From the NCBI GenBank assembly GCA_964247055.1, contig OZ176051.1, positions 12,462,001-12,526,000 of the forward strand: a stretch of DNA of 64,000 bases, in the 5' to 3' direction. The notes under the pieces were generated by a model that was not told the DNA's origin, made no database searches, and saw only the letters and a program-made list of their open reading frames with translations. The position numbers and the translations under genes were made by a program. Within the stretch, counting starts at the first letter, position 1. Each line of letters opens with the position of its first letter. This DNA is from Paragordius varius (lineage: Eukaryota; Animalia; Nematomorpha). This document shows, in pieces, positions 1 through 64,000 of the stretch.

Positions 1-147
1 AATTACTTATATTTATTTGCATTTTTAAAAAATATTGTCAAAAATTAAGATAAAACCATAAAGATATATATATTTTATATTAATAATAAGTTATATGAGC
101 CCGAAAACGCATAATTTATTTTTAGGGTGAATTTGAATTGTAAATGG
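1..147. mobile_element. Right end of a TA-flanked MITE (family A, CCATTTACA termini), cut by the window edge
   Basis: Ends ...agggtgaatttgaattgtaaatgg|TA, matching the right termini of the copies at 23532-23777 and 39591-39818; internal sequence also matches. Confidence 0.8.
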
Positions 148-458
148 TATATTTCTAATAAATGTTCAGTATATGCGTTTTAATTTAAAAGTATCCTCAT
201 CATTAAGTAATATCGTATGTGCAAACATTTGAAACATAAATTGTTTAAATGTTTAATCATTATTATCATGGAGTAACAATAATACTGCTGATAAAATTAA
301 CATACTTTTTTCATAAATTTCGCTCTAAGTAAGCGTTTTAAACTACAATGCATTATCTTTGTTTTATATCAAATTAATGTCCCATATTTTTTTTGTATGA
401 AATTTAGGATACTCTCTTTCTTAATTAAAATAAAATTTTAAATAACACATATACTCAC

Positions 459-3400
459 CTCTGGACATAGTGTCATATTAATAACGTGGGCGCCCCACCA
501 ATTGTACATTTTGCTTTCGGCCCGAGTCGAATACCGCGGCCCATCTATCGTTATAGCTGTTCCTTTGGAATGGAATGAAAATTCCAATTCTTTAGCGCAT
601 TGTTTGAAAACCTGATAAGTTTAATTTAAAATATAAATAAACGTAAATAATAATAAATGCCACCATATTTACACTCTAAAACGTTTTGATTTTAACATAT
701 ACCCTAAATGATTGTAATTGTGAAGTGTGATTAAGAGTGTAATCAATTTTTATCCCTATTAATCTTTTCACAACCTAAAACCATTGGTTACATTTAAATA
801 AAAATTTATAATTACCTATAAGAAAACATTTTATTTTTATTATTACAATTTTTACTGTGTCTGTTTATGATATATTAGTCTGTCATATTTAGGAATAACT
901 TAGTTTTTAGAAACAAGCGCATAGAGCCGGCCCTCAGAAAATAATTTATGACTTCAAACCAAGTTTTTAAGGATGTTATTAAAACATAAAATATGAATTT
1001 TTATCGACTACTAAATAATTTGGAAAATTACCTTATTATTATAAAAAACTGAGATATAAATTCCCTGCATTAAAAGATATAAATACAGTAGATAGTGTCA
1101 TGCATTAGCTTTCAGAATATAAACTTGGAGACGCCATATAAGACAGATAAATATCAAAAAAATTTGGTAAACGTTATTCGGTTAAAAAATATATACTGAC
1201 ATTTATTAATTTTTTATAGCATGTAGTGAGATGGTTAAATTTTTTTATAGTATATTATTATATATAGGCAAGGGAGAATCAAATAACAACAGATTAATAT
1301 TATGTCATAAATATGAGAAAATTATTATAATGCAAAAATTATATATATATCAAATCAAATTTGTGTTAATTTAATTATGATACACGTTAATTTTTTTAGC
1401 AAAAAATATGGGCCTAATTTCATTTAAAAGCTTTGAAATTAATTTTATTTTGACAATGCCAGCCAAAGTAATTTTAATTTTAAATTAGTTTTTTGTTAAA
1501 CTAATGTCAAACAAATTCAAGATTTTCCAAAAAATTAACCCTACAAAAATAATCTGTCAAATACTTAAATCAACAAATGAAAGCAGGTCTCATCCTCCCA
1601 ACTTTAAAACATTATAATTCCATTCTGAATATTATATATAACTGATATAAGCAATTTTAATTGGCGTAATAATAAGAAAGGTTCAAAGCTAGTCGGATTA
1701 TTGAAAAAAAAGTGTCACAATTTTGTGTAAATATTTTTTTTATATTTTCAGTTTAATTCTGTCAAATTTTATTTTTTTTATTCCATAGAGAGTTTATATG
1801 TTCGATTCTGTAAATTTACCATATTATCACGTTAAAATTATATCTTATCTCAATAAAAAGGCTAATGCATCCATTAAAGTTTTAATAATTTAAATATTTT
1901 ATACTTAAGGCGTTATTATTCAGATGGTTAACTAAATTTTGACATGCCTTTATTGTATAAAATAGTAAATTTTGATTAAATGGCGAATTTTTTTAAAGCT
2001 CATCAGATATTAGTAAGAAATTTGTATTTCAATTATTCTAACATATTCTCCATCTTTTTAAGAAAAAATGTAATTAATTAATTAAATAATTATAATTTTT
2101 ATTATTAATATTTTACCATTAGACATATGAACCAATTCTGTATGAGTTATCTATCCATCATATTTTGCTAATATTGACTATTATTTTAAAGTTAATCAAT
2201 CTCAAGTGGCTTTAATCTTGATGGTTATCATTTTCAAAAATATATAATGGTTTTATGGTTTCCAAAATATATTAAATAAAAATGAATAATCAATCACCAA
2301 TCAAATGTAAATCAAACTTTTTTCCAATATCTTTTATAACGTTTTTTTTATTACGAACCATTTTTGTATCGTTTGCACTAATATTTTGAAATTAGTATAT
2401 ATATCGAATGAATAATATAGGAATGATCTTAATTGTGTTTTGTTAATATTAAAATTTTCCGCACCAAAGTTAATAATAGAAAATGGATACCTAACACATA
2501 TAAAAATTTTGTGCTTTTGTAAATATAAGTCCTTCACAGGTTTTTTCAATTTAGAAAATTAAAATTATTCAGTTGTTGTTGATATTAATAATGCTAAAAG
2601 TGTGAATCATTTAAGCTATGATATTTCAACTGGAAGAAAAACCCATAATATGATTAAATTAAGGAAATTATCTCTAATTCACAATAATAAAACCATATTT
2701 GACACTTTATTTATTTATAAAAAAAAGCATTATAAATGTATAAAAATTTTCAGATTACCGTGTGGTATGGAGTTACAATTAAATAATTTTGGCTATATCT
2801 TATTAGTAATATAATGATAACGCGATTAATCATTCATTTTTATAACGTTTTAAGTCAATGTAAACATTATTCATTATATTTTTCATTAGCCTCAAATTTC
2901 ATTGTTGTCCTTAAATTATGAGATAATTCGATTGCCATTTATGTAGTAGAGTTGGAACCCCGAAACTATGCAATTTTTCCATCATCACTGTCAGTCTTGG
3001 GCAGGTGAGTGTTAAAGCCTTCATATGTCTCCGGATACAATTTAAGTCCTTAACCATTAATACAAAAAAAGGAAAAAAGAGACTATAAACTATATATATT
3101 TATGTACCAATGATAAGATTTTGCTTATTTGCTCTTTCAAGAAATATCTGCCTGATGAATTATGTTAAAAGATCAGTTACATAAAAAATTTGATCTTATT
3201 AGTATTGAAGAAATGAGTATTGGGACAAAGAAGTATTGATTGATTTATGAACATCATCAAAGGTATGAAAAACAGATTTTGTGAATATATAATCCTGAGG
3301 AAAACATTAAATCGTGCTTAGCCTCAAAACAATGACCGATATGAGACCGCTTGGGTTCCATTATTTGATAGCTAAATCAATTACCAATGAAAAACATAAT

Positions 3401-6400
3401 TCCTTCCAAAAATATTTTAACCGATTATTTCAATGTATTTTGACGAATACAATCTATCAGGCAGATATATTATGAGAGCAAATCACCGAAATCGTATCAT
3501 TGAACAATTTTATCTTACACAAATGGCAATCGAATTATAATAGTTCCTTTAGAGAGCAATAAAAAATATAGTGAATAGTGTAAGGTGTGTGGACATCAAA
3601 ATCCTACCTCCACCTCCACGTGGTGATGTCCGGAAACTTACACCATGTGTAAGGCCAACGGAGAAGGTCGATTTGAGAAAATCGTAGTCTTTTTAGACAT
3701 TCTCTAGCCTGGTGCAGCGAATAAGGTACCCTCACCTCTGAGTTAAAGGGGTTGGTTTATAAGGGCATATAATCCGTAAAACCTTGCCTCAAATTACAAA
3801 ACCATGAAGAAACGACTTACAAAAATGATTGATGATAATAAAACCTCTATTTCAAAACGAAATTTTAATTTTAATATAAATGATAATATATATTATGATA
3901 ATGCTAAATACAAATTACATAAATAATAGAAATAAAAATAATTCTAAAACAATAATAAATAAACCAGGTACAAATGAACAACCAAAAATAAAAATAAGAT
4001 ACAATAATCTAAATAAAAACTTCAAATCTATATCGGAACCATTTAAAATTGGCTCTTGGAATGTTGGAACAATGGTTAATAAGCAATGGCTGGTAATAGA
4101 TACGGTGCGAAACTTAGATTTAAACATATGCTGTTTACAAGAAACTCGATATAAAAATGCAGGTATAAAACACTTTGATGGTTATTCATTACTATACCAA
4201 GGTGGGAACAAAGGACAATCTGGCGTCGCTATAATGATGAAAGAAACACATCGACAAAACCTAATTACCGTGACCCGTCACAGTGATAGAATTATTCAAG
4301 CTAGAATGATATACAACAAATTGATCCTCAATATTATTTCCGTATATGCACCCCAAAAAGGCTTGCCCGATAAATGCAAGCTGGATTTTTGGGATCAGCT
4401 CTATCAAATATGTTCCAATATACCCGAAACAGACTGTATAATGATTGGAGGAGATTTAAATGCACATGTTGGAAGCAGCGAAGGTTTTTCTGGTATACAT
4501 GGAGGATACAACTTTGATAATCGGGACAAAGAAGGAGAAAATGTCTTAGAATTCTGTGCAGCTCAGCGACTACAGTTAGCAAACACTTTATTCACCAAAA
4601 GCAAAAATAAACTGATTACATACACTTCTGGCAATAATAATACAACAATAGACTACATCCTAACTAGCCAACACATTCGAAAATATCTGGTAAATACAAC
4701 CACTTATAACTCTGAAACACAGCATAAAGTTTTAACATCAATTTTCAAATTTAACTCAAGGCCTTTTAATCATAGAACCAAACCTAAACTTAATATACAC
4801 AAGTTTAAAAAACCTGATATAATGAATAATTTCAAAAAGTCGCTTAACTTAAACATTGATAATCTTGACGTTGAAGACTCCTGGCAAAGTCTAAGAAGCA
4901 ATACGATTGAAAATGTAGAAAAATGGTGTGGTAGAAGAAAGAGCAAAGCCCAAAAGAAATGGTGGTGGGACGATGCAATTAAGCCATTACTTAAAGAAAA
5001 GGCGCGTTTGTATAAAAAATGGAAGAAATCGAAAACAGAAAACGACAAAACTGAGTATTATAAATACAACAAAAAGGTTCAAAAGGAAATTAATAAATTA
5101 ATGAATGAAAAGGCTAAAGATACTGCCGATAAATTGGAAAAGGAAATCCAAAATAATAAAATTTTTAAACATATGAAACTTTACAATAATAACAAAAAAG
5201 ATATACCAACGATTAAATGTATAAAAGATAATAATAATAATTTACAAATACAACCAGAATTAATTAAATCGATATGGCAAAAATATATGGAGCAAAATCT
5301 AAACACCCCTTTAACACCCATAATAAATTCTGACCGAGATCCCTGTTGTGGCCCATTAAATACATTCACAATACAAGAAATTGAGATTGCTTTAGACCAA
5401 ATGAAATCAAACAAGGCTTCGGGCCCTAGTGAACTATGTTTTGATATCATTAAATTAATACCCAATATAACCATGCTTCTAACAAATTTATTTAACAAAA
5501 TAATAGTTGAAATGAAAATACCCAAAGATTGGGAAAAAAGCATTATATTTCCCATTTTCAAAAATAAAGGAGATATCCTAACCTGTTCCTCATACAGGCC
5601 CTTAAAACTTCTTGAACATGGGTTAAAAATTTTTGAAATGTGCCTCAAAAATCGTATCGTCCAGCTCATATCAATTAATCCAATGCAATTCGCCTTTTCA
5701 GCGGGCAAAAGCACAATCGATCCAATTTTCCTACTCAGACAATTACAAGATAAATACCGAGCAAAAGGTCGTAAACTATTCCACCTTTTTGTCGATTTAG
5801 AAAAGGCTTACGACTCAGTACCTAGAGCACTAATAATAGAATCACTGCGCTACAACAACGTAGATGAATATACCATTAAGTTAATTATGTTAATCTACAC
5901 TAACTCAATCAGTTGTGTTCTTACTCCTGTTGGGAATTCAGAGTATTTTAGTATAAATACTGGGCTGCATCAGGGATCTGTCCTTAGCCCACTTCTTTTT
6001 ATAGCTATAATTGATTACATAACAAAAGATATGAGAGAAGGTCTGCCTTATGAAATTCTTTATGCAGACGACCTCATAATCACTGCAGAAGATATTTCAA
6101 TACTCGAAAATAAATATCTTATATGGTCAAAACAATTACATAAATACGGTCTTAAAATCAATACAAACAAAACTAAAATTCTAATCACAGGAGATGAACA
6201 TAAAACTATAAAGTTCCCATGCCCAGTGTGCTCCACTGAGGTAAAACTAAACTCACTTTGTTGTACAAAATGCAGAAATTGGGTCCATAAAAAATGTTCC
6301 AACATAAAAGGAAAGTTAATTAATAATAATAATTTCATCTGCATACCATGTGCTTCATCAATACCACAGCCAATATCGAATCCACGTACTATAAACTTTA

Positions 6401-9146
6401 ATGGAGATAAACTAGAAGTGGTAACATCTTTCCCATATCTGGGCGATTATATAGCATCTGATGGTTCTTTGAGGGATGCCATTTCTCATAGAATCAGACA
6501 AGGATGGGCCAAATTCAATCAATTAAAATATATTTTAACTAATAAAAATATCAAATCGAATCACAAGATAAAGATTTACAAAATGGGAATAAGACCAGCT
6601 ATGACATACGCTACAGAAACCTGGGCCCTTACAGCAACAGACCTAAATAGACTTACTAGAGCTGAAAATCACATGCTCAAAATCTGCAACAATAATTTTG
6701 ATAATACCATAGAAGAAGATGAACCCATAGCTTTATTCATCCAGCGCAATCGATTGCGATATTACGGACATATTCAACGTATGAATTCCGATAACTGGGT
6801 CCAAAAAATACAACATTTAAATATACCCGGCCCAAACAGAAAAGGCCGCCCTAAGCTCACATGGTCCAAACAGCTGACCCAAGATCTATCACACTTCAAT
6901 ATTGAACACGAACAAGTCTTTGATAGGACATTGTTCAGGAAGTTGGTGCATGGAAACCCCAGATACCCTGGGACCTAAAATGAATGGATGGATGGATGGA
7001 TGTAAGGTGTGTAAAGATATACATGGATTAAAGGGTAACAAAAATTTGAGTAAGTATACATGTTAATTATTGCCAAATAGTAAATACAACAAAGGGCAGT
7101 ATTATTGGCTAATTTAATGATAAAAAAAGAAAAAAATAACTATAAGCCAATTATACTCCCCTTTGTTGTATTTACTATTTGGTAATAATTAATAACTTTC
7201 TAGCAATATACTTATTCATACTACAATTTGCGCAATGTGTTGTTTTTATATGTCAATTCAAATACTAAGTAAGGATATAGGCTTAGGCATTATTAATTAA
7301 GAATTATTTAAACAATATATTTGTAATAACCTTTTAGATATTTTAGTTTTTAGTATTATATAGCGTTAAAACCCTATTACTTTATAAAATTCATGCTTCC
7401 AACTATTAAAATTTATAAAGGCTTTTATAACCCCCCAAAAACACTATGTATACACAGTAAAAATATAAAAACATCCAGCTAACATTGGAATTATTTACAT
7501 ATAAATATTTTTTCCTAAACTTTAAAAATAAACTAAGAGGACAAATTTTATAAAATAATTGATTGTTTATATTTTTTATTGTTAAAAATATAAGGTTTAT
7601 AAATTTTAAACAAAAACCACCACCATTAATAAAAACATGCCTTTTACCGCATATAAAACCAATAAATTTTGTTATGTACCAAGAGGATATGTATCTTACA
7701 TATATAAAAAAATCAATATATTTTCTAGGAAATTAAAGTTTTAAACTAAAACCATTATTTTACAATATACATTCCCATAATAATATAGCAATCATAATTA
7801 TAATAATTAATTTTAAGGCAGAGATGGAAAAATATAAAATTATCATAAAAAATGAATAATTTTTATGATGAAACCTCTCTAGTTTTTGGACAAAACGGTT
7901 CCGCTAAGGGGAAATGCAAGACTCCAGTTTTATCATGACCTTGATAAAAGGTACTGATACGTTGGGTCGTCCTAATAATAAATGTTACAAGAAATTTGTA
8001 AAGACTAAGTTTTTCTCCCTTAGAAATCCAAATATATACAACTGTAAAGAAAAAATATGGCAAATTTTTTTGAAATGACATCTGTTATAACTTATTAGTT
8101 TAAATCATGGTAGTGCAATCAATTGTACATTTTTCAATTAAATTAAATGGTAAATGGGAAATAAGTTAAAAAAAGTATATGTGTTGTCTTTTGAAAAAAA
8201 TAATTGTCATAATGTTTTTACTATATTTTATGTCAATAATATTAATTTTTAATACTCGATCTAACCACCTTTGTAAATGCAATAGAAATGAAATAAAAGC
8301 TTATATAACCAAAGAGTAAAAAGGGTTATAAATTGTTGATTGAATTTAATTTATGAAAAACCATATTTTTTAATAAAAATCAGGTTATTTTATGAGCGAT
8401 TTCCTCACACACATATACATATATAAGCCGAATCCACAATCCTCATAAAGGTGTAAAAAAAGAATTATTATCACCGCAACTTAAATACTTTGAAAAAATT
8501 ATTTATATAAGTTGTTTATTCAATAGAATTTATCCCTTATACGATAACCTTAAAAACCAATTAAAATTTGGCATTGATAAAGAGATTTAGGCATTAATTA
8601 TTCATTAATTAATAATTTAAATATCTTTGTCGTATAAAAATCTCATGACTCTTATAATAAAATTTTAAAATCAAGTTGAACAAAATTGAATAATTAGTAA
8701 ACATATAACCTATCAATAAATTGGTCAATAAAAACGAGTTGTCCTGGTTTTATATTATCTTGCAAAGAACCACAAGCAGAAGAAACAATCACATGAGTAC
8801 ATCCTTGCATACGGAGAGCAAAAATATTGGCTCGATAATTTATGTATGATGGTGGGATGTTATGTTCCTTCCCATGCCTGTTTTACATAATATATAGTAA
8901 ATTTGTTTTTAAAAAAAAGGCCTACTACAAAAAGAATAATGGCAATTAAAAAACCTGGGCAGCAATACGCAATCCACTCCACAGATTTTCCCAACCGTTA
9001 AATCATCCGAAGGTTTGCCAAAAGGCGTATCGACGGAAATAACTTTTTTATCTTGGATCAAAGTTGCATCATCCAACCCAGAGCCACATATAAGACCAAT
9101 CTTTTAATAAAAACTGAAAAGAAACTTTTATTGGTATTTGGGTCAT
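459..9146 (-). CDS. MTAP: S-methyl-5'-thioadenosine phosphorylase, exons 1-5; continues beyond the left edge
   Basis: Exons 9126-9146 (MTQIPIK), 8955-9100 ([11 protein letters not shown]...DTPFGKPSD...DCVLLPR), 8710-8877 (HG...NYRANIFAL...SACGSL...DQFIDR), 7875-7971 (TTQR...[11 protein letters not shown]), 459-611 ([12 protein letters not shown]...[13 protein letters not shown]). All introns are GT-AG with consistent phases, and the motifs match MTAP. Confidence 0.95.
2905..3560. mobile_element. Degenerate inverted-repeat (MITE/foldback-like) element
   Basis: ataattcgattgccattt (~2923-2940) is the reverse complement of aaatggcaatcgaattat (~3521-3538). 3108-3160 is approximately the reverse complement of 3450-3503. 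The left arm is interrupted by ~150 bp flanked by tttatgta direct repeats. Confidence 0.5.
3591..3663 (+). ncRNA. HDV-like self-cleaving ribozyme at the 5' end of the RTE element
   Basis: P1 GGACATC (3591-3597)/GATGTCC (3625-3631); P2 CTCC (3608-3611)/GGAG (3660-3663); P3 ACC/GGT with L3 TCCACGT; P1.1 GG (3632-3633); P4 CTTACAC/GTGTAAG; J4/2 GCCAAC with candidate catalytic C3655. Same layout as the antigenomic HDV ribozyme. Confidence 0.88.
3804..3926 (+). CDS. 40-aa upstream ORF overlapping the start of the RTE ORF in another frame
   Basis: accATG at 3804 reads [40 protein letters not shown], ending at 3926, and overlaps the main ORF that starts at 3880. Confidence 0.45.
   Translation: MKKRLTKMIDDNKTSISKRNFNFNINDNIYYDNAKYKLHK
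3880..6978 (+). CDS. RTE-type polyprotein, 1032 aa: APE endonuclease, reverse transcriptase and an inserted PHD-type zinc finger
   Basis: APE motifs IGSWNV, CCLQET, IISVYAP, GGDLNAH, IDYIL, TQH. RT motifs [26 protein letters not shown]4HC3 motif at 6220-6351. No stops or frameshifts. Confidence 0.97.
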   Translation: MIIYIMIMLNTNYINNRNKNNSKTIINKPGTNEQPKIKIRYNNLNKNFKSISEPFKIGSWNVGTMVNKQWLVIDTVRNLDLNICCLQETRYKNAGIKHFDGYSLLYQGGNKGQSGVAIMMKETHRQNLITVTRHSDRIIQARMIYNKLILNIISVYAPQKGLPDKCKLDFWDQLYQICSNIPETDCIMIGGDLNAHVGSSEGFSGIHGGYNFDNRDKEGENVLEFCAAQRLQLANTLFTKSKNKLITYTSGNNNTTIDYILTSQHIRKYLVNTTTYNSETQHKVLTSIFKFNSRPFNHRTKPKLNIHKFKKPDIMNNFKKSLNLNIDNLDVEDSWQSLRSNTIENVEKWCGRRKSKAQKKWWWDDAIKPLLKEKARLYKKWKKSKTENDKTEYYKYNKKVQKEINKLMNEKAKDTADKLEKEIQNNKIFKHMKLYNNNKKDIPTIKCIKDNNNNLQIQPELIKSIWQKYMEQNLNTPLTPIINSDRDPCCGPLNTFTIQEIEIALDQMKSNKASGPSELCFDIIKLIPNITMLLTNLFNKIIVEMKIPKDWEKSIIFPIFKNKGDILTCSSYRPLKLLEHGLKIFEMCLKNRIVQLISINPMQFAFSAGKSTIDPIFLLRQLQDKYRAKGRKLFHLFVDLEKAYDSVPRALIIESLRYNNVDEYTIKLIMLIYTNSISCVLTPVGNSEYFSINTGLHQGSVLSPLLFIAIIDYITKDMREGLPYEILYADDLIITAEDISILENKYLIWSKQLHKYGLKINTNKTKILITGDEHKTIKFPCPVCSTEVKLNSLCCTKCRNWVHKKCSNIKGKLINNNNFICIPCASSIPQPISNPRTINFNGDKLEVVTSFPYLGDYIASDGSLRDAISHRIRQGWAKFNQLKYILTNKNIKSNHKIKIYKMGIRPAMTYATETWALTATDLNRLTRAENHMLKICNNNFDNTIEEDEPIALFIQRNRLRYYGHIQRMNSDNWVQKIQHLNIPGPNRKGRPKLTWSKQLTQDLSHFNIEHEQVFDRTLFRKLVHGNPRYPGT

Positions 9147-9264
9147 TTGAATTGAAGCGTTACAGCTGTTAATAGTAATCTGATATCTAGAATCTAAAAT
9201 TTTCCGTATAGATATATATTTATAATTGAAAATTGTATTAATATTTATTACAGGATGAATTTAA

Positions 9265-9812
9265 CACTTCAAATTGGGGTATCCAAATACCCCAGACTAA
9301 ATTTGAGTTGGGATTTTTAAAAACCTCAAGGAACCGGTCCCAATTTAAATTTATGCTTCTAGCCAAAATATCTAAATAAAATTTTGTTTTGAAAAAAAAG
9401 TTTTATGTCAAACTACTTCGACGCCATTTTTATTTTACAAAATATTTGCAAAATGTCGTCTTCATATAGTGTTAAAGGTAAAATTAAAGCTAATTTTTTA
9501 TTTAAATTACATCTACCATTGATAGAAATAGAAAAAGCGGTTAATTTTGTATTATTTTTCAATTTTACCATCGCACATATGTCACGTTGCCTAAATTTTA
9601 CCTTTCGGTTTTATCTTAAAATAAGTAATATGAAGTATTTTTGAATAAAATTTTTTATATATTTCGGTTTATTAATGTTATATAAGAGCAAAATTTTTCC
9701 ATAGTTTTGATTCCTCCATACTTTTTAAAGTATTTGATTTTAGACAGGCCTGGGGTATCCAACTACCCCAATTCGATCCGAAGGACTAAAATGAGTGTCT
9801 TGTATCCAAGTG
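9265..9812 (+). mobile_element. piggyBac-like MITE (family D)
   Basis: TTAA|CACTTC...CAAGTG|TAAA, with subterminal inverted repeats containing GGGGTA...TACCCC. Lies about 120 bp upstream of the MTAP ATG. Confidence 0.75.
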
Positions 9813-9854
9813 TAAAAGAATAAATATGATTTTTAAATTAGTATGTGTGTAAAA

Positions 9855-10179
9855 AATTTTGACTTTAAGGGTTGAAAATTTTGACCATATAAACCCAAAT
9901 AACTTTTGCATCAAATTGATTTAAAAAAACTTCTTCCACTCGAAAGATAGTTTTACGCGCTTTTTTAAATCATATATGATACATTGCTCTATATCTAAAA
10001 CTTTTAATTTTGAAAATTTTGAGTTTAATGTTAAATCGGGGACAAAAAATATCAAACCCTAATAAAATAAATTTTTAGGTATTGGACCAATTTCTTTACA
10101 GATATACTCTTTAAGTACTTTAATGAAATAAAAATTTCCAAGAATGGCAGTTAAAAAAAGTCAAAATTTGTTGTTAGTG
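9855..10179 (+). mobile_element. Right-hand fragment of the TIR element also found at 58013-59134
   Basis: Collinear similarity to ~58800-59134, ending aagaatggcagttaaaaaaagtcaaaatttgttgttagtg. Confidence 0.75.
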
Positions 10180-11288
10180 TTATGATGAAGCATATTGAGA
10201 TCGTTTATCTCAGTAGTTTTTTAAAATTATCAAGTTAAATATAGTCTCGGGTATTTAAATACCCCAATTTGAATAGATATGAATAGTAGGAATTATACTT
10301 CAAAAAAGTATGCATTTTTTAAAAATATTTTTTTGCCAAAATTTAGCATATTTTCAAAAAAATTTATGGCAGGTATTTCTACGTTTACTTTTAGCCCGTT
10401 TTAGAGGAGAAGAAAATTTTTAGTCTGAGCCCACATCTACAAACCAAAATATGATAAAAATTTTGTTTTGGTTTCTAGTATTTAAGATTATATTTTGGTG
10501 ATTTTGGAATGAAGCTTTAACCTTTAAAAAAAATATTAGAAAAAATATCGTGGAATTTTGCAATTTTTTGATATTGGATTTAGCAATAAATTGTAATAGC
10601 CTCTTAATACAATCGTGAAGGCCAAAACCAAAAGCACCCTGATAATTCTGTTAAACATTTCGATCAGAATGTATTTATTTCATCAGGATAATTTTTCATG
10701 ACCCCTTATTTTGTAGACTGTGTAATTAATGATGATGAACATTTTTTACAAATGAAAATTATATTTGTAAATTTTTATCGTCCACGATGTCTGGTTAATT
10801 TAAATATTCTTTTCATCAGATATTTATTTAAAATTGGCAAACAGTTATTCTCATATAGGTTGATAATATGTTTATCGTCACATATATATATAGATATTTA
10901 TCTATTATCTTTAAAAATATTTTCTAGCGTTTTTACCAGGCTCCATAAAATACGGTCCGAAATCATGCTAAAAAAATTTAGAGGAGTATTTATTTATGAT
11001 TTTTTTTGTCTAAACACTTTAATACATTTTGGGTAGTTTTCTCTTCCAGGCAATAATTATCTGAAAAAGTATTTACATATGAACGAAATATATGTAAAGC
11101 CTTTTAAGCGCATACTTGGAAAAATTTATAAAAAATTTAAAAATTACTCCTTAGTCATATTTTTGGTAATTTATATTATAGATATTACGACAAATAAAAT
11201 TACGATTAAAAAATGCAAATTGATAACTTTGGAGAGCTTTGAGACTACATTCCAACACTCGTATTTTATAAATCAGCTGTCTATTTAA

Positions 11289-11870
11289 CACTTCGATTCA
11301 AATTGGGGTATCTAAATACCCCAGACTAAATTTAAATTAAAATTTTTAAAAAACTACTGAAAGAAACGGTCCCAATTTAAATTTATGCTTCTATCCTGAT
11401 AAATATTATATAAATATGCCAAAACATCTTGATAAAATTTTGTTTTGAAAAAAAAGTTCCATCTCAAACTACTTCGACGCCATTTTGTTTTTACAAAAAA
11501 TTTGCAAAATATCGTCTTCATTTAATTTTAAGGGTAAAACTAAAGCTTATTTTTTATATAAATTACATCTAACATTGATAGAAATAGAAAAATCTATTTA
11601 TTTTGTATTATTTTTCAATTTTACCATTGCACGCATGTCACGATGACGAAATTTTTACCTTTCAGTTTTAGCTTAAAATAAGTAATATCAAGTATTTTTG
11701 AATAAAATTTTTTATATATTTCCGTTTATTAATGTTATATAAGTGCAAAATTCTGCCATGGTTTCGATTGCTTCCATATTTTTTAAAGTATTTGATTTTA
11801 AACAGGCCTGGGGTATCCAACTACCCCAATTTGAATCGAAGGACTAAAATGAGTGTGTTGTATCCAAGTG
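11289..11870 (+). mobile_element. piggyBac-like MITE (family D), complete
   Basis: TTAA on both sides (11285-11288, 11871-11874), CACTT/AAGTG termini and asymmetric subterminal inverted repeats. Confidence 0.85.
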
Positions 11871-11902
11871 TTAAATGGTATTTCGTAGCTGTGCCAATTT
11901 AA

Positions 11903-12191
11903 CACTTCGATTTGAATTGGGGTATCTACATACCCCAGACAATATATAATTTGATATTTTAAAACTACAGAAAGAAACGGTCCAAATTTTAATTTATCCT
12001 TCTATTATCCTAAAAATTATATAAAAACGCCGAAATATGTTAATAAAATGTAAAAAAAAAGTTCTATATTAAAGTATATCGCGGCCATTTTATTTTACAA
12101 CATTTAACGTTTTTATCTAATTTTAAAGAATTAAAGCTAATTCTTTATCCAATTTGAATCGAAAGACGAAAATGTGTGTTGTATCCAAGTG
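11903..12191 (+). mobile_element. piggyBac-like MITE (family D), internally deleted
   Basis: TTAA|CACTTCGATTTGAATTGGGGTATC...GTATCCAAGTG|TTAA. Confidence 0.8.
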
Positions 12192-12986
12192 TTAAACAAG
12201 AACTTACACTTCATTACCTTTTATTTTTTTGCCTTAGTTTATTAAAATAGTTTTATATATTAGAGCTAAATTTTGTATATATACAGTTATGCAAAATTTT
12301 AGTAAAATTTAGATCATACAGATAAAAAGGTTATTTTGAAAGTTTGATGAGTTCTAGAGTTAAATTGGGACAGTTTTAAAACATGATTGAAACGAACATC
12401 AGATATTACATTCAAATGATTTCAAGTTTTTGCTGGTAAAATGTAGTGAAAGCTGTTTATCACTTTTTACCTTTTATACAGACTGAGTATTTTTTGTCGC
12501 AGAGCTCAATCGCAAATAAAATACAATTGAAAGTTATTTTATTAGGGATTTTATCAAACACACATTTGGATAAAAAAGCTTATATTTTTCACATTTTTGC
12601 GACTCTAGGGTCTAAAAATGGGATTTCAAAACATAATTGAAAGGAACAGCTGATATTAAATTAAAATATTTCAAGTTTTTTCTGAAAAAAATGTAGCCTA
12701 AAAGTTTTAGAAATTTAATTTATTACACTTTCTAAACATTACACATTTATTCGCTCTTTCATTAGTGTAAAAAATCATGGAAAAATATGACGGCAAAAAG
12801 TTTTAGTTAATAATGTTATTAAATTTATAAATTTTTTTTGTATGATGCGCTTAAAAAGATAAAGAAATTATATTTTATTCGGTCCAAAAGCTTAAATACT
12901 CTTTAAAATACTCAAATTCCTCTGAAATAAAAAACTACCCAAAAAGGTAATTAAACATATTATGTATTTATGAATTAGAGATTTAG

Positions 12987-13479
12987 CACTTCGATTAAAA
13001 TTGGGTTACCAAAATACCCCTGACAATAATATTATTTTTTTAATATTGAAACGGTTCCAATTTAAGTTTATTCTTTCCTAATAAAAATAATATAAATGCC
13101 CAAATATTTAAACAAAATTATATTTTGAAAAAAAGATCCGTATCTAACTACTTCGGCGCAATTCTTTAACAACATTTTTGCAAAATATCGTGTATTTGAT
13201 TCTAAGGGCAATTAAGTGATCTTTTTTTTAAATATCAGATTTAATTTTAAACAGAGAAAGTGGTATACTTTGCAATATTTATATACATAGTTTATGTACA
13301 CACGCCATGTTGCTAAATTTTTCTTTGGGTTATCACTGAATAATTAATATCAAGTATTTTTGAATATTTTTTTTATATTCAATTGCATAATTTTTGAAAT
13401 ATTTAATTTTAAGAAGCTTGTGCAATCCAATGACCCCTTTTTGAATGAAGGACTAAAGGGTATATATTGTATCCATGTT
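12987..13479 (+). mobile_element. piggyBac-like MITE (family D), diverged
   Basis: TTAG|CACTTCGATTAAAATTGGGTTACC...GTATCCATGTT|TTAA; the interior aligns to the 11289 copy. Confidence 0.7.
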
Positions 13480-13484
13480 TTAAA

Positions 13485-14190
13485 ATTGCTCTGAAGAATC
13501 CATCGCAAAAGACTATGAATTGTTAACTCTTATGCAATTATATACAGGCAAAAAATATATGAATACATCATTGTGGGTTTAAAAACAAAATGAACTGTAT
13601 ATCTTACCTTTCACTCTAACATCAATATTTGGATCACATAACACGCTTAAAATTTTCTTCCAATTTATCCAACTGCTCTTTATTTTTAAATTGATATCAT
13701 CGGTCAACGATCCAAATGAACTTAACTTAGCCCCCAAATATTTGCAACTTTCTTTACCCTTCAGAACTAAACTATCATCAACTTCCATTTCATGTTGTAA
13801 ACCCCCAAAAGTAATAAGTTCGGTTTTTTATTTACTTTCAGACCGTATTGATTCAGTATAATGACCCATCTGTTTACCGTTCGCTTTAACTCAGCCAATG
13901 AATCAGACAAGATGATTATGTCATCTGCATACATTAAGGACCATGGCTATCTCGTCCATACAAATTATAAACAATAAGGGGCTTAGTGATGACCTTGGTA
14001 GACTCCATGCTTTATTGAAAAGGGTTCTGATATACCTTGTGGAGTTTTAATCCTGGAGATGTGAGATTCGTACATTATTTGTAACAACTTGATATAACTT
14101 TCTACCTTTTTACCAAATAGTTTATCTAGAAATCCTGTCAAAAGCCTTTTCTATCTCAATTAATATACGCAAATCCCCATTTAATGCTTT
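13485..14190 (-). pseudogene. Decayed fragment of an RTE-like reverse transcriptase from a second lineage
   Basis: Minus-strand reading gives IEKAFDRISR, HGVYQG/SLSPLLFIICMDE, PWSLMYADDIIIL, KYLG and WINWKKILSVLCD...KGKIY, with stops and frameshifts. Confidence 0.85.
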
Positions 14191-14295
14191 AATTAATTAG
14201 AGTGAATATTAAAGAAAGTGTATATTTTGGTCAAAAAGACACGGATAATCTATCTTGATTTTGAATGAAAGTAAAAAATAAAATAATAATTTATT

Positions 14296-14332
<37 letters not shown>

Positions 14333-14349
14333 CGCAAATTAAATTTATA

Positions 14350-14820
14350 TTATTTAGATAGTTTTATCGAAAGATTTTGATGTCCCTTTTCGGCTCTTTC
14401 TGTGATGGCGTCTTTGGGAAACACACAATGGGAATTCACCATTTGTAGCTTTAGATTCATGCGGCATCCTATATTTTTGGATAAAAAAGAATATAAATGT
14501 TTAAGTAACATGTGTATTTTAACATACATACCCATCCTATAGAAAGAGTCAATTAACTAATTCCAGGTAATTGTTATTTTTTAATTTCCCAAAAAATTTT
14601 GAGAAAAAGTTTTCAATGCAACCTATGCCGCTTTTTCTTTGGGTTGCACACCACATCGTTTAAAAGACTTGTAACCTAAAATTAAATGTATAATACCCGC
14701 GGCCCTATTAAAACTGCGGCGTTTTTATAAAAAATGCCTGGCTTATTGTGTCATCATGTTCTTAAATAATGCTACATGTCCGAGATACGGTGTTCTGGGC
14801 CCAAATCTAGGTTCCCCATA
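14350..14820 (-). CDS. Candidate exons of an unidentified spliced gene
   Basis: GC-enriched blocks with GT-AG borders: an exon ending at 14697, a 21-nt intron (14676-14696), exon 14623-14675, micro-exon 14532-14536 and terminal exon 14350-14468. They read ...NAAVLIGPRVTSLLNDVVCNPKKKRHRMGCRMNLKLQMVNSHCVFPKDAITERAEK... No homologue recognised and the 5' end is not resolved. Confidence 0.3.
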
Positions 14821-15938
14821 ATATAAAAAAAATAGTTTTTATGTAAATGGTAATGGTTATACTATTAGTTTTTTGTGTATTATCCACATATATGGCAAAC
14901 AATATTTTTATCTATCGGGCATCCTAAATTTATAAATATATTTACTTGGGTTATAATTATATTTTTTGTACATTTTGGGTATATAATAATATATTCTTGA
15001 TGAAAAAGCTGATATAGAGTATATTTAAGTGTAGGAAATATTCAAAAATATCATATGAAATAAAGAATATATTATATGCAGCTGAGTAAAATTTAGCTTT
15101 TTTTACATAAAAAAAACAAAAAAGATGTAAAAATTAAATTTATTTTTTAAAATAAAAGTCCACAAAGCTATTACACAATGATATTTATAATTAAACAAAC
15201 ATTATTAACATTTAATAAAATAAAATGTGTTTTCATTTAATAAGATGATGAAAATTATTTGTGTCAAAAAATGTTAAGTTCCACCGTTTTTGAGGGTTTT
15301 TGCCCCCTGGAACAAAAAGTATTGAATATTTTGAGTTAATTTTTTTTAAAGATAAATTGGTGGTCTATAATAAAAGCGAAAAATATTTACAAACGAGAAA
15401 ACTTTGGATATGTCTAAATATTTTAAAAGTCTCATATCTCGAAAACGACCTGGGTAAGTAAATTTTTTTTTAATCTTATCACAATACCATAAGGAATCAG
15501 AAAATATTAAAAAATTTAGATCCAGAAAAAGTTGTATCACAGTGTAATTAAAAATAAAGAAGTAATAAAGTGTTATACCATATATTTATTTTGTAACGCA
15601 AATCAGCCTACCTTTATTTTAAGAGAACCTCCTTCTTTGAAATGGGTTAAAATTACCTGCTTAAAATTTAAAATTTACAAAATATTTTTTATTTTCAAGT
15701 GTATTGTATAATTATGTGATTGTTTTGGCACTTAGTTTTCACCCCCCAAAAATTACTTAATAAAATGTGGCTCTATTTGTAATATCTCAGACGGATTGAA
15801 TACAAACGTCATAACAACTTTCCTATATGCAAGGCTCAAAAACACCATTAGAATTGTAATATATCAGAAAATTTGATTTATCTATTGTGAACACTAATAA
15901 ATATTTAAATACATTCACCTTAACACGCTTTTTCGAAG

Positions 15939-17731
15939 ATGGTAAATTAATTTATAAATTTTAGTCCAATATTTTCAGTTACAACGGAGGCAGTGTTGTA
16001 GCTATGGCTGGTAAAAATTGTTGTGCCATCGCCTCTGATTTAAGATTTGGGATTCAACTTCATACAATATCTATGGATTTTTGCAAAATCTATGAAATGG
16101 GTCCTCAACTTTTTGTAGGTTTTTCGGGCCTTGCAACTGATGCTCAAACCATGTATATTACCCTTAATTTTATGTTATTTTATAAATACTTTTATCCATT
16201 TTATATATTTAATTACAGAGTGTCCCGATTAAAATTTCGACTCAACCTATACTCGATTAGGGAAAACAAAGTTATGACGCCAGAAATTTTTGTCAATGTT
16301 TTAGCCAATATGTTATATGAAAAACGGTATCAAACTAAGTCTTAAATATTAATTGTGCATTTTGTTGTAAAATATAATTTTTCATTTTGTTTTTCATGGA
16401 TTTAGATTTGGACCTTACTTTGTGGAACCAGTTATTGCTGGTTTAAATCCAAAAACTAACAAACCCATAATTGCCAACATGGATAACATTGGATGCTCTA
16501 TGATAACTCACGATTTCGTATGTTGTGGCACGGCTTCAGAACAGCTTTACGGCATTTGTGAAACTTTTTGGGAACCTGAAATGGTTATGTACATTTATTT
16601 TGAGATACTCTAAGCTGATTTTTATCAATCTAAAAATTTTAAATTAACACTTCATGTCTACATTTCCTTCTATAAAAATTGAGGTAGTTCGATCACCGGC
16701 CTGTTTTAAACTAAATATTTTATAAAATATGAAACGTATTGAATGTAACATTATGCACCAAAATATAAAATTGATATTATTTTATAGCAAATTTTACGCA
16801 TGGCTCAGCTAAATTTAAAATTATTTTTTAAACAAATTTTTTTCTTTATATTACTAAGGGCAATGGATAAACTTTGATTTTAGTGGCAGTTTAATAAACG
16901 GTGTCGAAATCGTTAGATATATTTTTGTTTTTAAAACTAATATTTTGTTTTTATATTATTTTTACGCCTTTTTTAGGAGTTTTTAAATAATATCAATTTC
17001 AAATTGGCCTGGGGTATCCACTTACCCAAAAGGTATTACTATATAAAGGTTAGCAATAAATCTCGAGATAATTGTTTGATGCCATAAATAAATAGGGTAT
17101 CTTACAATATATATATATATATAAAACTATTATTGTATGTTCAAGATCTTTAAATGCTTATTTATAGGTTTTTCAATGTATGATTGAATTTTTTAATATT
17201 TTACCCCCCAAATCGTATTTTTTTAATTTTACAATATATATCTACTTTAGGATTCAGATGCACTCTTTGAAGCGATTTCCCAATCCCTTTTGAATGCTCA
17301 GGATAGAGATGCTTTTTCTGGTTGGGGCGCATTCGTCTATTTAATGTAACACATTATTATATTTTCTTGAAATTTGTAACCATTAAACATTTTTTAAAAA
17401 AATAAAAACTGTTGTACACAAAATATATATTTTTATCCGCCTCGCGATTCGTTCCATACAAACATTTATTTTAATTTAAATTCTAGCCAGAATGTTTCAA
17501 TTGTAATTTTTCAAAAAAACTAGTAGACAATATTCTTTTATGTCTCAATAATTTTCTTTTTGAATATTAAAAAAAAATAGTTTTTTTGCCAATTTTTTAG
17601 GCACCGGTTTTAGTTCCAAACCTGGGGATACATTAAATTTTTCATAATATTATTAAAAAATTTAAATTTATATATGTTTTAGAGAACCTGACAAAGTTAC
17701 CATACGCAAATTGAAAGCTCGTATGGATTAA
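15939..17731 (+). CDS. PSMB3: Proteasome subunit beta type-3
   Basis: Exons 15939-15941 (ATG), 15965-16152, 16219-16326, 16406-16583, 17251-17345, 17683-17731. Reads [20 protein letters not shown]...[17 protein letters not shown]...DRDAFSGWG...LKARMD*. Confidence 0.97.
16648..17031 (-). mobile_element. Diverged family D MITE, reverse orientation, in PSMB3 intron 4
   Basis: TTAA|CACTT start. Sequence aligns to the reverse complement of the 11289 copy (ggtagtt.gat...ggcctgttt; ggcctggggtatcc). Confidence 0.6.
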
Positions 17732-18865
17732 CCGTTTGCTATGTGAAATAATTGATAATAAATTTTTTCGTCATAATAAAAATACATCAATGAATTATTA
17801 GTATAACATTATCTATCGTCTAAATCGTTTAAAACGAATTTAAGGTCATGCTTGGTATGGCGTTTTTTTTATCGATTTTTTGGGTTTTTAAAATTTTTAA
17901 AATATAAATTGCACTTACTTTTTTTGGTTTGGTAATGGTTTTGATATTTTCAGCGTTGTTTGATGGTAAATTCAATAAATATTTTTGGAGTTTTTTTTCT
18001 GCTTACTTTATTTATGAATCTAATGATTGCAAACGAATTTGGTAACATTAAAGTGATGGATAATTGAAAATGTCTTAGTTTAATACCTATGAAAACTTGA
18101 AATAATATGAAATTTGGCTTTTTCCAATGATATTTAAAAAATTTATCAGATAATTTTATTTAGTAGTTTAATATCAAATGTGTATCTATGTATTTATAAA
18201 TTCCATAGTAAAATAAATTTAAGGATCTTGCTTATTTTATGTGAATGAAAAAATTATGCTTTTAGAGGGAAGTCAAAACGTTTTTTTCAGCAACTTGTAT
18301 GTATCAGGACATTTTTAAATAACAAAAATTATTTTATTATAATATTTTCACCACATAATATCAAACTAATGATGATACCTTGAGATAGAAATTTGTACTA
18401 CCCATTCAATTTCAACATAAATCTCAAATAAAACTTGTATTTTAGTTTTATCACATAAATTAACTAAATAATCTTTCAAGATTTTGACATCAAATCGAAT
18501 CATGCCGTTTTTCACTGGTGTGGTATTTATGAATTTGATAAAATTATTCATTTGTTTGATATTTAATTACTAACCAAAAAATTTTATAGGCCCGCGCATT
18601 GTATATTATCGACAAATATTGCATAGTTCGAAAGAAATGAAGACTTTAATTGAATCAAAAATATAATAAATGATTTAAAACCATAAAAAGATTGGGGCTC
18701 CCCCGATAAACAAACAACGCTATTATTTAAATAGAGTTAGAGATATGTATAGCATTATGATTTGCTAATAACAGAAATATGGATATAATAATATATCAGG
18801 ACATTTATTTAATAATATTCATAATTAGAATGCGCTGCTATATAATGATAAATATACACGTTTTT

Positions 18866-20236
18866 TTATTCATTAATTATTCTAATTCTTTTTGAGGGAT
18901 TATTGTTACCATTATCATCTTCCAAAGAAAGTTTTGATGTTCTTTCCATTTCTTCCGTTTCAAGACGTTCCTGGAAATTGCCAAAATAAATTAGTTAATA
19001 TAAATATTATCTATTAGAAATTAAAAAGTTTTAGTATATATAAAACTATTTACCAAAAATAAAAGTTTTCCCCGTTCTCCAGTACAATAAGATTGTTTAA
19101 CAAATGAACAGCAGCATTGATAGCCCCAAAGGTGTTTATACCAAAAGCTACCCCATACGCTCTACATAACCAACCAATCAATAGATGAATAAGTTAGTAA
19201 TTAGGTTTAAAATTGAAATTATACAGACAAAACGTAATAATACAATTTACCATTTTTCAAGCAAAATCATTACTTTTTCAACCAAACGCAACATTTTTAC
19301 AAGCAAAGACAACTGAAATGTTAAAGTTTACTTATAAAATTGTTGCGTTTGGAGGAAAAAAATATTGCATTTGCTTGAAAAATTGTTGCGTTTGCTTGAA
19401 ACAAGTTATCTTTGCTTGAAAATATGTTGCGTTTGGTTAAAAAAAGTTGCTGTTAACTGAAAATTGGTAAATTTTTAATTAAATATAATTTATTGGTTAG
19501 GTTGCGAAATAAAATAAGATGTAAATTGTTCAAAATATTTAAAAATTGGGTTATATATAGTTTTTGCAGTAAAAATCAAGGGATTTACAAATTTTCAAAA
19601 ATATAAATATATTTATCTTTAGTTTTAAGTTTTGTCTTTATAATTCAGATATGTAAATTGTACGTTTTTCCATAAAATTTTGTAATAAAAAGCATATGGG
19701 TATATACAGTATGATTTTGGGGATATATGTCTTCTTCGTATTTGGAACGAATTTTGGGTTTTTCTTGACCCTTTATAATTTGACCGGTCCTTGAATATTC
19801 CGTGTAGGTTTCCTAGATATTTTTAATCAATATTAACAACCCATTTAAATTATTGGATAAGTTATTTATTCTAATGGTAAATTTTGATATCGTCAGTTTT
19901 TTTAGAAATGTATGCATATAAAATATTTTCATATCAAAGTGCAAACTTCAACATGACCCACCTAATATTTTAAGTATTTTTTAAAAAATATATTTAGAGT
20001 GAGAATAAGTCAATCCGCACAAAATTTTAGACTGTTTTAAACAGTTGTGCCATGTAACAGTATACTTAATTAACAATAATGTGTGTCTGTATCATAAACA
20101 GATTATTTTTTTTCGGTGAAATGAAATAAATTAAATTTTTTTGAACTAAACAATATAATTGGTTTAAAAATGTTATCGAGTAGTTTATGATTAACAACAT
20201 ATTTTCATGAATGATTGAAATAACGGTTATATATAT

Positions 20237-20267
<31 letters not shown>

Positions 20268-23200
20268 AACCACAATGTAAAGGACCTAAGTTAAGTCAAA
20301 AACATGAAAGGGATTCAATGTTTTTGATTGCACAATAAATTTGCAAAAAAATTTAGGTCTATAAGTGATAAAATGAAAAAAAACTGTTTAAAAGATTAAC
20401 TTACACTTTGATTGAGTAACAATTGCGCCGGGGGAGGCTTAAATTGTTCTTGGTGACCGTATCGGTCATACAATGAGTTAGCTAAATCGTTTTGTAATTC
20501 GCTTTGCTTAGTTTTAAATTCTTTGTAAAGTAATTCCAATTTCGTTGGTTCGGATTGTTGATTTACATCGATACCCTTTTCAAGGGCTTCCCAAGCAAAC
20601 ACTAAACGCAACATATTTATGATGTGTGTGATTGGATATAAATTTAATTACTTTTTAAAAAAAGCAAAAAATAATAATAATTAAATATTATTCAAATAGC
20701 TTTTTTATCTATGCATCGTCGTTTTGAATGGCAAAATAAGGGAAGAATAGAGATGTAATTGATACAGATTAAGGTTTATATCTGCTTTTTAGGGCAAAAA
20801 ACTAATGATCTATCACTTTGTATGTTATATTTTTACTGTAAATTCCAAGACAAATAATCACTAACAACCCGGTGTCAAATTAAAACTAAAAACATAATTT
20901 TTATGAAACTAACTATATTTCTCCGTATTAAATTAATTCGTTGTTTCTTAAGTTTCACTTTCGCCATATACCACAAACAATAAAAATTATATTAAATTTT
21001 TATTTCTGGCTCGTAAAAATTAAATCTATAACATTTATTAACTTTTCCTTAAAAATTTTAAATAAAAATTAAATTATAAATATAATTTTACTCACTTTGT
21101 TGTTTAGCTAGGCTTTGTATATCTCCCGTATATCGAACAAAATTATCCCCCGCATATTGCAATCTAAATTAAAAATATAAATATTGAATTATATTATATC
21201 GTATTTTTTATCATTCAAAAAAAAAACCAAGAAAAAAGTTGAAATATATTTTTAAGACGGAGGAACATCTTTTTCCGTTAAACAAAAAAAACATTATTTA
21301 TTTTAATAAATTAAAAAATAATTGTCATTTTTCATGTTAAAAATTTGCCCCTGGTTTGAAAAATGTTGCCTTACCAAATAAAAAGTTAATTTAAAGAGCT
21401 TTTTATTTAAAAATTATATAAATTATAAGTTAAAAAATGTAATTTTAGAGTTATGTTACTCATTAGAAGACAGTCCAGTTTCTTCGAAAGGATTAGCACG
21501 CATACTTCGCGTTTTGGGATCATAAAAAGCCGAATCAGGATCCAAATTAAACAAGTACTATATAGTAGAAATATAAATAAAGAATAAAAATTGATATATA
21601 ATATATGGTGAAAAATGGTGACTACTCAAAAACCACATATAAATTGTTAAAAACATGTCTTCATATTTTCAAATCTCTATTTTAACTTTAAGTAAGTAAG
21701 TAAGTAACAAATTGTTCTCGCTCTAAAACTACAAAAATATATTTGCTTGTTTGCCAAAACCCTTTTAATTAAAACATAAAACCCATCCATATAGAGCAAA
21801 TAATATGGTCCATGTAATACAAAAAAATGTTTTACCAGATAATACGCAAATTACGAACCTTTAAAAACCAAAATGATGCGCTTGTTTACTTGTTGTGCAG
21901 CTTAAACCTTTTCTTTTCCCCTAAAAACTTTTCAAAAGTATGTAATCATTAAATCAAAATAGTCGTTTTTTTAATGAAAAACTAAAGGCAAAAAAGGAGT
22001 TTTATATAAGTATAACTAACCTTAGCTGTATCCTCGCGGATTCGTAAATTACGAACAGTTAGCGCTCTAAAAACAAAAAATAACCTTTTCCCTATAAACC
22101 TATAAAAATATCTAATCATTAAATCAAAATGGTCGTTTTTTAGTGAAAAATAAAGGCAAAAATTTTATATGAGTAACGCTGACCTTAGCTGTATCCTCGC
22201 GGATTCGCAAATTGCGTACAGTTACCCGTTCCTTACTATCTAACTTGGTTCCAGGCATATCGAGTCCTTCGGCGTATTTATCATCATCCTCACTGTCTTC
22301 CTTAAGGTCGTCCGTTATTAAGGGGACATCATTCATTACTACTGTAGTGGTAGTTGATTCACTCTTATCTTTTGAATCATCTGTGAAATTTAATAAGTTA
22401 TAATTATTGAATTGAAAATGTTCAAACTTTTATATGTTTTATATTCAAATTTTGCAAAATTCTTTACAATTTCATGAATAATAAGAAAAATAAATTAGAG
22501 TTTTCTTGAAATTTTACCATTCATTATTACTGATATCAGAGTTTAATGTTCAAATATATAAAAAAGTTTTTTTCTATTCATGATACAACATATAACTAGG
22601 ACATATAAATACCATTTGCACTTCAAGAGTGTCCTTTAACACTTCAAATTAATCCTTAAACTAAAGTTTAAATTATCATAAATTAGTATGCATGATTTAT
22701 TTATTTTTTTAGCCTAATTTTCTTGAATTATATATAATTATTCATAAAAAAACTAGTTTTTGTTTCCATTAATTTTTTCGAATTTAACAATTTTAAATTA
22801 TAAATATTTTCAACGAATTGTAAATTATAGGCTATACTCATTTTTTTCGATTATAATCTTATTAAAAAACGTAAAAAGATTTGGGTTTCTGAATGATTGA
22901 AAGTTAATATTGAGGTAGAAGTTTCGTTAAATCAACAGGATCGGTTAAAAATGATTAAATATATGAATGATACACGCTTTGACTGATAAAAGTAAAAAAC
23001 AAATTTATAAAAGTTGAAGTGTTAACTTGAAGTGTTCAAGGAACCAACTTTTGAACTCAAGGACAATCTTAAACTGCAAATTGAATAATTATATATAGTT
23101 GAAACCACTTTTTAATTTGTCTTTTGGTTATATCTGTTCAAATATGGGTGGGTGTACTTTTCCCTACTACTCTTGAAAACAAGTTGGTACATAAATAAGC

Positions 23201-24105
23201 AAAATCCAATAATTACAACAAAATTATATATTAATTATTAAATTTATTTCTATAGAAGTATATGTGGAAATACTCTGCTTATTATTAACTTTAAAATTTT
23301 TCAATTCATAAAAAAACCCAATTTTTTCAAAAAAAGTTAAAATTTTAAAAACCAAAAAATTATGATTTTATTTCAAAATTATTACCATTGTCAGGAGGTG
23401 TCTGATTATCGGCATTTTTTTCTTCATTGGCTAATTTACGTTCCTCGAGCTCTTTTTCCAATTTTTGTGATTTAAGAATCTTTTTAGCCTACATGATTAA
23501 TAAAAAGTTATTAATAATATAATTAAGTATACCATTTACAATTCAAATTTATCCTTAAACCCTAAAAATAAATTATGTGTTTTCGGGATAATATAACTCA
23601 TCATTAATAAAAATCATATTTTTACGACATAGTTTATTATTTTTTCAGCATTATATATTAATTTTAACGAAAATTTATTTCATACTTTAAAAATAAGTAA
23701 TTTTTAATCTTAAAAAACACACAATTTATTTTAGGGTGAAGTTGAATTGTTCAAGGGTGAATTTTAACTGTAAATGGTATATTATTGTATGGATGTAATA
23801 TATTTTTATTAATTATTATATGTTATAGGTAAATAAATCCCAATGGTTTGCTTGTTAAACATAATTTTTATGTATAAATATAAATAAATAAATATATATA
23901 TATACATTATCTTTTTTTACATTATAGATATGTTGTTCAGAGAAGTATTAAATTTTTGTTTAAGCAATTTTAATCCACATGAAATCAAGAAATAAACTTA
24001 TGAATTAATTATGAGATAAACCAACTTTAGCAATTTTAGAAAACAGGGCCAACATTTTAATATTAGGGGCTAATTACATTTTTTATAGTTGTGTACTGAT
24101 TTTGC

Positions 24106-24153
<48 letters not shown>

Positions 24154-24321
24154 TAATTTGATACAAATTCAAAAAAATTAATTATAGAAATAAACAATGA
24201 ATATAAAATAAAATCATAATGTAACAAAAATTTTAATAAAATATGATCAATTAAAAATTGAATATATACTATATAGTTTATATAGCAAAAATCAAATAAT
24301 TTACACAAAGATATACTCAAT

Positions 24322-24360
<39 letters not shown>

Positions 24361-25885
24361 TGCATTTTAATGGTTGATTACTTCTCATTATAGTTGGGCA
24401 ATTACAACAGTAGTGTATGGAAAAAACAACAAAATGTTGAATAATAAATATTTATTTCCTTTTTTTTATATACGCTCTCTAATGTTGCATATTGCCCTAC
24501 TATAGTGTGAATAAGCAAATATTAAAACGCATACTGTAAAGTGTTATATATAATTATGTTTGTCACATAAACCAAGAAAACATTAAATATAAAATTCGCT
24601 TCCAAATTGTAGGTACAAAGTTTATAGGAGCAAAAAAAGCTTAAAAAAGTTTAAGAAAGTTTAAAAGTACTATAATTGTTCATATATATACCAATTTTTA
24701 CACTTTTTAGGTGTGTCTTTATAAAAATAAATTTCAATTCTTTTGTACTGTCAACCTACCTCCTCAATCTTAGCATGATCTTGAATGACTTTAATGTATT
24801 CGGCCGGATCATATCCATTCCATCGATCACGTTTCCCATCAAAATCGGTCTCTAAGCCCGGGGCAATTATAATTTCGTCAGGGGCCATATCTGCATGTGA
24901 ATACTTTGCACCAATCTTACGTGGGCGCTATATTTGGTTTGGATTGGATTTTTGAAAAAAAGAAGAGGTTATTAAATGTCATTTTTTGGGGCAAATTAGG
25001 TTATGATTATACAAAGCACAAAAAAACGATATTTTATTGATTTAAAATGAAGAATATTGATATATTTTTTAAAAAAACGTTTCTCCTCTAGTTTAAAATA
25101 AACAAAAGAAATTAGTTACCGCATTATTTAAAAGACAAATAATTTTGTAATTAATTCGATTTTATAACTACATTGTCAATATTTGAATTATAAATTTCCA
25201 CAAATATACTCTATATATCGCATGTAATGAGTAACCATTGTTAAAAAACGAAAAAAATTAAAATGCTTTCAGTTAACAAAGATTATTTTTTTGCTAAAAT
25301 TACCTCAACACAATCTTTTCGTTTATGAGTTATGGATCCACAATTTTCACAGGCCCCTTTACGAAATTTTTTAGGTCTCTCCTAAAAAAATAATTGCATT
25401 TATAAAAAATACAGGCTTAGGAAATCGTAATTATCTTATGATTAATCAACTTAATTTATTATAAAAATTAACAATATTTATATAAAACTTACCGCTACTA
25501 GACCTCTCTCATACCATTTATCTAATTTGTGAAAAGTTTTTAAATGTTCAGTCTGTTCTCTTTGATGTTTCAAAGTTGGGGTCACCGAATTAAAATACCA
25601 AGGTGCTTGTGATATGTACTGGGGTATGTGAGGATTAATGTCTCTAAAAATTATAATAAAGTATTAAGTTATTGAACATAAAATATTTAATTTTTAATAA
25701 TTATAAATAGTTAAGTCGACATACTTTCCTTCTTCGTCAACTTGGGCTGGAATATTTCCAAGCTTTCTGGCTTCTTCCAATTCTTTTAATTTTTTCCATT
25801 CTTCTCTTGTTTTTCTGGAGTTTGATTCATCAATTGAATCCGCACGAATCAAATATGAAACTGGTAAACTAGGGATGAAAGACAT
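18866..25885 (-). CDS. SLU7: Pre-mRNA splicing factor SLU7, about 512 aa
   Basis: 12 exons: 25725-25885, 25493-25643, 25304-25381, 24760-24927, 23386-23488, 22184-22380, 21460-21557, 21096-21163, 20405-20601, 19708-19812, 19054-19161, 18866-18970 (total 1539 nt, in frame). Motifs [10 protein letters not shown], zinc knuckle [48 protein letters not shown]. Confidence 0.96.
21841..22229 (-). repeat. Tandem duplication (about 165-bp unit, two full copies plus a remnant) of the SLU7 exon 6 3' end and adjacent intron
   Basis: 22021-22060 repeats the [13 protein letters not shown] codons and is followed by a copy of the intron start. A third VRNLRI remnant lies at 21841-21858. Confidence 0.85.
22612..23083. 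mobile_element. TA-flanked MITE (family C, CCATTTGCAC termini), degenerate right end
   Basis: Left end CCATTTGCACTTCAAGAGTGTCCTT is identical to the 28131 copy; the right end has aacttgaagtgttcaagg repeats. Confidence 0.7.
23532..23777. mobile_element. TA-flanked MITE (family A)
   Basis: TATA|CCATTTACAATTCAAATT...AATTTTAACTGTAAATGG|TATA. Confidence 0.85.
24356..24536. mobile_element. TA-flanked MITE (family B, CAGTATGCATTTTAA termini) next to a (TA)n tract
   Basis: Similar along its length to 28785-28973 and 42650-42836; TIR AGTATGCATTTTAA / TTAAAACGCATACTG. Confidence 0.8.
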
Positions 25886-25963
25886 TTATGATAGTACTAG
25901 CCTTATTATCACCAAATAAGCATACATTCACACAAAAAAATATTTAAAATAATCACGCTTTTG
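25886..25963. promoter_or_regulatory. 78-bp head-to-head spacer between SLU7 and NUP214 (putative bidirectional promoter)
   Basis: SLU7 ATG at 25885 (-) and NUP214 ATG at 25964 (+). Contains TACATTCAC and CACGCTTTT, which also occur upstream of PSMB3. Confidence 0.7.
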
Positions 25964-27696
25964 ATGGAAAATTTGGAAGTTAGATTTTCTGAGGTAATTT
26001 AAGCAAATTAGTCATATTTAGAATTTAATATTCAAACAATTAGCTTTGACAAAAGTCAAAAAGTTGACAAATAAAAAATCAAATCATGGTATAGTAGTTT
26101 GCAATAAATACGGTTATGTCTTTATACTTACCATAAATGGTTAACTAAATGAATTTACTATGATAGGTTTTAATGTATACAAAACTCAAGACCTTATTAT
26201 TATGCAACCATTATTTCCAAAAAATCTGAATGATGCCAAATATATTAATGTACCTTTTTCATATGGAGTAGAGGATCCCGTTTCAATTAGCTTAAACAGT
26301 ACAGAAGAGTTTTTAACGATCATTTTTGACAAAACCGTTGTTATTTATAGTCTGGCTGATATCAATCATACAGTTTTGTCCGCTTTTGATTCAGAGGTAA
26401 TACAATTATAATTGTAGATCACGAACTCAGACATAAATCCCATTTACTACGGTAACAATTTTATTGACGATCATAATGAAACAATTAAGGATTTTGGCTG
26501 GAACACCTCTCTAACTGATTATTCAGATACTCTTTACTTAATTACTTCTCAGCAACGGCTTTATGCAATGCATTTTGCGTCACTTAACATAAATTCTAAG
26601 TTAAAACTAAATTCTACTCATTATCGGATCGAAAATTTAGTGTTGGGAGGTTTATTTCTATTATCTATTAATTTGTTATTAGATATAAGGCTCGTTTCAC
26701 ATCTTTCTAATATTTTGGCGTTTTGAATTTTCAAATTAGATATCTTTACAGTAATAAATTTTAGAGACTGCCGCTTATTTGGCACATGTTTTAAGCCATT
26801 TTTTGAAAGCGGACATAATGGTTTTGGTTTCAAATATAAATTTTGCTTAAAAATGTATCTAATTTCTTATTTATAATAATTTATTTATATTATAAATATT
26901 TTGATACTATGGGAGTTAAAACCACAAAGCAAAATATACATATATTGATTCCAAAAATTTTTTTAATAAAATAAGGTTAAGAAAATTAATAATAATTAAA
27001 AACGACCACAATCAACCATTTTTGGAGACCGTGGTTCCGATATATTTTACGACAATTCTTTTAAGGTTTTTAGTTTAATATATGACCTTTTTTACAAATT
27101 TTTTAATATACCAGTTACAGTTCAAGTTCACCCTAAACAATTCAAATAAAAGAAATTGTGTTTTTTGAGATAAAAAATTACCTATATTTTTTTATATTTT
27201 AAAAAAAGGAAATCACGTTTTAAATTAATTTAATACTGAAAAAATAATAAACCAAGCCATAAAATATATTTCATATTTATGATTATTTATATTAGCCTGA
27301 AAATACATAATTTATTGTTCAAGGGTGAATATGAATTGTTCAAGGGTGAATTTGAATTGTTTAAGGGTGATTTGAAATGTTCAAGGGTGAAATCGAATTG
27401 TTCAAAGGTGAATTTGAATTGTTTAAAGGGGAATTTAACTTGTTCAAAGGTGTATTTATATTGTTTAAGGGTGAATTTGAATTGTGCAAGGGTGAATTTA
27501 AATTATTCAAGGGTGAAATCGAATTGTTTAAGGGCGAATTTGAATTATTCAAGGGTGAAATCATTGTTTAAGGGTGAATTTGAATTATTCAAGGGTGAAA
27601 TCGAATTGTTCAAAGGTGAATTTGAATTGTTTAAGGGTGAATTTGAATTGTAAATGGTGAAATCGAATTTTTCAAGGATGAATTTGAATTGTAAAT

Positions 27697-27744
<48 letters not shown>

Positions 27745-28718
27745 CTTGTTGGAGTCCTAAAGGCAAACAATTGTTAACCCTAAGCGCCAATTCCTCTCCA
27801 AATGGGATTCAATTAACTCAGCACAAATTACAAATGGACCCTTATAAAAGTTTATAATTTTTTATCAACAAATGTATAGAATAGTGGCTACAACACTATA
27901 TAAATTTTATAATTGTACTTCATATCCATACCCAAAAATAGTTATACTTATCGAATGTTTATTATTTTTTATCCGACATTCACTATCAGCATTCGAACCT
28001 TTTATTAAATACTAATTTTAAAATATACTCTTCTTTAATAATAATTGATGTTCTTTTATTAATTTAAGCAAAGTTTAAACACGTTACCATTATTTTTTAG
28101 TGATATTAATGTTATATATGTATGTATATACCATTTGCACTTCAAGAGTGTCCTTGAATTCTTCAAGTTGGTCCTTGAACAGTTCAAGTTGGTCCTTGAA
28201 GAATTCAAGTTGGTCCTTTGACTTTTTTGTTTTGCTTTTAACTTTTATCAATCAAATCGAGAATAATTCATCTATTTTATTGGTTTTAACCTATTTTCTA
28301 TTATTTAACATAAATTTAAAATTGATATCAACTTTTAATTTTTGAGAAACCGTATATCTTTATTAATTTATTAAAATAATTTTGGATATTTATATGATTT
28401 TAACACGAAATGAAAAAATATATGTTTTATTGGTTATTAATTTAAATTTTTCATTATAAACATTTAAAAGTTAATAATTTTGTTTAATTGAAAAAAAATA
28501 GTTAAAAAAAGTGTTTTTCAATAAAAAATTCTATTTTTAAATGAATAAACACATAATAAATAAAGAAAATTATAATAAATAAAATGAAAAAAAAATACAA
28601 AAATTATGGTTAAATCAAAATTTATAAATTTTAAGGACCAACTTGAAATGTTCAAGGACCAACTTGAAATGTTCAAGGATTAACTTGAAGTGTTCAAGGA
28701 CACTCGTGAAGTGCAAAT

Positions 28719-28789
<71 letters not shown>

Positions 28790-31700
28790 TGTATTTTAAT
28801 TTTTGCTAACACATTATAGTATGGTAATTTGCAGCACAACAGTAGTGTATGCAAAAAACAACAAAATGTTGCATAAACCATTATTTCCTTTCTTTTCTTT
28901 TTTCCATACACTCATGTGTTGCAAATTGCCCCCTACTATAGTGTGAAAAAAACAACCAATAAAATGCATAATGTATATTTACATTTTTGAATTAACTGTA
29001 AGGTTATTTTATATTTTGATAAATTGTGCGATTTTGAAGTTGTCTTTGTTTACGTCCTCCTAAAAATTGACATTCGAAAAGTTAATTAAAATGGTTTTTT
29101 TGTCACTAAAATAAAAAAAATAAAATAAAAAGTGCGTCGAAATCGCGCGAAAAACGCTTCTATTTGAAAACATACCCATAATTTATTTTAGGGTGAATTT
29201 GAGGTCTTTATCGTATATTTAATCTCTATTTTATTGTTTAAAAATTCAATGTTAAAGAATGGATTTAATATGTTTTAAAACATAAAAGTTAACTTAAAAT
29301 GTTCCAAGTAAATTCGAAAGAGTTTGCCTAACAAAAAAATTTTTAAGGTGACTGCAAAGTTTAAATAAATGGTTTAATATTCTATTTAAATTTAGATATG
29401 AATATAACTTTGAACCCCGTAAAATCTCACACATTACCATGGAATAATTCTGATTTATCTGCTATAAGCCGGTGTTTACAAATCTTATGGTATAGCAATA
29501 CTCAGGTCCTGGCCTGTCTCCAATTCGATAACAAGGAAATTGCTTTTTGTGATATTTATTTGGATGTATGATGGATTGATTCATTTTTTTTAATATATAT
29601 AAATTATTTCAATACTATATATATATATATATAAAGTATTAATTTTTCCCCATAAATTGAACAATTTAACACTTTAATCGGGATTAAAAGGCATTTTTAA
29701 TTTGTTAATAAATTTCATAGTTTTTATAATATATATATGAACGTTACCTATGAAATGAATTAAAAAGCATAAAACATATTTGGATCACTTCCTTAAGTTG
29801 ATAAAACATGAATTAACATTTGCAACATATGACTTTTTCTTATATACCATTTTTCATGCAAAAACAACAATTTTTTAAAATAAAAAAGATTTTTTTCTAT
29901 TTATGACAATTAATTCATTTATTTTTAAGTTAATATAATAAAATTTTAGCGTTGAATTATGATTTTTATTGTTTATCATCAATGTTTAATGGTATATTGA
30001 TTGATTTTCAAATATTTTAAATTTGCCCACAAATTGCATTATTTATTTATATTAATTATTTTTTCTTTCACAACTTTAGTCTTATTACCGAATCAATCTA
30101 TAAAATTTACGCTTCAAGACTGTCTTTGGAAGTTTATAATTGTTCTTATATAAAGTTGATCCTTACATTTTTTGCAGTTTGCATACAACCGTTATTTTTG
30201 TATGTACTATCTATTTTTTTAAATTTACTTGAAGTGCAAATTTTATAGATTGATTAGATGAAACTAAAGTTGTAAAAGAAAAAATAATAATTAATATTAA
30301 TAAATAAATAGTGCAATTTATGGGCAAAATTAAAATGTTTGAAAATCAATTAATTTACCATCAAAATTTGATGATAAAACTTTAAAAAACATATTCCGCG
30401 CTAAAAAATTTTTTTATTTTAAAAATGTTTGATTGAAAAAATTATCAACTTGGTTGAAAAAATGTTGCATGTGCAAAAATGGTATTTATATAAATAATTT
30501 TTAATTAACACTCATTTTTTTAATTCTATTTGGTAAATATGATAAATATTATTGAAATCTATACTTTATTACTAATGGCCCATTATGAGGTTTCTATAAA
30601 ACCCACAAACTACAAAGTTTTATAGGAGTAAGGTATTCTCAACTTTTAACGTATATTTTAAAAACAAAAAAAACGCAAAAGATAATTACAATTTAACTAT
30701 GTTTAGGATATTTATAATATATTTTTGTGGATATATCGATATCTTTTACTCGTTTTGCTAGAAAAATGAAACGCAAAGTTGGATTAAAATATATACGGAT
30801 ATATTTTTTGAATCACCACCCACTGTTGTTAATAATGATATAGAAGAAACTAATATATTATCACATTTTAATACCAAAGAAGTATGGATTCAATACCTAC
30901 CCTGTCCTACCACTAATTATTTCGAGAATAATAATAATGACAAAAACTCTGATAATCCTGTTGATAGCTTTGAGAATTATATTTTCATAGCTTGTAGCAA
31001 TTATGATCCCTATGTTATGGTTTTATCAAGGTTAAATGACTTACAGGTGTGTAATGTTTTTTTAAATTTAAACGCATTTTTTTATTTTAGTACGATAGTT
31101 TTTGAAGAGTTTTTGTGAAAAAAGGTTTAAAATTGAAATTAAAGACATAACTATACTTTTTTTCCATTGATTACTTTTTTTTGATTATAACACATTATTT
31201 CAAACTTCCGAAGCAAAATCTGATACAGATATGTAAATTGGTAACACAATTATACATATATGTTATATCAAATAGGAAATATTAACGTTAGTTAGAGAAA
31301 GTATGGTTTTTATCATTTATATAAAAAAATGCTTTTCAGTATATATATGTATGTATAATCTAAATAAAATTTTTATTTTATGTTATAGAAAACGTTAGTA
31401 GTTTTAGAACTAGAGGATACTTACCGTGCAAAATTAGAACTGGTAACTATTGATGATGACATCAATAGCGATAATATAAATTCCGATTCTGCAGGCGTAT
31501 CTGAAATTGAATCTTTTCCCATTAGTATGGCAATGGATTATAGTCATGGCTCTTTAGCTGTCCTGTTTCGTACGTGCATTTTATTTTATAAAAAGTTGGA
31601 AAAAAAACGATTAAAAATAAAGCTTATCGGAAGTTTGTGTGGTTTTTAGTTTTTTTAATTCTTATTACAGTAAAAATTGAAATTATACGGGTAAATCGTA

Positions 31701-34700
31701 AAAATATAAAGACAACCATACTTTTTTTCAAAAGATTACCATACTTTTTCAAACCCTCGTTTATCATAATAAAAACATTTAATAACAATCGTAAAATATG
31801 GATAATTGATTATATTACCATATGCATCTCTATTCTAAAATTTGGAGTTTAAAACAATGTGTTATATTTAAAAAAAAATCAAAATAGCCACCAAAAACAT
31901 TTTTGATAAAAAAATACAGTTTTGATTATCGCAAAAACCTTTTAAATTATATTTTATTTTAATGGTTTTTAATCCACAATTTTTTAATACAATAATGCTT
32001 TATTCTAAAAATTATTGTTTCAAAAAGTATTTAAAATATTGTTTATATATTAAGTCAAAAATTTCATTCTTCTTATTAAAATATACTGTTTAAAACAAGG
32101 TAATTATTAACATAAAATAAAAAATTTCTTGAAACTATTAGATATATCCTCGGTTTTGTTATTGTATAGCCAACTCAAATTTTTTGGTTTTTTATTTAAA
32201 AAAACCAATAAAATTTACATTATTTTATGTTTTTTTATTTTCTTTGAATCAATAATTTCCAAATTTTTATTCTCTATTTGTTTAAAAATTATTATAGCTC
32301 GTAACGTAAGATATGATCCTAGTCCTATCCTTTACCTTATATCAGATGCTGGATATATAGCGCCATTTAGCATAATTTTCCCCACCAAAACTAATAACCC
32401 CGACAATAAAACTATTTCAAGAGTGGTTGAAAATAATTCAACATTTTTATTGACTACCATGGAACAAATTCAAAATAATCGAACTCAATTACTTAGTCAA
32501 TACAATAAATATAAACATATTTTACCCAAAAACGAAGAAATGAAAAATATGGAAAAACGTCTGGAAATAAAAGACAACACGCTTAATAATAATCATAATA
32601 ATAAAATTTTACAAACCAACCAGACTTCTTTAACTACCGGTAATTAATTTTACATTTTATGCGCTAAAAATTTATTATTTATAAAGACTAAACGTAAAAA
32701 TATAAGGTTTAGACGTGATGTTATTCATTTAACTATATCGTTTTAATTAATTAGAAATAAAGAATTTTAATTGTAATTATATATTAATATGGTTTTTTCT
32801 CTATTATAAAATATTTTTGTCGTTTTATATCTAGTTATTGAATTATTAGTTAGTTTTAATATATACCATTTACAGTTCAGATTGACCCTCGAAAAATTCA
32901 AATTCATTTTCAATACCCTAAAAATAAATTATGTGTTTGCGAACTAATATAACTCATTAATATAAAATATATCTTTATGGCATAGTTTATTATTTTTAGA
33001 GTATTATATTAATTTAAACAAAATTTTACTTTTTAAAAATATACAAAAATATAGATACTTTTTAATCTTAAAAAACACATAAATTTGAGGGTGAATTTGA
33101 ATTGTTCAAGGGTAAATATGAATTGTTCAAGGGCGAATTTGAATTATAAATGGTATATACACATTTAGTATACATAAATAAACATTTTAATATTTTTATA
33201 AAATTTACACATTACATATTTTAACAGAAAAAGCTTGTGGAGACAATAGCAATGCAAATACAAAGGATTTTCATAATAATGAAAAACAACTAATTACGAA
33301 ATTTATAAACTCAAAATTGAATGACAATTTAGATTCAACTATAATAAAGGATACCGCTATTTTGGGTTAGAATACTTATATGTTAAAAATAAACCTTTAA
33401 ATATAAAAGACTAATTTTTTATCTAAGATTTATTATTTTATATGAAATGAAGATTTGTAATCAAAGGTCCACAAAAAACTAAAAATATATATATGGGGGC
33501 ATATGTATTATTTGAATTAAATATCAAACATAAGATAACCATATTCTTGATAGAATTATTCGGAAAATTTATTTTAGAAATATTATCGATTTTCCTAAAA
33601 TTTTGATTTTCAATTGCCGCGAAGAGCTAATGATTTACAATGTTAATGTTATGTATGATAAAGGAAATATTACGTTTTTTAGTTTTGTCTTTTATGTTAT
33701 ATATATTTTCAATTTTTTATACTACCATTTACAGTTAAAATTCACTCCTTGAACAATTCAAGTTTACCCTAAAATAAATTATGTGTTTTTTGAGATAAGA
33801 ATTACCTGTATTTTTTTCTATTTTAATTTTGTTTAAAATTAATACTGAAAAATAATAAGCTAAGCCATAAAGATATATTTCATATTAATGATGAGTTATA
33901 TTAGTTCAAGAACACATAATTGTTATTTGGAGTGAATTTGAATTGTTTGAGGGTGAATTAGAAATGTTCAGGCGTAAATTTAAATTGTAAATGGTATATA
34001 TATCACAGTTAATAATATATATTTTATAAAAATATATATTTTTTTGCTTTAGATTTTATGAATGAATTTGGCAATCAAATCCAAGAATTTAAGTTAAAAT
34101 CCAAATCAAAAGTAGACGAAAAATTAGAAAATGATACAACTCTAAAAAAGTCAATAATACTTAAAGGTTGGCCAGCTAAAATGCATCATATAATTGAAGA
34201 TACTAATAAGTTTGCCAGGATTTTACTTAATCTCAAATCAAGTATTAAAGTAATTATGTTTTTTGTTTTAATATACTTTGTAATTTTTCCAAAAAATTAC
34301 TAATTACATTATCTGTTTGAAAATACTAAAAAAAAGTACATTTAACATACTCAAAAACGGAAAACAAGTTATTGTATCGTCCGAATATTTTTAGCACATA
34401 TTTTGAGTGATTGTAGGACTTTTTTAGTGATTTCACATTATATTTGGCAAATTTAGTTTAATATCGCTAAAATCAACATATGGAAAATAATTTTTATAGT
34501 TATAAAAATTTACAAATGCAATCAAATCTAAAGTTTTAAGTTTTATTCATTTTTTACATACACCTTGCTTGAATTATTTTATAATTTTCACAATACATGT
34601 TAGAATAAAAACCAAATTTATTTTTTTTCCATACTTTGTGTCTTATTTTTCGATTGTAGACCATATCCCAAAGGATTGAAAATAGAGCTACCCTACCTTT

Positions 34701-37700
34701 GTTAGATACTCTTTCCATTTTAAGTGATATGGAACATGAATTAACATTATTACAAAAAGTACAACATCAACAGCCATCAAAACTTTCATCATCTAAAATT
34801 ATTGCAGATAAAAAACAATTTTCAATTTCAACTCCTAACAATGTTTTATATAACAAAAAACATTCAATTATTAATCAACAAGCCAAGACATTTGGATTGA
34901 ATAATAGGCAAGATTATTGGAAGACATATGTGGAAAGTATGTTAGTATACAATAGAAAGTGAAATTATTTTACAAAGATTGCCATATATTTTTAAAAAAT
35001 GAAAATTATAATACTTTTTTTAATAAAAAACTTTGATTTTTCCCACATGAACTAAATTATTTTACAATTCGCAAGTGTAAAATTTAATTTACCAATTTAT
35101 ATTATACTTCACTATTTAGCCACCTTTATAAACGATGATTTATATATAAAAATATGGTTGGTTTATTTTATATTTTACATTTTTGTTTTATAATAATAAT
35201 TTTAAAATTTTAAAAAAAATATCCACACTATGAGTAAGTATATATATTGATAAAAAAGGTATTAATTATTGCCATGAAATAGCATATGCAACAAAGCGAA
35301 TTATTATTGCCTAATAATAAGAGTAAAAAAGGAAAAAAATATAAATATAATAAGCCAATAATACTGCCCTTTATTGTATATATATACTATTTGGCAGGCA
35401 CAATAATTAATAACTTTTTAGTAATGTATACTTATTCTGTATGTATTTATTTCATGCACATACCTACCCTTGTAGAATATTTTGATCGAATCAAAACTCT
35501 TAAACAAGAAATTTTACATGTGCGAAAATTGATTGAAGATAACATTCAAACCTACGAGACGGATGAGTCTGACATGCAAACCTCTAAAAATACGGCTCAA
35601 AAGTTTAAAAATTTTACCTAAAACTAAAAATATAACTCCTTAAAAATTATATCTAATTAATTAAAAAATAATTTAGACATTTACGATTAATTATCTGTTT
35701 TTCAAGTAGTTTGATGTTTCCTTTCGCATTTTTTTACTATATATTGTCAATACAATGATAAAACGTTTTCAAATAGTAACTTAATTGCAAATTAGGGAAA
35801 AAACGAAAAATTTGTAAATCAGATTTTATTTGGCTTGAGAAAAAACGCGAAAATTATTTTTTATAAGGATAGCCATATTTAAATCATTGATTTTTACTAT
35901 AAAACAAATTTTATTTAGGTTAATTATATAATTTTTTTATAAATATTAGAATAAAGAAAAAACAACTGAAATTTTATTATATTTCCCATGAACCAAATGC
36001 CAAATAATTTATTAAAGAAAAAAAACAAATCACTTAGATATATATATATATATATATATATATATTGAATTAGGACAGATAATTTTTTAATCGATGGTTT
36101 TTTGCATAAAATCGGTTGTATCCATTTGAATCCCACAACGTTTAATAAATTTTATTATAAAAATTAAAGTTACTACTATGTAGTTCTCCCTTTATCAAAT
36201 ATTTGTTTTTTACGATTTTAATATAATTTTTTAAACTTTTTATTTATTATTTAGTTTTCAGTATGCATTCACTATACTACGGAATCAAGCTCAATTAATA
36301 CGTCATCTCATGGCTGAAATAACCAAATTAGAACTTATACACAAAGAAAACCCTACCCTATTTTCACGCCTCCGATCGAATGAATTGCAAAATAGTGGTT
36401 AATATAAATTATTTTATTTGAAAAGAAGTAATTTATTTTACACAGTTTTTTGAATAGTTTGATATGTTTTATTACAGTAAAAAAGAAACTTATACGGACA
36501 TGACGTAAAAATAAAGTTATATTTTTATAAACACCCATTCTTTTTAATTAAAATATAAATATTGTTTAAAATTGCATAGCATATGAAATAGACATTTATA
36601 TTGGTAATACAATCTATAAAATACATTTTTGTTTGAATAGTTTATCAAAAATATGGTTGCATTATGGAAAAAAATATGTGTTTTTATATTTTTACGTTTT
36701 GTCCGTAAAAATTTAATTTTTACTGTACAGATTCAATAAAATTGCCACCAACTCTATTGGATGACAAAAAATCATTGCAAATCGCTCAAAAACTATTGCT
36801 TGACCCAATATCTACAATGGTTTATCATACCTTTGAGGTTAAAAATAAAATGACATATTTTTGAATGATTTAAAAAGAATTTGGGAATATGGATTATTAT
36901 CCGCATTTCTAATTTTCAAAAATATTTCTATAAAATTTAAATTTTTGGTTTATGACTTCACTGTAGATATAATAGCAGGCATAATTAGAATGTAATTTTA
37001 TCTTTTTAGTTCTGAAGGTTTAAACTTAAAAGAGCTTTATTAAATAGGCGGAAAAGTTCATTTGAAAGAAAAAAAACTTGATTGTAAATTTTTCCGTGTG
37101 CAATATATATGTGATTACAGAACTTGAAATTATACGGACAAAAGGTAAAAATATACAGAAAGATATTTATTTAAAAAGACAACCATACTTTTTAAATCTT
37201 GTTTTTAGTAATATAATAACTAATTGTTAACAACAAATTATGAAATAGAGATCTATATTGGTAACACACTCAATTATATATTTTTTAAATGTAAATAAAT
37301 CAATTATATGAGAAAAATTTAAAAAAGTATGGTTCTTTTTTAGAAAAAAATATTTGTCTTTATATTTTTACGTTTTGTCCGTATAATTTCAGTTTTTACT
37401 GTATTTTAAAAATAATTTCTTATATATATATATATATTAATTATGAAAAATTTCATTTTTTTTGTTAACGGCACCAATCTTAGAGCAATCAGAATAATCT
37501 TCCTATCATACAAAACATTGATTTTACCCATTCAACCCATTATCCCCATGATGATAATATTGATGGTTTAATTCAGAAATCTATCATGCATGAAAATCAA
37601 AGCTTTAATTATAATTTTTACAATCAAAATGGTATTATTGATAAACCAAAGCTACTGTCAAATAATCTTAACAAGGTAGTAAATATTGATAGTTCTATGA

Positions 37701-40700
37701 AATCTATCATACCAAAACCAACAAATAATATTATTGAAACAACAACTTTCACTGCAAAATCAACATCTACCCCCAATGTTAGTACCACCAAAGATACTAA
37801 TTATGTGACTTTGTCGACGACTTTTGGTGACAATAAAAATATTGTTATAAATAAATCTGAAAATTCAATTCCTATTACCTCCTCTAATTTTCACATTTCA
37901 ACGCAAAATAGTTTTACAGATTCGGCAAAAGCATCCAAAAACGACAATAATCTTGAAAATATAACTAACCAAAATACTAACATATCAGACTTGAAACATG
38001 AAAATGTTTTAGATAACATAAAATCAACCTTGTCACTGCAAGCACAAATAAGTGATAATAAAGAAATCAATGGTTTCACTAAAAACAGCTTTAATAATTC
38101 GTTTTTAACCCAACAAAATGACATTTTAACAACCAATAAAACTAATTCAACTCTTGTTTCAACTATGATAAAAGACACAGTAGGGAACACTACACCCTTA
38201 AACACATCCATATCAAATGATGATAATACTCAAAATTTGTCATCTAATTTTAGTTTTTGTAATACTGTTGTTTCTAATTCCCTTTTGATTAATACCCCAA
38301 TGCAAAATAGTTTGCCGGTTGTTCCAGAACAATCGAATTTAAACCCAACGCCTGTTAAAATTACTCCATCATCATTTGCAAACTCACCACAATCTATTCA
38401 AGAACAGGATGTTTCTTCGGACAATTTAATCAATTTTTCTTTTACCCCAATAATGTTAAACAAGGAAAGTGCTCCCTTATTAGAAAAGCCACAAGAAAAT
38501 GTAATAAATAAAATTGAAAGCAATACTATTGCATCCATAATTAGTACACAAGCTACAGTAAATTTGTTTGGAGCTGTTAATACTACTAGTTTTACAAGTA
38601 ATTTTTGTTTAAATTTATTAAAAAAAAAAATTAAAGTTTTAAGATTCCTGAAACTAAGAAGCTAAATGTTACTTATAAAAAACTTATGAGGTATTAAAAT
38701 GCAAAGATGTAAATTAGTAACACTCCCGAATATATATATTTTACAATTGTAATTATTAAGATATTAATAAGGAAATATTAATGTCTAAAATTAGGTATTC
38801 TATGTTTAAAAAAATACATTATTTGACTTGTAATTTTTAATGCCATTTTATCTTTATATAATATATTTCACTAATTTTATAGTAAATATATTTATTGATG
38901 TGTTATTATTGCAATTATAATTCAGCTTTTTCGATTACATTTTAATTTATACCTAAATCTTTAGGTTATATTTTAAAATAGTTTTTACGTTGACAAAGAT
39001 TACTTTTGTAGTAATCGAAAACTTATCTAAATAAATTTATCTAATTTTAGTTGAATTATAATTGCAATACAACACTTGAGCGTAAACAATATCCAATAAT
39101 TTATATTAATTTATTTATTGTTCAGATTTTGAGGCAAATTTATCGTTAGGATCAACTCAAACAACAATAAGTACGTCACATTCGCCTGAAAATATTGTGA
39201 CAACTTCACATAATATATTTTCTTTGAATTTAACATCAAAATCTTCGACTGTCTTAAATACTAGCACCTCAAATATGCACATTTTTAATTTAGTTTCAAC
39301 CTGCACATCAAATACAAATAACCCTATTTTTGGCTCAGCGGCAGCTAATTTTAATGATAATATATTTGGAAAAAATAGCTCTTTAGTTTCTATAAACGCA
39401 ACATTTGGAAACGGTAGTGTGTCCACTCAAAAAAATGCTAGTAATATTTTTGGAACTCCACAAAATTTTATTTCCTCTAGCCCTACTTCACTGCAATTCG
39501 GGTTTTTATCTATCGTTTTTTAACACTTTAGAATGTTTAATAGGTTGTATTGTTGTTTAAGTCATAAAATTAGGATTTGATATATATATACCATTTACAA
39601 TTCATATTCCTTAAACAATTCAAATTCATATGTTTTTTAAAATTAAAAATTACCTATATTTACATATATGTATTAAAAAATAAAATTTTGTTTTAAATTA
39701 AAATAATACTCCAAAAAATAATAAACTATGCCATACAGATATATTTTATACTAATAATGAGTTATATTAGTTCGAAAACACATAATTTATTTTTAGGGTG
39801 AATTTGAACTGTAAATGGTATATCATATATAAATTGAATTTAATTGTAACCTAATAGTTGAAAACTGTTGTCATTTGTAAAATAAAAATATTACTCTTTA
39901 AATATAAGAGTAATTATTGAAAAAATTCAGGAGTATGTATTAAACCGGTGATTACTATTTAAGGTATAACTTTCAGTAAACACCTTTAATTACTATAATA
40001 TATTTAAGATGATTTATACTTAAAAACTACGATAAAACTCACAATATAGCCCAACATTATTTATTTAAACAAAAAGAATGGTTTTTGTAAAGATTAAAAT
40101 AAAACTTAAACCATATGCTAAATTTTTTATATATACGTATTTTATAATTTATTTATAAGATATTTTCTATGAATTCATTCACTATTTTCTTTTTATTTTT
40201 AATAAATTGCATTTTAGCTTTAAAATTGTAATACAGGGTTTATTATAATATAGATTTTTCTAAATCTGATCAATATTTTAAAAATAGACTGGTAAATTAT
40301 TTAATACGATTTAAAAAGTTTTAAGAATAATTTTATTATTCAATTTTTTCGCTAACTTATTTGGAATCGAAGCACTTTTATCGGTATTGTTTAATGTTCT
40401 TTAGTTTTTATATATTTTTGTCTTATATGGCTTTTTATTTTTACATATTTTTTGGATTCTGAATATCATATTATTAAAAATTTAAATCTCCCCCAAAATG
40501 GTATATAAGCCTAATTTTTGATTAACTCTGATATATTTTTTATTATATTTAGAAGTGCTACCCCAGTGTTTGGTGGGTCGCCTCTTTTCGGGAATCAAGG
40601 TAAATAAATAGTTTTAGCTAACAATTTAATAATAATTGTTTTTTGCTTCATATAAATAAATATATTTTATCGACGCTTTCATCCTAGCAATGTAAAAAAG

Positions 40701-43092
40701 CAATAATTGAAAAAAGGTATTTTGATTAAGAACCGCTTATTTAAAAGTAAATGGATTTTTAAATTATAGACCCTTAAATTGCACCCTATAAAAAAGTTTA
40801 ATCTGCGTGTCTGAGAAATAAAAAGAGTTTACGGTATATGGCGGATCCTATAATATAGAGCAATCATTCCTTTTGATTGTTAAAAAAAATTGGCTTTACA
40901 TATTTTATTCCCTTAATATATATATATATATATTTTGTTCATAAAAGTATATTAATATTATACAGCTATACAAAATATTTCAAGTCAAAATAATGTATTT
41001 GGCGGGTTCGCAACTTTTTCCTCACCTTTGGGAGTTAACGTATCTGGTATATATATTTATTCCTATTTCCTATTTATTGGTTTAAGTTAAGGGGGTTTTT
41101 AATCGACTTATTATGGTTTTTTGACAACATCAAATTAAGGAAAAATGAAAAATTAACTTTAACATTGATTGTTTGATTTGAATTATATTTTTTATTTATA
41201 GCATAGTTTTTTTGACGGCATTTTTTAATTAAAAATGTTTATCATGTCTAATATTATGAGACACATTCTCGATATGTTATCTATTCAAATATTTATTAAA
41301 TAAATTTATATAATAAAAATGTTTAAATTATGATAATTTGTTTGCTATAGTACCGAATCAGTCAACTTCCAATTTGTTTGGTAATATTCTTGCCCAACAA
41401 TCTCAAGGTTATTAGTTTTTTTAGTCAAATTTTTTTATAATCATCACTAAACAATAATAAAATTGAAATTTTCCCATAATTAACTGTTAATCACTTTAAA
41501 ACGGGGCGGGGCCTGCTATTTTTTACATAAAATTTCAATGTCTTACAACAATAAAAAGAGTCCTTTGAATTCGAAAAAAAAATTTATATACACTTTCTGG
41601 TATATTTTATGGAGTTTATTAAATCATCACGTTATTTTTCCATTTCAATTTGTATAGTTTTAAGATATAAATTTTTAAGATTTTATCATCAAAATGCTTA
41701 AATCTATAAATCATTTTCACCTAAAATTTTATTTTTTCTTTAAAAAGACAATATTTATATATTGGTATTTGTCAGGATTTGGATTCGGTCAACCAGCTAA
41801 TATAACCGCAAACCCTATATTTGGTTCCTCATCAATAGCAACTACCCATATTTTTGGTCAGCCCGCTTCACAAGGTCAAAATGTTGGTTTTACTAATCAA
41901 TCTACCGGTTTTTCTGGTATATTAATTCATATATTTATTTATTTAACTATATTAGGAAAATGTAAAAACAATGTTTTTATAAGAAATTTAATTTTAGGTT
42001 TCAATATGTCTATTAGATATATATATAGTTTATGAGTTAAAAAAACTCTATTTTTCAATCTGTAAACGTAAATTTTGTCGGGAATATGCTCAAAATGTAG
42101 CTCTATAAAATTTATATATTTCATGTAAAAATTACTTTTAGATTACATCTAACTAAAAAACTGGTCATAATTATATATAAATCAGAATCATAGTATATTT
42201 TGTACTTGTAAATGACCCCTATAACCAATCTATATTTAAAACTAATGTAATCATTCACAAAAAAAACTTGAAACAATTTTTCTTTCTTTTGTGGTTTTAT
42301 TAAATCTTATAGTTATAAATGCATTTACTTTTAATTATGTGGCTGCCTATTTTGCATATTTTTATAATTAAAATTTATAAAATTTTCAATTACATATATT
42401 TATATATTATTGCCATTAGGTTTCGGATTGGTAGGTACTAGTAGTTTTGGTCAAATTGCTGGTCAATCGCCGTTAGACCAACAAAATCAACCACAAAGTT
42501 TTGGGAGTACACCTCCAATGTAAAATCTCTTTTTATACCATAAAAAAAGATTTTTTTTTCCTTGTAAGGAATTTTTAATTGGGTAAAAAATTAAAATCAC
42601 AAGACAAAACATAAAAATATAAGGTTAAGAAAAGCAAACTTTTGTTATACAGTATGCATTTTAATGGTTGCTTATTTCATAGTATAGTAGGCTAATTTGT
42701 AACACAACAGTAGTGTAGTATGGAAAAAAACCAACTAAATGTTGAATAATCAACTATTTACCTTTCTTTTTTCCATACACTCCTGTATTACAAATTGCCC
42801 CCTACTATAGTTAAGCAACCGTTAAAATGCATTCTGTATATATACAGTTGAAATATAATACTTTTTTGACACCTAAAACAATAAATAAGTTAAGATTGGC
42901 AAACATTAATTTTCCTTAGTATAATTGTCTTTGATATTTTAATTTACTCACTACTCTGCAGTTTTTTGTGCTGCATACAGTAAAAGGGATTTTTTAGGTT
43001 TTAAATGCATTTTTTTAGCGCAATAATATGGCTTTTTCTGTACATAATGTATATTTTATTTTAGGAAAGAATCATTCCTGAAATTCCGCTAA
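25964..43092 (+). CDS. NUP214: Nuclear pore complex protein Nup214 (beta-propeller, coiled coil, S/T-rich region, FG repeats)
   Basis: Exons about 25964-25993, 26022-26139, 26167-26396, 26418-26649, 27745-27849, 29396-29565, 30762-31046, 31389-31569, 32298-32639, 33228-33365, 34053-34249, 34660-34936, 35476-35602, 36255-~36395, 36731-36837, 37484-38597, 39126-39501, 40553-40599, 40966-41046, 41351-41407, 41778-41915, 42420-42519, 43065-43092. Motifs VCNKYGYVF, CWSPKGKQL, LEDTYRAKL, PSPILYLISDAG, FG repeats and C-terminal SFLKFR*. The phase of the junction near 36395 is not resolved. Confidence 0.88.
27111..27698. mobile_element. Family A MITE with an expanded subterminal 21-bp array
   Basis: TA|CCAGTTACAG...GTAAATGG|TA. 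About 18 units of gttcaagggtgaatttgaatt at 27317-27690. Confidence 0.85.
28131..28720. mobile_element. Family C MITE with subterminal 21-bp repeats in both arms
   Basis: TA|CCATTTGCACTTCAAGAGTGTCC...GGACACTCGTGAAGTGCAAATGG|TA; repeats of ttcaagttggtccttgaa and their reverse complement. Confidence 0.85.
28785..28973. mobile_element. Family B MITE, joined to the family C copy through about (TA)32
   Basis: Aligns to 24356-24536 and 42650-42836. Confidence 0.8.
29847..30482. mobile_element. Foldback-like element with about 260-270 bp imperfect inverted arms and CCATTT termini
   Basis: The left arm (29847-30118) is the reverse complement of the right arm (30228-30482), for example aatcaatctataaaattt / aaattttatagattgatt. 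TA-flanked. Confidence 0.75.
32866..33153. mobile_element. Family A MITE
   Basis: TA|CCATTTACAG...TATAAATGG|TA, with 2-3 subterminal 21-mers. Confidence 0.8.
33725..33994. mobile_element. Family A MITE
   Basis: TA|CCATTTACAG...TGTAAATGG|TA. Confidence 0.8.
36475..36725. mobile_element. Tc1/mariner-like MITE (family F, CAGTAAAAA termini) next to a NUP214 splice acceptor
   Basis: TA|CAGTAAAAA...TATACGGACATGACGTAAAAATA ... TATTTTTACGTTTTGTCCGTA...TTTTTACTG|TA, followed directly by CAG and the exon at 36731. Confidence 0.8.
37118..37401. mobile_element. Family F MITE
   Basis: TA|CAG...GAAATTATACGGACAAAAGGTAAAAATATA ... TATATTTTTACGTTTTGTCCGTATAATTTCAGTTTTTACTG|TA. A truncated left end of the same family starts at 31668. 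Confidence 0.8.
39591..39818. mobile_element. Family A MITE
   Basis: (TA)n|CCATTTACAATTC...GAACTGTAAATGG|TA. Confidence 0.8.
42650..42836. mobile_element. Family B MITE (187 bp)
   Basis: TA|CAGTATGCATTTTAATGGTTG...CAACCGTTAAAATGCATTCTG|TA. Confidence 0.85.
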
Positions 43093-43836
43093 TCAATTTC
43101 TATACTCAAACATATATATTATGCTTTGAAATAAATATCAGTTTGCATATATCAATCAATCTTTACACATGATGTGTGTAAATTTATTATTTTTACCTTT
43201 TTTTTGTTTTATCACAAAAAGTGTTATCGTTTCTACGAATAAAAACGTTTCTCATTCAACAAATTTTTTCATGTGTAAAAAATTAGTTCTGGGTGACAAA
43301 TTTGTTTCTGAACACCTGTACTTTTTAATATAAATTATCTCTTTCTGTAATATGATGTCAAGCTGTGTTTATGGATGTTTTGGTTTTGCCTATTTTTTTA
43401 TTAAATTACGCATTCAATTTTGCAGTCAGAGTTTTATAATATCTTTTTACTAAGAAATATTCGCACATATATTTTTTTTCATACTAATATTACTTTTTTT
43501 TAATTTTTGTCGGTCATTTTGTACATTAGAGTCAAAAAGATCAATATAAATCCAAATATTTTAACAATAAAAACATATTTATTATTTTAACAATTATTTA
43601 TTATGTTTATATATGATATATATGTATAAAATAGACTTTATAAATTTTTCATAGGTAAAAATATGATTATATATAGAGATGTATGGAATTAAACAGTATA
43701 ACAATTGAGGTATTTTTGTTTCACAAGAAAAACCATCTTTTTTCGTTTCCCATTCCTTAGCCTTTAAGGTTAGATCTGTGCGCTGCGCTGAGGTACCTCT
43801 ATTCACCCAAGTTTATCTAAATATTTTAACCTTGAA

Positions 43837-46190
43837 TCAGTCGAATGTATTTAAAGTTATAACGATAACTACTAATATAATTATTGATTTTCCTGTAGAT
43901 TGTCGATATTTATATACAGAGTTTGATGATGAAATGGGCCTGGGTACAATATTTTTACCATTATTTGACGATTTTGTTGGCAGAACAAAACTGTTGGAAT
44001 TTGAGATCATGGCGTTACTTTTTCTCCTATTATAGAGGTGTGCACTGAGTAATACATTCGTTCGATTATTGGATATGAGTGGCAATAAATCCGCCCGTGA
44101 AATTGTGGAAAAATATTTTAATTGTTGTTGTTTTTGACCACGTTTTTGGTACCAACGTCGCACGGATCTTAGATTAAGGTTTGATAATCGAATATAATCT
44201 TGATACGATACGCGTGCATTATGTGCGAATTGGGTTTGACCCGTAGTCAAGAGATCATACGTGCAAGCATCTAAAAATATGTCTGTGATTGATTGTGTCC
44301 GACATTGTTTTACGGCTTGAGACAAGGTCATCCCCATTAATTGTGGCAATTTGGTACCAAATGATAGGTCTAAAAGTTTGGGGGATTCAACAGAAAGGGG
44401 AAAGGGAATAGAATAATTTATCTTTGGACCAATCGGTTTCAAGGATTCACCACTAATATTACCGTTTCTTTCGGTTATTGATATGATTTCTCCAACACTA
44501 GGCCGTGAAATTAAGTCTGCCGTGTAATTTGGTGGATTACGTTTTTGCAAACCATTATTATTGTTAATTGTTAAATTTTCAACTGGAGTCATGATTATAA
44601 TAGGATTGTCTGTTTTAGCTGTTGAATTTAGTGTAATAGTATATCGATTTTTGTCAGCTACAGTTTTGTTGGGGTTAACAAGTGTTGAAACTGCTTTACG
44701 AAACACATTGTATATGTCAATTTGTTCTTGTTTAGGACAGCCATTCCAACAAAGTTGAAACGGAGGGGAGCCTTGATTCATCTTGTTGTATTCAGGATTC
44801 TGGTGATATCTTTCCACATTCTCACGTGAAAAGTAGTAAGTTTGTGGTGAATTTGAAACGAATACATCATTTTGATGGTTAATGGGTTTATAGTTAATAG
44901 GTATTGCATATTGCGGTGGGATACTCACTGCGATAGAAAGAAAGCTTTTGGTAATTACTTTCCCAAGGTTATCATTAGGGTCGTTTATTTGATGCTTTCG
45001 TATTGAAATGTATGCACCAATATATCTACAAATTCAAAGTATATGAAATTTTATGCTAATAAAAATTACTATACAATAAATAATTCATTTCACTAAAATA
45101 TGCGCACATATGCCTACAGAATAATCTTATAAGTTCCTATGAAAAAGAAAGAGAAAATGTTTAGTTAAAAATAATCAACATATAAAATTGATTCTTAAAA
45201 AGTAATCTAAATATATAAATTTAATTAAATCATTTCTTTTATAACGAACATTACTAAACATCAAAATGGGCGACATATATGCATATATTTACCTTAATTT
45301 TATATCAATATGATTTCCTGCATCTCGAGGTTTGATAGATACGGCTTTATCGAAACCGAGACCAGCTGTTGTCGTGTCATCAGTAAAGGTAGAGGGCACA
45401 TAATTGCTTCGGGCTTCATATATTTTTTCTTCGGCACACGGGTAGTTTTGTTTAATTATGACGGTTATCTAAAAAAGGGGGCAAAATCAGATTGGTTATC
45501 ATAATTTATCGTCTGATTTATTGCCAATCAAAGTTTTTGTAATATGCGAAATTTAGTCATTATTTGATGCAGGGGGCCAACACACGGCCCTCCGAAACAT
45601 TATATGTGTGGCCCACGATAATTTTACAAATCTAATTTGGAAAAATATGCCCACAAAATCTTAAAATAAAATCTATTGGCGAAATTAGAGAAAAAAATTG
45701 TTAAATTGTCTGCATCTTACAGATTTATGTATACGGAAGTATGATAAATAATAATTATGAATCCCCTTACAAATTTTTTTGATTGTAAAATGTGACCCTC
45801 GAAGCCATTTATTAGACACCTCTGGTGTAATTATTGGATAAAAACTAATTAATATTAACCGTTGCGAATTATAGCTATACAAAAGCTTGCTGTTTGTTAG
45901 AAGTTAAAAAAGTTTGAATGTTCTTATCCTTGTTTAAATAATTTCTAGATTATTTTACTAAATTGAAGGTGTATTTACTATAAGCGAAATACACACAATT
46001 TATAGATAAAAAAAGAGACCCCAAAATTGGTTAAGCAAAGAAAAGAGGAAAGACAAAGAGATAAATTGACTAGGGAAGAGAATAGCTGCCAGGCACAAAC
46101 ACATTAAACTAACTAACTATGCCACACAACGAAAAACGTTTTTTTGGTGTGTAAAAAATGATGAAATAATAATTTGCAATATTCATTTAC

Positions 46191-46233
<43 letters not shown>

Positions 46234-49200
46234 AAATTGGATGTATATCAGGGATGGTTAATATCATAGTAAAAAATTCTACACAGATTATGTTTAATAA
46301 AAATATTAAATGGACAGAATGGTATATTGTATGTTGGGTCTAATCAAGCAAAAACAGATTAAATTTCAAGGTTTCATTCTTGTTTGTAAAAATGTATGAA
46401 TTTTTTTAATTTAGGTGGATTTTATAGATTAAGCCCCAAACTTTTTCCAAGAAATTTTGAAAAAAAAGTAATTTTCTCTCGGTAACAATTATAAAATAAT
46501 ACCAAAAATTTCTCATAACTGGAAAAATTTCGTAGGGTTTTTGAATTTTGTTAACTAATGTTTATTCATTTAAAAAAATGTAAAAAATTGTCCATATGTA
46601 CTACATACATAATGGTAACCCTTATTTCAAGTATACCATCTCATCAGGTAAAAAAGCATAGGTATACTTGAGAAAAAGTTTGAATACTATGATTTATAAA
46701 ATATTTTAATATTTTATATATGCATACTTGTTAAGCATATGGTCAATATTTATTATTTATTAAGTAGAATTACAGTAGAGTATAGCATAACACATTATTA
46801 ATCCATAAAAGAATGAAAAAGTCTTTTTTTAAAAAAAACAAGCTTAGGAGTATATAGACATATCCATAATATCCCCTTGTACATTTTTTAAATCTTTTAT
46901 GGACTAATATTGTTTTATTCCATACGATACTGTATAAGTAAGGGTGTTTAATAATACAGAGATTTTAGAGATAATCCCACTTAGGTATCTACTAACACTA
47001 CTGGGAAAAAAACCCATACATATGAATATTGAATTACATATCGAATGCAGCAGGATTATATAAATTAATTTTTATAAATTGATAATCCTAAATATATATA
47101 AAAACAAATAAATAAATATAAGAAAAGTAAATATGTATTACTGTAATATAAAACCAACCCCCTTATATAGAGTTTATATATGTGATTAAAAATTATGTTA
47201 TAATAACTCAAATATTTAACAATAAGTATCTCCAGTAATGATTGATTAATCTGTTCTAAATTTTGTTATTGGGGTTTAAAAAGGGGGATTGATTAAGGTA
47301 AAATGCTTTTACACACTAGCATATAGGGTCAAACATACATCACATGTATAAAAATAGAAATATTGCTAAAAATATATGGGGAACATGTTTAATTATGCCC
47401 ATTGTGTGGTTTAAAATTATACATCAACCGCAAATCAAAATTTTTAATTTTACATAAAACATTGAATTTACAGTAGCGTATGCTAACAAACAATAAATGG
47501 TTGTAAATGTATAATTATTCTACCTCTTAACATTAATATTGTTTTAATTATGGACAAACTTGTGTCATACGCTAGTATTTTTATTTATTTAAGTTTCTTA
47601 GTTTAACATACATATGTAAGTGGTATCTATCAGTATATTAAATGCATATGGTAGAGTAATTAATCAACAAAATATCTATTCTACTAAAATGCAAAAATTT
47701 AAGAGAAAGGAATCTTATCAAATATAATAAATCTCTCAGTTGAGCTTAAAAAATGGATCCAAATCAAAATAAAAAAAAATATTTTTTACACCAAAATTTG
47801 CGTATTCCCACAAAAAACTAGGTAACTTGGAACATTTTGAAGCCATAATAAACCCAAAAGTCATAAATTAATGATTAGTAAATATGCTAATGACAATAAT
47901 ATATTTGAATAATAAATCTTTTTTGGCTTCTGTTATAAGGGGTGGTTTTGATGCCCTAGTGTTTTACACTTTAATAGAACGGGTTTTTGTTATCAATTAA
48001 AAAAAAATTTTTTGCAAATTTTCATGCAACATTCCAATTTTTCAAACCATTCTTTAATTACAGTCATGTACCCTTTTATCAAAAATTTCTTTCGTTAAAA
48101 GGGTACAAATACTTGTTAAAGGGAAAAAAGTGTATGGTATTTACAATATCATATTCATCAAAAAAGTATAAGAATTTCGAAAAAGTTCTTGTTTTTCCCA
48201 TTCTTTACCAAATATTTATGGACCCATTTAACAAAAAAAAATAAATTTTTGATAAAATAAAGGATGTATGAATGTAAATTAAAAATTGTATTATGATAAT
48301 TAAATATATACCGCTGTGATGACGGTGGCATCATAGGTATTATAGGGACCAGTAATCGTCTGACTTGTAACTTGTACACTAAAGTAGGGATTATTTATGA
48401 GAGGCCAGGCCCCAGAAATCCGACACGTTTCAAACGAGCTATCGTATCGTACAAGGTGTGGATCCCCAAACAATGAACAATACCAATTTGGGGTAAAGGG
48501 CGGCACTCCTTTTTTATTCAAAGGAATTGATTGCGATTTTGTTTTTGATTCTTTTGACCTACTTTGAGCGTAGTAGTTTTCTATTGGGGTGCTGCTACGT
48601 GGATCATACGTACATTGTGATGTTATTGCGGAGTTATAATTAACTGAATGAGATGGCTTAAAAATTGAGTTTTGCCCAAAACGTGATGGAACGGGATTAG
48701 GTTTTGATTTTTCAACATTCTTCTCTTGCTGCTGTTGTTGTTTAATAGTATCTTCCATTATACGTAAAGGATTAGCAGCAGGAGGTGGTGATGGGGTATA
48801 CGTTATCCCATATTCATAGTATAAGACATCTTGATTCAACCGTTCATTCAAATTTGAATTTGTATTCGTATTTGTATTCTGTTGCATGGATAAATGTTGT
48901 TGTGGCTTAGATGAACGGCCCCTATTTTTGCGAGCCTTGATTCTGGCTCTAAGTTTAGCTAGGCGTGTGGTTTCATCAGCTAAAATTTGACGACATTCAT
49001 ACTTATTGTACCATTGTGATAAAAAAAGGCTCGTCGTGTGATAATTTAAGTCACCGCGACACGATTTGCCTGCCGGTAGGCAGTTGGTGTACGTTTCAAG
49101 CAATTGACAATACTTTAGATTGGAGCCTTGGGTTATGTCCATTTCTGATATGGAAGCACGATACATCTCAGCACAATGTTCAATGTTACAGGAGAAAGCT

Positions 49201-50587
49201 AATATACAGTAAAACATATATATTATTACATAGTTTAAGCGTCTTTAAGTATGTCCTATGCGCAAATTAAAGACTTCTTAGCCAACAATATATTATACAG
49301 TTATGCACATTTATATTGGTCCGATTGGCAATACAGCACCGTATGATATAAAACAAATTTTGTCCATAATTAAAAAAATTTCCTTATCTTACTACATTAA
49401 ATCATATTTAATTATGGGTAAAATTTGTTATAAATGATATGCTACTGTATAACAAATTAGCCAACTATAATGTGAATTACCAACATTAACATGCAGACTG
49501 TATTTGTATCTCAATAACAAGCGATTAAATTTATTGTTAAAATTTATTCGTAATAACTAAAATCTGTAAAAAATTATTGTTTTAATCTACGGTATCTTAC
49601 CTAATATTTCACAGTAAAAAATTCATAAATAAAAATTATGCGAGTTCAAAGTTTTGAATGAAATATAAGTTCTAATATATAAAAACATTTTACAATTGTT
49701 TTTGATATTCAAAAAAAGTGCTTTATTTGTTGTTTTAGTCATAGTGTTAATTGGCGTCATTAAATTTACATTGCTGGACGGTTATATTTTTGCCTATATA
49801 TAATTTTCGTAATAGAGAGAGAGCAACTTAAACCTAACTTAAACGACCATCACTTGTTTATGGTAATAAAAATGTTTTTGATAGTTAAATATTGTACAAG
49901 CCTACTTTCATCTTAAAAATGCTTGTGCGTTTTTATGCTTTTTTTCCTTTTTATACATGGCGGTAATATACATATAAGCCGACATTTTACACATATCCTA
50001 TGTATAATGTAGTCAGTCGGGATAAATCACATAAAGTTAGTTATATTTTTAAAAAATATTATATACTGTGTAAAGATAACTGAGTTAGTTATGATTGTTA
50101 GTACCTTTTATTTTGTTTTAAATAGATTTTCACCACGATTTTTAGATTTTTTTAAGGCTCCAAAATTATTTGAAAGCTTATTTATAAAATAAGGCCCCCC
50201 ATGCCCGTTCATGAAAAAAAACATGGGTCATTAATCCGCATAATGAACCATTTTTAAAAATATGTACAAAAAAAATTTTTGATTAAAATATAATTATAGA
50301 TATTTGAAACAAAAAATAAAAAATTTTAACATTAAAAAAATGATAAAATAAATTGAAAAAATGTATGTATTAATTATATAATTAGATTTTAGGCGCTGTT
50401 TATTTGTTGAAAAAGCTTTTTAGATGTTCATTTAAGAGATGGTCAACTGCACATCGTTAAGTTAAAATTTAAAAAATTTACCCATTTTATTGAGAATAAT
50501 AAATTGTAAAACAGAGATTATTGGCAGAAGTAGGGAAATTGATTTGCTGCATAGTAATAAAAGGACAAGTCCCATACTTTTTATCAT
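43837..50587 (-). CDS. RGM: Repulsive guidance molecule (RGM/hemojuvelin family), probably GPI-anchored
   Basis: Exons 50482-50587 (hydrophobic signal peptide; start at 50587 or 50575), 48312-49198 (CRGDLNYH, CSLFGDPH, TCRISGAWPLINN), 45293-45468 (ITVIIK...CAEEKIYEA), 43837-45025 (YIG, LCWNGCP, ACTYDLLTTG, hydrophobic C-terminal tail). Confidence 0.93.
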
Positions 50588-52227
50588 AAACCATGTCGCG
50601 ATCCCAAAAAAGGTAATGATAGATGAAATTGTTTTAGGACCCAAAATACAGAGGGCCTAACAATTTTGGGTGGAATCGAATTTAGATGAACGAAAATGAT
50701 CCAGTTATCGAAGCAAGTTAAAAGTTTCATTCATTAAGGTTAGTTTTTTATGTCAAGCACTTTAAATTTGGAATAATGACGATTATTAAATTATGTAAGA
50801 TCACGAAACGAGACATATCAAAAAAATGTCCTCTTTTCATGGCTAAAAAAATTCTGAAACGTGAAACTATTTAAAAAAAATTATATGTAAAATGTGGAAA
50901 TATAGGTAGATATAAGTGATATAGACAGTAAGGGACCACTAAAAAATCAAATTATAATATCTCTTCTGTGTTTTAAATTAATTTTTTTTGCTGGATGGAT
51001 ATATAAAGATAGGGAATGATAAATTAGAAATATGTATATAAAAAATATTTTTGCTTAAAGTATAGATAGTAGTAAAAAATGTATGTAATTATGAATGTAG
51101 AAATAAAAAAATAGGAAAAAATACTAATAAGTATAAGTAGCATTATGGAAAGTGTAAACAACTAAACAATGCAAAATATAATCTAAGTATAGAGTATACA
51201 ATAGGTTTTTCATTATAATAATTTTTAGTTTATATATGTAGATTTTATCATTACAACAAATGTTATACATTGTAAATAAACAACAGTGAGTCCAACAAAA
51301 AAATGGATACGAATAAAAAAATTACAATATACATAATGTTAGATATAAAATACCCAGGAAAATTTTATATTACTTATAATAGTGTTTACAATTGTTGATG
51401 TAGAATAAAAATTTTAAAGATTGGCCTTTTTGGTTTCTAAATGGCAAAAACAAAATTTAATTTTAATGCAACTAAAAACTAACAATCTTATACTAGCAAC
51501 AGTACAGTCATGCAAATAAAATCCATTTTAGCCAATTCCGTTTAGGCCAAAAAAGTGATTGGATACTTTCATTATCATATGCATAAGTGATTAAACAGTT
51601 CTGAACTACGACGATTCACAAGACATGGCCTAGTTTTGGTTAGCCCCCCAAAACCACAATTTCTAACATTTGAATTTTTAATGTAATTTTTTGAGTAAAA
51701 ACCAATTTGGTTTCTTATATCATCTGAAACAGGGGTGTCGTGGCTTCGTGGATCGCATTTTCTCACAAAAAAACGGACGGTAATAAATAATTTAAAAAGA
51801 GTGGAAAAACAACTGTTTATTTAAATGACTTTGGCTACTTTTTTTGCCATATATATTGCGGAGAAACTATTCAATCAAAAAATATGTTTAAATTTTACTT
51901 GGACAAGATAAATATTGTATTTAAAATTTCTCGCGAGGTTCACACGTTTTTTGGAGGGGTGCCTCGCCTGTTGGATACTTTTGATCTAAAAGCACCTTGG
52001 TGTGGATGTGTTGGTTAAAACAAAAACTTTTTCTTATTGTCTTCAAATGCGTTTTCTACCAGATTACATTTAATACAATATATAATATCAGGTAAATAGC
52101 AGAGAAATGCAATTAGGAAACTATATGTAAAAAATAAAATAATATATTTTCTTCAATATAATTTTCATATCTTCGGAGAAACAAAAAACTATTTATTCCA
52201 TAAATGTTCATATTACCATCGTTGTAA

Positions 52228-53933
52228 TCTATATATTTAAAAAAATGGAAAGTGTGGCTTTGTGTTCTGTTTCCGGAAAATCGGTAGACCCATTCAAATC
52301 CAAATATCGAAAAAATATTATCATTAATGAATGCCCCGACAATAGCTTCGCCCTTTTTTTGAATTATGGGTAGTTCGGGCCCACCCCGTGTAAAAAACGG
52401 GTTGTTTTTGAAAACACAAGTCCACAAAAATCCGAAAGCGTGTTGGACCATTCGATTTAAAATATGATTTTTTTACTTATTTTCGATTGCGCCGAACATA
52501 GTCGGCTCGCTTTTTTAATTTAGGCCCTCTTTTTACCGGCCCCTGTAAAATGCCACCTTTTTCAAAAAAATTAAGTCCACAAATATGCCCAAGGTATGAG
52601 ACCGTAAAAATTTGATGAGGATTCCAGGTATCCCCTGTAAAAAGGCAAAATCAAGCGTCTTTGATGATAGCTGTTGGGTAAAGAGATACCCGCTAAAAAC
52701 TGACCCGTCATATCGAAATAGCGTGCCTTTGGGGCTAAATTTTAGAAATGAGTTCAATAGATGCCTTAAATATTACCCGAACAAGGCAAAAATTTAGGTC
52801 GTGCGGTTTTTTAAAGCCGTTAATTAGGCCTTTCACGCCCTGAAAAATGCGCCACCATAGATTGACCTTTTGGTTTTGAGGCAATTTTTTGAAAATCCCA
52901 CGAGAGCATATGGAATCAATCATAATTCCAGGTATTACCCGAAGTAAGGCCAAAATTTTGATTGAGCGTTTTTTTGTTTTGCCTCTGGTTACGGGGCTAC
53001 CCGCGTAAAACTGCGTCACCTATCGATACATGCCTTTGGAGCCAAATTTCAGAATACCTATGGGACTATGTGAGTTCAATAAGGGCCTAAAATATTTATT
53101 ACCACTTAAAAAATATTTTACTCCATAGAATTTTTTAGTTTTGAAGCAATATTTCCAAGAACTTATATAAACATATGGGATCAATGATAATTCCAGATAT
53201 TCCTCATATAAAGACAAAAATTTTGTCAGACGCATTTTTTATACCTGCCTCTGGGTAAGGAGCTACCCGCCGAAAACTGCGTCATTATATAGAAGTAGCC
53301 TTGTTTTGGGGCTAATTTACAGAAAATTTATGAAGCCATAGAGCTCATTAAAAGCTTGAGATATTACCCGTAACGGGGTAAAAATTAAGGTCAGGCGTTT
53401 TTTTATTAGCCGTTAATTTGGGGCCTTTATGCCCTAAAAATACGCGATCATATAACGATTATTTAGTGTTGAGGTATTTTTTCAAATAACCCATGAGACG
53501 ATGGTAACAAAGATGATTCCATATATTTGCCCTATAAAGGCAAAAATTTAACTCAGCGCTTTTTCCATATAGGTCTATGGGTAGAGGTCTACCGGAACTG
53601 AGACGCCATACAAAAATGGGGTGGTTTTGGAGCTAATTATCAAACTCAATAAGCCATACGAGTTCAAAGGCTTTACCCATAAATTGGTAAAAAATTATAG
53701 TATTGTGGTTTTTTCCGTTAGCCTTCAATTTGGGGCCTACACACCAGTAAACAATATATTAGTATGAATGCACCGTTTTGAAAATCCTATGAGATCATAA
53801 CTATTAAATAATGTTTTAAATTAATCCACATATATAAATTATTTTATTGTCCCCTTTTTCAAATCCCCCCCCCCTCCCCTCCAGAAATCCGAAGGACTTC
53901 CTCGGCCTGCGTAGCAGCACGAGATTTACGCTA

Positions 53934-53934
<1 letters not shown>
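52228..53934 (+). mobile_element. Non-autonomous Helitron carrying an internal tandem array
   Basis: 5' A|TCTATATATTTAAAAAAATGG; 3' short hairpins (CCGA.GGA/TCCTCGG; CTGC-GTA-GCAG) followed by CTAG|T. Inserted between A and T with no TSD. Confidence 0.72.
52515..53790. repeat. Diverged tandem repeat: about 150-bp monomers arranged as about 300-bp dimers (about 4 dimers)
   Basis: Dimer heads ttaatt(t)aggcc / ttaatttggggcc at about 52515, 52820, 53413 and 53725 (the head near 53105 is lost). A motif like tattaccc..aaggcaaaaattt recurs about every 150 bp. Confidence 0.75.
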
Positions 53935-53980
<46 letters not shown>

Positions 53981-54299
53981 CTTTTAAGTTATTGTAGATC
54001 CGAGATTATATTTAAACTTGTCCTGATTGAAATGGGATGCTAGTTTCAGCTTATGGCTAAGAATTAGCGGATAAGAGTAAGGTTATAAAACGCAATTTAT
54101 GCGGGGACGGTTAGTTCGATAAACCAGTGACAAACGAATATTCTGATTTCAAAATCAAAGCGCGTTTGAAATAATTCATGCAGTGAAAATGTTAAAACCC
54201 TCCAAATGTGTTTATTTGGTATATTTTGATAATAATTGATTAGGAGCTCAAGTTAATAATAGGTACTGGAATCAGATCGACCAAAATTTTATCAACATG

Positions 54300-55150
54300 A
54301 TGTCTACTCTAGTTATCAGGCCTTGAATGTAAATTGGAATGCAGAATCCATGCCCGTTTGCACACACTTTATATTTGATTTGATCTGATTTGAAGTATAA
54401 ATTTTCACATTTTAAATTTATTTTGTTACATATAAAGACTAGTTATATTACCTATCTTATTCGACATATTTGACACTCCCTAAAAGAAGTTATTAAAACT
54501 CTTGACTAAGGTGAAAGTAGGGCGGAAATTATGCCGCAAATCTCTTCCCGTATAGACTGAATTACTGATGGAGAAAGTAGCAAAAATATTTAAGGAATTT
54601 ATTGGTAGAGATGTTAACAATAAAAACAACACTTTAATCAATTTTGGAAAAGTCAAATTTTCACACTCAATTCAAATGCGCAAAGCAATTAAACTGTATA
54701 GCCCTAACACCCATATTGATCTAAAATACATGAGCCCTACGGGTTTTAAGGCAATTAATAGGGGGAAATTTCAGACGATATTATATTATAAGACTAGGGA
54801 TGTTTAACTGATCACACTATGATAAAAACGCTATAAATCTTATATGATCATATTAATACAATTTCAGCCTTTAGGAAGGAATGCATCCTGATATTATCGG
54901 CCATGAATAGTTTTTATTGCGTAATAATGGTAAAAATTAGTTTGAGCTGGTAGTATTGATATCTAACTCTACTACTTTATACCTTGGTTGAGAAGTTTGG
55001 TAAGTATGATATAGATTCCCGCTCATGATAACTTTTCGTCAGAAAAACCTTAAGAAGATAGAGATAGCCAATAAAACAAGGACCCTAATGATAGAAAAAC
55101 TATATCCAGAGTATCTGAAAATATGTGATGCCAAAAGAAAACCAAAATGA
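54300..55150 (+). pseudogene. Possible highly decayed non-LTR reverse transcriptase remnant
   Basis: PILFDIF, then IFKEFIGRDVNNKN and LKYMS/LYLG, loosely in the RT order SP.LF - GL.VN..K - YLG. No intact YADD and many stops. Confidence 0.3.
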
Positions 55151-56974
55151 TAGTGTTCTGGTCTAAGATATGGCGGGAAAAACAAAAAAATCCCATATAC
55201 GATCGATATCTGCTTTGGTCAATTTTTTTAAGATTACTGACGTTATCCTTCCAAGTCTAGCCAAAGACTTATGATTCATATTATAGAGCAAAATGGATAC
55301 ATTTTACATTTCGGAAATTGGGAGGGGTGGGGAAGAGATTGAAAAGTAACTTTGCATATCATGGATAAACATATTTTTTACGTCAAATACCAGATCTCTG
55401 AAATGTTAAAAAATTTGAATTTACACAAAAAAATTCCAAATTAAAATCCATTTTCTAACAAAATTGTATGTTCGAATCTATGAAAGCTGTATATTTGCCT
55501 TTTTGGGACTTTGCTAAAATCTATCATTTAGTTATATCAAACATATGATAGGATATACAGAGTAATTTTTAAAAAGAGATCATAACTCTGAATTATCTTA
55601 GTGTCAATCAATTTATGATTAAAAATAGTCTTTTTTTATAAATGATTTAAATTTTTAATCCATTTATACCTAATTAATTAAAATATTGATTTAGCTGATA
55701 AAGATTCATTGGTATCGTAGAAACTTTACTATTTTTCACAATCCATCACAAATGATTTTTATTTATATCAAATATTTTGGTTTAGGAAAAAGTATTTTAT
55801 ACGATGAGTTAGTTGTTAACAAGATGTGATTATTTATTTTTTGCGACTGACGATGCCTTAAAGGGTACTTACCTCTTGAAATTAATCCTGTGTTTACAAA
55901 GATAATTTGACTATAACCGGATATTATATCTAATCTTGTTTGGAGCTAACACTTTTGCCGGAAAATTATTAGAAACACACAATTATTTTTCGTGAAGGCG
56001 GCGTATTTAACAACGGGTGGCGTCCTGTCTAATAGCTATAATTAGAATGTTACGCCTATGTAAAATTAATCTAAACTTTTTTTTGTAAAACTATCCAAAT
56101 AATTATTTAACGGATTCTAATTTTATGCAAAACGATGCCAGTAATAACGATGTAGCTGTACAACACACATACAAAAGTAATTGGGTTATAAATAATAATT
56201 GAATTTGCGAATTAATAAATAATATAGAATATTTTGAGCCTTACGCTTAATAGAAATTGATTAAAGGATATTTTATGGAGTATCTCTAGTTTTACATATC
56301 TATGTTTTTATGGATAGTTGGGCCTCTCAAAAGTTTTTAGCGAGTGTCCGTTGCAAATTTCTTAATTTTGTCAACAAATAAAATCTTATGCATAACTTTC
56401 TTTAATAGAATCAAAAAATGCCTATATATACAGAATATATGTTACTCTAATCTAAATTGGTTTATATGAGTATTGGCATTAAACTCAAGCTAAACTAAAA
56501 GATAGTTCAACTATGTGTAAAATATCCAGATATAATTTAAATAGACCTACTCTTTTTCCGGAAAATGGCTTCTAGAATTAACAACCAAATAATTTAAAAT
56601 ATAGACAACATTAAATGACTACCCAATCAGTGTAGAGATAGGGGAAAGAAAAATTTATAGGTGTTTGGTTAAAGGTATCCTATTATTTACAGTAAAGCAC
56701 TCTTATAACAGCGCGCATAAAGGTAATTATCAGCTCATGATTTTATTTTTTTTTATTTAACATATCGTTTAAATCAGATAGAGAGCCCTCATAATAAATC
56801 AAAAATCATAAATTTATATCACTGTTAAAACTTATTAGGATTTTAAAAATATATAATTCAATTGGAAAATAATTTTTATAATCAATTTAAACTTTCCATA
56901 AAAATGGATGATGCCGATACAGACCCATGAATTTTTTTTACCATCGGGTTAGAATCAATGGAGGTATACTTTTT

Positions 56975-57510
56975 AACGCTTCGATTTAAATTGGGGTATT
57001 TAGTTAATATTTTTTAAAAACCACTGAAAGAAACGGTTTCAATTTAATATATGCTTCTATCCTCATAAAAATTATATAAGTAATTGAAAATATCTGAATA
57101 AAATTTAGTTAAAAAAAGTTCCGTATCAAACTACTTCGACGCCATATTTTAAAAAACATTTCTGCTACGTATCGTGTTTATTTAATTCTAACGCAAATTA
57201 AAGGTAATTTTTTATAAATTTACATTTAACTTTGATATAAATAGAAAAAGTATATTTTGCATTATTATTATATTTAGCTTATGCATGTTAGGATGGCTAA
57301 ATTTTTACCTTTGGGTTTTACCTCTGAATAAGTATTATCAAGTATTTTTGAAATTTTTTTATACTTCGGTTGTTATATAAGTGCAAGCTTTTGCTATTGT
57401 TTAAATTTATTCCATATTTTTTTAAAAATATATAATTTTAGACAAGCCTACGATATCCAACGACCCCAATTTAAATCAAAGGTCTAAAATGAATGTGTTG
57501 TATCTATACT
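56975..57510 (+). mobile_element. Diverged family D MITE
   Basis: ttaacgcttcgatttaaattggggtat ... gatatccaacgaccccaatttaaatcaaaggtctaaaatgaatgtgttgtatc; interior aligns to the 11289 copy. Confidence 0.7.
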
Positions 57511-57731
57511 AGTGTTCATAGAAATTAGCCTATTGTATTTTTAATTATTTAAAAAATATATTTTATCAACATACATTTCTTATCATCATTCAGATCAAAA
57601 TTGAGACCAATATTTACTGTCATCGATCCTTATATTTATGTAAGTAAAATGTTAATTATTTGTTACATTTTTTTTATATATGCAGACATAGGCTACATAT
57701 AAATACAGACGAAAGAAAATATTGCAAGCAT

Positions 57732-59859
57732 TTAAGAAGTTGATATATAATTTTTCGGTAGGGTCGGCTTGATATCGAGCAAAAGATTAATGAGATTTGA
57801 TACAACTTTCGATTTATGCTGTGCAATGTGATCATTTATGTGAGTTATGGTTTCCTGAGTCTGTTGGGCAAATTTTTTTTGGGCATCCTCCTTGGAACCC
57901 AGATGCTAAATTTGGTGCAAAACAGTAGAAATATTAAAATCATAATTTATATGATTGGATCAAATGTAAGATAAGACAAATAGCAAAATCAAAATAACTA
58001 TACACTATATAACACTGGACAACAAATTTTTCTGCCACTCGAGTTTTTTGCATTTTCTGATATTTAGTATCATTCTAACAGTAAATCCGAAATAAAAATT
58101 ATAACCCGATGGAAGAATTTTGTATAATTTTATTTTTGATTATGCGCCCTCTTTATCAAAATTTTACTAAAAATGTTTTTCTTTGAAAATATACAAGTAA
58201 TTCCCTTTTGTAATATATCATTCGAAAGAGTAATAAAAACTCTTTAAAATGCATACTAATATGTATTACATCGACAGTTAATATTGGACACAAAGAGCGA
58301 CAAACGCGCGAAGCGAGAGCATTTTTTTAATTATTATATTTTTAAAACTAATGGATGAAAATAGCTCAAACTTTGTTTAGATGGTGATGAATGTCCAAAA
58401 AAGATAACCCAAGAAAGTTTTTTTGATTAAAACATTTTTTTATTGCTTTTATGTCACTCAAAACAGCCATTTTTAAGTTTTTTTGTTTTTTAAAAATTAC
58501 CATCTCATCAATATTAATTTATTTTCTTAACGAGGCTGAAAATTTCGAAATTTTTTAAGATAATAACAAGGTTTAAGGTATTTTTGATCTTTCATAGCCA
58601 TTATGTAATAAATTTACAGTTATAACTATGCATTTTAGTATCCACTAGGCAAAATATTTATGATAATAATAAATTTTATTAAAAAAGCAAACCAAAAGCT
58701 TTTTCAAACATTTTTTTTAAATTAAATACTAATATAACCCTAATAATTATATTAAAATAATTTATATGATTTTCAAATTAGTTTGTCTGTGAAAATTCTT
58801 GACTTATTTAAGGATTAAAAATTTCGACCATTTAAATCCAAATAACTTTTACATCCGATTGATTTAAATGACTTACTACCATTTAAAAGATGCAGTATTT
58901 TGAGCTCTTTCGAATGATATAAAATACATGGCTTCATATTTAAAACTTTTAATTTTCGAAATTTTGAGTTTAATGTAAATCGGGGCCAAAAATTATCGAT
59001 AAACTCTAATATAAAAAAATTCTTTCATGCTAGACCAATTTTCTTTTCAGATATATTAATTATGTAGTTTAATGAAATAAATCTTTAATTTACAAGAATG
59101 GCAGTTAAAAAAAGTTAAAATTTGTTGTCTAGTGTAATATACAATTTTTCCAAAGGCTAATAATAAAAGTATCAAAATACAATATAGTAATCTTAAAAAA
59201 CAATGGCTGTTCAAAACAATACAAGCAATCACATCCATTTCCAGAGAAGTCCACACAATTCACTACCGGATAAACATGCACTAAAAAAGATACTTTATAA
59301 AAAACTTCCAAATAATTGGAACCCTCACACACACACAAAAAAAATATTAAATCAACGGGAATAACAATAATACCTTATATAAAGATGGCGTTTTCAACTT
59401 ACATAAAAATATATACTTCTTCAAAGCACAGGTATTATATAAGTTTTTTTTCTCTTTTCTTAAATAAACTAATCCATTAACTCTATTTTTTTTAATGAAA
59501 AAGTTTTAAAAAGTTTTTCCCAATTTCACCAATTGTACAAAGGGGTGCACCCCGTGCTATTGTCATATAATATACAAAACATTTCTTTACCAAAGTAACC
59601 CTTGCCCCAACAATACTCTGCTAATTTACAAATTTAATTTGGAAAAATTACCATTGCTTCATAATTTTTAAATTCCGCTTCCCTTTGTGCTCGATATGAT
59701 TCTATTTCGGCTTGTGCCTCTTCTTTAGCCTGTTTCATTCGCTTGGCCTTTCCTAAAAAGTATATATAAAAAAAAACTTTTTCTTGCTTCACCGACTTTC
59801 TCAGCCGCCTTTTTTTCGGCTATCAAAAGTTGTTGAATGCTTGCCGTATTACTCGCCAT
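57732..59859 (-). CDS. ATP6V1G: V-type proton ATPase subunit G (118 aa)
   Basis: Exons 59778-59859, 59652-59752 and 57732-57905 read [55 protein letters not shown]...HLGS...DIKPTLPKNYISTS*. Confidence 0.96.
58013..59134. mobile_element. About 1.1-kb non-autonomous TIR transposon in ATP6V1G intron 2
   Basis: TIR CACTGGACAACAAATTTT / AAAATTTGTTGTCTAGTG (1 mismatch in 18). Partial copy at 9855-10179. No ORF. Confidence 0.75.
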
Positions 59860-60093
59860 ATATTTATCTTTTGAAATTCTTTTTAGAGGACGATCGATTT
59901 GCGTATGAAGTCGAACATGTAAATGATAACAGATTTAAAAAAATAAATTATCCTTATAAATTTTGATCAAACTAATAATATTACGAATTTATAATTTTAT
60001 CAAATTCTACAAATTAAAAAAATTATCATTATTCCCTTTATCACTAATATTCTCTATTTACGCCTATTTACCGTATGTTTCGCAAAACATTGC

Positions 60094-63000
60094 ATGATTA
60101 AACGCCCCACTTTTAGATTTTTATCGGCGTTCGCTAAAAACAACATCTGTGCTCACATTTTTTACCCAAAAAATACACGATATTTATATAACTCTTTGGT
60201 TGCCACACCGAATTTTTTACACAAAATGGTAGCTACGAATGAATCATATTCTGAAACGGTAAATGGCCATAAATCACACGCCTCACCGTTAAATAAATCG
60301 ATTGAGGAAATTGATCCGGAAATGGTTCACCTTATTCGAGAAGAAAAACAGAGACAACTTGAAGGAATCGAACTTATAGCTTCTGAAAATTTTGCTTCTC
60401 GTGCTGTTTTAGAAGCTCTTAGTAGTTGCCCCCACAACAAATATTCTGAAGGATATCCAGGAAATCGGTTTTACAATTCCATTAATTACTTTATACTATC
60501 ATTTTACCTAAAAATAAATATGAAAAAAAATTGAGAGCTATTACTAATTTTGAAGCGCCATTTTGATTTTTATATTTGGTATTTAAATTATTTATTGAAT
60601 TTTAATATGTTCATCATATTTATGATTTACCCTTTTTTTACAAATATACAATATTTTTTATAAGTTTTTTTTTGATGTAATGCAAATTCCAATTGATTAT
60701 GGTTATCCTCTTTAGATGTTATATATGTAATAATATGTGTAATTTAACCTTAGCTAAAACTGTGTCAAACTTAAAATTTGTTATAGCTTAGATTGCTAAA
60801 AAAATATTTTTAAATATTTTCATTTTACAGTAACATATGGTATATTCAATATTAATGTTAAAAAATATTTAGGCGATGGGCGTTGTTTATTTTAATAGAG
60901 AGTATTCATAAACTAATAAATCCGAATTTTATATGCCAATAGTTACTTTTTATCTATATCAAAATAAAATGTAATAAAGATATATTTTTTGTGTTTAGCT
61001 ACTATGGTGGAAACGAAGTGATTGATAAAATTGAATTACTTTGTCAACAAAGAGCTCTGGAATGCTTTGGACTTTCACCCGAAAAATGGGGCGTTAATGT
61101 TCAAGTCTTTTCGGGTTCACCCGCTAATTTTGCCGTTTATACGGGTAAGCTAATAACTTACATACATAAAGTTTTAGAATTGATAAACTTCTTTTCTTTT
61201 GTTGGCAAGCAAATAACTGTCAATTTATTTGGTTGTATGTATTTTGCTATTCTACCTATCTTTTTTAATTTTTGTAACTTAAATTTTCCTTAGATATTTA
61301 GGTTAATAAGTACTAAAATATGGTAATCAACAAAGTTTAGTAATTTGAGTTTGCAATAATGGTGTTTCAAAACCAACAAATTATCCCTTTTTAAACTTTT
61401 TTAAAACTGTAATTTAGTAGCATAAAGTTTTGCATTATTTTTTCTAGCTTTAGTAGGTCCGCACGGAAGGATCATGGGTCTTGACCTAACAGACGGGGGC
61501 CATTTAACACACGGCTTCATGACTGAAAAGAAACGTGTTTCGGCTACCTCACTTTTTTTTGAATCTATGCCTTATAAAGTTAATTTTTTTGAAATAAAAA
61601 GAAATTTATTTAGAAATAGTTCTGTTTTTGTTATAAAGCTAAAAACTTATTAAGTTTATATCCATTCAAAATGACATATTATCTAAAATTAAACAGTCTT
61701 TTGAATTATGAATATTTTTTTTATAATTTTGATAACGGGAAAAAATTCAATCTACGCATGAGTTATTAAAATTGTTAGGAAATATTTTTGTTGCAATTCA
61801 AAAATATGGCTTTTTATTTTATTTCCACATATTTTACAATATGTTTTTTTTATCTTTCACAAACATAAATATTTTTGTTTAAATAAAATTATTTAACAAA
61901 AACCATTTTTATTTATCTAAAATTTTATACATTATTTTTCATGTGATTTCTTAGGTTAATCCTGAAACTGGTCTCATAGATTATGAAGCTTTGGAAAAAA
62001 ATGTGAAATTGTTTAAACCAAAACTTATTATTGCAGGTTAGCAAAAACGTTATCAATAAGTTTAAAATTTATACCCTTGAAACAATGATAAAGCTAGAAT
62101 GCTAAAATTGATTATACGGACGTATATATATATATATATATATGATTTTTTTTGACAATTTATCTATTATCATTAACTTTTTTAATAATTATAATATTCT
62201 AAATGTAAATAGATTTAAAATATTGAATTTTTACCAAATTTTAATATATATTGCTAGGTGAAACCAAATACAAAATAGTTTTCGATGGATAATCTTAATT
62301 TTACCGCTAACTTCAAATTTTTACAAATTTATAGTAGAGATGTTATGGTGATATTTATATATATATATGTTATTTAATTAGTTATTGCAGAAATAAAAAA
62401 AAAATATTTTTTTAGTGTAAAAATTCCGTCTTAATTAAATTGAAAACATTAATTTAATTTTAGCCTGAATGACTAATAAAATAATTTATCTACCTTTTGA
62501 ACAATGGAATCAACCATTATTAATATATTATTGGTTACAATAAATTTATAAAATATCCGCTCCTCCTTACCCTAGGTATCACCTGTTACAGTCGTCATTT
62601 AGATTATCAGCGGTTTCGTCGGATTGCTGATTCTGTTGGGGCCATTCTAATGGCTGATATGGCTCACGTGTCTGGTCTCGTGGCTGGTGGTCACGTGCCT
62701 GAAAGCCCATTTGCCTACGCTGATGTGGTTACCACGACAACGCACAAATCTTTGCGGGGTCCGCGGGCTGCACTTATCTTTTATCGCAGAGGTATTTTTT
62801 CTGTTTATAAATAAATATATATATAGGTATAAATTGTGTGTATTGAACTAAAAAGAAAGTAATTCAAGACTGTTTAAGCGATTTGACAAAAACATTTTAT
62901 CTTAACATTAGGCATATATTGTTATATGCAAGTTAAAAAGTATCATACAATTAATTTTATATATGTTGAAATTTTAAACTATTTTAAGAATAAAATTGAA

Positions 63001-64000
63001 AATCAGAACCATTAGGCTCTAAAACAATGAACTGGCTTTAAACCTATTAAGGAACATAAAATACGGTGTGTTATACTATACCTCATCATATATAAAACAT
63101 TTTGGTTTTTCGCTTATTTTCAAATTTTTTACTCTAATTAATGCATATACATAGGATTAAAGAATGTTAATGCCAAAGGTGACAAGGTGATGTATGATTA
63201 TGAAAAACTAATAAATGAAACTGTCTTTCCAGGACTCCAGGGGGGACCCCATAATAACTCTATTGCAAGTATATCAACCAATTTAACATCTGATACAAAG
63301 TTTTATATTAACATCATTTAGAACATTTTTACACAACATTAAAATTTAAAATAGGATCACATTCAAATATTAATTTTAAATTTAGATTGTGCAAATATAT
63401 TGCTATAATTTACATATACTTTGTGAACAAATTTTTTAATTGGAAAATGTAACATAACATAAAATATATATAATTGAACAATAATACAGTTCTAATTTGC
63501 AATTTAATCACAACATTGCATGGCGTGAAGTTAGTTGGACATCTCTAAATCATTTACCCTATTTATTATGTTTTACAGTTGAGTATGAATCTAAGTAATG
63601 AAACATAAAATCCTGAAATTTTGTTTCATTATATCGAATAAACTGGAACTATTGACTAATACGTACACATCTTTCACACACAACTATCTAAACTACTATT
63701 GTTTATCTTGTTATTTCATTTATCTTAATTTTTGCTTCCTTCCTTTAGCATTATAAAATACAATTTTCATTATTAGGTATTATATAAAATTCCTTCTAAT
63801 TTTTACTTTAATTATTGTGTGAATTAGTTTCTCGTTTGATTAGTGCTGGACAAAAAGGTCAACATTAATCCATTTTTTGCAGCCTAGCCATATAATATAT
63901 TTTAGGTATCGCAGTGGCGCTCAAACTGGCCTCTCAACCCGAATTCAAAGAGTATGGAAAGCAAATTCTTGCAAACGCAAAACAACTTAGTTCATCTCTT
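60094..64000 (+). CDS. SHMT: Serine hydroxymethyltransferase, exons 1-7; continues beyond the right edge
   Basis: Exons 60094-60467, 60999-61144, 61448-61578, 61955-62036, 62576-62791, 63155-63268, 63906-64000. Motifs [38 protein letters not shown]-lysine [22 protein letters not shown]. Confidence 0.97.

Follow-up and report, generated by a model that had tools for sequence, protein, structure and literature searches.

Results

A complete RTE-like retrotransposon with a single ORF

The window, that is, the whole stretch of 64,000 nucleotides of Paragordius varius DNA that was analysed, contains a complete non-LTR retrotransposon, whose parts are as follows (positions are those of the window):

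3581..3590, forward strand: left copy of the target-site duplication, TAAGGTGTGT; the same 10 bases occur again at 7004-7013
3591..7003, forward strand: complete RTE-like non-LTR retrotransposon (3413 bp; one ORF, APE+RT), compared by blastn with other genomic copies
3591..3667, forward strand: HDV-like self-cleaving ribozyme (Rfam drz-agam-1, RF01787), which starts with the first base of the element
3880..6978, forward strand: intact ORF of 1032 aa, comprising APE endonuclease, reverse transcriptase (RT) with an embedded PHD finger, thumb and C-terminal region
6979..7003, forward strand: 3' UTR of 25 bp made up of (ATGG)n-type tetramer repeats, running from the stop codon to the target-site duplication
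7004..7013, forward strand: right copy of the target-site duplication, TAAGGTGTGT, 10 bp

The first 77 bases of the element matched the Rfam model drz-agam-1 with 44.7 bits (gathering score, 37; E = 7e-7), and the first bases of this ribozyme, GGACATC, are also the point at which full-length copies elsewhere in the genome start. When the element was compared with 12 other genomic copies by blastn, identities of 97.7-99.3% were obtained. At the protein level, the genome (110 Mb in 44 contigs) contains at least 13 copies at 97-100% identity; eight of them are complete or almost complete, four have a truncated 5' end, and in one the 5' part is inverted. The other full-length copies carry their own duplications of 10-13 bp at identical element ends, and no common target sequence was evident at the junctions of the 13 young copies.

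Pfam models were matched in the ORF by Exo_endo_phos (residues 58-266), RVT_1 (residues 563-778) and PHD (residues 781-824). Beside the PHD finger, the 1032 residues contain no further Cys-rich motif, and RNase H, a C-terminal CCHC and any other zinc or DNA-binding domain are absent. The earlier note had treated the element as RTE-like, and this holds. Elements of the RTE type have a single APE+RT ORF, about 1000-1070 aa long, and an unusually short 3' UTR made up of short tandem repeats is a hallmark of the clade (PMC1291365). The element likewise belongs to the size class of about 3.3-3.4 kb, with one long ORF, an N-terminal APE followed by RT, no RNase H or C-terminal CCHC, and a very short 3' UTR of tetramer repeats; the assignment to RTE-like elements rests on this layout, the relatives in our tree being unnamed or gene-model sequences rather than named RTE references. 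Its nearest relatives lacking the finger have the same layout and share with it the C-terminal blocks RLRW.GH..R and GRP...W. Its anatomy is that of a recently active LINE of the RTE type.

A cysteine-rich insert between RT motifs 6 and 7

The part of the ORF that contains the finger is arranged as follows:

6061..6072, forward strand: RT motif 5, YADD catalytic residues 728-731 (A249, D250 and D251 invariant in alignment A2)
6148..6177, forward strand: RT motif 6 (NxxKTK), residues 757-766, the RT block nearest upstream of the insert
6202..6387, forward strand: whole insert relative to fingerless relatives (N-linker, PHD finger, C-linker), residues ~775-836, from the MAFFT alignment
6211..6351, forward strand: PHD finger core, K778-C824, from Pfam, the PDB profile search, and AlphaFold2 with Foldseek
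6436..6444, forward strand: RT motif 7, YLG, residues 853-855 (Y373, L374 and G375 invariant in alignment A2)

Translated in the frame of the ORF, 6211-6351 reads KFP-CPVC-x10-CTKC-x4-HKKC-x14-CIPC. Over residues 781-824 (bases 6220-6351) the ligands thus form the pattern C-x2-C-x10-C-x2-C-x4-H-x2-C-x14-C-x2-C, which is PHD-type spacing; the codon of the first cysteine lies at 6220-6222 and that of the last at 6349-6351. The eight ligands are C781, C784, C795, C798, H803, C806, C821 and C824. The extra Cys794 is not a ligand, and F779 and W801 are candidate cage residues. A PHD-type finger had been proposed for 6211-6351 in the earlier note, and these coordinates are exact. The class of the pattern had also been recognized correctly there; two of its spacers, counted as x9 and x15, are in fact x10 and x14.

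From YADD (residue 728) to YLG (residue 853) there are 125 aa in the ORF of the window, whereas in a degenerate RTE-like fragment at 13579-14141 on the reverse strand and in intact relatives elsewhere in the genome the same distance is 63-69 aa. The contrast had first been estimated at about 127 against about 60 aa, so the difference stands and the figures are slightly changed. When the protein was aligned with fingerless relatives using MAFFT, a single gap of about 60 aa opened at the insert, ahead of the strand that leads to motif 7. Motif 6 itself is well defined, with N761, K764 and K766 invariant in alignment A2, and HMM alignments to R2 and to LINE-1 ORF2p stop at it or shortly past it.

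An insertion named 6a has been described in the RTs of LINEs (PMC5678591), and in R2 motif 6a contacts or wedges into the upstream target DNA (PMC11204384, PMC11601368). By the order of motifs, the insert between motifs 6 and 7 corresponds to this 6a insertion site, and the finger would replace or enlarge the loop that faces the target DNA, a placement read from sequence order and nomenclature rather than from superposed coordinates. It occupies the same place in the primary structure of the RT as R2 motif 6a, after motif 6 and before motif 7; R2 motif 6a, however, is a short loop without zinc ligands, and here the place is taken by a whole two-zinc domain held on linkers.

The insert is a PHD finger

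To a single sequence, the Pfam PHD model PF00628 gave a borderline match: when a 100-aa piece was cut out, the score was 25.1 bits (E = 1.8e-5), just above the cut-off of 24, whereas on the whole protein it was 20.7 bits and fell below the same cut-off. Precomputed matches to PF00628 were present in 90 of the 215 relatives that we fetched, which is about 70% of those with the finger. A phmmer search of the PDB with the single sequence returned mostly PHD fingers, and all matches with an E-value better than 0.5 are PHD fingers. With a family profile made from 48 family members, the best match in the PDB was the PHD finger of Pygopus (E = 2.8e-9), followed by PHF23, BPTF, ALFIN-like, PHF13, Set3, PHF2, CFP1 and TAF3, all of which we take to be readers of methylated H3K4.

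The structure of an 81-aa piece was predicted by AlphaFold2 using the family alignment. The core was modelled with a pLDDT of 84-94 and has two short strands and short helices; the model contains no zinc. In a Foldseek search of the PDB with this model, the top 50 matches were PHD fingers without exception, with probabilities of 0.8-1.0, an rmsd of mostly 2-3 Å and 46-57 aligned columns. The TM-score normalized by target was mostly 0.5-0.7 where the matched chain was a lone finger. The aromatic residue two positions before the seventh ligand is present as well: the ten commonest residue pairs at this place all start with F or Y, and the copy in the window has FI.

We also modelled residues 481-1032 (552 aa), which gave a pLDDT of 89.4. 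This model superposed on R2 with a Z-score of 24.9 over 462 residues and on LINE-1 ORF2p with a Z-score of 20.8 (about 20-21). Within it, the finger was predicted with a pLDDT of 84-92 and the linkers with lower values, 68 and 77.

A chance arrangement of Cys and His residues was considered and was ruled out by the Pfam match, the profile match in the PDB and the conservation of the ligands in relatives. Pfam, the PDB profile, and AlphaFold2 together with Foldseek agree on the fold, and the earlier proposal of a C4HC3 finger of PHD type inside the RT, between YADD and YLG, is confirmed. It is clear that 6220-6351 encodes a genuine two-zinc C4HC3 PHD finger within the RT.

The finger is conserved in a large clade of invertebrate elements

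Similar inserts in other invertebrate elements had been suspected, and this was found to be so. Among the 215 proteins fetched, the distance from YADD to YLG is long in 130 (123-170 aa; median, 130), and 129 of these keep all eight ligands. The sole exception, P0179, has two ligands mutated. The spacing is short (65-69 aa) in 80 of the 215 proteins, and the ligands are present in none of them. One member of the clade, P0209, lacks the finger.

In 128 finger-bearing proteins the ligand spacing is almost fixed. Proline precedes Cys1 in all of them, tryptophan stands two residues before the His in 127, and an Asn-Ser pair ahead of the Cys3 strand is kept almost without exception. The position two residues before Cys1 is occupied by Y, W, F or H in 106 of the 128 proteins and by Asp in 17. 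Overall identity among the finger-bearing proteins is just 33-54%, yet the ligands and the Trp, Pro and Asn-Ser residues are retained, a mark of strong purifying selection in several phyla.

Among named organisms, the finger occurs in Acanthocheilonema viteae (Nematoda), Gordionus sp. (Nematomorpha) and Hydractinia symbiolongicarpus (Cnidaria). Clusters of the ESM Atlas that combine RVT_1 with PHD are labelled Mollusca and Nematoda, with Mollusca the commonest. In the host genome, at least five widely differing families carry the finger, and it is kept both in copies at 97-100% identity and in families at 49-56% identity to the copy in the window. The finger is the defining, strongly conserved trait of a large invertebrate clade of RTE-like elements. 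Many database proteins already carry a precomputed Pfam annotation of the finger.

This conservation bears on the view that the finger is just a structural brace of the palm/thumb junction, or a neutral passenger retained by descent, with no role in targeting. Such a view could draw on the fingerless sister elements of the same genome, which are intact and abundant, and on P0209. It is hard to reconcile with the strong purifying selection described above and with a mutated finger being seen in just 1 of 130 proteins (P0179), and we consider it highly improbable.

Another possibility is that the finger is a protein-protein adaptor, which would recruit a host factor for nuclear import, for the replication fork or for repair, or would mediate oligomerization. 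The PHD finger of Pygopus has a second protein-binding face and also binds BCL9. That the closest solved relatives of our finger are the Pygopus PHD fingers, and that it sits on flexible linkers in the AlphaFold2 model, would suit an adaptor. However, no partner is indicated, and the conserved positions that we looked at are the ligands and the side of the peptide groove, with no obvious second face, so that an adaptor role appears improbable.

RT tree and origin of the finger

A maximum-likelihood tree of 81 RT sequences was built with the columns of the finger removed, and was left unrooted. Mapped on this tree, presence and absence of the finger are separated by a single branch with an SH-aLRT support of 100, with 62 finger-bearing rows on one side and 19 fingerless rows on the other. 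The fingerless rows comprise catfish gene models, metagenome elements and a second RTE family of the host genome with a 977-aa protein. One evolutionary event accounts for this distribution of the finger. No PHD match was found in the solved LINE-1 and R2 proteins, which makes a single gain the simpler reading; with the tree unrooted, it is not proven. A midpoint root, which places an AT-rich nematode group on one side, was rejected as unreliable owing to composition bias. A protein search restricted to residues 745-880 returned nothing at E 1e-6, and it was uninformative, because such a short region shares few words and the E-values are those for a very large database.

Possible role of the finger in target-primed reverse transcription

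The finger keeps both aromatic positions that are used by PHD fingers reading H3K4me, the cage positions being those that we presume from the structures of Pygopus and BPTF. The similarity to Pygopus extends further, the pattern YPCGxC...(D/N)(A/S)I.C..C.KW.H..C(S/T)G being nearly common to both; the consensus of our finger, KYPCGVC..GVG.NSI.C..C..WVHKRCSG, resembles Pygopus YPCG.C..EVNDDQDAILCEASCQKWFHR.CTG. Like the PHD fingers of Pygopus, BPTF and TAF3, which read H3K4me2/3, it has the C4HC3 spacing class, the fold and both aromatic positions. It differs from them in lying inside a polymerase, in being strongly basic and in having the acidic residues of the pocket replaced, and histone binding is putative here. 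Over about 47 residues the mean net charge of the finger is +7.8 (range, +3 to +13). At the positions of the Pygopus Asp and Glu residues the finger has Gly, Asn, Ser or Lys, a replacement that would be unfavourable for a basic H3 tail; the Asp that 17 of the 128 proteins have in place of the first aromatic likewise speaks against a histone reader. When a complex of the finger with the unmodified H3 tail of the host (residues 2-40) was predicted, the score was 0.00, which is evidence neither way.

The reading that we prefer is that the finger docks the RNP on target chromatin using both an H3-tail pocket and its basic surface; we put it forward tentatively, as quite possible but short of probable. 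The finger would hang by two flexible linkers from the face of the RT that contacts upstream target DNA in R2, and would act as the target-docking module in target-primed reverse transcription. An H3-tail pocket of the Pygopus/BPTF type, whose aromatics would be the residue two before Cys1 and the Trp that stands two before the His, would keep the RNP attached to nucleosomes at target sites, and the strongly basic surface of the finger would lie on the DNA at the same time. In this way the ORF, with its lack of any other DNA-binding or zinc domain, would gain a route to chromatin, and the insertion sites of new copies might be biased by it. Steering of insertion by a chromatin reader embedded in the RT had been suggested in the earlier note, and it stands here as a hypothesis.

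The basic charge and the missing acidic residues of Pygopus would fit binding of DNA or RNA equally well. The finger could accordingly be a purely nucleic-acid-binding zinc module that reads no histone, either as an enlarged 6a loop gripping the target DNA or as a domain holding template RNA or primer, as the C-terminal CCHC knuckles do in other LINEs. DNA binding is known for extended PHD and PZP modules. The contact of R2 motif 6a with DNA and the want of another zinc or DNA-binding domain in the ORF speak for such a module, as does the charge. A simple basic loop, on the other hand, needs no two-zinc fold with a conserved half-cage; the Trp two before the His (127 of 128 proteins) and the aromatic or His two before Cys1 (106 of 128) are conserved, and methyl-lysine readers make up all of the best profile matches. 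On balance, we regard a module confined to nucleic acids as somewhat unlikely, and return to docking through both surfaces as the preferred reading.

RTE-type transposition does not depend on the finger, because a fingerless RTE family with intact ORFs of 977 aa and at least 150 matches thrives in the same host genome. The coexistence of this family suggests that the finger is an alternative strategy and not a requirement.

Discussion

PHD fingers have been described before in transposable elements, namely in CR1/L2-type LINEs, where they lie in ORF1, and in five Chlamys families of Penelope-like elements, where they are inserted between RT2a and RT3 (PMC8557442, PMC4120745). The finger described here resembles the latter in being a PHD domain inserted within an RT, and the PHD finger appears in this respect as a recurrent accessory domain of transposable elements. 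It differs from the Chlamys inserts in the class of element, in its position at 6a instead of 2a/3, and in being clade-wide across animal phyla, compared with five algal families.

Unlike the RTE elements in the published descriptions that we found, the element in the window has its RT motifs 6 and 7 separated by a PHD-finger insert of about 60 aa, and none of the papers that our literature search found describes such a finger at the 6a site of RTE-type RTs. The octopus element RTE-2_OV, a LINE of the RTE clade with a single ORF of 1109 aa and a microsatellite end, was reported to encode, besides EN and RT, a zinc finger "relatively rare in RTE elements", which was called C2H2 and whose position was not stated (PMC9115989). 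Compared by description only, this zinc finger may be the same domain as the PHD finger. C. elegans RTE-1, with 1066 aa (PMC1291365), is long enough that it could contain the finger as well, a comparison by length only. As the hallmark of a large and widespread clade, the finger is less novel than a unique insert would be; it is apparently an undescribed, clade-defining domain embedded in the RT and no one-off oddity.

The choice of insertion sites by LINEs without sequence-specific domains is poorly understood, and here a recognizable reader or binder domain is located at the loop of the RT which contacts target DNA in R2. The finger is a small, expressible domain, and RT-embedded targeting modules are of interest for retrotransposon-based tools for gene insertion. 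Finger-bearing families and an active fingerless sister family occur together in one host, which offers a natural comparison. That a reader of histone marks has been built into the RT across a whole LINE clade, at the loop facing the target DNA, is a rather doubtful proposition at present. If it were true, target-primed reverse transcription would be directed to nucleosomes of a particular H3 state, and the finger would do for non-LTR elements what the chromodomain does for chromoviral integrases; it would also be the first RT domain seen to read chromatin.

The 5' end and start codon of the element

An HDV-like ribozyme was recognized at the 5' end of the RTE-like element:

Window 3591-3667: HDV-like ribozyme (Rfam drz-agam-1, 44.7 bits)

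Ribozyme and element share their first base, and every full-length copy starts at this same point; self-cleavage by the ribozyme therefore probably defines the 5' end. When the region 3804-3920 was compared with contigs from three public runs, 11 bases present in those contigs were found to be missing after 3904 in the window copy. As a consequence, the upstream ATG at 3804 is in a different frame from the main ORF. Here the ORF begins at 3880 instead and encodes 1032 aa; open frames in other genomic copies reach up to 1069 aa.

One copy carries a 5' inversion:

G000:C4:1564635-1571047: L040, element copy with 5' inversion

Its initial ~250 bases are inverted and fused to element position 1628, an arrangement that resembles the 5' inversions produced by twin priming in LINE-1.

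Adjoining hairpin repeat and near-identical contigs

The element is adjoined by a hairpin:

Window 7071-7187: long hairpin repeat

Its match to Rfam MIR161 was weak (41.5 bits, where the gathering score is far higher, at 90). Across window 7083-7200, contig depth exceeded 1000. The hairpin is more likely to be a MITE-like repeat present in high copy number than a microRNA.

Contigs ~99% identical to the element (window 3591-7003) were found in the public runs X1, X5, X6 and X7, which come from separate studies and are labelled as at least four different organisms. They may reflect related species, contamination or horizontal transfer.

Relatives without the finger and loss or decay of the finger

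A second RTE family, which lacks the PHD finger in its RT, is also represented in the window:

Window 13579-14141, - strand: L037, degenerate, frameshifted copy of the fingerless RTE family

Genome-wide, at least 150 matches to this family were counted. Its intact copies, which lie elsewhere, have 977-aa ORFs, and in the unrooted maximum-likelihood tree of 81 RT sequences, calculated with the finger columns removed, they cluster with catfish elements. In the catfish Hemibagrus guttatus, many annotated "genes" of 1000-1800 aa (gene models P0002-P0020 and similar) consist of at least two fingerless RTE-like RT copies strung together, in some cases fused to host domains. Such models are probably annotation artefacts over repeats.

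The database protein P0209 resembles an RT of the finger clade from which the finger was deleted, with KTKVM..RCS remaining, and in the database protein P0179 the finger is present with two ligands mutated. These two proteins are rare secondary losses of the finger or decayed copies.
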